Source of the DNA: Coriobacteriia bacterium
GTDB taxonomy: Bacteria; Actinomycetota; Coriobacteriia; Anaerosomatales; PHET01
Direction: 5' to 3'
DNA length: 52,592 nucleotides
NCBI GenBank assembly: GCA_009779675.1
Contig: WRDS01000002.1
Coordinates: forward strand, 1-52,592
Part shown: one piece after another, positions 1 through 52,592 of the stretch
How the letters are laid out: the number at the start of each line of letters is the position of its first letter
How positions within the stretch are numbered: position 1 is the first letter of the stretch
The notes under the pieces: model-generated
Databases searched by the model: none
The model's input: the letters and a program-made list of their open reading frames with translations, nothing else
What the model was told of the DNA's origin: nothing
Position numbers and translations under genes: made by a program

Positions 1-1593
1 CGGGCACGCCTCTCGGTGCTCCTCTGTGTCGCGCTCGTCCTTGGCGCGCTGCCGGGGGCGGCGTGGGCAGGCGGTGCGCGCTCGGACGGCGGTGCGGCTC
101 CGGCGGTTGCGGCCGCGGATGGCATGGCATTGGAAGCCGCAGCTCCAGCTCTTACGGCATCCGGGGGGACGTCCCTCTCCGCCACGGGGCTCGTGGGATG
201 GAAGGCCATGAGCGCAGGGCTCTCGCACTCGCCCGGCATCAAGGACGACGGCTCGCTCTGAGCATGGGGGGCTAACGACTACGGCCAGCTCGGCACCGGC
301 GAGAGCGGGACGGGCACCGACAAGAGCGTCCCCACCCTCATAGACGGCCCTGCGCCCGACACGACCGCGCCGGTGTCTGGCTCGGATGCGGTGGCAAGCT
401 ACGGCGGCACGGCGGCCATCACCGTCACCGCGACCGACCCTGCCGGCGCCGGTGAGGCGGTGAGCGGGGTGCGTGAGGTAATCTGCATGCTTGACGACGA
501 CGCGCCGGTCGTCGTCCCAGGCGACGAGGCGGCCGTCACCACCTCGGAGGAGGGCGCCCACACGCTCGGGTTCTTCGCGACAGACAACGCGGGCAACGAG
601 GAGGCGCCGCACAACACCGTGACGTTCACGGTCACTGCAAACGCAGGCTCGATCACCCGCGTCTTCGGCGCAGACCGGTTCGCCACCGCCATCGAGGCGA
701 GCAAGGCGAGCTTCACGTCTGCTGACGCGGTCATCATAGCCACCGGCATGAACTACAGACGCGCTCTCGGCAAGCGCGCTCGCAGGCGTGCTCAAGGCCC
801 CGCTCCTGCTGACCCGGAAGGAGTCCCTGTCCCCCGGCGTGCTCGACGAGGCCGAGCGCCTCGGTGCCGGCGAGGCGTACATCATGGGCTCTGAGGCGGC
901 GGTGTCTGAGGATGTGGAGGAGGCGCTCGAGGAGGCCGGGCCCGATGTCTTCCGCCTAGAGGGCGATGACCGCTACGGGACGAGCGCGCTCATCGCCCTC
1001 GCGGTGGCCGAGCTCGAGGAGACAGGGGGCACAGGCTTTTCCAAGAAGGCGTTCCTGGCCCGCGGCGACAACTTCGCAGACGGCCTCGCAGCATCCCCCT
1101 TGCGTACCGGAACAAGGTGCCGGCCATCCTCACCCGCCCGGCATCGCTCCCTGGCGCGGCGGCGTCCGCCATCGAGCTCCTGGGGATAGGCGACGTCACC
1201 GTACCCGGCTCCACGGCCGCTGTCTCAGCTGCCGCCGAGGCCGAGGTGCGCGCCCTTGGCCCGCGCCCGGCGGTCAGGCGCTTAGGCGGGGCGGGCCGCT
1301 ATGCGACCGCGCAGAGGATCGCCGGGCACGCGTTCGAGGGCTCCCTTGCGACCAAGGGCTTCATCGGTGTCGCCACAGGGCTGAACTTCCCCGACGCCCT
1401 TGCAGGCGGGGCCGCGGCAGGTGAGCGTGGCGGCGTGCTCGTGCTCACCGCCCCTGACGCGCCCTCGGGCAACTGGGCGGGCTACCTGCCCGGCGCATAC
1501 GCCGGCACCAAGCCCGACATCCAGCTCTATGGGGGGTCGAACGTGTTATCCGACAACGTGTTCAACACCTTGAAGGAGATGCTCATCGACTGA
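1..1593 (+). pseudogene. Decayed CWB2 (cell-wall-binding repeat 2) surface protein with signal peptide, RCC1-like repeat and Ig-like segment; 5-prime end may lie outside the window
   Basis: Signal peptide LLCVALVLGALPGAAWA, then GWKAMSAGLSHSPGIKDDGSL-stop-AWGANDYGQLGTG. The in-frame TGA at 259-261 sits where the paralog at 20274-21469 has Trp (LLWAWGSND). CWB2 modules (GADRFATAIEASK, GDDRYGTSALIA, GAGRYATAQRIA) are recovered only by changing frame near 757 and near 1103. Colinear with the intact paralog at 27795-29195. Confidence 0.75.
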
Positions 1594-1621
1594 GGCGTGA
1601 CAAAAAGCTATCCACAGCCTA

Positions 1622-1659
1622 ACCACAACATATAGCGGTTGACCGCTATATGTTGTGGT
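1622..1659. terminator. 38-bp perfect palindrome (18-bp arms); possible terminator or insulator lacking a U-tract
   Basis: ACCACAACATATAGCGGT-TG-ACCGCTATATGTTGTGGT, 28 nt after the stop of the CWB2 pseudogene, at the left edge of the low-GC islet. Confidence 0.35.
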
Positions 1660-1780
1660 GTGTCTATTCGGCAAGTGGCTGTTTACAAAAACTCCGCGAG
1701 AATCCGGAGTTCAAAACAAAAAGATAAAACAAACCTCCGCAAATCATTTAAGCGAAATACCTCAAATCACTAAAATATAT

Positions 1781-1809
1781 CTGACAGAGGAATAGATTTC
1801 GCTTATAAT
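1781..1809 (+). promoter_or_regulatory. Sigma-70-like promoter for the AAA+ ATPase gene
   Basis: CTGACA (1781-1786), 17-nt spacer, TATAAT (1804-1809). RBS GGAGGTG lies 8 nt before the ATG at 1838. Confidence 0.5.
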
Positions 1810-1837
1810 GGTTTTGTGAATTGGAGGTGTTTGCAAT

Positions 1838-3130
1838 ATGGGACAAAACTATCTATCGCGAATTGTGGATAAAATATTGGAGGAACGCTTAGACGCGTCG
1901 GGCGCGGTTCTGATTGCGGGTCCGAAGTGGTGCGGGAAAACAACCACCGCGACGCAACAGGCAAAAAGCGTGTTGAAGCTGCAGGACCCCGACAAGATGC
2001 AGGGGTATCTTGCCGCGGCGGAAACTAAGCCGTCTCTCTTGCTGAAGGGCGAAAATCCACGGCTTATTGACGAATGGCAGATGGCTCCCATGCTTTGGGA
2101 TGCCGTTCGCAATGCCGTCGATGAAAGAGACGAAGAGGGGCTGTTTATACTAACCGGCTCGACCACCGTAGACGAATCGTCCATCATGCACTCGGGTACG
2201 GGGCGCATTTCCCGTATGGCGATGTATCCTATGAGCCTGTTTGAATCAATGGAATCAAACGGTAAAATTTCGCTTGGAGAACTCTTTAAGAATCCCGACC
2301 TTGATATAGACGGAGCGACTTCCGATTTATCCATTGAAAGCCTTGTGTTCGCGGCTTGCCGCGGCGGATGGCCGTCGAGCTTGCGCAAGAAAACCGATAA
2401 AGCGAAGCTCTTTGAAGCGCAAAATTATGTCGCCAATATATACAACAGCGACGCTTCTACCGTTGACGGCGTAAAAAGAAGCCCGGAGCGGGTGAAAGCC
2501 GTTTTACAGTCCTACGCACGGAACATCTCAACGCTTGCCACAAACAAGACCATTCTCGAGGACGTGGCATCAAATTATTCCGATATTTCCGAACCGACTC
2601 TGATTTCGTATGTTGAAGCCCTTGAAAAGCTTTATGTAATCGAGAATATACCGGCGTGGTGTCCGTCCATCCGTTCTGCAACAGCAATACGTTCAAATAA
2701 AAAGAGAGGCTTTACGGACCCATCCATTGCTGTAGGTTCTCTCGCCTTATCTCCCGAGACATTGCTGATGGATTTCAACACATTCGGGTTTATTTTCGAG
2801 TGCCTGTGTTTTAGGGATTTGAAAGCGTATTCCGCTTCTTGGAACGGACGGGTATCGTACTATCGGGACCGCTACGGGCTAGAAGCTGACTGCGTTCTGC
2901 ACCTTGCCGACGGACGGTACGCGCTGATTGAATTCAAGCTCGGTAGTAACGGAATTGAAGAAGGTGCGACGCATTTGCTGGAACTGGAATCATTGATTCA
3001 AAAAGCGAATCTGGAAAAGCGGGCAAAGCTCAGAGAACCGGATTTATTGATTGTAATCACCGGTGGCGAAATAGCATACACACGGAAAGACGGCGTGAAA
3101 ATCATGCCGATTGGGTGTCTAAAGAATTGA
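1838..3130 (+). CDS. AAA+ ATPase (AAA_14-like) fused to a DUF4143-like C-terminal PD-(D/E)xK domain
   Basis: Walker A GPKWCGKTT, Walker B-like LFILTGS. C-terminal LEADCVLHLADGRYALIEFKLG fits a D...ExK nuclease-fold motif. Strong RBS and own promoter. Clearly lower GC than the flanks. Confidence 0.85.
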   Translation: MGQNYLSRIVDKILEERLDASGAVLIAGPKWCGKTTTATQQAKSVLKLQDPDKMQGYLAAAETKPSLLLKGENPRLIDEWQMAPMLWDAVRNAVDERDEEGLFILTGSTTVDESSIMHSGTGRISRMAMYPMSLFESMESNGKISLGELFKNPDLDIDGATSDLSIESLVFAACRGGWPSSLRKKTDKAKLFEAQNYVANIYNSDASTVDGVKRSPERVKAVLQSYARNISTLATNKTILEDVASNYSDISEPTLISYVEALEKLYVIENIPAWCPSIRSATAIRSNKKRGFTDPSIAVGSLALSPETLLMDFNTFGFIFECLCFRDLKAYSASWNGRVSYYRDRYGLEADCVLHLADGRYALIEFKLGSNGIEEGATHLLELESLIQKANLEKRAKLREPDLLIVITGGEIAYTRKDGVKIMPIGCLKN

Positions 3131-3363
3131 TTCGTAATCTATCGCTTTTTCGCACAACTCATCACAATCTTCTTTCTTTATTACGCTTTTTCCAGCATGA
3201 ATCCTTTCTTTTACAGTAAAAACCTGAGAAGACTTGACAAAAGAAAAGTCTTCCGGCTTGCGGGAACACTACCAACCCTTGTATTTGTTTCGTTCTTTCT
3301 GTAAGGTCTACACTCGTTTGTGTTGTTTTGTCATGTAGATTGGACGATTGGAAGGAGGGCGAC

Positions 3364-4743
3364 ATGCGCGGACGACACCTGAGACTGTCCTTTGGCGTAC
3401 TGAAGGCAGCTCTTGCCGCAGCTCTTGCCGCAACGAAAGATGCACAGCCCATATCCGTAGGTGGTGGCCGTTTTAGCACCTCGGCAGCCAGGAGTGCGCC
3501 ACCACCAGTATCTGCTCCACACCCTTCTTTTTCTTCTTTTCGTTTTTCCCGTTCGGGAGTGTCCCTGTGTAAGAGGCTTCCAGTCCTTCTATTGGTCTGC
3601 GCTCTTGCGATGTCGGGGTTCGGGTGTAAGACCCCTGGAAGCTCCGAAGAGCCTCCTAGCGACAACAAAGGCCCCTTTAAGATCGGAGCAGTCCTTTCGC
3701 TCACTGGCACGTATGCTCCTCTCGGCGAGTCGGCAAAAAAGGCTATCGACCTCGAGGTCGGCCGTATCAATGCGCAGGGGGGGGTCAACGGGCGTGAGAT
3801 ACAGGTGCTCATTGAGGATGACGGGACCGATGAGGCAAAGTCCCTTGCAGCTGCGAGCAGGCTCATCGACCGCGAGGAAGTCCTCGCCATTATCGGCGCA
3901 TCGGGCACCGGGCAGAGCATGTCGATGCGAAGCGAACTCAACCGTGCCGGAGTTGCGCAGATCTCTTTGGCGGGCGGCACGGTCATCACTGATGACTTTG
4001 ATTCGCTTGTCTTTCAGACACCCTGGTCAAATACCCTGGTAGTCCCATACATCCTGGATGCCATGGTGGCGCGCAATGTAAGTAAGGTAGCGCTGCTTTC
4101 GGATTCGGGTGGCTATGGCAAAGACGGACGTGCGGTTATCTTGCAAGAGGCACCAAAGCTTGGTCTGGAAATCGTCTCCGACCAGACGTTTAACCCAGGC
4201 GATACCGACATGTCCACGCAGCTCACCAAAGTCCGCTCTTCCGATGCCGATGCAATCCTTTTGTGGAATGCGGGCAAAGAGGCTGCGATCATAGTTAGAA
4301 ACGCAACCGACCTCGGGTTGAATCTGCCGATGTTTGGCGGTTCCGGGCAGGCGAGGTTGGAGTTTATAGAGGGGGCGGGGGAGGCTGGCAACGGGTTTGT
4401 CTTCGCCACCGGTCGAAGCCTGGTCCCTGACAACTGGGAAAAAGGCTCAGCCCAGCATGAGGCTGTCTCAAAGTTCGCCGAGGAATACAAGGCAAAATAC
4501 GGGGAGCCGCCAGATATCTTTGCTGGTCATGCTTTTGACGCTATGGCGATCGTCGTTGCGGCCTTGGAGCGCACAGAGGGCATGCCGACTCCGGCAGAGC
4601 TGCGCGACGCGATAGAGCAGACATCCGGAATCCCTGGCTTTGGCGGAACATTCACTTTCTCGGCAAACGACCACAACGGCCTTGGAAAAAAGGATGTGGC
4701 GCTCTACGTTGTGCGTGACGGCAAATGGGAGACAGCGGAGTAG
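3364..4743 (+). CDS. livJ: Branched-chain amino acid-type ABC transporter substrate-binding lipoprotein (LivJ/LivK family)
   Basis: FKIGAVLSLTGTYAPLGESAKKAIDLEVGRINAQGGVNGREIQVLIEDDG is typical of the Leu/Ile/Val-binding family. Lipobox LLVCALAMSGFGC. Start is uncertain: ATG 3364 has RBS GGAAGGAGGG, and GTG 3559 would start directly at the lipoprotein signal. Confidence 0.85.
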   Translation: MRGRHLRLSFGVLKAALAAALAATKDAQPISVGGGRFSTSAARSAPPPVSAPHPSFSSFRFSRSGVSLCKRLPVLLLVCALAMSGFGCKTPGSSEEPPSDNKGPFKIGAVLSLTGTYAPLGESAKKAIDLEVGRINAQGGVNGREIQVLIEDDGTDEAKSLAAASRLIDREEVLAIIGASGTGQSMSMRSELNRAGVAQISLAGGTVITDDFDSLVFQTPWSNTLVVPYILDAMVARNVSKVALLSDSGGYGKDGRAVILQEAPKLGLEIVSDQTFNPGDTDMSTQLTKVRSSDADAILLWNAGKEAAIIVRNATDLGLNLPMFGGSGQARLEFIEGAGEAGNGFVFATGRSLVPDNWEKGSAQHEAVSKFAEEYKAKYGEPPDIFAGHAFDAMAIVVAALERTEGMPTPAELRDAIEQTSGIPGFGGTFTFSANDHNGLGKKDVALYVVRDGKWETAE

Positions 4744-5616
4744 ATGTCCGAGCTGCTCCAGTTCCTTATAGCCGGGGTTAAGAACGGGGCAATATACGCC
4801 TTGGTCGCACTGGGGTTCACCGTGGTTTTTGCTTCCACAGGTGCCATTAACTTTGCCCAAGGGGAGTTCTTTATGCTTGGTGGTGTCCTGGGCGTTTTCT
4901 TCCTGCGCCTGGGACTCCCCTTGCCTGCAGCAGTACTTGCAGCTGTTTTGGCCACCGCGATCATCGGTGGTGCGTTTGAAGCACTTGCAATCAGGCCTTT
5001 GAGCGCTGGGGACCCGCTCAAGATAATCATCGTTACAATAGGCGGCTCGGTCGCGCTGAGGCAGTTTGCCCTGCACATTTTTGGTCCCAATGAGATGATC
5101 ATCGCCCCGTTTTCTTCCGGGCCCCCGATCCGCTTTGCCGGTGCGGCAGTTGAGCGGCAAACGCTTTGGATATGGGGTTTGACGCTTGTGACCGTAGCAT
5201 GTCTGGCCATCGTCTACCAAAAGACAATGCTTGGCAAAGCTATGCAGGCCACCTCTCTTAGCCATGATGGTGCAAGGCTCATGGGGATAGACACAAAGAA
5301 GATGGTGACAGTCGCGTTTGTCCTCTCGGCTGCGCTGGGCGCAGTGGCAGGCCTTGCAGTCACGCCGCTCACCCAGACCGCTTTTGACGTTGGGGCGGGG
5401 ATAGGGGTCAAGGGCTTTACCGCAGCTATCCTCGGAGGGCTGGGGAACCCTCTTGCGACTGTTTGCGGGGGCATCGTGCTCGGGCTCCTTGAAAGCCTTG
5501 CCGCTGGCTATTTCGATCCCTTATATAAAGATGCGGTTGCTTTGGTAGTGCTTTTGGGCGTGCTGTTTGTGCGGCCATCCGGCCTTGCTGGCCTCATGAG
5601 GCGCGGGCGTGGCTGA
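4744..5616 (+). CDS. livH: Branched-chain amino acid ABC transporter permease
   Basis: 290-aa polytopic membrane protein. Its ATG directly follows the livJ stop. LivH-like N-terminus LLQFLIAGVKNGAIYALVALGFTVVF. Confidence 0.9.
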   Translation: MSELLQFLIAGVKNGAIYALVALGFTVVFASTGAINFAQGEFFMLGGVLGVFFLRLGLPLPAAVLAAVLATAIIGGAFEALAIRPLSAGDPLKIIIVTIGGSVALRQFALHIFGPNEMIIAPFSSGPPIRFAGAAVERQTLWIWGLTLVTVACLAIVYQKTMLGKAMQATSLSHDGARLMGIDTKKMVTVAFVLSAALGAVAGLAVTPLTQTAFDVGAGIGVKGFTAAILGGLGNPLATVCGGIVLGLLESLAAGYFDPLYKDAVALVVLLGVLFVRPSGLAGLMRRGRG

Positions 5617-6688
5617 TATGGGTGGAAAGCCGCGCCTCCCATGGGTTTCGTGGCTTATAGCCGCCGCAGTCGCCTGCATCCCGCTTGTCATCACTGATAG
5701 GTTCCTTATAAAAGTCCTCACGTTCGTCGGCTTGAACGTGTTGGTTGCTATCGGTCTGGCGCTACTTTTTGGCTATACCGGCCAAGTGTCGATGGGGCAT
5801 GCCGCTTTTGTTGGGATCGGCGCATACACCTGCGCGTTCCTTACCGTGCGGATCGGCACACCGTGGATAGTGGGGTTTGCTGCTGCTGGAGTCATCGCGG
5901 CGGCAGGCGGCCTGCTGCTTGCATTACCAAGCCTCAGGCTCAAAGGGCATTACCTTGCGATGGCGACGCTCGGTTTTGGTGAGATCATGTCGCTCATCTT
6001 TGTCGAGGCCGAGTCGGTGACCGGCGGAGTCGATGGCTTTGCCCGGATACCGCCCCCCTCGGTTGCTGGGTTCGAGTTCAAAGAGCCCGCGACGCTTTAC
6101 TGGCTCGTCTGGGCGGTGGCAGGCGTTGCGTTGCTTCTTGCCTACAACATCACCCGCTTTCGTCCGGGTAGGGCGATGCTTTCGCTCCATGGCGGCGAGA
6201 TCGGCGCAGTGGCGTCCGGAGTGGACGTGGTTGGCACCAAGATCAAGGCTTTTGTCATAAGCGCAGCGCTCGCGGGGCTCTCCGGTGCGCTCTATTCCGG
6301 GGTCGTCGGGTTTGTCTCGCCAAGCGTCTTTGTGCTGAGCTCTTCGGTCATGTATCTGGCCATGGCTGTCATAGGAGGAGCCGGTTCGCTTGCAGGCCCG
6401 GTGGCCGCGACAGCACTTTTCACCTTGCTTGAGTACCTGAATGCCCTGATCCCAAGCATGCCTGCCCCTATCGCCGAGAATCTAGGGCTTTACCAGACCG
6501 ATATCTATGGCATTGCCATCATCCTGGTGGTGATCTTTGCGCCACGAGGGCTGACCGGCCTATGGCAGCGCCGCCGCTCGGCAAGCTCGGCAAAGGGAGG
6601 CAGTCTCGCGGAGAGGCGGCAAGGCAGCTCCACGCAAGCGGATACCCCTGCGAGGCCGGAGGGCCTTGAGGAGGGGGAGGGGACATGA
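5609..6688 (+). CDS. livM: Branched-chain amino acid ABC transporter permease
   Basis: Polytopic membrane protein with GQVSMGHAAFVGIGAYT. Overlaps the livH stop. Alternative ATG at 5618. Carries a charged C-terminal tail. Confidence 0.88.
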   Translation: MADMGGKPRLPWVSWLIAAAVACIPLVITDRFLIKVLTFVGLNVLVAIGLALLFGYTGQVSMGHAAFVGIGAYTCAFLTVRIGTPWIVGFAAAGVIAAAGGLLLALPSLRLKGHYLAMATLGFGEIMSLIFVEAESVTGGVDGFARIPPPSVAGFEFKEPATLYWLVWAVAGVALLLAYNITRFRPGRAMLSLHGGEIGAVASGVDVVGTKIKAFVISAALAGLSGALYSGVVGFVSPSVFVLSSSVMYLAMAVIGGAGSLAGPVAATALFTLLEYLNALIPSMPAPIAENLGLYQTDIYGIAIILVVIFAPRGLTGLWQRRRSASSAKGGSLAERRQGSSTQADTPARPEGLEEGEGT

Positions 6689-7455
6689 CGCTCCTCTCCA
6701 TACAAGGGCTCAGAAAACAGTTTGGCGGTCTTCTGGCGGTCGATGATGTGTCCTTTGGGGTTCACGAGGGCACCATCAAGGCGCTCATTGGCCCTAATGG
6801 TGCGGGTAAGTCCACGCTCTTTAACCTTATAACCGGCTTCGAGCGGCCTGACAGCGGCGCGGCGCTTCTCAATGGGGTTGCGACTACCGGTATGAGTGCG
6901 CGTGATGTTGTACGCTGCGGTATGGCGCGCACGTTCCAAGACACCCGGCTTTTCGACAACCTTACGGTGATCGAGAATGTCATGGTTGGCACCCAGGTGC
7001 ACTACACGCCAGGGTTTTTCGCAGCCGCATTACGGCTGCCGTCCGCCCGCAAAGAAGAGAGGATGATCCAGGAGCAGGCGATACGCCTGTTGCGTCAAGT
7101 CGGGCTGGAAGAATGGGCCGGCACTCCTGCCTCCGAGCTTCCTGTGGGCATCCGGCGGCTCACCGAAATCGCCCGTGCGATGGCCACTGAGCCCACACTG
7201 CTCCTTTTGGACGAGCCTGCCGCCGGACTTAACTCGTCAGAGACCGAGGATCTCGGCGAGGCCCTTTCACGCATGCGGGACCTGGGTACCACGGTCCTGG
7301 TGGTAGAGCACGACATGGCACTTGTCATGGAGGTCTCAGACGAGATCGTCGTCATCGACCGCGGACGCAAGATTGCCGAGGGGCCGCCGCGGCTGATACA
7401 AAAGGATCCGGTGGTTGTCGCCGCCTATCTCGGCGAGGAGTATGGCAATGCCTGA
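6685..7455 (+). CDS. livG: ABC transporter ATP-binding protein (LivG type)
   Basis: Walker A GPNGAGKST, signature-region LPVGIRRLTEIARA, Walker B LLLLDEPAAG. 4-nt overlap with livM. Confidence 0.92.
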   Translation: MTLLSIQGLRKQFGGLLAVDDVSFGVHEGTIKALIGPNGAGKSTLFNLITGFERPDSGAALLNGVATTGMSARDVVRCGMARTFQDTRLFDNLTVIENVMVGTQVHYTPGFFAAALRLPSARKEERMIQEQAIRLLRQVGLEEWAGTPASELPVGIRRLTEIARAMATEPTLLLLDEPAAGLNSSETEDLGEALSRMRDLGTTVLVVEHDMALVMEVSDEIVVIDRGRKIAEGPPRLIQKDPVVVAAYLGEEYGNA

Positions 7456-8206
7456 GTCGCGAGATGTGCTCGAAGTGCGCGGGCTTTATGCCGGCTATGG
7501 ATCTGTCGGTGTTCTTCACGACGTGGGCCTCAAGGTGCGTATGGGAGAGATGGTCGCGCTTCTTGGGGCAAACGGTGCCGGCAAGTCCACCTTGCTGAAA
7601 GCCGTCCTCGGTTTCGTGGAGACGGGCAAAGGCGATATCATATTCGAAGGGAAAGCACTTGGCAAAGTCCGCCCGGAGGCGCAAATACGACGCGGTGTGA
7701 GCCTTGTGCCCGAGGGCAGGATGCTGTTCGGCCCCATGACAGTGCTTGGCAACCTTGAGCTGGGTGCGTACTCTGCGGGGCGTGGAAGGCAGCGACAGAA
7801 AGCTATATCAGCGGGGCTTGAACGGGCGTATGCGCTTTTTCCGGTGCTCAAGGAGCGTGCGCACCAGGTTGCCCAGACGCTTTCGGGCGGAGAGCAGCAG
7901 ATGCTCGCCATTGCACGGGCGCTCATGTGCAGCCCAAGGCTGCTCGTGCTAGACGAGCCCTCGCTTGGCTTGGCGCCCCGAGTGGTCGCCGAGATATTCT
8001 CGGCGCTTGAGACGCTGAGAGGCGAGGGGATGACGATGCTTATCGCCGAGCAGGACGCAAGTCTCGCGCTTAAGCACGCAGACCGTGGTTACGTGATGAG
8101 AAATGGGAAAGTGATCTTAGAGGATGCGGCGGATGCGCTGCTCGCAAACGAGCATGTGAGTGCTATCTACCTGGGATCACTTGCCGGGGAAGGGGAGGGC
8201 GGCTAA
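7442..8206 (+). CDS. livF: ABC transporter ATP-binding protein (LivF type)
   Basis: Walker A GANGAGKST, signature LSGGEQQMLAIARAL, Walker B LLVLDEPS. ATG 7442 overlaps the livG stop. The ORF is open from 7415. Confidence 0.9.
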   Translation: MAMPESRDVLEVRGLYAGYGSVGVLHDVGLKVRMGEMVALLGANGAGKSTLLKAVLGFVETGKGDIIFEGKALGKVRPEAQIRRGVSLVPEGRMLFGPMTVLGNLELGAYSAGRGRQRQKAISAGLERAYALFPVLKERAHQVAQTLSGGEQQMLAIARALMCSPRLLVLDEPSLGLAPRVVAEIFSALETLRGEGMTMLIAEQDASLALKHADRGYVMRNGKVILEDAADALLANEHVSAIYLGSLAGEGEGG

Positions 8207-9502
8207 GTGATCTGGTGCCCTGAATATGAATGCATAGACCGAGAGTCTCTTGAGGAGCTGCAGCTCAGAAGGTTGCAGATGACGGTTGCGTGGGTCTACG
8301 AGCGAGTAGGGCATTATCGTGAACGCATGGAGGAACTGGGTGTCCGCCCGCGTGACATCCGGTCCTTAGATGATGTCAGACGGCTTCCTTTTATCGATAA
8401 GTCGGCGCTCAGAGACACCTATCCGTATGGGATGTTTGCGTTGCCCCTCGACGAGGTTGTGCGCATCCACAGCTCTAGTGGGACCACGGGAAAGCCCATT
8501 GTGGTCGGGTATTCGCGTGGCGACATAAACACCTGGTCCGAACTGACCGCCCGCGTCGCAGCTTCTGCCGGGGTCAAGCGCACCGATCTTGTGCAGATGG
8601 CCTTTTTGTACGGCATGTTCACGGGTGGCTGGGGAATGCACTACGGTATCGAGCGCATAGGGGCAACCATCATTCCTGCCGGAAGCGGGCAGACTGAACG
8701 CCATCTGATGATGATGCAGGACTTTGGCTCGACCGTGCTCGTCTCCACTCCCAGCTACGCGCTTTACCTAGCCGAGCAAGGAGAAGCCGCAGGGGTCGAC
8801 CTTCGCAGCCTCCCACTGCGCCTTGGGCTTTTTGGCGGGGAGCCGTGCACCGGCCTTATGCGCAGGGAGATCGAGGGCAAGCTCGGCATCCGCGCAACGG
8901 ACAACTACGGGCTTTCCGAAGTTGTTGGCCCTGGTGTCGCCGGCGAGTGCGAGTGTGCGTGCGGCCAGCATATCGCCGAGGACCATTTCCTGTTCGAGGT
9001 CATAGATCCTGCCACTGACGAGCCTGTTGCGCCAGGAGAACAAGGCGAACTGGTGATCACCTCGCTTACAAAGGAGGCGTTTCCGGTTTTGCGCTATCGG
9101 ACTCACGACATCACGGCGATCGACACGTCGCCCTGCGAATGCGGTAGAACGCTTGCTCGGATTAAAAGCGTGCGCGCGCGCACGGATGATATGCTCATCA
9201 TCCGTGGGGTGAACCTCTTTCCGAGCCAAGTGGAAGATGTGCTGTTCAACATCGAGGGCATCAGGCCGCACTATCTTATTGTGATTGACCGGAAAAAGAA
9301 CATGGATGACCTCGAGGTACGTATTGAGATAGAAGAGGACGTTTTTTCCGATATCATGGCAAATATGGTTGCGTTTCAGCGGTCTGTGGCTGACCGGCTG
9401 CAATCAGTCCTTGGCCTTCGCGTGCGAGTGACTTTGGTAGAGCCGGGGACGATTGAGAGGACTGCGGGCAAAAGCAAGCACGTCTTAGATCTGAGAGGTT
9501 AG
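8207..9502 (+). CDS. paaK: Phenylacetate-CoA ligase family adenylating enzyme
   Basis: GTG start. AMP-binding motif SSGTTGKPIVVGYS. PaaK-like N-terminus (SLEELQLRRLQ...VYERVGHYRERMEELGV) and C-terminus (TAGKSKHVLDLR). Confidence 0.88.
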   Translation: MIWCPEYECIDRESLEELQLRRLQMTVAWVYERVGHYRERMEELGVRPRDIRSLDDVRRLPFIDKSALRDTYPYGMFALPLDEVVRIHSSSGTTGKPIVVGYSRGDINTWSELTARVAASAGVKRTDLVQMAFLYGMFTGGWGMHYGIERIGATIIPAGSGQTERHLMMMQDFGSTVLVSTPSYALYLAEQGEAAGVDLRSLPLRLGLFGGEPCTGLMRREIEGKLGIRATDNYGLSEVVGPGVAGECECACGQHIAEDHFLFEVIDPATDEPVAPGEQGELVITSLTKEAFPVLRYRTHDITAIDTSPCECGRTLARIKSVRARTDDMLIIRGVNLFPSQVEDVLFNIEGIRPHYLIVIDRKKNMDDLEVRIEIEEDVFSDIMANMVAFQRSVADRLQSVLGLRVRVTLVEPGTIERTAGKSKHVLDLRG

Positions 9503-10053
9503 TGAGGGGAGCGCCTGTGCTGGTCTGGGCGATCATAGGGATAGGAACGGCGCTTGTTATTGCCGCAGTTGTTACCCTTGCAATAATACTCTGGCAGGCA
9601 TACGAGCGTAGAATGCTCTTGCACCTTTTGGTAAGCACCGAGGCGGTAGAAGCCGCTGGGCAGGCACTTGCTGATGCGGTCGAGACGATGTCATCTGCTG
9701 CACCCGAGGATATTGCTGTGTTTGCCGAGGATCCGACTTCGGTCGACCGCCGCGTTGTGGAGGAGGTGCATAGCCGCGCCTTTATTCTCGCAGACGAACT
9801 AGACAACATCCCATTGCCAAGCAGGCTGATTCCCGTTGCTGAAGCGCTTTCCGACGCGGCTGTCACCGTGCGCGACCAGGCCGGTCGGATATATGAAGGC
9901 GAGACCGGCTCAACAGTCCTCGATAAATTCTTTGACACTGATATGGACCTTGTTCACGCATATCTTCACAGAGCGCGTACACTTATTGGAAGAACTTGCG
10001 AGGCCTATGGGCTTGCTGACACTGCTGTCTACGGTGGAGGGTTGTATCTGTGA
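9502..10053 (+). CDS. Hypothetical N-terminally membrane-anchored helical protein
   Basis: GTG shares one nucleotide with the paaK stop (TAGTG). One TM helix VLVWAIIGIGTALVIAAVVTLAIILW. No motif recognised. Confidence 0.6.
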   Translation: MRGAPVLVWAIIGIGTALVIAAVVTLAIILWQAYERRMLLHLLVSTEAVEAAGQALADAVETMSSAAPEDIAVFAEDPTSVDRRVVEEVHSRAFILADELDNIPLPSRLIPVAEALSDAAVTVRDQAGRIYEGETGSTVLDKFFDTDMDLVHAYLHRARTLIGRTCEAYGLADTAVYGGGLYL

Positions 10054-10514
10054 ATATCACGCCCCTAAATACTGCAAAAGCTGCTGCTGGCATTGTGATT
10101 ATGGCGGTAGTACTGATAGTCGTTATAGGCTGGTATGGCGACTATAAGATCGGGCAGGCGCAGCTCAAACAAAAGAACGCGGCAAACCAGACTGCCGAGA
10201 CCGGTCAAGAGGACAGTAATACGTCGACAGATGAGTCCGCACAACAGTCGAATCCAGGCGATGAGCAGCCGGCCGATGAAAGCGCTGATGCCGGGGACAA
10301 CCCGTCCGATACGGGAAAGACGGTGATCGTGCTTGCCGAAGGACTGAGCCTACGAGAAGCGGCTCAGCGTAACGCGAAGGTCATCAAGCGGCTCAAGAAA
10401 GGCGATGAGCTCAGCCTGATCTCGGAAAAATCCGGCTGGTATGAGGTTGATGCTGGTGGTGGGGTCAAAGGCTGGGTTACTGCCGGGTCGCAGTACTCCG
10501 CGATTCAACAGTGA
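10050..10514 (+). CDS. Membrane-anchored protein with acidic disordered linker and C-terminal bacterial SH3-like domain
   Basis: 4-nt overlap with the upstream gene. TM helix AAAGIVIMAVVLIVVIGWY. Linker rich in D, E, Q, S. C-terminal LSLREAAQRNAKVIKRLKKGDELSLISEKSGWYEVDAGGGVKGWV resembles SH3b. Confidence 0.65.
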   Translation: MNITPLNTAKAAAGIVIMAVVLIVVIGWYGDYKIGQAQLKQKNAANQTAETGQEDSNTSTDESAQQSNPGDEQPADESADAGDNPSDTGKTVIVLAEGLSLREAAQRNAKVIKRLKKGDELSLISEKSGWYEVDAGGGVKGWVTAGSQYSAIQQ

Positions 10515-10816
10515 GCCTTGGGATGGGCATCATTGGTCCGGCAAATGAGTTCTGGCGTTTGCGCATTGTGAAAGTCGATACTGCAGACGAGTTCGATTTC
10601 GATTGGCATCCTGACATCCTCTTCCGAGAGCCGCCTGAGAAGGCTGCCGTAGAGACCGAGTTGTTTTTTGTTGAAGCTGTTTCTATGGACGACTCAAATC
10701 GTGTGGAGCGCCTTGGGTCATTCTCGGATAAGGCCGAGGCAGAGGAGTGCCTCGCTGATATGAATGACGATCTTATCTGCATGACCCGCTCCCAATTCGA
10801 GGAAGCTCATTTCTAA
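10511..10816 (+). CDS. Hypothetical small acidic cytoplasmic protein
   Basis: GTGA overlap with the upstream gene. 101 aa with no recognisable motif. Confidence 0.5.
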   Translation: MSLGMGIIGPANEFWRLRIVKVDTADEFDFDWHPDILFREPPEKAAVETELFFVEAVSMDDSNRVERLGSFSDKAEAEECLADMNDDLICMTRSQFEEAHF

Positions 10817-10825
10817 GTTCTAAGG

Positions 10826-10892
10826 ACAACCGTTCTCTAGAGACAACCGTTCCTGTCAAGCAAAGAACAACCGTTTTCCAGGAACGACCGTT
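10826..10892 (+). promoter_or_regulatory. Four direct repeats ACAACCGTT (last copy ACGACCGTT) upstream of arsM; candidate operator
   Basis: Copies at 10826-10834, 10843-10851, 10867-10875 and 10884-10892. Spacings are 17, 24 and 17 bp. The last copy ends 19 nt before the arsM ATG. Confidence 0.5.
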
Positions 10893-10911
10893 TAGCGGGG
10901 AGGTACTCGGC

Positions 10912-11763
10912 ATGGATTGTGGATGCAGGGGTGGAAGCAGCGAGCTGACCGGAGAGCAGAAGGAACTCCTGAAAGAGGTGCAGGACCGCTACACCAGGGC
11001 TGCGCAGCAGATCATCGCGGCAGAGGCGATCGCAGCGCCAGAGGGGGCATCTTGTTGTTGTAGCTGTGGCGGTTCGAGCAGTGTGGGCAACGCGAGGGAA
11101 ACCTCATCATTTGCGGCATCTGACTCATTGGGCGCAAAACTCTACTCCCATGAGGACTCACCGGAAGTTTCCGCATTGCCAGAGACAGCCCTTTTGGCCT
11201 CGCTTGGATGTGGAAACCCTACCGCCGTTGCCGATCTTTGTGAGGGGGAGACGGTCTTAGATCTAGGCTCCGGTGGAGGAATAGATGTCCTTTTATCGGC
11301 AACCCGCGTCGGAAAAGACGGGTTTGCATACGGGCTTGATATGACCGATGAGATGCTTGGCCTTGCGCGCAAGAACGCAGAGGAGGCCGGTGCAACTAAT
11401 GTCGAGTTCCTTAAGGGGCAGATTGAAAGCATCCCTCTTCCAGAGCGCAGCGTAGATGTCGTGATCTCAAACTGTGTCATCAACTTAAGTGTCGACAAAC
11501 CAGCTGTATTTGCTGAGATGTCTCGGGTGCTCAAAGAGGGTGGACGTGTAAGCGTCAGTGATGTCGTGGCGAAAAACGAGCTTTCGGCAGCAGACCGGAT
11601 GGCCAGAGGCGACTATGCCGGTTGCATAGCTGGGGCGCTCTCATTTGAAGAGTACGAGAAAGGTCTCGTTGACGCTGGATTCGTAAACATTTGCATCACC
11701 CCGACGCACGAGGTCATTGACGGGATGTTTGCTGCAATTGTGAGGGCAGTAAAGGCCGGCTAG
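10912..11763 (+). CDS. arsM: Arsenite S-adenosylmethyltransferase-like class I SAM methyltransferase
   Basis: LASLGCGNPTAVADLCEGETVLDLGSGGGIDVLLSA, YGLDMTDEMLGLARKN, VISNCVINLSVDKPAVFAEMSRVLKEGGRVSVSD and YAGCIAGA match the ArsM/UbiE-like arsenic methyltransferase pattern. Confidence 0.8.
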   Translation: MDCGCRGGSSELTGEQKELLKEVQDRYTRAAQQIIAAEAIAAPEGASCCCSCGGSSSVGNARETSSFAASDSLGAKLYSHEDSPEVSALPETALLASLGCGNPTAVADLCEGETVLDLGSGGGIDVLLSATRVGKDGFAYGLDMTDEMLGLARKNAEEAGATNVEFLKGQIESIPLPERSVDVVISNCVINLSVDKPAVFAEMSRVLKEGGRVSVSDVVAKNELSAADRMARGDYAGCIAGALSFEEYEKGLVDAGFVNICITPTHEVIDGMFAAIVRAVKAG

Positions 11764-11940
11764 CAAAAATCGGTTAGCTAAGCGAGGTGCACATTGTGAA
11801 AGTAAAGGGCGAAGCGTTCTAAAATCATTAAGTTACATAAGATATATTATCATACATTTGTTTTGATTTGCTCCAATGAAACAGGGAATGAAGCAGGACA
11901 TCCTATCGAGCGCAATGGAATGCATCGGCTACGCAATCAC

Positions 11941-12387
11941 TCAGATGCCCGTGCTTCCAAACCCTCCCGTGCCCCTGACCGTTGAGTCCAACTCAGAGAC
12001 TTCTTTAACGGTGACGGATTGCACAGGCTGAATCACGAGCTGTGCAATCCGGTCACCATGTGCGATCTCTATAGGTGAGCTTGTGTCGAGGTTAATGGCA
12101 ATAACCTTGATCTCACCTCGGTAATGGCTGTCAATGAGCCCAGGTGAGTTTGCAAATCCAAGACCCTGTCGCAGCGCAAGCCCGCTTCTTGGTTGCACAA
12201 AACCGGCAAGCCCTTTTGGGATGGCAACTGCAACACCCGTGGGAATCAGCACACGTGCGCCAGGCGCAATACAAAATGAACCAGACGCATAAAGGTCAAG
12301 CCCAGCATCTCCCTCGTGCGCGTAGACCGGTAACGGTAATGTGGCATCAAGGCGTTTAACATGTATCTGCAACAGGTGACCCTTCAT
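11941..12387 (-). CDS. dut: dUTP diphosphatase
   Basis: AHEGDAGLDLYA, RSGLALRQGL, GLIDSHYRGEI, C-terminal RGTGGFGSTG. Confidence 0.93.
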   Translation of the reverse strand: MKGHLLQIHVKRLDATLPLPVYAHEGDAGLDLYASGSFCIAPGARVLIPTGVAVAIPKGLAGFVQPRSGLALRQGLGFANSPGLIDSHYRGEIKVIAINLDTSSPIEIAHGDRIAQLVIQPVQSVTVKEVSELDSTVRGTGGFGSTGI

Positions 12388-12453
12388 AGTTCCGTCTGCT
12401 GGTGGGCGCAGCTATTCTACTCAAATCCCATCCAGTGAGGTCAGCTGCTGTTC

Positions 12454-12762
12454 CTACCCCAGTGAATCTTTTAGGGCTTTTACCCTTTCGTTAATTGAGT
12501 TAATGTGTGCCTCATCCGTCATGCTCGGATCTTTCCAATCATAGAAAATCTGACAAGGAAGCTCGGTGCACTCAGCGCACGATTGATAGCCCTTCTTACT
12601 AACAGCGCAATCATACATAGGGCAGACTTCAAATCCAAAATCCTTTATGTAGAACGGTTTTCCCTCTGTGGCGCGGCACCCACCGCAGGTCTTGCACTCA
12701 TCACAAATTTCGAAATAACCTTCACAATCTACGCCGCATGGTGACAACAGCATTGGCAACAA
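12454..12762 (-). CDS. Cysteine-rich DUF3795-like protein
   Basis: CGVDCEGY...CDECKTCGGC...CPMYDC...CAEC...LPC pattern. Lower-GC segment. Confidence 0.6.
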   Translation of the reverse strand: MLPMLLSPCGVDCEGYFEICDECKTCGGCRATEGKPFYIKDFGFEVCPMYDCAVSKKGYQSCAECTELPCQIFYDWKDPSMTDEAHINSINERVKALKDSLG

Positions 12763-12929
12763 CCCCCTCGTTATAATCCGCTGTCATAATCGCTCGTACC
12801 TGTACTTGCTCGTACCGTATTTCATTTAACCGAAAATGTGCAGAGCCTGCTGTGCGTAGTACCCTGTGCTTCGCAATGCGGGCTTTTTATTCGCTTCCCG
12901 CATTCCCACTTTTCCTATTTGCTGTTTTC

Positions 12930-13376
12930 CTACTTGAGCCCCTTGAGTTCAGATGTGAACTCATCAAGATCTTGAAACTCTTTGTAGACCGATGCAAACC
13001 GGACATACGCGACTTTATCGAGGTCTTTAAGACGCTTTAATACCATGTCTCCGAGCTGACTACTGTCTACTTCAGTGCGAAACTCGTTGTATAGCTGTCT
13101 TTCGATGGCATCTATCAGTGACTCCAGCTGCTCAAGGTCGACATTACGTTTTACCGTTGCGACAAGGAGCCCACGTCTTAACTTGGAACGGTCAAAAGGC
13201 TCGGATACCCCATCTTTCTTGAGCACCATGAGCGGCATCTCTTCTCGTCGCTCATAGGTGGTAAAACGCTCTGTGCAACCCAGACATTCACGTCTTCTCC
13301 GGACCGCGTCCTGCGACTCGGAGGTGCGCGAGTCAACAACTTTTGTCTCTTCGTGACCGCAAAATGGACAGCGCAT
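12930..13376 (-). CDS. nrdR: Transcriptional repressor NrdR
   Basis: Zn ribbon MRCPFCGH...CLGC followed by an ATP-cone (KKDGVSEPFDRSKLRRGL...VAYVRFASVYKEF). Confidence 0.95.
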   Translation of the reverse strand: MRCPFCGHEETKVVDSRTSESQDAVRRRRECLGCTERFTTYERREEMPLMVLKKDGVSEPFDRSKLRRGLLVATVKRNVDLEQLESLIDAIERQLYNEFRTEVDSSQLGDMVLKRLKDLDKVAYVRFASVYKEFQDLDEFTSELKGLK

Positions 13377-13382
13377 CGCTCA

Positions 13383-13448
13383 CCCCTATATCTAGGATAA
13401 GCACAACGCTACCATACTAGATATAGGGGCTTCAACTATATGTAGTGT
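13383..13448. promoter_or_regulatory. NrdR-box-like palindromes upstream of nrdR
   Basis: Cores CTATATCTAG (13386-13395) and CTAGATATAG (13417-13426) have centres 31 bp apart. A third site is CAACTATATGTAGTGT (13433-13448). Compared with the published consensus acaCwAtATaTwGtgt. Confidence 0.5.
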
Positions 13449-13573
13449 CAGTATATCAACGACCCACTTACGGAGCATGGTATTAAGCCCGGTTGAATGA
13501 TCGGAGCGTTCTCTAAAAAAACATGCCCTACGGATAAAATTGATACGGATAAATGGACATGCCCAAACCGACA

Positions 13574-13807
13574 TTACAGGCCAAGCCCGCCATGGCCGCT
13601 CATCCATGTGGCCGTGAAAAGTGCCAGGAGGGCAATGGCGGCTATCAGAAATTCAATGCGTACTGTGTCAAAACGCACCGCTGTGAGCGAAACGTCCTTT
13701 TGTTGGGGACCGCTTTGCTTGGCGTACCTATGGTTGCCGTGTTTGCTGTGCCCACAGTATTTATAGCTGTTGTAGCAACCGTTTTGCCTGTTTCGACCCT
13801 TGTACAT
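13574..13807 (-). CDS. Small basic protein with C-terminal transmembrane helix; candidate SOS-regulated membrane protein
   Basis: RBS AGGGAGA lies 5 nt before the ATG at 13807. 77 aa: N-terminal half rich in K, R, H, Y, N, then IEFLIAAIALLALFTATWM. Divergent from lexA across the SOS-box region. Confidence 0.55.
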   Translation of the reverse strand: MYKGRNRQNGCYNSYKYCGHSKHGNHRYAKQSGPQQKDVSLTAVRFDTVRIEFLIAAIALLALFTATWMSGHGGLGL

Positions 13808-13874
13808 TAGTATCTCCCTGAATCGCGTTTGCCTGAGGTTAGCTCAGGGGTATGACATTCATCATGTGAGCTAT

Positions 13875-13942
13875 GAACACCTGTTCGTGTTCATTATGGG
13901 GAACAAGTGTTCGGTCTGCAATAGATAATCGAACATTTGTTT
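13875..13942. promoter_or_regulatory. Three LexA (SOS) boxes of GAAC-N4-GTTC type
   Basis: GAACACCTGTTC 13875-13886, GAACAAGTGTTC 13901-13912, GAACATTTGTTT 13931-13942. The third overlaps the putative lexA -35. Confidence 0.8.
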
Positions 13943-13969
13943 GTAAAAAAATCTAGCCAGGGTTACACT
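13941..13969 (+). promoter_or_regulatory. Putative lexA promoter
   Basis: TTGTAA (13941-13946), 17-nt spacer, TACACT (13964-13969). Confidence 0.4.
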
Positions 13970-14025
13970 GGCATACTGAAGCCCGAGTGCATCGAAGCCA
14001 GATGGCCAGATGGTTTGGAGATTCC

Positions 14026-14649
14026 ATGAGATACGAGCGAGGATTGTCTCGGCGCCAGGAGCAGATCCTTGATTTCATCCGTGCCGAGATACACCTGCGT
14101 GGCTATCCCCCCAGCGTGCGGGAGATCGGAGAGGCTGTCGGGCTGTCCTCCTCCTCCACCGTTCATGCTCACCTGTCAACACTGGAGGAAAAAGGCTTTT
14201 TGCGCAGAGATCCATCCAAGCCGAGGGCATTGGAGGTCTTAGATTTCCGCGATAACGATGCTGCAATCGATATGGGCAAGGTGCGTGCTATCCCCGTTGT
14301 CGGTCAGATCGCAGCCGGTGAGCCGATACTTGCTGCCGAGAACATCGAGCAGACAATCCCGCTCCCTGCTGAATTCTCCGGCGAGCAAACCTACATCCTT
14401 CGGGTACGTGGTGAGTCGATGATAGATGCCGGTATCTTTGATGGGGACTTTGTAGTGGTGCAACAGCAACAGACAGCGGTAAACGGCGATGTCGTTGTTG
14501 CAATGCTTGAAGATGAGGCGACGGTAAAGAGGTATTACCGAGAGGCCGACCGTATCAGACTTCAGCCTGAGAACTCGGCAATGGATCCTATCTATGCACG
14601 CGATGTCATGATCCTCGGCAAGGTCATTGCGCTTTTCAGGCGCTTGTGA
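14026..14649 (+). CDS. lexA: LexA repressor
   Basis: w[54 protein letters not shown]24 peptidase with GESMIDAGI (Ser) and ATVKRY (Lys). ATG 14026 follows GGAGA. The ORF is open from GTG 13987. Confidence 0.93.
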
Positions 14650-14751
14650 CATCTGGAAAGATCCGGGTCTGTGATCTGGCCGTCAGCACCTCGACTGAGG
14701 CCGAGAGATTGAGCGTTTGAGACGCAGGTCGCAGCAGCTCGTCAGCGTGCT

Positions 14752-15471
14752 CTAATGCAACGTGAACTCGTTCTTCCGGTAGTCGATAAGCCCGTCTTGC
14801 CTCATGCGGGACAGCTCGTGCGAGAGCGCGCTCCGGTCTACACAGAGGAAAGCAGCTAATTCCTCGCGGTTTAAAGGAATGCTAATGGTTCTTCTCCCCT
14901 GCTTTATGGCGATGGATTTCAAGTAGGCCGAGACCTTCTTGCGCACGGTTTTTTGACTGATCACATCCATCCTGCCCTGTAGCAGGATGTTTTTTGTAGC
15001 GATCAGAAAAAGCATGTTCTCGATAAGCTGGGCGTGAAAAATGCAAGAGCTTGGGCAGGTATGCAGTATGCGCATGAACGCAGTCATTAGGACCAGTGTC
15101 TCACTGGTGGTCACAACGCTGACAGGGCTTTCCTTCACGCCTGCGCAGCAGAGTGCCTCGGCAAAGTAATCACCCTCAGAGAGCGTTTCAATGATGACCC
15201 GCTTGCCTTCCATGTTCTCTTGAATGACGTGTGCGCTGCCTTTTAGCAGGATGCCGATGTGCCTCGGCTCATTGCCCGCCATCAGGACAAAGCTGTTTTT
15301 GTCAAAGCGGATGACCTCCGCACCCAAACAAGACAGCATGGACAGGAGGTCTTTTTCCTCGATCCCGTCAAACAGCCTCACCGTTTTGAGCGCGTCATTT
15401 AGTGCGTCAACGTGTTTTGCCAGCGCGCAGCGATCCTGATGTGATCGTGCTTGGCGTGGCTGTGTGTGCAA
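14752..15471 (-). CDS. Crp/Fnr family transcriptional regulator
   Basis: cNMP-binding-like barrel (LFDGIEEKDLLSML...GDYFAEA) and C-terminal HTH REELAAFLCVDRSALSHELSRMRQDGLI. TTG 15471 is preceded by AAGGAGA. The longer ORF would run into the divergent gene. Confidence 0.85.
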   Translation of the reverse strand: MHTQPRQARSHQDRCALAKHVDALNDALKTVRLFDGIEEKDLLSMLSCLGAEVIRFDKNSFVLMAGNEPRHIGILLKGSAHVIQENMEGKRVIIETLSEGDYFAEALCCAGVKESPVSVVTTSETLVLMTAFMRILHTCPSSCIFHAQLIENMLFLIATKNILLQGRMDVISQKTVRKKVSAYLKSIAIKQGRRTISIPLNREELAAFLCVDRSALSHELSRMRQDGLIDYRKNEFTLH

Positions 15472-15562
15472 GAGCGCTCTCCTTGTCCTTTTAGTGCGTC
15501 GAGTGTGCTGGTACGTTCCCTCAAGGCCCTCTCCACTGGACTTCTTAGATCTTTTGTACAGT

Positions 15563-15582
15563 TTCGTGCTAATTACCACGAA
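15563..15582. promoter_or_regulatory. Palindrome TTCGTG-N8-CACGAA in the divergent Crp/ferredoxin intergenic region
   Basis: TTCGTGCTAATTACCACGAA. A second palindrome TTTTGATTCAAAA lies at 15604-15616. Confidence 0.4.
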
Positions 15583-15667
15583 CTTTTTAAACTCAGAATA
15601 GTATTTTGATTCAAAAACCTCAAAGCGTGCAACGCATGGCGCGAGGGACAACGGATGGAGGGAACAA

Positions 15668-16339
15668 ATGATCCGCAAGATCATTGTCATTGACGAGAAA
15701 AAGTGTAACGGCTGCGGTCTTTGTGTCGATGCTTGCCATGAAGGGGCTATCGGCATAATAGACGGGAAGGCCAGGCTGCTGCACGACGACTACTGCGACG
15801 GGCTGGGTGACTGTTTGCCGGTCTGCCCTACCGAAGCGATCACTTTCGAGGAGCGCGAGGCAGAAGCGTATGACGAGGAGGCGGTCAGGAAGAATATGGG
15901 GAAAAGTGCCTTGGCCGCAGATGTCTCGACCTCATCGGTCTCGGTGCCAGGTGCCTCGGTGGTGGCGGCAGCATCGCACCTTAACCGGTGGCCGATACAG
16001 ATTAAGTTGATGCCAGTAAGAGCGCCCTATTTCGATGGGGCAGACCTACTGGTGTCTGCCGACTGTGCTGCCTATACCTACGGGGCTTTCCACGGCAAGT
16101 TTATGCGTGACAAAGTGACGTTGATCGGGTGCCCAAAGCTTGATGAGGGAGATTACTCAGAAAAACTGACTGCCATTATGACCAACAACAACATTGCATC
16201 GGTGACCGTAGTGCGCATGGAGGTGCCCTGTTGCGGGGGGATTGAAAGTGCTGCGAGAAAAGCCCTGCAAAACAGCGGTAAGACGGTGCCTTTGCAGGTA
16301 GTGACGTTTTCCGTCACGGGAAAAATATTGCAGGGATGA
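15668..16339 (+). CDS. 4Fe-4S dicluster domain protein (ferredoxin-like N-terminus plus Cys-containing C-terminal domain)
   Basis: CNGCGLCVDACHEGAI and CDGLGDCLPVCP cluster motifs, C-terminal CPKL...VPCCGG. RBS GGAGGG. Confidence 0.85.
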   Translation: MIRKIIVIDEKKCNGCGLCVDACHEGAIGIIDGKARLLHDDYCDGLGDCLPVCPTEAITFEEREAEAYDEEAVRKNMGKSALAADVSTSSVSVPGASVVAAASHLNRWPIQIKLMPVRAPYFDGADLLVSADCAAYTYGAFHGKFMRDKVTLIGCPKLDEGDYSEKLTAIMTNNNIASVTVVRMEVPCCGGIESAARKALQNSGKTVPLQVVTFSVTGKILQG

Positions 16340-16478
16340 GAAGCACGCAAGAGGCATCCAGACCCATAGCGGCGTTCAGGCCCACAGGGCTATAGGATGC
16401 CCCCCAGGCTTGGAAACGCTCGGGCTTGTTCGGGCTTAGAGCCGCCGAGGGTCGTTCAAGCTTATTGGCTGTTCAGGC

Positions 16479-17795
16479 TTATTCTTCGATCACAGGAGCC
16501 GAGAACTGCGCAAAAACCGTGGCCGTCTCCTGCGAAGCCCGAAGAACCATCTGCGTGCCGTCTTCTGTGTAGTGCTCGGCAAGCACCTGCGCGTGCTCAT
16601 GGGCACGCTGGACGAGATCACCCCGCGTAAAGGGGATCAGGACGGAGATCGTCACCGAATCGCGTGCAGCTTCTTCGGCGATTCGTCCGATCAAGGAGTC
16701 CAGGCCCTCTCCGGTAAGAGCGGAAACCAGCTCAGCTGTCGGGTAGCGCTTGCCCAAAGCCTCGTGCTCCTCGGCGGGGAGCCCATCGGTCTTATTAAAG
16801 ACCACGAGGTTTCTTTTCGCATGTGCGCCGATCTCACCTAGGACTTCGCGGACCGCCTGCATCTGCGACTCCCGCATAGGTGAGGTCGCGTCGGTCACGT
16901 GCAGCAGCAAGTCGGCCTCGTTGACCTCATCAAGTGTTGACCGAAAGGCCTCGACAAGCCCGTGAGGCAGCTTGTTGATGAATCCGACTGTATCGGTGAG
17001 CGTGATGAGCCTGCCTTCAGGAAGCTCAAGGCGTCGCGTGGTTGAGTCCAAGGTGGCGAATAGCATGTCTGCAACAAGGGCATCGGCATCGGTCAAGGCA
17101 TTCAGCAGCGTAGATTTGCCCGCATTCGTGTAGCCGACGAGGGCGATTCTGAACACACCTGAGCGCGCACGCTGCTTTCTCTGCAGATCGCGCTCCCCTG
17201 CCACTGCGACAAGCAGGCGTTTAAGCTCCGCAATGCGTTTCCGTGCAAGTCTGCGGTCTGTCTCAAGCTGAGACTCACCAGCGCCGAACCGAGTACCGCG
17301 GCCACCGCCGAGACGCTCCCGTTCAAGGTGGCCCCACATCCCTCGCAGCCGAGGAAGCACGTACTCCTGCTGTGCCAGCTCGACCTGGAGTTTGCCCTCT
17401 CGGCTGACCGCATGGGTGGCAAATATCTCCAGGATAAGCGCTGTGCGGTCAATGACCCGCGTGTCGGGCAGGAGTTTCTCTACATTGAGCTGTTGGCTCG
17501 GGCTAAGCTCGTCGTCAAAAATGACGAGGTTTGCCCCGGTCTGCTTTACACGATCCGCTACCTCGTTGGCCTTGCCGGATCCGATGAAGGTGCGTGGGTT
17601 CGGCCGATCAAGCCGCTGCGTGAGCATGTCGGCCACCCGGATGTCGGCTGTGCGGGCCAGTCGCTCAAGCTCGGCAAGTGATTCCTCGATCGGCCACGTG
17701 TCGCCTCCTGAGTCGACACCCACAAGAACCGCTATGTCCTGATTATCCGCCTTGTCGCTTGCGGTCTCAGGGTATATGCGTTGGCGTCCTCCCAA
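16479..17795 (-). CDS. hflX: GTPase HflX
   Basis: N-terminal HflX domain, G1 GYTNAGKSTLLNALT, DTVGFI, NKTD. Confidence 0.93.
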   Translation of the reverse strand: MGGRQRIYPETASDKADNQDIAVLVGVDSGGDTWPIEESLAELERLARTADIRVADMLTQRLDRPNPRTFIGSGKANEVADRVKQTGANLVIFDDELSPSQQLNVEKLLPDTRVIDRTALILEIFATHAVSREGKLQVELAQQEYVLPRLRGMWGHLERERLGGGRGTRFGAGESQLETDRRLARKRIAELKRLLVAVAGERDLQRKQRARSGVFRIALVGYTNAGKSTLLNALTDADALVADMLFATLDSTTRRLELPEGRLITLTDTVGFINKLPHGLVEAFRSTLDEVNEADLLLHVTDATSPMRESQMQAVREVLGEIGAHAKRNLVVFNKTDGLPAEEHEALGKRYPTAELVSALTGEGLDSLIGRIAEEAARDSVTISVLIPFTRGDLVQRAHEHAQVLAEHYTEDGTQMVLRASQETATVFAQFSAPVIEE

Positions 17796-17903
17796 TAGGC
17801 TCCCAATCTTTTCTTGCGCTCTACTAGAACAGCACCCTGCCGGAATGCTGCCCTATGCAAAGAGCTGCAGTTATACACGAGCCTGTCTTGCAGGAACTGT
17901 TTC

Positions 17904-19067
17904 TTACAGGAACTGTTCTATGCGTGCGATGGCGGCTTCTAGCCGGTCATCAGGGGTGGTGAGTGAGATGCGGATGTACCCCTCACCACTTGGCCCGTAT
18001 GCCGAACCGGCTGCGACAATGACATTGGCCTTCTCAAGCACCATCTCGGCAAAAGATGCCGATGTGTAGCCGTCAGGAACCTTTGCCCAGACATAGATGG
18101 TCGCTTTTGGCATCATCGGCACCTGTATCCCGATCTTGCCGAGCGCATTCAGCACAAGGTCGCGGCGGCGTTGGTAGAGTGCGTTCAAAGCCGCCAGTTC
18201 GGCCTCTTGTTCGCCGAGGAATGCCTCGATGCCTGCGTCCTGGACCGCAGTAAAGATGCCCGAGTCGATATTGCTTTTCACCGTGCCGAGCGCGTTTATA
18301 GCTTCCGTGTTGCCTGCCGCAAACGCAACGCGCCAGCCGGTCATGTTATACGCCTTTGAGCAGCTGAACAGCTCGATAGCAACATCTTTGGCACCCGGGC
18401 GCTCAAGGAAGCTTGGTGCATGGTAACCATCCATGCCGATCTCGGAGTATGCGTTGTCGTGCACGATCAAAAGATCGTGCTCTTTTGCAAAGGCGATCGC
18501 CCGGTCAAAGTACTCCTCATTAGCGACTGCCGAGGTCGGGTTGTTCGGGTAGCTCAAAAACATCATCTTTGCGCGTGCCAGCACATCCGCTGGAGTGCTC
18601 TCGAAATCCGCAAGGAAGCCGTTCTCCTCGGTCATCGGCATGAAGTAGCTCTCGCCGCCGCACATGATCCCGCCTGTGTGATAAACGGGATAGCCGCAAC
18701 CGGGGACGAGGGTCACATCCCCCGGGTCGACAAATGCGAGGAAGATGTGCGCGATGCCCTCCTTGCTGCCGATGAGCGCTAAAACCTCCGTGTCGGCATC
18801 AACCTCTACGTCAAAGCGACGCTTCATCCATTTCGAGCATGCGTCCCGGTAATGTTTTGCGCCGATATAACTCGGATACTGATGGTTTTTAGGGTCGGCG
18901 ACTGCGCTCTGGGCAACGCTGACAATCCGCTCGGGAGTCGGCTGGTCAGGATCGCCGATGCCCAACGAGATAACGTCGATGCCCTGAGCGACTTTTATCG
19001 CTTTCTTTCGGTCGATTTCTGCAAATAGGTATGGTGGCAGGTTGGCGATGCGCTGTGCGGTCCGCAA
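17904..19067 (-). CDS. dapL: LL-diaminopimelate aminotransferase-type class I aminotransferase
   Basis: NLPPYLFAEIDRKK N-terminus, YPNNPTSAV, PLP-lysine motif SCSKAYNMTGWR. Adjacent to dapF. TTG start after GGAGAGGA. Confidence 0.75.
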   Translation of the reverse strand: MRTAQRIANLPPYLFAEIDRKKAIKVAQGIDVISLGIGDPDQPTPERIVSVAQSAVADPKNHQYPSYIGAKHYRDACSKWMKRRFDVEVDADTEVLALIGSKEGIAHIFLAFVDPGDVTLVPGCGYPVYHTGGIMCGGESYFMPMTEENGFLADFESTPADVLARAKMMFLSYPNNPTSAVANEEYFDRAIAFAKEHDLLIVHDNAYSEIGMDGYHAPSFLERPGAKDVAIELFSCSKAYNMTGWRVAFAAGNTEAINALGTVKSNIDSGIFTAVQDAGIEAFLGEQEAELAALNALYQRRRDLVLNALGKIGIQVPMMPKATIYVWAKVPDGYTSASFAEMVLEKANVIVAAGSAYGPSGEGYIRISLTTPDDRLEAAIARIEQFL

Positions 19068-19268
19068 GGTGTCCTCTCCCCTAACATCAATAGACTGCAG
19101 CCGACAACACGTCAGTAAGCCCCTTCAGTCGTCCTGGCCTACCAGGAGGCTGATGAGACGCGCAAAACGTGTTTTGGATATGGTAACACTGTAGGCTTGG
19201 TAACACTGTAGGCTTGCTGATTTGTTGCCAAAACCGCTTTGTGTCGCCTTGAAATCATTGTTCCCGCT

Positions 19269-20243
19269 TTAGCCGATCTCAAGCGATCCCTTAAAGACCT
19301 CGGTTGCCGAGCCGGTCATGAACACCCGTCCCAAGCCCTGACCAGGATCCCGTCCCAACGCCTGACCCTGCGCAACAAATCTCTGACCAGGATCATTATT
19401 AGAGCCGAGAGCGTAACCGGAGTCATCACAACCTCCGTTCTCGGCTATGTGGATCACAAGGCCCCCTCCTGGTAGCTGAATGGCGCTTTGACGCTTAAGC
19501 CTGCCTGAGAGCACTCCCGCGACGGCCGTCGCACACGCCCCGGTGCCGCATGCAAGCGTCTCCCCCACTCCGCGTTCCCAAACCCGGAGCAGCACTTCGG
19601 TATCGGAGACGAGCTGGGCAAACTCGACATTCGTCTTCTGAGGGAATGCAGGATGGTTCTCGATCAGCGGCCCGATGGTCTCCACCGCGCAGTCGTATGC
19701 GTCGTCAACCCAAAGCACACAGTGTGGATTGCCCATGGAGACGGCACTCACACGGTAGATGCCCTCGCCAGTCACAAGCGGACGGTCAAGCACCGCCTGT
19801 GCACCGCCGCCCGCACTGAGCGCGGTGGAGATATCTGCCGAGGCGAGCACCGGCATACCCATATCGACCGTGACTTCCAAGACTCGGCCTGTCTTTGGGT
19901 CGCGGATGACCTCCATCGTCTTGACCCCGACAGCGGTTTCCACAGCAACCGAGTTGCGCTCGGCATCGATAAGCCCGTGATCCGCCAGGTACTTCGCGAA
20001 GCAGCGGATCCCATTACCGCACATCTCGGCAACCGAACCATCCGCATTCCTGAACCACCAGGCGTAATCCGCTTCGGGAGCCGAGGTGTTGCGTACGAGC
20101 ATGAGGCCGTCGGCACCGATGCCGAAGTTGCGGTCGCATACCCACGCGACCGCCTCAGGAGCGAAGTCGAGTTCGCCTGCGCGATCATCGATGAGCACGA
20201 AATCGTTTCCCAGGCCATGCATCTTCACGAACTCCACGTTCAT
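19269..20243 (-). CDS. dapF: Diaminopimelate epimerase with a C-terminal insertion
   Basis: KMHGLGNDFVLID, MCGNGIRC, SMGNPHCV, ACGTGACA. About 30 extra residues sit before the terminal VFMTGSATEVFKG. Confidence 0.92.
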   Translation of the reverse strand: MNVEFVKMHGLGNDFVLIDDRAGELDFAPEAVAWVCDRNFGIGADGLMLVRNTSAPEADYAWWFRNADGSVAEMCGNGIRCFAKYLADHGLIDAERNSVAVETAVGVKTMEVIRDPKTGRVLEVTVDMGMPVLASADISTALSAGGGAQAVLDRPLVTGEGIYRVSAVSMGNPHCVLWVDDAYDCAVETIGPLIENHPAFPQKTNVEFAQLVSDTEVLLRVWERGVGETLACGTGACATAVAGVLSGRLKRQSAIQLPGGGLVIHIAENGGCDDSGYALGSNNDPGQRFVAQGQALGRDPGQGLGRVFMTGSATEVFKGSLEIG

Positions 20244-20273
20244 GCGCGAGATCCTCTCATGCGAGATCTGGTC

Positions 20274-21469
20274 TCAGTTAGACAAAAGCTCATCTAGTTC
20301 GTCCACGATATTATTCTTAAGCACGTTCGATTCACCATAGATCTGGATGTCTGGCCTCGCGCCTGCATACACATCTGGCAGGTAGCCGACCCAGTAAAGC
20401 GAAAGGGCATCAGGCGCGGTGAGCACGAGTATGCCCCCCGCTCGCCTGTTGCTACACCACCAGTGAGTGCGTCCGGGAAGTTTTGGCCGGTGGCGATGCC
20501 AATTGAGTTTTTGGCTACAAGCGAGTTTCCAAAAGCATACTCGGCGATCTTTTGTGCGGTCTCATAGCGGTCTTGTCCTTGAACGCGTCTTACTGTCGGG
20601 TGCGTGTCAAGACCCCGTATGGCACTCTCAACACAATGGGAGACTGCAGCAGAAGAGCCGAGTATAGTCACATCGGTGATCCTAATGTATTCGATGATAT
20701 CTTCTGTGGGCTCGGAAAGGGCAGTGGGATGCGTAAGCAGCACAGGGATCTTGTTTTTGTAGGCAATCGGGGACACGGAAAGACCATCTGCGAAGTTGTC
20801 TCCTCTGGCAAGAAAAGCCCTTTGCTCAAAACTTACGCCGTTAAGCTCTGCAACTACATAAGCGATCATGGTGCTTGTTTCATAACGATCATCTCCGCCA
20901 ACGCGAAAGACATCATGACCAGCATTTAAAAGCGTATTTTCAACGGTCTTTGAGACTGCTGCCTCTGAGCCCATGATCCAAACATCTTTTGCACCAAGAC
21001 GTTTGATCTCTTCGAGCACGCCGGGACTCAATCTGCTCTGATGAGTGAGGCAGCAGCGGTACCTCAAGTGTACTGGCAAGGGCAGAGGCTGAAGGGGCAT
21101 CCCCCCTGCAGCAATTGCTTCCCAGTCGTTATCAGCCCCAACGCGAGTAAGGATGCGCCTGCGTGTGGCCGTACCGTCGCCGAGCTGACCGCTGTCGTTG
21201 CTCCCCCATGCCCAGAGTAAGCCATTGCCCTTGATGGCAAGAGAGTGCTGATCTCCTGCACTAACGGTCTTCCACCCCACTGTTTCCGCAGACAGAAAAG
21301 TAGTCTGAGGCATCGCAGTGGCCAGAGTGTGCACCGCTGCAGCGTTCTCAGTGAATGTGGCTCCCGATAAAACGCCAGAAACAAGTGCCAAACAAAGCAG
21401 TGCCGAGAAACACGTCTTCCGTCTTGCTCCCGGTGCCTTTTTTAGAATTTGATTCACTTGCTTCTCCAT
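20274..21469 (-). pseudogene. Decayed CWB2 surface protein paralog (signal peptide, RCC1-like repeat, truncated CWB2 region)
   Basis: [35 protein letters not shown] is followed by a junction straight into CWB2 sequence. The stretch [18 protein letters not shown] reads [17 protein letters not shown] in another frame. The C-terminus [11 protein letters not shown] should read [15 protein letters not shown]...[24 protein letters not shown], which is restored by adding one C to the C6 run at 20434-20439 and ends at 20274. Confidence 0.7.
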
Positions 21470-21705
21470 TTTAGGTTTTGCGTACTAGACGTATACAGAT
21501 CGAATGCAGACGGTACAAGCAGTGATCTTTCCGTTGCAGCATTTCTTAGAAGAGTATCAGTTTTCGAAAGGAGTCACCGAGGGGATTTTTCTGGTAACAA
21601 TTGGCATCCGGGGGTTGCCGGTCATTTACTGGTTGCTTTTAGCAGAAAGATCTTTCGGCCCAGTCGGCGTTAAGAGGTGCGAACACCTATCTGCAACCAT
21701 CCGGC

Positions 21706-22737
21706 CTATGCCAGGAGCGCCAGCACATCATCGGCTACCTGCGTCGCCGGCCTGTCGGCGACATCGATCCATCGGATGCGTGGATCCGCACGGAACCACG
21801 TCAGTTGCCGCTTCGCGTAGCGCCTCGTAGAGCGCTTGATCGACGCGATCGCATCAGAAAGCGCGACCGTGCCCTCCACCACGGGGACGAGTTCCTTGTA
21901 GCCGATGGCCTGCTGGGCGGTGAGGGCATCGGTGAACCCGGAGGCCATCAGCTGTTCGACCTCGGCGAGCAACCCCTCGGCGATCATTAGGTCGACGCGT
22001 GCATCAATGCGCTCGTAGAGCCTCGTCCGCTCGGCGTTAAGCCCGATGATCACCGCATCGTAGATGCTCTCACGCACGTCAAACCCAGACGCTTGCTCCG
22101 CATAGGACACACCGGCATCCAGCATCTCGAGCGCACGCACCACGCGCCTGATGTTGTTGGGATGGATCGCATCCGCCGAGGCAGCATCTCGCTGCTGCAG
22201 CCGCCGCCAAAGCGCCTCGCCACCCTCTTGCTCGGCAATATCCTCGTAGCGTTTCCGAGCAGGGCCCATCACGTCCTTCCCTGCGGGAAAGCGCATGTCG
22301 TCTAGGGCGGCCCGCACGTAAAGCCCGGTTCCCCCCGTAAGCACCGGAACGCTGCCTCGGGTGGTGATGCGGGCGATGGCGGTGCGAGCGGCCTGTTGGT
22401 AGAGCGCTGCCGAGAAGGGCTCACCAGGATCGACGAGGTCGATGCAGTGATGTGGCACACGCCGTGTGGCGGGACCCGGCTTAGCGGTGCCGATGTCCAT
22501 CTGTCGGTAGACCTGCATGGAGTCGGCGGACACCACCTCGCTGCGCAGGCGGGCGGCAACCTCCATAGCGACCGCGCTCTTGCCGACCGCCGTGGGGCCG
22601 ACGATTGCGAGTACGCGGGTGCTGCGGCATGAAGGGGGTTTCTCAAGGAGACCCAGGGGGGCAGCCAACGATGCGTCAGGGGGCACTACGCCCGTCGCAG
22701 CTGCACTGCTCACGTTATGCGGGCTGTCAGATGCCAT
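21706..22737 (-). CDS. miaA: tRNA dimethylallyltransferase
   Basis: P-loop GPTAVGKSAVAMEVA, DSMQVYRQMDIGTAKP, IGYKE. The start may lie downstream of 22737, since the N-terminal 40 aa are not conserved-looking. Confidence 0.9.
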   Translation of the reverse strand: MASDSPHNVSSAAATGVVPPDASLAAPLGLLEKPPSCRSTRVLAIVGPTAVGKSAVAMEVAARLRSEVVSADSMQVYRQMDIGTAKPGPATRRVPHHCIDLVDPGEPFSAALYQQAARTAIARITTRGSVPVLTGGTGLYVRAALDDMRFPAGKDVMGPARKRYEDIAEQEGGEALWRRLQQRDAASADAIHPNNIRRVVRALEMLDAGVSYAEQASGFDVRESIYDAVIIGLNAERTRLYERIDARVDLMIAEGLLAEVEQLMASGFTDALTAQQAIGYKELVPVVEGTVALSDAIASIKRSTRRYAKRQLTWFRADPRIRWIDVADRPATQVADDVLALLA

Positions 22738-24170
22738 GTGCGGGCACTTTCTATTCTCACCTGGAGCATCTTGCCAGCATAATCGGCGGCACAGCTGCCC
22801 TCAGGCACAGGGATGTGCACCACCTGGTTCGTGGGGATGCGTCCGGAGAGCATGTGCGGATCGCGCTTGCTCGCACCCTCAACCAAGATCTCACACGCCG
22901 ACCCGATCAGGCGCTCGTTAAACGCCAACGCCGAGGACTGCACAAGCTCCACAAGCCGCTCAAGCCGCTCCTGTGACACGTCGTGCGGGACCTGGCCGTC
23001 CATGGATGCCGCTGGCGTGCCCTCCCTTGCCGAGTAAATGAAGGTGAACGCCTGCGCATACCCGACACGCTCGACAACATCAAGCGTATCCGCAAAATCA
23101 GCCTCCGTCTCACCTGGGAAACCGACGATGATGTCGGTCGAGAGCGCGATACCAGGGACATGCGAGAACAGCTTCTCGGTGAGCACAAGGTACTCCTCGC
23201 GCCTATATCGCCGGTTCATGCGGGCAAGCACCGCATTGGATCCTGACTGGATCGGCAGGTGCAGGTAGGGCATGACGCACGGCTCCTCGGCAATTGCCGC
23301 TATGGTCTCATCAGAGAGGTCCTTGGGATGGCTTGTGGTAAAGCGGATGCGCTCAATACCGGTGTGCGCGACGGAGCGCAACAGGTGCGCGAAACGAGGG
23401 GCCCCATAAAGGTCACGCCCGTACGAGTTGACGTTCTGGCCGAGGAGCGTGATCTCGCGGACTCCCTCGGCGACGAGTCGGACGGCCTCTGCGACGATCT
23501 CTTCAAGCGGCCGGGACCTCTCTGCCCCGCGGACGCGTGGGACGATGCAGTAGGTGCAGTGGTTATTGCATCCGATGGTGATGGGGACCCACGCGTGCCA
23601 CGCGTGCTCGCGCACCGATGGCAGGTCGGTGGCAAACGAGGCATCTGCGTTCTCGCCGAGGACCTCGATCTGGGCGGCACGCGCCGCATGGGCGGCTTCG
23701 AGCAGCGCAGGAAGGCTTGCGATGTTGTGGGTGCCAAACACCACATCGACATGGGGAAGACGTTTAATGAGGTCTGCCCCATCGCGCTGGCCGATGCAGC
23801 CGCCAACCGCGATGAGCGGGCCAGCGTCACTACGCGGGCCGATGCCACCGTGTGGGCCGATGTCACCACGCGGGCCGATGTCACCACGCGGGCCGATACT
23901 GCTCGGTTTGCTGTGCTGCAATCCCTGATGCGACCGCGCACTGCGCGATCCGGCACGGCGGGATCCCTTGAGGGCTTTCAGGCTGGCGACCTGTCCGCGC
24001 AGCCTCTCCTCGGCATTCTCGCGCACACAGCACGTCATGAAAACGACGACATCCGCTTGCGGAGGTTCGGCAACCGCGGCAAGGCCAATGCCTTCGAGCA
24101 GGCCGGCTACCCGCTCTGCGTCATGTTTGTTCATCTGGCACCCAAAAGTGCGAATCAAGTAGGTTTGCAT
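22710..24170 (-). CDS. miaB: tRNA-2-methylthio-N6-dimethylallyladenosine synthase with a repeat insertion
   Basis: MQTYLIRTFGCQMN, radical-SAM CNNHCTYC, TRAM C-terminus. The ORF is open to GTG 24215. Confidence 0.92.
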   Translation of the reverse strand: MQTYLIRTFGCQMNKHDAERVAGLLEGIGLAAVAEPPQADVVVFMTCCVRENAEERLRGQVASLKALKGSRRAGSRSARSHQGLQHSKPSSIGPRGDIGPRGDIGPHGGIGPRSDAGPLIAVGGCIGQRDGADLIKRLPHVDVVFGTHNIASLPALLEAAHAARAAQIEVLGENADASFATDLPSVREHAWHAWVPITIGCNNHCTYCIVPRVRGAERSRPLEEIVAEAVRLVAEGVREITLLGQNVNSYGRDLYGAPRFAHLLRSVAHTGIERIRFTTSHPKDLSDETIAAIAEEPCVMPYLHLPIQSGSNAVLARMNRRYRREEYLVLTEKLFSHVPGIALSTDIIVGFPGETEADFADTLDVVERVGYAQAFTFIYSAREGTPAASMDGQVPHDVSQERLERLVELVQSSALAFNERLIGSACEILVEGASKRDPHMLSGRIPTNQVVHIPVPEGSCAADYAGKMLQVRIESARTWHLTARIT

Positions 24171-24234
24171 CGTGTTGTCCGAAGCGAGCTGGTGAAAGCA
24201 ATTGGATGAGCGCACGCGTCACCCGCCATCGGTG

Positions 24235-24507
24235 CTATCTGTGCATATCCCTGGGCTCCACCAACAAACGGATTGCCGTGCGCTCCTCGCCGTTTATGAC
24301 GATGTCAGCAAATGCCGGGGTGCAGATAAGCTCGATGCCGGAGGGCGCGATGAACCCACGTGCGATCGCGATCGCTTTGATGGCTTGATTGATGGCACCG
24401 GCACCGACCGTCTGGATCTCGACGGCACCTTGCTCCCGCACAATCCCTGCCAATGCTCCTGCAACCGAGTTAGGGTTAGATTTGCTCGAGACTTTAAGGA
24501 CTTCCAA
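24235..24507 (-). CDS. spoVS: SpoVS family protein
   Basis: (M)EVLKVSSKSNPNSVAGALAGIVREQGAVEIQTVGAGAINQAIKAIAIARGFIAPSGIELICTPAF. TTG 24507 is preceded by AGGGAG. The ORF is open to 24528. Confidence 0.9.
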   Translation of the reverse strand: MEVLKVSSKSNPNSVAGALAGIVREQGAVEIQTVGAGAINQAIKAIAIARGFIAPSGIELICTPAFADIVINGEERTAIRLLVEPRDMHR

Positions 24508-24654
24508 TATCACTCCCTGCTGCAACAACTACTGCGTTTTAGCTGCACAAGCCGTGGCTGCTGACTGCTGTATTGCTTGCGGCGTTTGACTTCCAGTCGT
24601 GTTAACGCACGCTAGCCGACCTAGTATACGCGCTAACATACGTGCTAACCAGTG

Positions 24655-25800
24655 CTAGTCCTCTTTGTCGATCTCGAACCTAACACGGATCTCGTCTGAG
24701 CCTACTGATATTTTCGGTTCGGATTTAAGATGTATATAGTACTTTTCTGCCAACCTATAGAATGCTTCTTCGGCCTCGCGCTGAAAAACAGACAGATCGT
24801 GCGGGTCTATCCTAAGCCCGCGGCGGTCGCGGTAGAGGTCAGGGGCACCATCAGCTGCTCCTGACGGCTGATGTCTCGACACTCGGCCAAGCACCGTGTG
24901 CAAAGGCGTTACCTCCCCGATCAGGATACGGTGCGAGGTCCGCTCTGAGACCGGCAGCCCAAGATGCTCAGCGGTTTTTGTAAGCTCTGCGGCATCAGAT
25001 GCTGCCCCCGGTCGTTGCCATATGCTAAGCCGATCCAGATCATCCCCGAAAAGCAGGTCGGACTCGTTGAGCTCAAAACGGGCGAGCATGACAAGCGTTG
25101 CAAGCACCTCAGCAGGACTGCCAAGGTAAAGGTCGATCCCCGGGTACTCCACGGCAAACTCGACCGCACGGCGGATGATGTTGTGTGGGCCTTTGGCCAC
25201 GTGCAGCATGCCGCCCTCCTTGCGCTCAACCTTTGGCCATGTGGACTGGTCAGTCCGCTCGGCTAGCGCAGAAGGATCCGTCGTGATGGCAAGGATCGAC
25301 CCTTTGTGCGGGGTGGACAACACGACGCGGGCGTTCTCAGAATTGCTTCGTGTGGAGAAAAGAGCCATTCCGCGGCCATGGATGCCCCACGGGTCAACAA
25401 CCATTGTGTCGAGCTTGGACGTGACCCGTGGCTCGAAGATGAGTTCTTGCATCTCGGGGGGGATGCCGACCCCGTCATCAACCACCGTGACCGTACGCTG
25501 CTTCTCCCCATCTGCCTTCTCGCCGGTCGATGTGGCGATGAAAATGCGTTGGGCATGCGCATCGCGGGCGTTGCGCAAAAGCTCGACCACGATATCCTCG
25601 ACGCAGCGGATATCGTGCTTTGCCTGTCTGCGCTCGGCCTCGGCTACTTTGAGCCGGACATACCCACCGCCCAGGCTCTCCTCGACCCTCACAAAGGCAT
25701 CGCCTGACACAGCGCTCACAAAACCCATGAGACCCTCGTCGAGGCCCTCATCGGCAGCCGATGATCGCTTGTCGGCCATCGATGATCGCTTGTCGGCCAT
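24655..25800 (-). CDS. Orphan GHKL (histidine-kinase-like) ATPase domain protein with an uncharacterised C-terminal half
   Basis: N-box VVELLRNARDAHA, G1 VVDDGVGIP, G2 GIHGRGMALFS. No TM segment, HisKA or receiver domain seen. Start uncertain: MADKRSS is duplicated, and a third ATG (MGFVSAV) follows GAGGG. Confidence 0.75.
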   Translation of the reverse strand: MADKRSSMADKRSSAADEGLDEGLMGFVSAVSGDAFVRVEESLGGGYVRLKVAEAERRQAKHDIRCVEDIVVELLRNARDAHAQRIFIATSTGEKADGEKQRTVTVVDDGVGIPPEMQELIFEPRVTSKLDTMVVDPWGIHGRGMALFSTRSNSENARVVLSTPHKGSILAITTDPSALAERTDQSTWPKVERKEGGMLHVAKGPHNIIRRAVEFAVEYPGIDLYLGSPAEVLATLVMLARFELNESDLLFGDDLDRLSIWQRPGAASDAAELTKTAEHLGLPVSERTSHRILIGEVTPLHTVLGRVSRHQPSGAADGAPDLYRDRRGLRIDPHDLSVFQREAEEAFYRLAEKYYIHLKSEPKISVGSDEIRVRFEIDKED

Positions 25801-25854
25801 CAGAAGCGCTTGTATGGGTGAGGCGAAGGCAAGTGGCCAGGGTTGCTCGGACGA

Positions 25855-27399
25855 TTATTTGGCGTAGTCGACCGCACGGCTCTCCCTGATCACAACCACC
25901 CGTATCTGGCCGGGGTACTCCAGCTCGTCCTCGATCTCCTTTGCGATGTCGCGTGCGAGCACGGTCGCGTCGCCGTCGTTGATCTGCTCAGGTTTTACCA
26001 TGACGCGTATTTCCCGTCCGGCCTGCATGGCGTAGGTCTTTTCAACGCCACTGTGTGCGTTGGCAACGGCCTCCAACTTCTCAAGCCGCTTGATGTAGCT
26101 TTCAAGAGTCTCCCGCCGAGCCCCAGGCCTTCCGGCAGAAATGGCATCTGCAGCCTGGACCAAAACAGCCTCTATGCTCGTCGGGTCGACATCTGCATGG
26201 TGCGCCTCAATGGCGTGTATGACGGGTTTAGGCTCATTCATCCGCCGAGCAATGTCTGCGCCTATCACCGCATGCGGACCCTCTACCTCATGGTCAACGG
26301 CCTTGCCCAGGTCATGTAGTAGCCCTGCGCGTTTAGCAATTGCCGGATCGAGTCCGAGTTCCGCGGCCATCACGCCGGCCAGCCATGAGACCTCAAGGGA
26401 GTGCTTGAGGACGTTCTGCCCATAGGAGGTTCGGAACCGTAGGCGGCCAAGGACCTTCAATATCTCAGGGTGCAGGTTGTGGATCCCCGCGTCGAGGACG
26501 GCCTGCTCTCCCGCATCATGCACCTGTTGGGACACAAGCAGCTCCGCCTTGTTATACATCTCTTCGATACGGGCAGGATGGATGCGTCCGTCTGCAATAA
26601 GGGTCTCAAGCGTGATGCGACCGACCTCACGCCGCACAGGGTCGAAGCTTGAAAGGACGACTGCCTCCGGCGTGTCGTCAATGATGAGGTTGATGCCGGT
26701 GATCTGCTCGAAGGCGCGTATATTACGCCCCTCTCGGCCGATAATGCGCCCCTTCATGTCATCGCTCGCTATGTGCACGACCGAGACCGTCGACTCCACC
26801 GTGTGGTCTGCCGCCACGCGCTGTATCGCAATCCCAACGACCTGCCTGGCTTTGCGGTCCGCCTCTTCGCGTGCACGGGCCTCCGACTCGCGGATGAAAG
26901 CGGCAGCATCCCGCTTCACCTCATCCTTGATGCGGTTCATCAGCTCGGCTTTTGCCTCGTCCGCGGTCATGATAGCCACAGCCTCGAGCTGGCGTTGCTC
27001 ATGCGCAAGCAACTCCTCTAGATCCTTCTCTCGTTTGACGAGCTGCCCTTGAAGCGATGAGATCTGGTGCTCCCGTTTGTCAAGTGACTCGGCGCGCCGA
27101 TCCACGGACTCCTCCCGTGATGCAAGCCTTTGCTCAAGCCCCTGGATCTCTTTGCGACGCTCTTTGATCTCCGTATCAGTCTCTTGCTTCATGTGGAATA
27201 TCTGATCTTTAGCCTCGATCAGAGCTTCCTTCTTCATCGTCTCGGCCTGCTTCTCGGCATCACGCACAACCCGGTCTGCCTCTTCGGCAGCGCGAACCGT
27301 ACGATCCTTTAGTAGGAAACGATTGAGAACATAGCCGAGGGCTGCGCCGATAACACCGCCGATAACACAGCCGACAACGAAAACGAGTGACTTGTCCAC
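25855..27399 (-). CDS. rny: Ribonuclease Y
   Basis: N-terminal [22 protein letters not shown], coiled coil, KH domain ([15 protein letters not shown]), HD domain ([10 protein letters not shown]...LLHDLGK). GTG 27399 after AAAGGGGGG. Confidence 0.93.
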
Positions 27400-27662
27400 G
27401 CGCCCCCCTTTCTTAGTCTGATATTCGCAATAACGTATTAGCGGTAACGCAGTCACAGGCACGTACTCAGCGCATGCGCTAGACCGCACTGCGTCTGAAC
27501 ACATCCTTCGAGCATCATGATTGTTATCGTCTGCAAACTTCTGCGAAAGCAAGGAGAGCACAACCACTCAGGGCCGCGTATCTGCTCTTGTGCCGGTGTT
27601 ACAGACAACCGCAAACTGCAAAGTGCGCAGCTTCGCGGAGTAAAATTACGATGCTTGCTAAA

Positions 27663-27691
27663 ATGATAGGGTTACCTGCGGTTTTCGTCAA
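27663..27691 (-). promoter_or_regulatory. Putative rny promoter
   Basis: Minus strand reads TTGACG (27691-27686), 17-nt spacer, TATCAT (27668-27663). This implies a 5-prime UTR of about 260 nt. Confidence 0.45.
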
Positions 27692-27794
27692 CTAAGCAGC
27701 GCTACGCTTTTGTGTAGATTATGTAGATTGCCGGCGGCGGCACAGGTTTCTTTGCGATGCACCTGACATCACCTGACATCGGGTTAAAAGGGTT

Positions 27795-29195
27795 TCAGTC
27801 CAGTAAAAGATCCCTCAGCTTCTCCATGACATTGTCAGAGACCACATTGTTTCCGCCATAGATCTGGATATCCGGTTTGGGCTTGGCGCTCCCATACGCA
27901 CCGGGTAAATAGCTTGTCCAGTTCGCAGAGAGTATGTCGGGAGTGGTCAAGGCCAAGATGCCGCCATGCTTGCCTGCTGCAGCCCCACCAGCAAGTGCGT
28001 CCGGGAAATTAAGCCCCGTTGCGACACCGATAAAGCTCCTGGTGGCTAGCGAGTTTGCAAAAGCGTATTCAGCGATTTTTTGCGCGGTCTCATAACGGGT
28101 AGCCCCTTGTACACGCCTGACCTTCGGGTTTGTGCCAAGGGCTTTAACCGCATTCTCGACATCGACAGAGACCGCTGCAGAGGAGCCTAAGATGGTCACG
28201 TCTGCGATCTTCATATCCTTGATGATATCTGCAGCAGCCCACGAGAGGGATGTGGGACGGGTAAGGATTACGGGGATTTTATTTCGGTACGCAAGAGGGG
28301 ACACGGCCAGGCCGTCTGCGAAGTTGTCGCCACGGGCTAAGAATGCCTTTTTGGCAAACGACGGGCCCGCAAGGGCCGCTACCACTTGTGTGATCTTGGC
28401 ACTTGTCTCGTAACGATCGGCACCGGCGATGCGTTCAACGGAAAGCCCTGCACCGGAAAGCTCGTCCTTAACCGCTTTGGAGACCGCTGCATCAGAGCCC
28501 ATTATCCAGACCTCACTGGCCCCTAGGCGCTTGACCTCGTCACGCACTCCGGCGCTCAAGATGTCCGACCGAGTAAGGAGGAGCGGGGCTTTAAGCGAGC
28601 CGGCCAGAGCAGATGCGGAAAGTGCATCTGCGTAGTTCATGCCAGTGGCAAGTATGACGGCATCCGCAGACTTGAAGTTCTTTTTACTCACGTCAATGGC
28701 GGTTGCGAAGCGATCAGCGCCATTGACGCGGGTGATTGAGTTCCCCTCGTCCTTCTCTTCCTCACCGCCGCCACCACCTGCGCCGTCGTCTGGGGTGACG
28801 GTAAAGTTAACCGTGTTGCGAGCCTCTTTGTTACCCGCATGGTCTTCTGCCCAGAACTCCAAGGTGTAGTTGCCTGGGGTTAAAACGGTGACGATCGTTG
28901 TTCTGCCAGTTGTTGTGACCTGTGCGCCGCTGCCCAGCACTGTGTAGCTGACCTGCTTGACACCGCTCACCACAGAGCCTGCAGGGCCCGTGTCTGTGGC
29001 AGTGATAGTGATTACCGCCTCACCCGTGTAACTCGCCTTAGCATCAGAGCTTGATACCGGCGGAGTGGTATCGGGCTCAGCCTCAGCGGCGAGCACCGTC
29101 GATGGAATGATCCCAAAGGCGAGCATCAAGCAAAGCAGTGTCGAGATGCGCATTCTCCAGTCCATGCACGCCTTCTTTTTGCCAATTTGACCCAT
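27795..29195 (-). CDS. Intact CWB2 (cell-wall-binding repeat 2) surface protein with N-terminal Ig-like domain
   Basis: RBS AGGAGAAGGA. Signal peptide ISTLLCLMLAFGIIPSTVLAAEA. Ig-like segment (ITITATDTGPAGSVVSGVKQVSY...FWAEDHAGNKEARNTVNFTV). Gly/Glu linker. Three CWB2 modules ([36 protein letters not shown]). Confidence 0.85.
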   Translation of the reverse strand: MGQIGKKKACMDWRMRISTLLCLMLAFGIIPSTVLAAEAEPDTTPPVSSSDAKASYTGEAVITITATDTGPAGSVVSGVKQVSYTVLGSGAQVTTTGRTTIVTVLTPGNYTLEFWAEDHAGNKEARNTVNFTVTPDDGAGGGGGEEEKDEGNSITRVNGADRFATAIDVSKKNFKSADAVILATGMNYADALSASALAGSLKAPLLLTRSDILSAGVRDEVKRLGASEVWIMGSDAAVSKAVKDELSGAGLSVERIAGADRYETSAKITQVVAALAGPSFAKKAFLARGDNFADGLAVSPLAYRNKIPVILTRPTSLSWAAADIIKDMKIADVTILGSSAAVSVDVENAVKALGTNPKVRRVQGATRYETAQKIAEYAFANSLATRSFIGVATGLNFPDALAGGAAAGKHGGILALTTPDILSANWTSYLPGAYGSAKPKPDIQIYGGNNVVSDNVMEKLRDLLLD

Positions 29196-29434
29196 GTGAC
29201 ATCCTTCTCCTATGGGCGGACATCAAAAGAAATCCCATCACAACAGGAGTGACACCAGGTTTATCGGCTATTTTTGCTGCAGCATTCACCCTGAAAAAAT
29301 ACTCGTCAGTCAATGTTGATGACGTGCTTCAACGACGCAGGTTCGCAGTTGTTTTCCCTGCAGCACGTGTGGTATGTGCTTAACGTGGTAATAAAGGAAT
29401 GTAGCGGGAAAGGATTGTAGCGAGCCTGGGCTTC

Positions 29435-30487
29435 TCAATCGGTCTTTTCTGCCGCATCCGCCTCCTTTACCGACGGGCTTCTGGAGGACTCTGGTGCAGG
29501 AAGATCCAAGGTCTGTCTGATGCGGGACTCGATCTCGTCACGAAGGTCTGGGTTCTCGCGAAGCGAGTCTTTAGCTGCCTCGCGTCCTTGTCCAAGTCGG
29601 TTGTCGTTATAGGCATACCAGGCACCGGACTTCGCTACGATCCCCTCTTCCACGCCAAGATCAAGGATCGAGCCTTCTTTGCTGATGCCAAACCCATACA
29701 TAAGATCAAACTCTGCTTGCCTGAACGGGGGAGCTACCTTGTTCTTCACGACTTTCGCCCGCACTCTGCCACCCACAACCTCGGTGCCCTGCTTTATGTG
29801 ATCGATCCTGCGGACATCGATGCGCACGCTGGAGAAGAACTTGAGCGCCCTACCGCCTGTGGTGGTTTCCGGATTACCGTATACGACCCCGATTTTTTCA
29901 CGGAGCTGGTTAATGAAGATACATGTCGTATTGGAGCGGTTCAAAGAGCCTGCCAGCTTGCGAAGCGCTTGACTCATCAAGCGTGCCTGTAAACCGACAA
30001 CGGTATCCCCCATCTCCCCCTCGATCTCGGCGCGTGGGACAAGGGCTGCAACCGAGTCGATGACAACGACATCGATCGCCCCGCTGCGGACAAGCATATC
30101 GGCGATCTCCAGCCCCTGTTCACCGGTGTCTGGCTGACTTATCAGTATCTCGTTTATGTCAACGCCGAGGCGGGACGCATAACCAGGGTCGAGCGCATGC
30201 TCTGCATCAATAAAAGCGGCAACACCACCCATTGCCTGGGCTTCTGCAACAATCTGCAAGGCCAAGGTGGTTTTCCCGCTGGACTCTGGGCCAAAGATCT
30301 CGACAATCCTGCCCCGAGGGACACCGCCGATTCCCAGCGCTGCATCAAGGGCCAACGACCCTGTGGGAATCACCGACACCTGCTGTCCGGCGGCGTTTTC
30401 CCCGAGTCTCATCAAAGAGCCTTTGCCGAATTTCTTCTCGATCTGCTCTTTGGTGATCTCGAGCATCTTGTTCTTCTCGGTTTCCAT
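29435..30487 (-). CDS. recA: Recombinase RecA
   Basis: [46 protein letters not shown]. Confidence 0.97.
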
Positions 30488-30563
30488 AGTTCTTCTACTC
30501 CCTGTTCAGTGATTCCTAAAAGCCGGATAGTTTGGCTTGTCCAAGAGGCTGACTGTACCTGCT

Positions 30564-30592
30564 ACCTTATACGAACATATGTTCGTTGTCAA
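30564..30592 (-). promoter_or_regulatory. recA promoter with embedded LexA box
   Basis: Minus strand reads TTGACA-ACGAACATATGTTCG-TATAAGGT. The perfect CGAACATATGTTCG at 30572-30585 lies between the -35 and -10 elements. Confidence 0.75.
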
Positions 30593-30659
30593 TCGACAGC
30601 ATCAAAAACACGGTTTCAATTTCGCGTCTGCAACCAGCTCCGCAGTTTGCAGCTTCAAA

Positions 30660-31310
30660 TCAACCGGTTTCCGCCCTGTCCGCCTTACCGCAAAGCGGCC
30701 ATGCGCCGATCTCTGTGTACTTTGGCCCCCGGGGACTTAAAACGCTTGTGAACACAGTAACCGAAGCCACTGACACGGAAAGCGCTTGGCCGCCCATTGG
30801 GCGGCCAAGCGCTCGGTCGCTGCCCATAAGGGCGCTGTTTTCAGTACGCGCACTGCCGAGGAAAGGCACGCCGCCTGCAATGGCTTTCGGATGCCGCGCT
30901 CGGCACAGGGTGATATGTGGAACCGCCGTGCGCTCGTCAGGCAGGATGCCAAAGGCGGATGCAGCCTGTTGGATTTTGGCAACCAGCTCGGCAAAGTGAT
31001 GGCCCTCATCAAGGTACTGAACCCACAGCATGCCGCAGCGACGGGAGTTGGGCACCGCCTGCACCTTCTCGGCATGAAGGGTAAATGGCTCGGTGGACGC
31101 AACGACCTCCCCGATCCCACTTTGCAGTAAGGCCAGGTCGTGCTCGGTAAGGGTTCCGAAGAACTGCACAGTGATGTGGTAGTTTTGCGGAAGGACCCAC
31201 TTCTCATCGCGCCAATCCGGTGCATCGGCGCGGATGGCATCGCGAATCCGGGTAAGCTCCCGAACGGTGGTGTCGTTAAGGCTGATGCCTGCGAAACAGC
31301 GAGCGCCCAT
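30660..31310 (-). CDS. thpR: RNA 2',3'-cyclic phosphodiesterase (2H phosphoesterase, ThpR/LigT family)
   Basis: Two HxT motifs (YHITVQFFG and PHITLCRA). The ATG shares one nucleotide with the cinA stop (TGATG). Confidence 0.8.
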   Translation of the reverse strand: MGARCFAGISLNDTTVRELTRIRDAIRADAPDWRDEKWVLPQNYHITVQFFGTLTEHDLALLQSGIGEVVASTEPFTLHAEKVQAVPNSRRCGMLWVQYLDEGHHFAELVAKIQQAASAFGILPDERTAVPHITLCRARHPKAIAGGVPFLGSARTENSALMGSDRALGRPMGGQALSVSVASVTVFTSVLSPRGPKYTEIGAWPLCGKADRAETG

Positions 31311-32533
31311 CAGCGGCGCATTCCCAGCGCCTCGCACCTCAAAAGGTCGAGCGCCGCGCTCGTTGCCCGTTGGCGCACGGATTCCCTGCTTCCCTTGGCG
31401 AACAGGTTTTTTGAGGCGCTGGCACCCCATGTGGAGCTGACCGCCATCCAGACAAGCCCGACGGGCTTTTCGACAGAGCCGCCCCCAGGCCCGGCAATTC
31501 CGGTCACCGAGACCGCTATGTCGGCGCCAAACATCCGGCGCCCCCCCTCGGCCATTGAAAGAGCCGTCTGCTCGCTCACCGCCCCGTGCTCGGCAAGCAG
31601 CGCGGCATCTACGCCAAGGATGCGTTGCTTTGCCTCGTTTGAGTAGGTGACGACCCCGCCGAGGAACACCTCGGATGCGCCGGGCACATCGGTGATAGCA
31701 GCTGACACCATGCCGCCGGTGCAGGACTCGGCACAGGCAACGGTCAGCCCGTTGGCGCGCAACGCGCAGACCAGCTCCTCGCCAAGGCTCTTCCCGGTCC
31801 GGGTGTAACACGCCTTCCCCAGCGCATCCGCGATCTCGGCGGCGGCACTCTCCATGCCGGACTGGTCAGCCCCATCATCCAGCAGCAAGAGACGCACGTC
31901 TCCCGGATATGCAAGGACGGTGAAGATGATGCCCGTGTGGGACTCGAGCACCCTGCTTGCAGCCGCCTGTGCGTCAGACTCGCCTTTTCCCACCACGCCG
32001 AGCTCGATAGGGCGGGTGCGCACAAGTGGGAACCGCTGCAGCCACGCGTCCAGCATGGGGCGCATCTCGGTTGGCGGGCCGGGCAAGAACACGACCGTGC
32101 CCTCCCCTACACGGAGCACTTGGCCAGAAGCCGTCCCTGTCTGGGCCGCGAGTATCTCCGCCCCTTTTAGGCAAAGTGACTGGTTGAAAAACCCTTCCAG
32201 TGCACGCGAGTCATCCAGATGACCGGCCAGGCGGCTGGCCGTGGTGTGCAATTCGTCAGAGACGAGTGGCAGGTCAAATGCACGCGCAGCCGCCTCACGC
32301 GTCACATCATCGTGGGTCGGCCCAAGGCCGCCCGTGACGACAACGAGGGAGTACGCATCAGAAAGGCGCAAGAACTCTGCCGCCAATACATCCACGCTGT
32401 CCGGGCAGAGCACCGATTCAAGGACCACAAAGCCCCTGGGGGCGAGCTTACGTGCGATCTCAGCGGTATTGGTGTCGACTCGCAGCCCTGCGGTGAGCTC
32501 TGTGCCTACGGCCACTACCGCAGCCGTTTGCAT
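31310..32533 (-). CDS. cinA: CinA family protein (MoCF-binding domain plus nicotinamide-nucleotide amidase PncC domain)
   Basis: AAVVAVGTELTAG, VVTGGLGPTHDDVT, CAESCTGGMVSAAITDVPGAS. The ORF is open to 32587. ATG 32533 gives the canonical N-terminus. Confidence 0.9.
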   Translation of the reverse strand: MQTAAVVAVGTELTAGLRVDTNTAEIARKLAPRGFVVLESVLCPDSVDVLAAEFLRLSDAYSLVVVTGGLGPTHDDVTREAAARAFDLPLVSDELHTTASRLAGHLDDSRALEGFFNQSLCLKGAEILAAQTGTASGQVLRVGEGTVVFLPGPPTEMRPMLDAWLQRFPLVRTRPIELGVVGKGESDAQAAASRVLESHTGIIFTVLAYPGDVRLLLLDDGADQSGMESAAAEIADALGKACYTRTGKSLGEELVCALRANGLTVACAESCTGGMVSAAITDVPGASEVFLGGVVTYSNEAKQRILGVDAALLAEHGAVSEQTALSMAEGGRRMFGADIAVSVTGIAGPGGGSVEKPVGLVWMAVSSTWGASASKNLFAKGSRESVRQRATSAALDLLRCEALGMRR

Positions 32534-32540
32534 CCTGGCG

Positions 32541-33299
32541 TCACCCATGTGGGGTTTCCCGCACACCTGCAAGGCCGCCTGTATCATCTTCAGAGCCGCT
32601 CACATCGCCATTTGAGCCGTCTGCGCCATCTGCGGCGGGGTCATTCGCATCCGTCTCGGCGTTGTCCGCTTCATCTGCCCAAGGCCCGACCAGCACATCT
32701 GCTGCATGCCGGAAATAATCCGCCATCGAGACCATGGTCATGATGCATGCCGCCCCCATCACCGACCAAGCGACCGCTTGCGCAAACAGATGAAGGCCCA
32801 TGCCGTTGGCATCTGAGAACAACCGGGAGTCTTTCACGATGAACAAGATGATCGCGATGACTTGGAGTACCGTCTTTACTTTGCCATACCATGAGGCAGC
32901 GATCACGATCCCCTCGGCAGATGCAACCATCCGAAGCCCGCTTACGATGAACTCCCGAGAGATAATGAGAAGCGCCACCCATGCAGGCAGGATGCCGAGG
33001 CTCACCAAAGCGAGCAGTGCTGCAGTAACAAGCAGCTTGTCGGCAAGGGGGTCTAGGAACTTGCCAAAGGTGGTTATCTCATTCCTGGTGCGGGCCAGAT
33101 AGCCGTCGATCCCGTCTGTGGCGGCAATCAACGTGAATATCACCGCCGCGATCCATGGCTGCAAAGCCGCCATCAAGCGCGGGACCGCAAGCCAGCTCGG
33201 CCAGTCGACAAGCAGCGCAACGAGGAAGATCGGGATGAGCACGATCCGCGCAAGGGTGACCATGTTCGCCGAGTTAAGCTTGTTTTTCCGGACGCTCAC
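32541..33299 (-). CDS. pgsA: CDP-diacylglycerol-glycerol-3-phosphate 3-phosphatidyltransferase
   Basis: CDP-alcohol motif DGIDGYLARTRNEITTFGKFLDPLADK. Acidic C-terminal tail of about 50 aa. Confidence 0.92.
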   Translation of the reverse strand: MSVRKNKLNSANMVTLARIVLIPIFLVALLVDWPSWLAVPRLMAALQPWIAAVIFTLIAATDGIDGYLARTRNEITTFGKFLDPLADKLLVTAALLALVSLGILPAWVALLIISREFIVSGLRMVASAEGIVIAASWYGKVKTVLQVIAIILFIVKDSRLFSDANGMGLHLFAQAVAWSVMGAACIMTMVSMADYFRHAADVLVGPWADEADNAETDANDPAADGADGSNGDVSGSEDDTGGLAGVRETPHG

Positions 33300-34795
33300 C
33301 CAACGGCCTCCCCTTCAAGGTCATATCCTAAAGAATCAGTGATCCGGACGCTGGTAAGCCCGCTCCGCTGCCCCTTGGCAAGGAGCACGATGCCATCTAC
33401 ATCGGGTGCCTGGCCCTGGTGCCGCCCGACCCATCCCCCTTCGCCCTCGTCCATCCCCTCGACAAGCACTTCAAGCACTTTACCGACACAGCTGGCAGCC
33501 CGCTCAAAGCCAATGCGGTCCCCGATGTCTCGCAGCCGTTGTGCCCGGGCGATGCGCGTGCGTTTGGGAACCTGGGAGGGCATTCCATAAGCTGCCGTGC
33601 CTTCCTCTGGCGAGAACGGGAATACGCCCAGATAATCGAAGGAAGCGCGGCGTGCGAACTCCTCAAGCTCACGCGCATCCGAGCGCGACTCTCCAGGAAA
33701 GCCCGCGATAAGCGTTGTACGCAACACCGCACCGGGAAGCGCAGACCGGATCTTTTCGATAAGGGTCATGAAGGACTCGGCGTCACCGCTTCTGCCCATA
33801 GCTCGCAGAACCGACCCTGAGACATGCTGCAACGGTATATCAAGATAGCGGCAGACGTTCTCGTGCCGCGTCATCGCCTCAAGCAACCGGTCGCTTACGC
33901 CATCCGGCTGCACATACATAAGGCGTAGCCAGCGCACGCCCTCGACAGATGCAACCGCATCGACCACGTCGGCCAAGCCTGCCCCGCCTGCGCTGCCCGC
34001 TCTACCTCTGCCTGCTTCGCCCACACCGTCGGTTCCACCCGCACTGCCACCAAAGTCACGACCCCACGAGCTGGTATCCTGCCCGATCAGGACGATCTCT
34101 TGTGCGCCGAGGCGCACAAGCTGCTTCGCCTCGGCAATGATCGCATCAAGCGGTATGCTTTTGTAGGGTCCGCGAATCGTTGGAATGGTGCAAAACGCAC
34201 ATCGGCGGTGACACCCATCGGATATCTGCAGGTACGCCGAGACCCCGGAAGCGGTCCTGGTCGCAACCGCGTCCCGGCCCCGACGGCTCGCTCGGCCAGC
34301 TTTTTCGGGGCCTGCAGCTGCTTTTGATGTCGCCGCCGCCGCTTTCGCCATGCCCTTATCATCGCTGCCACTGCTGCCGCCGCTTCCGCACGTCGGAGCG
34401 CGCGGCACAAGCCTCTCAAGCGCAGCGACAAGCTCGGACTCCTGGTTGACCGGGACAAACGCCGCAACCTCCGGCATTGACTCGGCAAGCCCGTCGCCAT
34501 ACCGGCTGGGCATGCAACCGGCAACCACGAGCTTTCTGCCCTCTTTTGCAGGCACCCAGTCATGCGCTGCCTCAAGGACAGCGCATATCGACTCCTCGGT
34601 AGCCTCTTTAATGAAGGCACACGTGTTGATCACCAGGATATCTGCGTCCTCAGGTGAGCCGGCAACCGCAAAAGCGGAGGCGAGCACAGCTGCACGCATG
34701 CGGTCTGTGTCCACTTCGTTTTTTGGGCAGCCCAAAGTCAGGAACGCAATGGATGGGCTGCCGGGAAGCGCGGTCACATGCTCACCATTGCGCAC
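33296..34795 (-). CDS. rimO: Ribosomal protein S12 methylthiotransferase RimO with low-complexity insertions
   Basis: FLTLGCPKNEVD, radical-SAM CHRRCAFC, C-terminal TRAM domain. 4-nt overlap with pgsA. Confidence 0.9.
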   Translation of the reverse strand: MRNGEHVTALPGSPSIAFLTLGCPKNEVDTDRMRAAVLASAFAVAGSPEDADILVINTCAFIKEATEESICAVLEAAHDWVPAKEGRKLVVAGCMPSRYGDGLAESMPEVAAFVPVNQESELVAALERLVPRAPTCGSGGSSGSDDKGMAKAAAATSKAAAGPEKAGRASRRGRDAVATRTASGVSAYLQISDGCHRRCAFCTIPTIRGPYKSIPLDAIIAEAKQLVRLGAQEIVLIGQDTSSWGRDFGGSAGGTDGVGEAGRGRAGSAGGAGLADVVDAVASVEGVRWLRLMYVQPDGVSDRLLEAMTRHENVCRYLDIPLQHVSGSVLRAMGRSGDAESFMTLIEKIRSALPGAVLRTTLIAGFPGESRSDARELEEFARRASFDYLGVFPFSPEEGTAAYGMPSQVPKRTRIARAQRLRDIGDRIGFERAASCVGKVLEVLVEGMDEGEGGWVGRHQGQAPDVDGIVLLAKGQRSGLTSVRITDSLGYDLEGEAVG

Positions 34796-34822
34796 CCATC
34801 ATCGCATATCCCCATCGTGTGC

Positions 34823-35320
34823 TCATCGATAGTTCGTGTACTGCAAAGGAATGCCGTAATCCTTTTCCTTGAGGAACGCTATGATGTTTTGCAGCTCGTC
34901 ACGGCTCGTGCTTGAGACCCTGAGCTTCTCGCCTTCTATCTGCACTTTTGCCTTGAACTTCTCGTCGCGGATATCCTTGTTTATCTTGCGCGCCAGATCG
35001 GTCTCTATGCCCATGACGAGGGTTCCGATAAGACGCACATTCCCCATACTGGCGGCCTGTGGGTCGCTCCAGCGCACCGCCTTGAGATCCACTCCCCTGC
35101 GTACAAACCGGGAGTTCAGCACATCAATAACCTGCCGAGCAATAAAATCGCTTGGTGCCGTAAGGGTAAAGGACTTCTCGCCCTTGTTGAACTCGAGCTT
35201 TGCACCGGAACTCTTTAGGTCGTAGCGCTGTACCAGCTCTTTTGCACTCTGCTGATATGCATTATCGACCTCTTGCAGATCAACCTCTGAGACCACATCG
35301 AAACTGTTGTCCTTAGCCAT
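34823..35320 (-). CDS. yajQ: YajQ family nucleotide-binding protein (UPF0234)
   Basis: MAKDNSFDVVSEVDLQEVDNAYQQSAKE ... LQYTNYR. Confidence 0.88.
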   Translation of the reverse strand: MAKDNSFDVVSEVDLQEVDNAYQQSAKELVQRYDLKSSGAKLEFNKGEKSFTLTAPSDFIARQVIDVLNSRFVRRGVDLKAVRWSDPQAASMGNVRLIGTLVMGIETDLARKINKDIRDEKFKAKVQIEGEKLRVSSTSRDELQNIIAFLKEKDYGIPLQYTNYR

Positions 35321-35498
35321 ATGCGTCCCCCACAATCAGGTCGAAGTAGAGCCGGCATCACTTGTTGCCAACGCGTCCCGCCCCATGATGTCCGTGCATG
35401 TGCCTCTATTTTACCAAGGAGTCCCTAGGGTTGCTGTGCGAAGGGCATATCCACTAACTTGAGAGCAGCCGTACTCATGACATGGGAAACGCTTGACG

Positions 35499-36317
35499 CT
35501 ACTCTCCCGGCCCGGGCTCGTCTGCCCTAATGGTCACTTCGCCGAGGTTGTTGACCCTCTCAACCGCTACCGGTTTGCCGTCCCGCGTGACCGTTGCCGC
35601 CTCCGGCTTCCCTACGCGGACCACAGCCTCACCGGTGACCTCGAAGTCCCTTTTCTGGCCAGCCGTCAACACGCCCTCGTACGCAACCTGTCCATCAATG
35701 GTCACCTTGAACCACGATGCCCCGTCCTGGGACACCTTGATGCCGAGGGTGAAGGGCGGGGAGTCTGTGGTCACAATAGCCGAGGAGGCCCCGTCGGTCC
35801 CGCCAGGGTCACTCGGCGTGCCAGTGGTCTCCGCGCTTCCCGTGCTTTCTACCGTGCTTGTTGCCGAGACGGTCCCGGTGATCTCGACGATCTTCGGCTC
35901 TTTGCGAGTCTCGCTGTCAGGCTTGCGGGAGGCAAGCCTTGCGATCCCCCAGATCGCGAGAGACAGCAGGACCACTGCAAGCGCGATAGCGACGGCCGCA
36001 CGCCAGGGAACCGCATGCTGCTGCCCCATCGGCGCGACCGCAACACCTGACTGGGGCAGCTTGTTCAGGCTGCGACGTGTTGTAGCCCCTGTCTCAGCTC
36101 GGTACATGTTGAGCAGTGAAGGCGAATCAAGTTCCAAGAAACGGGCGTAACTCGATATGTAGCCGCGGACATATCCGGGGTTTGGCAAGCGGTCATACTC
36201 CCCCCGCTCGATGTAGCCGAGGATCTTTGCGCGGACTTTGATCGCGTCCTCGACCTGCTCAAGCGAAAGCCCCAGTTCAACCCTGCGTGCCCGAAGAGTC
36301 TCGCCAAGTTTACTCAT
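35499..36317 (-). CDS. rodZ: RodZ-like protein (XRE-type HTH, TM helix, DUF4115-like C-terminal domain)
   Basis: LGETLRARRVELGLSLEQVEDAIKVRAKILGYIERGEY, TM AAVAIALAVVLLSLAIWGIA, C-terminal SWFKVTIDGQVAYEGVLTAGQKRDFEV. Confidence 0.75.
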   Translation of the reverse strand: MSKLGETLRARRVELGLSLEQVEDAIKVRAKILGYIERGEYDRLPNPGYVRGYISSYARFLELDSPSLLNMYRAETGATTRRSLNKLPQSGVAVAPMGQQHAVPWRAAVAIALAVVLLSLAIWGIARLASRKPDSETRKEPKIVEITGTVSATSTVESTGSAETTGTPSDPGGTDGASSAIVTTDSPPFTLGIKVSQDGASWFKVTIDGQVAYEGVLTAGQKRDFEVTGEAVVRVGKPEAATVTRDGKPVAVERVNNLGEVTIRADEPGPGE

Positions 36318-38673
36318 GGCTCATCCCATTTGCTCCAGAGGCGTCCTCTCGCTCAAAAGCCTTGATCGCCTCAAGCTCTTCTACGTCAACGATTACCTCG
36401 CGCGGCTTGCTCCCATCCGGCTGCCCTACAACCCCGATGGCCTCAAGCATGTCCATAATGCGGCCAGCACGGGCATACCCTACTTTAAGCCTTCTTTGTA
36501 ACATTGAAGTGGAGCCAACGCCACTTGTTACCACAATGTCAGCTGCTTCCCACAGTAAGGGGTCGTCGGCTCCTCCTGTGTCAACCCCACCGCCCGACGC
36601 AGCGACCTTCAGCTGCAATATCTCGTTATGGTAGTCCGACTCGGCCTGCGTCTTAAGGTGTTCTACTACCGCCTCGATCTCGCTTTCCGAGACAAAGCAG
36701 CCCTGGATCCGCTTTGGCTTCGCAAGGTCGGGGCGTGAGTAGAGCATGTCACCCTTGCCGGTAAGCTTCTCGGCACCTGATTGGTCGAGGACGACCCTGC
36801 TGTCAAGTGCACTTGCGACAGAGAACGCGATCCGGTTGGTTATGTTCGCCTTGATGAGCCCGGTGACCACATTTGCCTCGGGACGCTGTGTGGCGACGAT
36901 CAGATGGATGCCCGCAGCGCGTGCAAGCTGGGCAAGCCTACAGATCGAGTCCTCGACCTCTTTGGCGGCAATCATCATGAGGTCCGCCAGCTCGTCAATG
37001 ACGATGACGAGATACGGGAGCTCCTCGGCAGCTTCGGCACCCTTGCCCTGCTGGATCATGTCGTTGTACATCCCGATGTTCCGTGCCTTGGCAGCTTGAA
37101 ATATCTTGAGGCGCCGCTCCATCTCCGACACCGCCCAGGCAAGCGCGCTCGCTGCCTCTTTCGCCTCCGTGACCACGGGGACATACAGGTGGGGGACCTC
37201 GTTGTAAGACGACAGCTCGATGCGTTTGGGGTCGATGAGGATCAGGCGCACCTCGGCAGGGGTGGAACGCATGATAATGCTCATGAGCATGGCGTTGATC
37301 GCAACCGACTTCCCCGAGCCGGTGGACCCGCCGATAAGCAGGTGCGGCATGTCCGCAAGATCCGCAAGCACGGGGGCACCGGTGACATCTTTCCCTATGC
37401 CGAGAAGAAGCGGGCCGTCTTTGCCTGCCGGAATGAGTACGTCGCCGAGCGTCACCGAACTCCGTCGGACGTTCGGCACCTCGACACCGATGAGTGATTT
37501 CCCTGGTATGGGTGCAAGGATCCGCACCGTGGAGGCCGCCAAGGCAAGTGCGAGGTCATCGGCAAGCGCCGTTATCTTGGAAAGACGCACGCCTTTGGCG
37601 ATCTCGATCTCAAAAAGCGTGACCGTGGGACCCGCCACCCAGCGCTCGACCCTGGCCGGGACCTCAAAGAGACCGAGGGTCTCAACGATGACGTCTGCCG
37701 TCTCACGAAGCTCCTTTTCGGAGGCACGGTGATGGGATGCTGACTCCGATGTCTTTGTGAGCGCCGAGAATGCGGGGAGCTCAAAGCCCTCCATTGCCCG
37801 AGGCGCAACGGTTTTTGCCACAGGAGCCGTAGTGGGGGCATCCTCCGGCGCGGGCGATCGCTCCCTTTTGCGTCCTTTGCGCTGCGGCAGCACTTGCGTA
37901 AGCAGTGACTCTGGGGCGTTGGCACCGGTGTCCGTTGCGTCGTCCTCAAACACAACCGTCTGGGCAGCGGACTCCCCTCGGACGCGCTCGTTAAACGATT
38001 CATCGAACTCTGACTCCGGCCACAAGGACTCCACCAAGAAATCCCGCAGGTACGAGACGAGGCCGGTTATCGAAAGCCCCAGCACAACGAGGCCGCCAAT
38101 GAGCATCCCCGCATACACAATCCCGGTGATCCACGGGCCAAACAGCTGCACTAGGACCCACGTGAGGCCCCCGCCGACCATGCCCCCATACGACGGTGCT
38201 GCCTCGCTGCTGACGTAGGCACTTAGGTCGCGGGGCATGCCCGTCAGGGTCGGCTCCAATGGGGTGAACAGCGCGGCAAAAGCGATAATCGCAAGCAGGA
38301 CGATAGCGATCCCGATGCCGGTACGCGCCTGGTGCACATACTCGGCAACAAACATGGAGGCCCCCCACAAGACCAGCCCCACCGGTATGAGGTATGCCCC
38401 CACGCCAAAGGTGAATCTGAGCGCAAAGGAGATCGCCTGGGTCGCAAGCCCCGGCTGCTCGCCCGATTGCCCGCTTACGACCGCGATTATCAGGGCGACA
38501 CCAACGACGCACAAAGCGATGGCGATGATATCGTGCCGAGCGCCCGCATCAAGGATGGGATTGCCCACAGCCGAGCGGCCACGGGCAGGCGCGGCCTTTT
38601 TTGCGGAAACACCTTTTTTTGAAGAGCCGCCCTTAACGGAAGCGCCCCTCTTTTTGCTGCCTTTTTTTACCAC
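36310..38673 (-). CDS. ftsK: DNA translocase FtsK
   Basis: N-terminal polytopic membrane domain, Walker A GGSTGSGKSV, Walker B LVIVIDELADL, gamma wHTH LQRRLKVGYARAGRIMDMLE. Confidence 0.95.
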   Translation of the reverse strand: MVKKGSKKRGASVKGGSSKKGVSAKKAAPARGRSAVGNPILDAGARHDIIAIALCVVGVALIIAVVSGQSGEQPGLATQAISFALRFTFGVGAYLIPVGLVLWGASMFVAEYVHQARTGIGIAIVLLAIIAFAALFTPLEPTLTGMPRDLSAYVSSEAAPSYGGMVGGGLTWVLVQLFGPWITGIVYAGMLIGGLVVLGLSITGLVSYLRDFLVESLWPESEFDESFNERVRGESAAQTVVFEDDATDTGANAPESLLTQVLPQRKGRKRERSPAPEDAPTTAPVAKTVAPRAMEGFELPAFSALTKTSESASHHRASEKELRETADVIVETLGLFEVPARVERWVAGPTVTLFEIEIAKGVRLSKITALADDLALALAASTVRILAPIPGKSLIGVEVPNVRRSSVTLGDVLIPAGKDGPLLLGIGKDVTGAPVLADLADMPHLLIGGSTGSGKSVAINAMLMSIIMRSTPAEVRLILIDPKRIELSSYNEVPHLYVPVVTEAKEAASALAWAVSEMERRLKIFQAAKARNIGMYNDMIQQGKGAEAAEELPYLVIVIDELADLMMIAAKEVEDSICRLAQLARAAGIHLIVATQRPEANVVTGLIKANITNRIAFSVASALDSRVVLDQSGAEKLTGKGDMLYSRPDLAKPKRIQGCFVSESEIEAVVEHLKTQAESDYHNEILQLKVAASGGGVDTGGADDPLLWEAADIVVTSGVGSTSMLQRRLKVGYARAGRIMDMLEAIGVVGQPDGSKPREVIVDVEELEAIKAFEREDASGANGMSHE

Positions 38674-38692
38674 GTTAGAGAACTACCCGTCT

Positions 38693-39601
38693 CTAAAACG
38701 CCCCATGATAGACCAGCAGGAGAACTACTCCAACCATAGCGGTGTATGCGACAAACCACCAGAGGGAGTGCTTCTTTATAAAAGGAAGCAGCAGACGGAT
38801 GGCCAGGTAACCGACTGCGGTAGTAGTGGCAACCCCGGCTATGATAACGCCTGCGCTCGGCAAGACATCCTTCCCCACTATGATGTCGAGACAGTGTTTT
38901 GCCGTCGCCGCTAGTACGATGGGTATGGACAAAAGGAACGAGAAGCGACCCGCCTCATCGCGCCTCATCCCGACCGCCTGCCCTGCAGCAATGGTGGATC
39001 CGGCACGTGAGACCCCAGGGAGTGCCGCAACGCCCTGCGCAAGGCCGACCATCAATGCCTTTTCCCACGACAGGCTCTCCGCGCCCACATCCGAGGCATC
39101 TCCCGCACCCAGGCCTTTGCCTGGGGAACCACCCTTGCTCGCAGCATCATCCGCGCCTGCGTCACCACTCTTGGCGCTGTACAGCCGGACGAACACCTCT
39201 GATCCACCGAGAAGCACCGCCGTACCAAGGAGCCCCCACGCCGAGATGACGATCTGCTGCTCGACAGGCCGCATCTCCACTCCCCCGACAAACGGCTCAA
39301 GGGCAAGCGCGATGATCATACTTGGCACCGTCGCAGCTATGATCAGCCACGCAAGCCTTCTATCACCTGCACATCCAGGGCCTCTTGAGAAAAGCGCCTT
39401 CGCGAGCCGGACGATGTCCTTCCAGAAATAGATGGCTATGGCAAACAGGGTCCCCACGTGAAGCATCACATCAAAACCAAGGCCAAAGCGCGGCCAGCCA
39501 AGCAACGAGGGCACTAATACGAGGTGGCCACTGCTTGAGACCGGCAGGAACTCAGTGATCCCTTGGACGATGCCGAGTACTATGGCCTGCAAGATGTCCA
39601 C
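38693..39601 (-). CDS. uppP: Undecaprenyl-diphosphate phosphatase
   Basis: GITEFLPVSSSGHL, PGVSRAGSTI. Contains a G/A/D/S-rich loop insertion. Confidence 0.92.
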   Translation of the reverse strand: MDILQAIVLGIVQGITEFLPVSSSGHLVLVPSLLGWPRFGLGFDVMLHVGTLFAIAIYFWKDIVRLAKALFSRGPGCAGDRRLAWLIIAATVPSMIIALALEPFVGGVEMRPVEQQIVISAWGLLGTAVLLGGSEVFVRLYSAKSGDAGADDAASKGGSPGKGLGAGDASDVGAESLSWEKALMVGLAQGVAALPGVSRAGSTIAAGQAVGMRRDEAGRFSFLLSIPIVLAATAKHCLDIIVGKDVLPSAGVIIAGVATTTAVGYLAIRLLLPFIKKHSLWWFVAYTAMVGVVLLLVYHGAF

Positions 39602-39604
39602 GGC

Positions 39605-41278
39605 TCAGACCTCCATGATCACAGGGATTATCATCGGGCGCCGCCGGAGGTTCTCCCAGACGTACTGGGAGACCGATTCCCGCAAGGCGTGCTGGATAAC
39701 CGCCTGGTCAAGCACGCCTTTGCTGCTGTTCTTCGCAAGCATCCTGGTGATCCGGGCACGCAACTCCTCGGCCATTCCGTCCTCGTTGAGCGCAATGCCC
39801 CTTGCGATCACCTCAGGTTCTGCGGCCTGACGACCGGTTGCCCTATCGATCACAACAACGATCGAGATGAGCCCGTCCTGGCTCATGTGCTGCCGGTCCC
39901 GCAAGACCACTTGGCCCACATCGCCCACCGACAAGCCATCGACATAGACAATGCCGCTCTCCACTCTGCCTGAGACCCGTGCGCCCTGATCATCGAGCCG
40001 CAAGCAGTCGCCGTTCTCGAGCACGAACACCGATTTACTCGGCAGACCGACCGCTGTGGCATGTCGCGCATGCGCAGCCAGATGCCGCGCCTCGCCATGG
40101 ATCGGCATGAAGTACTCTGGCTTGACCAGGTTGAGCATCAGCCGGAGGTCCTCGGCAGCGGCATGCCCCGACACATGCACGACAGACGAGCCCTTGTGCA
40201 TGACGTTCGCACCGACCTTGGTCAGGCGGTTGATGACTCGGGAGACCGCCTTCTCATTGCCGGGGACCGGAGAGGCCGAGATGACGACCGTATCGCCCTT
40301 CCCGACACGCACCGTGCGGTGGTCGCCGCCCGCCATTCGGGCAAGCGCCGAGAAGGGCTCGCCTTGGCTTCCGGTGCAGAGGATCACGATCTCATTGGGT
40401 GCCAAGCCGTTCATCTGGTAGGCATCCAGGATGTCATCGTCCTCTATGTGCAGATAGCCCAGTTTTCTGGCCACCTTGATGTTGTTGATCATGGAGCGTC
40501 CGGTGACCGCTACTTTGCGGCCATTTGCCACAGCCGCGTCGCACACCTGCTGTAACCGGTGGATATGGCTTGCAAACGACGCTACTATCACACGCTCTTC
40601 GGCGTTTCCTATGATGTTGCGAAACGATTTCCCGACCTCGGCCTCAGAGGGCGTCGTGTCAGAGAACTCGGCGTTTGTCGAGTCCGACATCAGCAACCGC
40701 ACACCTTTGCGACCGTACCGGGCAATAGCACCGTAATCGGTCAGGCGACCGTCGATCGGCGTTTGGTCGAGCTTGAAGTCCCCTGAGTGCAACACGTTCC
40801 CGACGGGTGTGCGGATATGCACGCCCACCCCATCGGGGATGGAGTGCGTGACAGCAAAGAAGTCGAGCCCAAAAACGCCGAGTGTAACGTGCCCTCCGGC
40901 CAAGATCTCACGCAGTTTCGACTTCTTTATCTTGTGCTCTTCAAGCTTGCTTTTGATAAGCCCCAAGGTAAGCCGAGTGCCAAGGATGGGTACGCTCGGC
41001 TTGAGTTCTTTGAGCAGGAATGGGATTGCGCCCGTATGATCCTCGTGGCCATGGGTTATGACGATGCCGCGTAACATGTCCTGACGCTTCAAGACATACT
41101 CGAAATTTGGAAGGATCAGGTCTATTCCAGGGTGATCGTCGCCGGGGAACATGAGTCCGGCATCGACGATAAACATGTCGTCGCCGTACTCGAAAACCGT
41201 CATGTTCTTGCCGATTTCGTCAAGCCCGCCGAGCGGGATGACCTTCAGGCAGTTGCGCTTGGCCATGCGAGCCGTCAC
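39605..41278 (-). CDS. rnj: Ribonuclease J
   Basis: Metallo-beta-lactamase motif ITHGHEDHTGAIPFL, beta-CASP region, HVSGHAAAEDL. Confidence 0.95.
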   Translation of the reverse strand: MTARMAKRNCLKVIPLGGLDEIGKNMTVFEYGDDMFIVDAGLMFPGDDHPGIDLILPNFEYVLKRQDMLRGIVITHGHEDHTGAIPFLLKELKPSVPILGTRLTLGLIKSKLEEHKIKKSKLREILAGGHVTLGVFGLDFFAVTHSIPDGVGVHIRTPVGNVLHSGDFKLDQTPIDGRLTDYGAIARYGRKGVRLLMSDSTNAEFSDTTPSEAEVGKSFRNIIGNAEERVIVASFASHIHRLQQVCDAAVANGRKVAVTGRSMINNIKVARKLGYLHIEDDDILDAYQMNGLAPNEIVILCTGSQGEPFSALARMAGGDHRTVRVGKGDTVVISASPVPGNEKAVSRVINRLTKVGANVMHKGSSVVHVSGHAAAEDLRLMLNLVKPEYFMPIHGEARHLAAHARHATAVGLPSKSVFVLENGDCLRLDDQGARVSGRVESGIVYVDGLSVGDVGQVVLRDRQHMSQDGLISIVVVIDRATGRQAAEPEVIARGIALNEDGMAEELRARITRMLAKNSSKGVLDQAVIQHALRESVSQYVWENLRRRPMIIPVIMEV

Positions 41279-42165
41279 AGCACCCCGACGCGGCGCATTA
41301 TGCGCTCAAGCTCGGCAGTCTGCTCGGGGGTCGCATCGATAAGAGGCAGGCGGACACCGCCCACATCAAAACCTTGGAGCCCAAGCGCTTTTTTAACCAT
41401 TATCGGATTTGCCGTCATGAACAGCGCTTTTATGAGTGGCAACAGTTCAAGGTGGGTACGGAGTGCCCGCGTATGGTCGCCGGATGCATGCGCCTCGACC
41501 ATTTCCTTGAAGCGGGGGCCTGCCACATGGCTTGACACAGAGATCACACCGGTTCCGCCAAGGCCCATCAAGGGCAAGGTGAGCTCATCGTCGCCGGACA
41601 GCACCTCGAACCCCTCGGGAGCATTTGCAATAACCTCTGCAGCCTGCGAAAGATCAGAGTTGGCCTGCTTGAGGGCAACAATGTTCTCACAGTCATGTGC
41701 TATACGAAGGATCGTCTCAGGAGTGGCGTTTACCACAGACCGCCCAGGGATGTTATAGAGGATGACCGGCAGATCCACAGAACGGGCGATTGTGCAGAAG
41801 TGCTGGTAGAGACCCTCCTGGGGTGGTTTGTTGTAATACGGGACGACCGCCATGATCCCGTCGACACCAAGCGCAGTCACCTTTGCAGCGAACTCCACCG
41901 AGTCGTCCGTGCAGTTGTCTCCCGTGTTCGCAATGACCGGCACTCGACCGCCTACCGTATCAACGATCGTCCTGAAAAGATCGATTTTCTGGTCGTAGAA
42001 AACGGTGGGGCTCTCTCCAGTGGTGCCGCAGACGACGAGCGCGTCAGTGCCCTCGGCGATCAGTTTCTCGGCAAGCTCGGATGCCCGGTCAAGATCAAGC
42101 TCGCGTTCCGCAGTAAACGGCGTCACCATGGCGGTGAGCAGTCGGCCAAAGCGTGGTGTAGCCAC
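41275..42165 (-). CDS. dapA: 4-hydroxy-tetrahydrodipicolinate synthase
   Basis: AMVTPF, VCGTTGESPT, YNIPGRS. GTG start after AAGAGGTG. 4-nt overlap with rnj. Confidence 0.95.
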   Translation of the reverse strand: MATPRFGRLLTAMVTPFTAERELDLDRASELAEKLIAEGTDALVVCGTTGESPTVFYDQKIDLFRTIVDTVGGRVPVIANTGDNCTDDSVEFAAKVTALGVDGIMAVVPYYNKPPQEGLYQHFCTIARSVDLPVILYNIPGRSVVNATPETILRIAHDCENIVALKQANSDLSQAAEVIANAPEGFEVLSGDDELTLPLMGLGGTGVISVSSHVAGPRFKEMVEAHASGDHTRALRTHLELLPLIKALFMTANPIMVKKALGLQGFDVGGVRLPLIDATPEQTAELERIMRRVGVL

Positions 42166-42330
42166 TGTTATGCACCTCTTTCAGCAGGATCGCAGCAAAA
42201 CGGGAACACTGCGAAATAATTACTGTTGCTATTCTGAGCGGTATTGTGACACAGTGGGCGGTGATTACGCGCCCGTCTCGGGAAAAAGGCTTGCGGTGTC
42301 TGCTTTCTCCGCCAAGCACATCTCGCTCGC

Positions 42331-43134
42331 TTATCCCATAAGCTTCTCAAGGCCGACGATCAGGCCTTTACGAGAGCCCACCTCTCGGCATGCAAGGACC
42401 ACTCCGGGCATGAAGCCCTTGCGGTCAATTGAGTCATGCCGAATCGTCAATGTCTGGCCCAGACCGCCAAAGACGACCTCTTGGTGCGCAACAAAGCCCG
42501 GGAGCCGGACCGAGTGGATGGCGGGGCCCTCGTTCTCGGCACCCCATGCGCCCCGAGCACCCTCAAAACCCGCGACCGCGGTCTCAGGCCCCGGGGCATG
42601 CGGCGACCCCTCACGTGCGGCAGCGATCATGCGCGCCGTGCGCACGGCAGTGCCACTGGGCGCGTCAAGTTTTGCATCATGGTGCATCTCAATGACCTCG
42701 GCATGCGGCATATAGCGTGCGGCACGCTCGGCGAACTGCATCATCAAGACGGCACCGACGGCAAAGTTCGGTGCAAAGAACAGGCAGGTGTCCGGATCCT
42801 GCCGTTCGGCGGCAAGGATCGCCGCGAGCCTTTCCTCGGACAGCCCAGTGGTTCCCACAACGCAGTCGACACCGGCTGCAAGCGCCGTGCGCAGGTTCTC
42901 CTCAACGGAGTCTGGTCGCGTGAAATCGACCATCACATCCGGGCAGGACCGTTTGATGGCCTCGGCAAGCGATGGCTCGCAGATATAAGGATCGCCCTGG
43001 CCTGCGCCAGGCATGACCTCGCACGCCGCCGGATCCACGCAAGCTGCAACCTCTAGGCCATCGGCTGCGTGGACCGCCGAAACGACCTCGCGTCCCATCC
43101 GACCTGCCGCGCCTGCCACCAACACCTGAATCAT
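42331..43134 (-). CDS. dapB: 4-hydroxy-tetrahydrodipicolinate reductase
   Basis: MIQVLVAGAAGRMGREV, EMHHDAKLDAPSGTA. ATG 43134 after GAGGAGGG. Confidence 0.93.
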   Translation of the reverse strand: MIQVLVAGAAGRMGREVVSAVHAADGLEVAACVDPAACEVMPGAGQGDPYICEPSLAEAIKRSCPDVMVDFTRPDSVEENLRTALAAGVDCVVGTTGLSEERLAAILAAERQDPDTCLFFAPNFAVGAVLMMQFAERAARYMPHAEVIEMHHDAKLDAPSGTAVRTARMIAAAREGSPHAPGPETAVAGFEGARGAWGAENEGPAIHSVRLPGFVAHQEVVFGGLGQTLTIRHDSIDRKGFMPGVVLACREVGSRKGLIVGLEKLMG

Positions 43135-43193
43135 CAGCTTAAACCCTCCTCGTATCGCCGAAGCCGCCGAGCGCCCAGGCCACAAGTCAGCGG

Positions 43194-44444
43194 TCAGACC
43201 GCACCGGCAAACTGATCTGCCGAGAAAGGCCCGATAACCGCAAGCACCTTCTGCTTTGAAAGTACCTCCTCGGACACCCGCCTGATATCATCCATGGTCA
43301 CCGCATCGACCCGAGCCATGATCTCATTGGTGGAGAGGATCTCCCCACCTACAACTTCGTTCTTGCCAAGCCGCGTCATTCTCATGCGTGTGGATTCCAT
43401 TCCGAGCACAAGATGGCCTTTTAGCGCCTGTTGAACGCGGTCGAGTTCCTCGGGCAAAACTCCATCCGAGGCGATCCTTTCCACCTCTGATGCAATGAGG
43501 CCGACGACCTCCTCGGCATTCGATGGCCGCGTGCCCACATAAACCGCGAATTCGCCCGTGTCTTGATAGAGCGCCGAGAACGAGTAGACGGCGTAGGCGA
43601 GCCCGCGCTTCTCGCGGATCTCCTGGAACAACCGAGAACTCATCCCACCGCCAAGGACCGCATCGAACAACGAGAGCGCGAAGCGGTCAGGGTGGTTGGC
43701 ATCCATGGTGGCAAGCCCGTAACAGATATGGGCCTGCTCTGTCTCTTTTTCAAGCACCGCCAGGTTCGAGCTGCCAGACTCCTTGACCGCCGGACGTCCG
43801 ATACGTTCGCCATGCGGGATACCCGTCAAGTACTTTTTGGTCAGTGCGACAAGCTCATCATGGCTTACATTGCCAGCTGCAGCGACCACACAGTTGCCGC
43901 TCAGATAGTGCTTGGCGCGAAACGCCGTCGACCGACCGTGATCAAAGGTCGCCACGCTCTCCTTGTCGCCGAGGACCGGCAGCCCAATGGGGTGTGTCGG
44001 CCAAAGCACACGGCTGAAGATCTCATGGATCTGGTCGTCGGGAGTGTCCTCCATGCGGGCAATCTCCTCGATGACCACCTCGCGCTCAGACTCACAAGCT
44101 GCGTTATCCAAGGCCGCATCGGTGACCATATCCGACAGTATTGAGAATGCCCTGTCCAGATGCTCGTCGACAAAGCGTGCATAGTAGCAAGTGTATTCCT
44201 TGGAGGTAAACGCGTTGATCTCGGCTCCTAAGCGATCAAACTCCTCCGAGATGTCCCGGGCCGAGCGCACGGAAGTCCCCTTAAACATCATGTGTTCTAG
44301 AAAGTGGGACATGCCCGCCTCAGCAGGCTCCTCATCACGACTTCCCACGCTGAACCATATGCCAAGGGCAATTGATCGCACAGAGCCCATTTGCTCGGAA
44401 ATGATCGTTGTCCCGTTTGGCAACACGGTTTTTTCAAAAAACAT
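43194..44444 (-). CDS. M16 family zinc peptidase (PepR-like)
   Basis: Inverted zinc motif HFLEHMMFKGT. 416 aa, two-lobe M16 architecture. Confidence 0.88.
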   Translation of the reverse strand: MFFEKTVLPNGTTIISEQMGSVRSIALGIWFSVGSRDEEPAEAGMSHFLEHMMFKGTSVRSARDISEEFDRLGAEINAFTSKEYTCYYARFVDEHLDRAFSILSDMVTDAALDNAACESEREVVIEEIARMEDTPDDQIHEIFSRVLWPTHPIGLPVLGDKESVATFDHGRSTAFRAKHYLSGNCVVAAAGNVSHDELVALTKKYLTGIPHGERIGRPAVKESGSSNLAVLEKETEQAHICYGLATMDANHPDRFALSLFDAVLGGGMSSRLFQEIREKRGLAYAVYSFSALYQDTGEFAVYVGTRPSNAEEVVGLIASEVERIASDGVLPEELDRVQQALKGHLVLGMESTRMRMTRLGKNEVVGGEILSTNEIMARVDAVTMDDIRRVSEEVLSKQKVLAVIGPFSADQFAGAV

Positions 44445-44577
44445 CTATTCAGCTTCTTTCTTACTGGTTTCTTTCTGAAAACGTAAGCCTGTTCTTTCTG
44501 AAAGCATAAGCCTGGCTCTAAAAGTGCGCAAAGGCACGGTCTGAGTCAAAAGCATCGCCTAGATCGATCGGCCCGGG

Positions 44578-45312
44578 TTACTCGACTTTGAGCAACTCGA
44601 CCTCAAAGATCAGTGTCGCATTGGGGCCGATATCGTAACCGATCCCCGGTTCGCCGTAGGCTAACTCCGGTGGAATGGTGAGCTTGCGTTTCCCGCCGAC
44701 CCGCATCCCGACCACACCCTCATCCCAGCCTTGGATAACCGCGCCTTTCCCTACAACAAACTGGAAGGGCTTGCCTGCGTCCCGAGATGAATCAAACTTC
44801 TTCCCGCTGGTCAGCCAACCGGTATAGTGCACGGTGATCTTGGTTCCGCTTTTTGCTTCCGCGCCCTTCCCCACCGTAAGATCCTCGATCTTGAGTTGGG
44901 TCACAGAGCCGCCTGACGAGGACTGTGAGTCCCCCGGGCCCGCTGCCGAGCCCGCACCGCCCGTGCTGCCTCCCGACCCAGACGCGCTAGAACCAGCTGT
45001 TCCTGAACCGGTTGACTGTGTAGCAGACGACGATTTCCCTGAACCCGCTGCCGAGCCCGCACCGCCCGTGCTGCCTCCCGACCCAGACGCGCCGTCAGCG
45101 CTAGAGGAACCCGACCCTGACGAATCGTCTGCTGTGCCTTCCGGCGAGCCATCGGTGCCGTTTGAGCTGGTCGCATCAACCGTTCCCGATCCGCTTACTT
45201 GGCCTGCAGGGTCATCGGTCGTAGAGCGACCACCTTTTTTGCATCCGAATGTAGCCACCATGCAAGTGGCCAGGATCACTGCTAAAGCAAGTCTGAATAG
45301 CCTTCCGTGCAT
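44578..45312 (-). CDS. FKBP-type peptidyl-prolyl cis-trans isomerase lipoprotein
   Basis: Lipobox ATCMVATFGC. Long Ser/Gly linker. C-terminal FKBP domain (VHYTGWLTSGKKFDSSRD...FQFVVGKGAVIQGWDEGVVGMRVGGKRKLTIPPELAYG). ATG 45312 after GGAGGTG. Confidence 0.88.
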   Translation of the reverse strand: MHGRLFRLALAVILATCMVATFGCKKGGRSTTDDPAGQVSGSGTVDATSSNGTDGSPEGTADDSSGSGSSSADGASGSGGSTGGAGSAAGSGKSSSATQSTGSGTAGSSASGSGGSTGGAGSAAGPGDSQSSSGGSVTQLKIEDLTVGKGAEAKSGTKITVHYTGWLTSGKKFDSSRDAGKPFQFVVGKGAVIQGWDEGVVGMRVGGKRKLTIPPELAYGEPGIGYDIGPNATLIFEVELLKVE

Positions 45313-45574
45313 GGCCACCTCCATAGATCGTTCAACTGCATGCGCCTTGCGAGCAGAAACAACAGGCCGACCCGATGACAGACCATTGGATAACCACTGA
45401 GCGAGGTAGATAACCACCGAGCAGCACCAAACAACACATACTTTTAACTCGCAAAACACACACCTTATTCTGGCAAAATAGTCCAAACACAAGCAAAATC
45501 AGTTATACTACAGGAAAAGATATTTTATTGCGATCCGTCAGGAACCCGTCAACAAGAGCGGATAGGAGGAAACC

Positions 45575-46567
45575 GTGCCCGCGCTCAACAATATTACCAG
45601 ACGTGATCAGATTGCAGCGATTGCTGATGATTCCCGCCTGCTCATCCTTCGGCTTTTGATGAAGAAGCCGCAAACACTCACCCATCTTGCCAACACACTT
45701 GAGACGTATCCTGCAAAAATAAGGTATCACGTTAAAAAGCTTGAGGATGTTGGCCTGATCCAGCTGATCCGTACTGAAAAAACCCTCGGTTACGTTGAGA
45801 AGTACTATAAGGCCACTGCGTCCGCATATGCCGTTCACTTCATGGTCGTCCCCGAACACGGAGCGACTGATGCTGCGGTCATTGCATATGGGGATGCCGC
45901 CCTGGACTCGCTGACCTCGTCTGCACAGCATTCCGGGGAAAATGTTTATTCACCGATCTACCTTAATAGCCTTGATGGGCTTGTGGCACTCAAGCAGAAC
46001 CTTGCTGATGTGGCAGCCTGTCATCTGCTCGACAAGTCGACCGGTGAGTACAATGCGCCGTTCGTCGAGCGCCTCTTCCCAGGCCGCCCTATGATCTTAG
46101 TCACCCTTGCGCACCGCGAGCAGGGCCTGGTTGTCGCCGAGGGCAACCCCCTTTCGCTCCGCTCTATCGAGGATCTCGCACGACCCGGGATACGCTTCGT
46201 CAACCGCGAGCCAGACTCAGGCACGCGCATCTGGCTCGACAGCCAGCTCACAGCTGCAAACATCACGCAAGAGCAGGTCGACACCTATAGCGATGTTGTG
46301 CCCACGCACGCTGCAGTAGCCGAGAAGATCGCAGCCGGCGAAGCAGATGTCGGCATCGCAACACTTGCAACAGCCAGGGAAGCGGGCCTCGGGTTCATTC
46401 CGCTCTTCCACGAGCAGTATGACCTTGTGTTCGATGCCGAGAAGGGCAACGATCCGCATATCGTCCGGTTGCTAGAGGCTCTTACTACCCGCTCATTCCG
46501 TCAGCGCACCGGTGAGATGGGCGGATACGACATGACTCACGTTGGCAGGATCACCAGGGTAGGATAA
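45575..46567 (+). CDS. Transcriptional regulator: ArsR-type wHTH fused to a PBP-like (oxyanion-binding type) substrate-binding domain
   Basis: LLILRLLMKKPQTLTHLANTLETYPAKIRYHVKKLEDVGLI, then a type-2 periplasmic-binding-like domain (FVNREPDSGTRIWLD...ADVGIATLATAREAGLGFIPL). GTG after AGGAGGA. Confidence 0.75.
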   Translation: MPALNNITRRDQIAAIADDSRLLILRLLMKKPQTLTHLANTLETYPAKIRYHVKKLEDVGLIQLIRTEKTLGYVEKYYKATASAYAVHFMVVPEHGATDAAVIAYGDAALDSLTSSAQHSGENVYSPIYLNSLDGLVALKQNLADVAACHLLDKSTGEYNAPFVERLFPGRPMILVTLAHREQGLVVAEGNPLSLRSIEDLARPGIRFVNREPDSGTRIWLDSQLTAANITQEQVDTYSDVVPTHAAVAEKIAAGEADVGIATLATAREAGLGFIPLFHEQYDLVFDAEKGNDPHIVRLLEALTTRSFRQRTGEMGGYDMTHVGRITRVG

Positions 46568-47660
46568 CCGCCGGCCCAAGGATCTCTTGTAGACGCTGGA
46601 CCCGGACAAGCTCAGGGTCATCGGCAAAGCTGAACGACGGCCAAGCAAAGAACACCGCACCAAAAACGTAGGTCTTAAACATCGGCTCGATTGCAACCCC
46701 TGGGCGATTGTCCGCTGGAAGCACCTTTGACAAGGCCCGGATCATGTTTGCCGGGTCTTTGGTGATTGACACCGCCATGGCATCGGCGCATTCCGCGGCG
46801 GCACACTGCTTACGGCGGTACCAGCTCTTTGTGAACCCGATAACCATGGAGCCGCAGCTATCGGCCACCGCGTGGAGAAGCAGGAAATGTAATACAAAGG
46901 GGGTCAGCAGCCACCGTAGGGCCCACATGATAAGCATGTCAGGATCCTCATGGAAGAACCTTAGAAACCTGTCGCGCTTCGTTTTGATGTTGTCGGCGAC
47001 CATGAACAGCTCGGAAAGGATCGTTGCCGTTCGGGCAGACCCGTCCTGAAGCCGAGCAACCAGATGCGCAAGCACACAACGTAGTTCTTCTATGCTAAGC
47101 GAGTCGACGAGTCCGGTGGTGACCCCGATCCAACCCGTTTCATTGTGATGGGATATTGCAAAAGCATTTATCGCCCGATCATGAACGACTACAAGCTTGG
47201 GTCTCGCTGCCCCCGTTGCGATCACAACGTCATGAAGCGCAGATTTCACCTCGCGGTACTCGCCAAGCGGCATGGGCTCTGCGTTGAGAGCAACGAGTAG
47301 CTTGTCCTCACCGCTTCGCAATGCAAGCCAGGTTGAGACCAGGAACTCCAAGACGAGGGCGATCCACGCAGCTAAGACAATAGCGGAGATCGACCCGTTT
47401 AATCTCTGCACCTCGGAGATCAGCCCGTAGAGGTTCTCCAAATAAAAAGGAAGCCTTACCTCAATGCGCCATAAGGCTATCCAGAGCAAAGCGGAGCCTG
47501 CACAGGCAACAACAGATAGAGCCACAAGAAAGCTTGCCACCACAACATAGAGCACCATGAAACCGATAACATGCCTCCGGTTACGTGCTATGCGCTCTGG
47601 GAGCGGCTGGAATCGTGCAACTAGCTCTTCGTAGTCTATGTTAACGGACGCATTGAGCAC
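46551..47660 (-). CDS. M48/HtpX-like membrane protein with degenerate active site (paralog A)
   Basis: Two N-terminal TM helices. M48 landmarks NAFAISHHNETGWIGVTTGLVDSLSIEELRCVLAH, but HEXXH reads HLVAR. Downstream AECADAMAVSITKDPANMIRAL is retained. Confidence 0.75.
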   Translation of the reverse strand: MLNASVNIDYEELVARFQPLPERIARNRRHVIGFMVLYVVVASFLVALSVVACAGSALLWIALWRIEVRLPFYLENLYGLISEVQRLNGSISAIVLAAWIALVLEFLVSTWLALRSGEDKLLVALNAEPMPLGEYREVKSALHDVVIATGAARPKLVVVHDRAINAFAISHHNETGWIGVTTGLVDSLSIEELRCVLAHLVARLQDGSARTATILSELFMVADNIKTKRDRFLRFFHEDPDMLIMWALRWLLTPFVLHFLLLHAVADSCGSMVIGFTKSWYRRKQCAAAECADAMAVSITKDPANMIRALSKVLPADNRPGVAIEPMFKTYVFGAVFFAWPSFSFADDPELVRVQRLQEILGPAVILPW

Positions 47661-47696
47661 GGGATCCTCGTTTTCTTAGAGCCTAAAACCGACCGA

Positions 47697-48812
47697 TCAC
47701 CGACCGATCGCCGCTGGGCCAAGGATCTCTCGCAGACGCTGGATCCGGACAAGCTCGGGGTCATCGGCAAAACTGAACGTCGGCCACGCAAAGAACAGTG
47801 CGCCAAAGATATCCTCTCGAAACCTTGGCTCGCTCGCATCCCCTGGACGATTGTCAACCGGAAGCACTTTTGAGAGGGCCCTGACCATACTTGCTGGGTC
47901 TTTGGTGATTGACACCGCCATGGCATCGGCGCACTCCGCAGCAACGCTCTGCTGACGGCAATACCAGCTCTTAATAAACCAGATAACGATACGGCTGCAC
48001 CCGTTGGTCACAAAGTGCAGGGATGCAAAGAGCAACGAGAAAGGAGAGCGGGTTTTCCCCTCGGCCTCTCCTTCATTCAGGACTTTCGGCATCATCGCTT
48101 TAGAATTAGCGGCGACCACATCTGGGTTCTCAAGGCAGAGCCTTGCAAACTCATCATCCTTCTTGACGAGGGAATCCTCTGCCATAAGCAGCTCAGAGAG
48201 GATCGTTGCTGCCCGCGCAGACCCGTCTTGAAGCCTCGCAACCAGGTGCGCGAGCACGCACCGCAACTCCTCTGCGGTGAGTAGGTCCACAAGTCCGGTG
48301 GTGACCCCGACCCAGCCGTTCTCATAACGATGGGATATCGCAAAGGCGTTTATCGCCCGATCCTTAATAATCGCCAGCCGAGGAAGGGGCACCCCCGTCG
48401 CGATTGCAACATCATAAAGCGCAGACTTCACCGCGCGGTACTCGCCAAACGGCGCAGGCTTTGCTTTGAGGGCGGCAAGCAGCCTACCCTCACCTCTTCG
48501 CAACGTCAGCCAACTTGAGCCCAGAAACAGCAGCATGAGAACAAGCCACATGGCCAGAATGCCTACAAGGATCAACTCGCTGTATTCCTGCAGGTGGACG
48601 AAGAGTTTAGGCATATCGTTCTCCGCAAACACATGGAGCAACGTAAGACCCACACCGAGAACAACCGACGCAGCCACAAGAAAGCTTGATATCGCTACAT
48701 AAAGCATCATGAACCAAGCGGTGCGCCTCCTGTTACGCTTTATGCGTTCCGGAAGCGGCTGGAACCGCTTGATCAGCTCTTCATGGGTTATGGTACCTAC
48801 CGTGCCCGTCAT
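47697..48812 (-). CDS. M48/HtpX-like membrane protein with degenerate active site (paralog B)
   Basis: Colinear with paralog A and carries the same HLVAR in place of HEXXH. The 3-prime ends of the two genes are near-identical at DNA level (FSFADDPELVR[VI]QRL[QR]EILGPA). Confidence 0.75.
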   Translation of the reverse strand: MTGTVGTITHEELIKRFQPLPERIKRNRRRTAWFMMLYVAISSFLVAASVVLGVGLTLLHVFAENDMPKLFVHLQEYSELILVGILAMWLVLMLLFLGSSWLTLRRGEGRLLAALKAKPAPFGEYRAVKSALYDVAIATGVPLPRLAIIKDRAINAFAISHRYENGWVGVTTGLVDLLTAEELRCVLAHLVARLQDGSARAATILSELLMAEDSLVKKDDEFARLCLENPDVVAANSKAMMPKVLNEGEAEGKTRSPFSLLFASLHFVTNGCSRIVIWFIKSWYCRQQSVAAECADAMAVSITKDPASMVRALSKVLPVDNRPGDASEPRFREDIFGALFFAWPTFSFADDPELVRIQRLREILGPAAIGR

Positions 48813-49329
48813 TTTTCCTTTGCTTGCCCCATCCGCCAGCCTTTTTCCATGACCATCTCAAAAATCCATTGAAGAATCGTGCCACTATGATTATCGGCAA
48901 CCCGCTCCCCGATCCACGAGGGTTTCTTGACCTCACGAGGGTCTCTTGGCTGCCGAACGCTCGCTCAACGAACCCTTTCCGCTTCAGGTTTTTTACAGAT
49001 CTGCCGAGCATTGCATAAAGGAACCCAAAGAGAGCCTCAGTGGATAAGAGTATACGTGGACGTTAGCAGGGACGACATCAGACGGATCCAGCGAGATGCC
49101 ATCTGGAAATGGCGTTGGCTTGGATTCAAAAACAGCACGCCGGGGTTTAAGGCGAGCTTAGCGGTTATTGCATTCGCGGTTATCGGCTTCGCGATCCATT
49201 TGCTTGTTATCAAGACACCCTAAGAGTAGCTGAACCCAAGCAACCTAAGCAATCCAGCGATGTGCCTGTAGATGCGCCTCACGAAAAACCCCGCGGAATA
49301 TGCCACGTGCCCTCGTCCAGGTCAGACCC

Positions 49330-49866
49330 TCAAAGCTTGAGGCTCTGTAACGACACCTGCTTGGTTTCGCCTGCTACCCACTGTCTTCCGATCTCGGCAA
49401 AACCGAACCCGCTGTGAAACGCGCTTGACCTCTCATTGGGGGGATCGATGTCGATCTCGCACGTCAGCATTCCAAAACCGGCATCCTTGGCCCAATCGAT
49501 CACATGGATATACAGCGCCCGCCCGACCCCTTGCCCCTGATGCGATCCCCCAACAACAACGCGATCAATATAGAGAAAATCATCGAATTGCTGAGAAAAC
49601 CAGCGGTAGTTGGGGCTGTCGTACTCTTCGCCAGGGCAAAGCGCCAGCAAAAACCCTGCAATGCCCCCATTTACTTCCACCACCACGCGGTATGCGCACT
49701 GCCGATGCAAAGCCGCAAGGGCTCCAGCGTCAAGCGGTGACAGAAACCGCACCCATGCCCGATTGAGTTCCAACATCGAGGGGAAGTCAGACGGCAAAGC
49801 CTCCCTGATGAGCAGGCCATCCGAATGAAGGTTCAGATCAAAGTCTTTTGTCTCGGAACCCTGCAT
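49330..49866 (-). CDS. GNAT family N-acetyltransferase
   Basis: Acetyl-CoA motif VVGGSHQGQGVGRALY. ATG 49866 (MQGSETKD). The ORF is open to 49977. Confidence 0.8.
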   Translation of the reverse strand: MQGSETKDFDLNLHSDGLLIREALPSDFPSMLELNRAWVRFLSPLDAGALAALHRQCAYRVVVEVNGGIAGFLLALCPGEEYDSPNYRWFSQQFDDFLYIDRVVVGGSHQGQGVGRALYIHVIDWAKDAGFGMLTCEIDIDPPNERSSAFHSGFGFAEIGRQWVAGETKQVSLQSLKL

Positions 49867-49955
49867 GGGGTTTTCATGGGCATCGTTCCTATCCGTCGGT
49901 TTTGGCAAAATAAAATCGAAGCATAGTGTAGTGGCATCGTGCAGTGCGTCAGGCA

Positions 49956-50011
49956 CACGCCGACATACGCAGGGCACCCGACTGCGCGGGTGCCCTGCGT
50001 ATGTCGGCGTG
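49956..50011. repeat. 56-bp perfect inverted repeat (25-bp arms, 6-nt loop)
   Basis: CACGCCGACATACGCAGGGCACCCG-ACTGCG-CGGGTGCCCTGCGTATGTCGGCGTG, between the divergent GNAT gene and the tRNA promoter. Confidence 0.9.
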
Positions 50012-50049
50012 CAGGCGCGATGCGGTAGGCATCAGTAGGCATCGGTAGG

Positions 50050-50078
50050 TTGACAGCGCCCGCTACCGTAGGTAGCAT
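50050..50078 (+). promoter_or_regulatory. Putative promoter of the tRNA-Gln/tRNA-Glu operon
   Basis: TTGACA (50050-50055), 17-nt spacer, TAGCAT (50073-50078). It lies 35 nt upstream of tRNA-Gln. Confidence 0.55.
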
Positions 50079-50112
50079 ACCTTTTCGCGCTGATACAGTG
50101 CGCCTGGGTACT

Positions 50113-50188
50113 TGGGGTATGGTGTAACTGGCAACACGTCGGATTCTGGTTCCGAAGAGTCTAGGTTCGAGCCCTAGTACCCCAGCCA
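50113..50188 (+). tRNA. tRNA-Gln (anticodon CTG), CCA encoded
   Basis: Manual cloverleaf: acceptor TGGGGTA/TACCCCA, anticodon stem TCGGA/TCCGA with loop TTCTGGT, T-arm CTAGG-TTCGAGC-CCTAG, then G-CCA. Confidence 0.88.
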
Positions 50189-50192
50189 TGAT

Positions 50193-50269
50193 GGCCCGTT
50201 CGTCTAGTGGACTAGGACACCGCCCTCTCAAGGCGGAGATCACGGGTTCGAATCCCGTACGGGCTACCA
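50193..50269 (+). tRNA. tRNA-Glu (anticodon CTC), CCA encoded
   Basis: Acceptor GGCCCGT/ACGGGCT (G1-U72), anticodon stem CCGCC/GGCGG with loop CTCTCAA, T-arm ACGGG-TTCGAAT-CCCGT, then A-CCA. Confidence 0.85.
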
Positions 50270-50278
50270 TAATCTACC

Positions 50279-50308
50279 AGCGGAAACTCCGGTTTCCGCT
50301 TTTTATTT
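50279..50308 (+). terminator. Rho-independent terminator of the tRNA operon
   Basis: AGCGGAAAC-TCCG-GTTTCCGCT followed by TTTTATTT. Confidence 0.85.
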
Positions 50309-50692
50309 GACAGACTGATAGGCGCAAATGGTGCCGCTATGGGCGCACGTGGTACCGTTTTCGGTGTCAATTTGCCGCCCTCGCAGCCTCCCTGCTCGTT
50401 TCCAAATTCGCTACGGCCTCGCACTTGCGCTTGGCTTGCTAAAGGCGTGCGTAACGGTTTGCCTACGTGCGAGTCCCCCTTGGTAATTCGTGTCTGACCG
50501 CTGGGTATACTTTGTTGGTGGCGGAGCAGAAGCACGCCAGCGAAACGTTCGCATGCACAGCTGGGGCAACCGTCGGCCATTGGGACAACAATGCGCCACA
50601 GCACGTTTATCGCCAGAAAACGATGCATCTCACAAAAGGTGTTAGGGAAACCACGGAAAATAGTGCCGAGCTCTCAAGGAAATGGTTTTGAT

Positions 50693-51856
50693 ATGGGCAA
50701 AAGAGAACCGTCGAGAACAGGGCTCTGTCTGGCTCTTCTTCTCGCACTGCTCTTGGCAATATCCGCATACGGCTGCACATCAAAGACGGATGAGCCTACT
50801 GTCAGCGAGCCTGCCAGCAATGACCTTTTCGCCAAAGAGCCTGACAAATTGGGTTCGTGGGGACAGATTAATCAGCATATTAAAAGGGGTGCGGGCTGGC
50901 AGCAGATCGTGATGGATAGCCCGTTTCAGCTTGGTGAATTCAAATTGATGAACGACCCGGATAACTACGCAGAGGATTACGGTGAAGTCGGATATGGCAC
51001 ATATCCCCGCATTGACGGGTCTACTGTTGCAGTTCCAATGGCAGTCGAATTCATACGGCAGCATCTCAAGTTCTCAGATGAGGATGCAAACGAGTTCGTG
51101 TTCTTTCGCACAACGCATAACGCTTATGTGAACCTGATAACCAAAGCGACTGACGACTCAGCGGGTGTCGGCATCCAACGTGATGGCGAAGAATACATGA
51201 ATTTTATGGATCACAAGCATCCTGTGGACTTGCTCATCGCGACTGAGCCTTCTGCCGATGAGCTGGCCCTGGCAAAACGCCACAGCGTCGAGCTTGTTAA
51301 GAAACCGGTCTGCTATGACGCCTTCGTTTTCATCACCCACAAGGATAATCCTGTTGAGAGCCTTACCGTTGATCAGGTACGCGACATCTACTCCGGCAAG
51401 ATCACGAACTGGAAGAAGGTAGGCGGCAAGAATATGGCTATCACCGCCTATCAGAGAGAGAAGAACTCCGGCAGCCAGACCGCAATGATAAACCTTGTCA
51501 TGCAAGGCACGCCTATGCTTCCAGCCGAAAGGCTCACGGCTGTTGTGGATATGGATGAACTGATCGAGACTGTAGCTGAATACAAGAACGACAGCGCGAG
51601 CATAGGGTACTCTTACAAGTACTATGTCGATGCGTTATATAAAAACGAGAACATAAAGATCCTCAAAATCAACGACATATCTCCTGACGTGAAAAACCTT
51701 AGAACGGGCTCGTATCCGTTCACAACCTGTTACTACGGTGTCATCAGAGCCGACGACAAAGCTCGCACCGGAGGGCTGTTCTTGGACTGGATGCTCTCTG
51801 AGGAAGGTCAGCGGTGCATCAAACAGGCCGGATACATCCCGTATGCGGAGCATTAG
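50693..51856 (+). CDS. PstS-like (PBP_like_2) substrate-binding lipoprotein with an extra N-terminal region
   Basis: Lipobox [50 protein letters not shown] is typical of the phosphate-binding protein family. Lower GC. No adjacent pst permease or ATPase genes. Confidence 0.75.
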
Positions 51857-51912
51857 ACACGCGGAGCATTAATGCACACCGCCAGGCAAAACCTATGCTA
51901 TTCTCGGTAGTT

Positions 51913-52592
51913 ATGAATACGCCTATGAACACCGATGCCGGTGCCCCCTTAGAGCCACCCGCTGACCGGAGCGATTTCATCCGCGATATCATCGCCGCTG
52001 ACCTGCGCGATGGCCGAGTATCTCAGGTGGTGACGCGCTTCCCGCCGGAACCGAACGGCTATCTGCATATCGGGCATGCAAAATCCATCTGCCTTAACTT
52101 TGGCGTTGCAGAGGATTTCGATGGACATTGCAATATGCGCTTTGACGATACCAACCCGGAAAAAGAGGAACTCGAGTACATAGAGTCGATCAAAGAGGAT
52201 GTGCGTTGGCTGGGCTTTGACTGGGGAAAGAACCTCTTTCACGCCTCTGACTATTTCGAGCAGCTCTATGAGTGGGCAGTGCACCTTATCAGAGCAGGCA
52301 AAGCCTACGTAGACGACCTCTCTGCCGATGAGATCCGTGCCTACCGCGGAACGCTCACAGAACCCGGCAAGGAGAGCCCGTTTAGGAACCGCTCGGCGGA
52401 AGAGAGTCTGGATCTGTTCGGCAGGATGCGCGCTGGCGAGTTCGGGAACGGCTCACGGGTCCTGCGTGCGAGAATCGACATGGCCTCCCCTAACATCAAC
52501 CTGCGTGACCCAGTCATGTACCGCATCGTGCACGCGCCGCACCCGATGACCGGAGACGCATGGTGCATCTACCCGAGCTATGATTTTGCGCA
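51913..52592 (+). CDS. glnS: Glutamine-tRNA ligase, 5-prime partial (runs off the window)
   Basis: Translated by hand: [64 protein letters not shown]...[12 protein letters not shown]...[11 protein letters not shown]...PVMYRI. Class I HIGH motif and GlnRS-type N-terminus. No stop before the window end, so it is absent from the ORF track. Confidence 0.9.

Follow-up and report, generated by a model that had tools for sequence, protein, structure and literature searches.

In Bacillus subtilis, yneA is divergent from lexA with three LexA boxes between the two genes, and it encodes a small bitopic membrane protein with its N-terminus inside the cell. YneA docks on FtsW by its transmembrane (TM) helix and inhibits through its LysM domain. 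Among other DNA-damage-induced membrane proteins, DivS of Corynebacterium glutamicum is conserved and was shown to suppress division, and TisB of Escherichia coli, 29 aa long, belongs to the type I toxins, whose antitoxin is an RNA. In Mycobacterium the gene order nrdR-chiZ-lexA, which we take to be Rv2718c-Rv2720, matches the arrangement described below. A B. subtilis YneA variant without LysM localises to midcell and binds TM7 of FtsW with no block of division, and YneA cannot act unless its LysM binds peptidoglycan (PMC13396833). YneA and ChiZ share a design of TM helix plus LysM (PMC6851548), so the view of an earlier, sequence-only reading of this DNA that the inhibitors known from this position are not homologous to one another was too strong. 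In ChiZ a long, basic and disordered cytoplasmic N-terminus precedes the single TM helix (PMC7851954). DivS is an SOS-induced membrane protein that is encoded near lexA and is devoid of LysM (PMC6851548, PMC3989709). LysM is also absent from SosA of Staphylococcus aureus, a 77-aa protein encoded next to lexA with one TM helix (residues 10–30); its C-terminal ectodomain of about 47 residues is essential, residues about 40–45 of it being needed (PMC6851548). Finally, SidA and DidA of Caulobacter act on FtsW/FtsN by little more than a TM helix (PMC4211646, PMC13396833). Our literature search found no paper joining Coriobacteriia with LexA, SOS boxes or YneA.

We analysed a small minus-strand frame, ORF77, in a contig of a Coriobacteriia bacterium; by the window we mean the whole stretch of DNA analysed, 52,592 nucleotides long. 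The features of the locus are collected in Table 1. The sequence of ORF77 is as the sequence-only reading had given it, and its slot is the one between nrdR and lexA, divergent from lexA. That reading had described a 77-aa frame with a basic N-terminal half, one C-terminal helix and a strong ribosome-binding site close to the ATG, all of which we could confirm from the sequence and, for the helix, by AlphaFold2. Its placement of the frame in the chiZ/divS/yneA slot behind LexA operators is supported as well.

Table 1. Features of the nrdR-lexA region, in positions of the window.
Feature	Position	Strand	Remarks
nrdR	12930..13376	-	TIGR00244 match, 1e-57
nrdR promoter region	13377..13446	-	two conserved NrdR-box-like palindromes; homology to relatives resumes here, downstream of ORF77
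Non-coding spacer, 127 nt	13447..13573	-	in relatives, the end of the linker-LysM-tail coding region lies here; no LysM remnant in any frame
Putative intrinsic terminator after ORF77	13513..13564	-	10-bp stem with G-U pairs, large loop, then U7; weak
ORF77 CDS, 77 aa + TAA	13574..13807	-	very probably truncated YneA/ChiZ-like: basic disordered N-terminus, one TM helix, 8-residue tail
TM helix IEFLIAAIALLALFTATWM, codons 51–69	13601..13657	-	sole part of ORF77 with detectable similarity to the relatives' proteins
Shine-Dalgarno AGGGAGA	13813..13819	-	5 nt before the ATG at 13805–13807
Putative weakened PafBC/RecA-NDp-type promoter, TGTCATAC-N8-TAACCT (-26 element + -10)	13836..13857	-	window TGTCAT-N10-TAACCT
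LexA box 1 GAACACCTGTTC	13875..13886	.	perfect; overlaps predicted start of the ORF77 transcript
ORF77 promoter, sigma-70-like	13893..13921	-	-35 TTGCAG 13916–13921, 17-nt spacer, -10 CATAAT 13893–13898
LexA box 2 GAACAAGTGTTC	13901..13912	.	perfect; inside the spacer of the ORF77 promoter
LexA box 3 GAACATTTGTTT	13931..13942	.	GAAC-N4-GTTT, one mismatch; imperfect in all relatives too; overlaps lexA -35
lexA promoter	13941..13969	+	-35 TTGTAA 13941–13946, 17 nt, -10 TACACT 13964–13969; relatives TTTGCA ... TA[CG]ACT
lexA	14026..14649	+	TIGR00498 match, 1e-72

AlphaFold2, run without an alignment, left residues 1–41 unstructured at low confidence and gave a single helix from residue 42 to 72. 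The first 50 residues contain 10 K/R vs. 2 D/E, and an N-in topology with a cytoplasmic N-terminus is therefore predicted. One TM helix in N-in orientation is the layout of the YneA/ChiZ type, and at the level of prediction ORF77 has it. The helix is followed by 8 residues (SGHGGLGL) and the stop codon. At E ≤ 1 the protein had no match in Pfam, and hence no LysM (PF01476), and none in NCBIfam, where the curated YneA model (NF010723) also left it unmatched. A gene call for the same frame exists on ENA contig ERZ27257304 k141_1966939, a record of identical DNA. Downstream of the stop, the hairpin of the putative terminator is present in the minimum-energy fold; its z-score was not significant, and a terminator scan missed it.

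The sequence-only reading had counted three GAAC-N4-GTTC boxes between ORF77 and lexA. Two of these are perfect, while the third reads GAAC-N4-GTTT. A palindromic operator (CGAAC-N4-GTTCG) overlapping promoter elements is the mark of a LexA regulon, and this is the situation found for predicted boxes 1 and 2. As the only other perfect GAAC-N4-GTTC box in the 52.6-kb window is located at 30573, upstream of recA (29435–30487), all three perfect boxes lie at SOS genes. The promoters were defined by conservation across 18 aligned intergenic regions, in which the positions of the ORF77 -35 and -10 elements are conserved, the relatives having TTGCA[AT] and TANNNT, respectively. A consensus promoter scan reported no promoter, the one of ORF77 being under its thresholds. 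The three-box layout is kept in 24/24 relatives. Past the lexA -10, most relatives have one more box, the fourth, which is half-degenerate and is absent from the window. From the operators and promoter we consider it probable that ORF77 is still expressed and regulated by LexA. Bound to boxes 1–3, LexA would repress both lexA and ORF77; upon DNA damage its self-cleavage would free the TTGCAG-17-CATAAT promoter, and the induced 77-aa tail-anchored peptide would insert N-in, exposing 8 residues outside the membrane.

For comparison, LexA was used to gather loci, both from GTDB genomes and JGI metagenomes and by way of the nearest LexA proteins. The clade used here comprises 24 loci (LexA 66–82% and NrdR 73–89% identical), whose annotations read Coriobacteriia, Anaerosomatales or 'HGW-Actinobacteria-7'. 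The order nrdR(-), minus-strand slot gene, three boxes, lexA(+) is found in all 24, and in each of them the slot protein is 90–150 aa long, its basic N-terminus being followed by one TM helix, then by a short linker and LysM; most of these proteins terminate in A-[ML]-R. LysM (PF01476) was detected in 14/14 slot proteins scanned and was precomputed for 5 further loci. The model NF010723, 'cell division suppressor protein YneA', likewise matched 14/14 slot proteins over profile positions 6–87 of 87, with scores of 42–61 bits against a model cut-off of 60. Since this match spans both TM and LysM, we assign the slot gene of the clade to the YneA/ChiZ type. Around the TM helix the family pattern is IE at the helix start and W-x-SG after the helix. 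Searching solved structures with the slot-family profile returned generic LysM domains only and no ChiZ or YneA entry.

Other loci showed a varied picture. The order of the three genes, with three boxes, recurs in an Acidimicrobiia locus (L049). In three Coriobacteriia loci (L048, L100, L101) the slot gene is wholly missing. Two other Coriobacteriia loci (L057, L129) carry a conserved tail-anchored slot protein without LysM. Between these two the dN/dS is 0.40, and over the C-terminal 50 aa they hardly differ, at a dS of about 0.8–1.0; by these values the protein is clearly under purifying selection. A LysM-less tail-anchored protein also sits in the slot of L105. As homologues of ORF77, the L057/L129 and L105 proteins were ruled out (hhalign <1%).

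In the multiple alignment ORF77 spans the N-terminal region and the TM helix of the family and then ends ('RIEFLIAAIALLALFTATWMSGHGGLGL*'), at a point where it is aligned with 'AIEVLVIVALIAAVLAAALLSGHGGSGV...LysM' of L012 and '...LVIVALFAAAWLSGGS...' of L002; the juxtamembrane SGHGG is common to ORF77 and L012. Using hhalign against 17 relatives, residues 47–75 aligned to the family TM columns with 79.5% probability (P 1.5e-5). The controls, which have a hydrophobic segment or C-terminal TM helix of their own (the plus-strand ORF discussed below and two tail-anchored slot proteins of other Coriobacteriia), gave ≤1% in 3/3 cases. The impression that ORF77 'resembles none' of the known inhibitors does not hold up against this match. 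An HMM built from the relatives ranked ORF77 top among 1022 ORFs of the window, though weakly (8.9 bits, E 0.064), and the best non-self tblastn matches of ORF77 fell in the TM region of the L002 and L164 slot genes, on the right strand. The LysM part of the profile had no match in any frame of 13377–13660. This result agrees with the earlier statement that ORF77 has no LysM, and it rules out a frameshifted LysM gene. A stop 8 codons past the helix, no downstream LysM remnant and the TM match together argue for a truncated orthologue and not a new invention. We conclude that ORF77 very probably derives from the YneA/ChiZ-like family by deletion of linker, LysM and tail. Common descent with the slot family is supported mainly by synteny, the TM similarity of about 29 residues being weak by sequence alone. 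As it has no LysM and does not match the curated YneA model, we class ORF77 as a LysM-less variant and stop short of calling it a full member. All other loci of the clade, 24 of 25, encode a LysM in the slot, and the truncated form represents one lineage. From the family ORF77 has retained the sigma-70-like promoter with the LexA operators, the ribosome-binding site, the start codon, the basic N-terminal region and a family-type TM helix.

A second promoter-like element was found upstream of the slot gene. The mycobacterial PafBC (RecA-NDp) motif, tGTCgg(N10)tA(N3)T, combines a -26 element with a -10 (PMC8635444), and in M. tuberculosis it is the rv2719c operon, not lexA, that PafBC controls (PMC8151990). 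The relatives contain a nearly invariant TGTCAGA[GC]-N8-TANNNT that is nearer to the slot gene than the sigma-70-like promoter; it points at the slot gene, in the same orientation as at the M. tuberculosis rv2719c (chiZ) operon (PMC8151990). TGTCAG-N10-TANNNT is present in 22/24 relatives, and these 22 are all of its occurrences in 146.6 kb of the relatives' loci, where 0.31 were expected. The Acidimicrobiia locus is without the PafBC-type motif. In the window the -26 element has T where 23/24 relatives have G (TGTCAG), an alteration by which this locus differs from that of ChiZ. The only other match to the loosened pattern in the window, TGTCAGTG-N8-TACTGT, lies upstream of recA, with 0.27 expected. 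We also considered the minus-strand ATGTCAGA as the true start codon (MS[DE]P) and rejected it, since only in some relatives does it share the frame of the LysM ORF and since it fits the PafBC-type -26 element, with TANNNT exactly 10 nt downstream. These patterns suggest that a dual promoter, LexA-controlled and PafBC-type, is conserved before the yneA-like gene of the clade and occurs also before recA of the window.

Several explanations that dispense with a truncated YneA-type gene had to be weighed. The coding frame could be the overlapping plus-strand ORF 13553–13810 (85 aa), which the sequence-only reading had named as a possible conserved frame, or the region could hold no gene and be a regulatory spacer. 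The codon-usage log-odds of the plus-strand frame (0.119–0.131) are as good as that of ORF77 (0.083), both lying between typical coding and non-coding values; an antisense in-phase frame, however, often scores as a shadow of the true one. Moreover, the plus-strand ORF lacks a Shine-Dalgarno sequence before 13553, has no family match in Pfam or NCBIfam, reaches 1% against the slot family in hhalign and has no counterpart in the slot of any relative, and its transcription would run towards the lexA promoter. We regard this explanation as barely plausible. That the truncation is an artefact of assembly or binning, i.e., a collapsed or chimeric join that removed the LysM part, would be in keeping with the metagenome source and with the fact that the sole other record with ORF77 is identical DNA and may share reads. 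Against this, conserved sequence is unbroken on both sides (the nrdR promoter with its NrdR boxes downstream of ORF77, the operators with lexA upstream of it), ORF77 is closed by a clean stop codon, no fragment of a LysM remains, and the nrdR-lexA gap measures 649 nt vs. 656–815 nt in relatives. An artefact is thus very unlikely.

Slightly more credit, although little, is due to the idea of a new lineage-specific protein with no relation to YneA, ChiZ or DivS, or of a TisB-like type I toxin, both of which had been proposed from the sequence. Besides the missing Pfam and NCBIfam matches, homology searches yielded hardly anything that would speak against novelty: a word-indexed search of 5.8 billion proteins found the self-match only, and phmmer against 1.84 billion representatives added three giant repetitive proteins (3132–5310 aa). 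The latter matched only the hydrophobic C-terminal part and were taken as spurious. The nearest non-self LexA among the 5.8 billion proteins was 82% identical, and the JGI metagenome scan gave ≤77%. Yet ORF77 shares position, strand and operator layout with the slot genes of relatives as well as the TM similarity, for which the negative controls gave ≤1%, and a new lineage-specific inhibitor is at odds with the TM plus LysM protein of YneA type that 24/24 relatives hold in the slot. As for a toxin, TisB-like peptides are hydrophobic, of about 30 aa, and paired with an RNA antitoxin, whereas ORF77 has 77 aa and a hydrophilic N-terminus of 50 residues; an Rfam scan of 12500–15000 at E ≤ 1 detected no RNA and hence no antitoxin candidate.

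How ORF77 would act is best judged by comparison with the described proteins. Like yneA, it is divergent from lexA with three predicted boxes between, and it keeps the TM part of the family; unlike YneA, it has neither LysM nor the C-terminal tail, and its cytoplasmic N-terminus comprises about 50 residues vs. a few in YneA. ChiZ (Rv2719c of M. tuberculosis), compared by description only, resembles it in locus and in the layout of N-terminus and TM helix. DivS, again compared by description only, represents the same LysM-less end state; DivS, however, is conserved and suppresses division, whereas ORF77 is a single occurrence known from sequence alone. With SosA it shares the length of 77 aa, the position adjoining lexA, one TM helix and the absence of LysM. 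Its layout is nevertheless the reverse, with a long cytoplasmic N-terminus, a C-terminal TM helix and 8 residues outside, and the functional extracellular membrane-proximal segment of SosA has no equivalent in ORF77, where SGHGGLGL is all that follows the helix; by description, no sequence relation between the two is indicated. SidA, DidA and TisB are small DNA-damage-induced inner-membrane peptides from lineages, and with sequences, unrelated to ORF77.

Given the absence of LysM and the YneA precedent, ORF77 most likely encodes a checkpoint effector whose activity is attenuated or absent, in other words a natural 'YneA-TM' allele. By the same precedent it may still reach the divisome, without its effector domain. 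Decay is favoured by three observations: none of the 24 relatives has lost LysM, a G present in 23/24 of them is replaced in the -26 element of the window's second promoter, and L048, L100 and L101 no longer have the slot gene. ORF77 could thus be a step towards full loss of the slot gene as in some other Coriobacteriia. On the analogy with YneA, we see about even odds that the division-inhibitor activity is lost or strongly reduced.

The main competitor of this interpretation is that ORF77 is a functional, minimised SOS division inhibitor, in which the TM helix, perhaps with the basic tail, would bind divisome proteins of the FtsW/FtsI type and this binding would suffice to delay septation, as in the LysM-less DivS, SidA, DidA and SosA. 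The intact 77-codon frame, the strong ribosome-binding site, the promoter and operators including the perfect box 1, the family-type TM helix and the possible, weak terminator after the stop are all consistent with it. So are the long basic disordered N-terminus, similar to that of ChiZ (PMC7851954), the LysM-less slot proteins found elsewhere (L057/L129, L105, and DivS; PMC6851548), and a passage of PMC3989709, citing Chauhan 2006, in which the LysM of ChiZ is reported as unnecessary. On the other hand, LysM is retained by 24/24 clade relatives, the TM part of YneA alone is inactive (PMC13396833), and SosA requires its extracellular membrane-proximal segment (PMC6851548), where ORF77 has 8 residues outside. 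In addition, the truncated form was seen once, in one lineage, and as the slot proteins of L057 and L105 are without similarity to ORF77 or the family, they are analogies only. We thus hold a minimised inhibitor to be possible and well short of even odds; that ORF77 is still an effective division inhibitor via the TM helix and basic cytoplasmic tail alone appears, from these analogies, rather doubtful. In the light of all these data, our overall reading is that ORF77 is a LysM-less YneA/ChiZ orthologue, controlled by LexA and most likely attenuated or inactive, to which we give a probability of roughly 0.55.

The analysis assigns a small ORF that had no annotation to a known family, and it extends the module of nrdR, a yneA/chiZ-like gene and lexA, together with its three LexA boxes and its PafBC-type promoter, to environmental Coriobacteriia. 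By analogy, this module would operate as do yneA-lexA in Bacillus and nrdR-chiZ-lexA in Mycobacterium. Since the family, its regulation and precedents without LysM had all been described before, the advance is an incremental one; a more general by-product is the conserved dual promoter of the clade's yneA-like gene, seen also at recA of the window. If ORF77 is active, it would offer a natural test of whether a TM helix alone inhibits division: LysM, essential in B. subtilis YneA, would then be dispensable in an actinobacterial lineage, and ORF77 would be a naturally occurring separation-of-function allele as regards FtsW docking. An inactive ORF77 would instead give a snapshot of the decay of a checkpoint gene, which fits the complete loss of this gene in some gut Coriobacteriia.

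The slot between nrdR and lexA was found in other Coriobacteriia to carry LysM-less, tail-anchored proteins that are unrelated to the YneA-like family (comparison loci L057, L129, and L105), and in loci L048, L100, and L101 it contains no gene. In the 188-aa ORFs of L057 and L129 (dN/dS 0.40), the last 50 aa, which contain the TM helix, are strongly conserved. Judged from these sequences, the content of the slot has undergone repeated turnover. The 73-aa protein encoded next to lexA in Thalassorhabdus alkalitolerans has a single TM helix and no LysM domain; normal YneA is present in neighbouring Bacillaceae loci. It is apparently another LysM-less replacement adjoining lexA.

Features of the window and of the comparison loci
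Feature	Sequence	Position	Strand	Remark
Slot ORF, 188 aa	L057	3317-3883	-	
Slot ORF, 188 aa	L129	1818-2384	-	
Slot ORF, 78 aa	L105	2156-2392	-	
73-aa gene	L014	3623-3844	-	Thalassorhabdus alkalitolerans (Bacillales); divergent from lexA
Conserved palindromes CCCCTATATCTAGTATGG ... CCTAGATATAGGGG	window	within 13377-13446	-	directly upstream of nrdR
60-aa gene call	window	13392-13574	-	ENA annotation of the identical contig; immediately 3' of ORF77
Crp/Fnr-type regulator gene	window	14752-15756	-	between lexA and hflX
4Fe-4S protein gene	window	15668-16339	+	between lexA and hflX
hflX	window	16479-17795	-	
recA	window	29435-30487	-	
Perfect SOS box GAACATATGTTC	window	30573-30584		upstream of recA
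TGTCAGTG-N8-TACTGT	window	30754-30775	-	farther upstream of recA than the SOS box

Alignments of the slot proteins revealed an A-[ML]-R C-terminal end in most YneA-like proteins of the clade, which may be a recognition signal for a CtpA-type protease, comparable to the control of YneA and SosA stability via the C-terminus. ORF77, the 77-aa product of the slot in the window, has lost this end. Its N-terminal region (residues 11-26; 13729-13777, minus strand) displays a C11-x6-C18-x-H20-x2-H23-x2-H26 pattern that is absent in the relatives and could form a small metal-binding knuckle or be a mere composition effect of the lower-GC genome.

On the nrdR side, the two palindromes are nearly invariant among 19 relatives and probably represent NrdR boxes in tandem; nrdR would then control its own expression. 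The 60-aa gene call has no homologue and overlaps both these boxes and the conserved nrdR promoter, and is therefore probably spurious.

On the lexA side, the intergenic alignment shows a fourth box-like element, GTACAnnTGTTCGA, just 3' of the lexA -10 in most relatives; the corresponding region of the window (13970-14025) does not contain it, and the lexA leader is about 24 nt longer there than in the relatives. Since hflX directly follows lexA in five of the nearest relatives (L162, L164, L165, L167, and L168), the lexA-hflX neighbourhood is, by gene order, rearranged in the window's lineage.

TGTCAG-N10-TANNNT occurred 22 times in 146.6 kb (24 loci; L001-L013, L020, L029, L081-L085, and L162-L168) vs. 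0.31 expected, in every case preceding the yneA-like gene, on the minus strand and within 330 nt upstream of lexA. It seems to represent a putative PafBC-type second promoter conserved before the yneA-like gene in environmental Coriobacteriia, on which no paper was found in the literature. Upstream of recA in the window, TGTCAGTG-N8-TACTGT exactly matches the geometry of the mycobacterial RecA-NDp/PafBC promoter. As this element and an SOS box both lie upstream of the gene, the arrangement points to a predicted dual control of recA by LexA and a PafBC-like regulator, resembling that of M. tuberculosis recA, which is under dual LexA and PafBC control.
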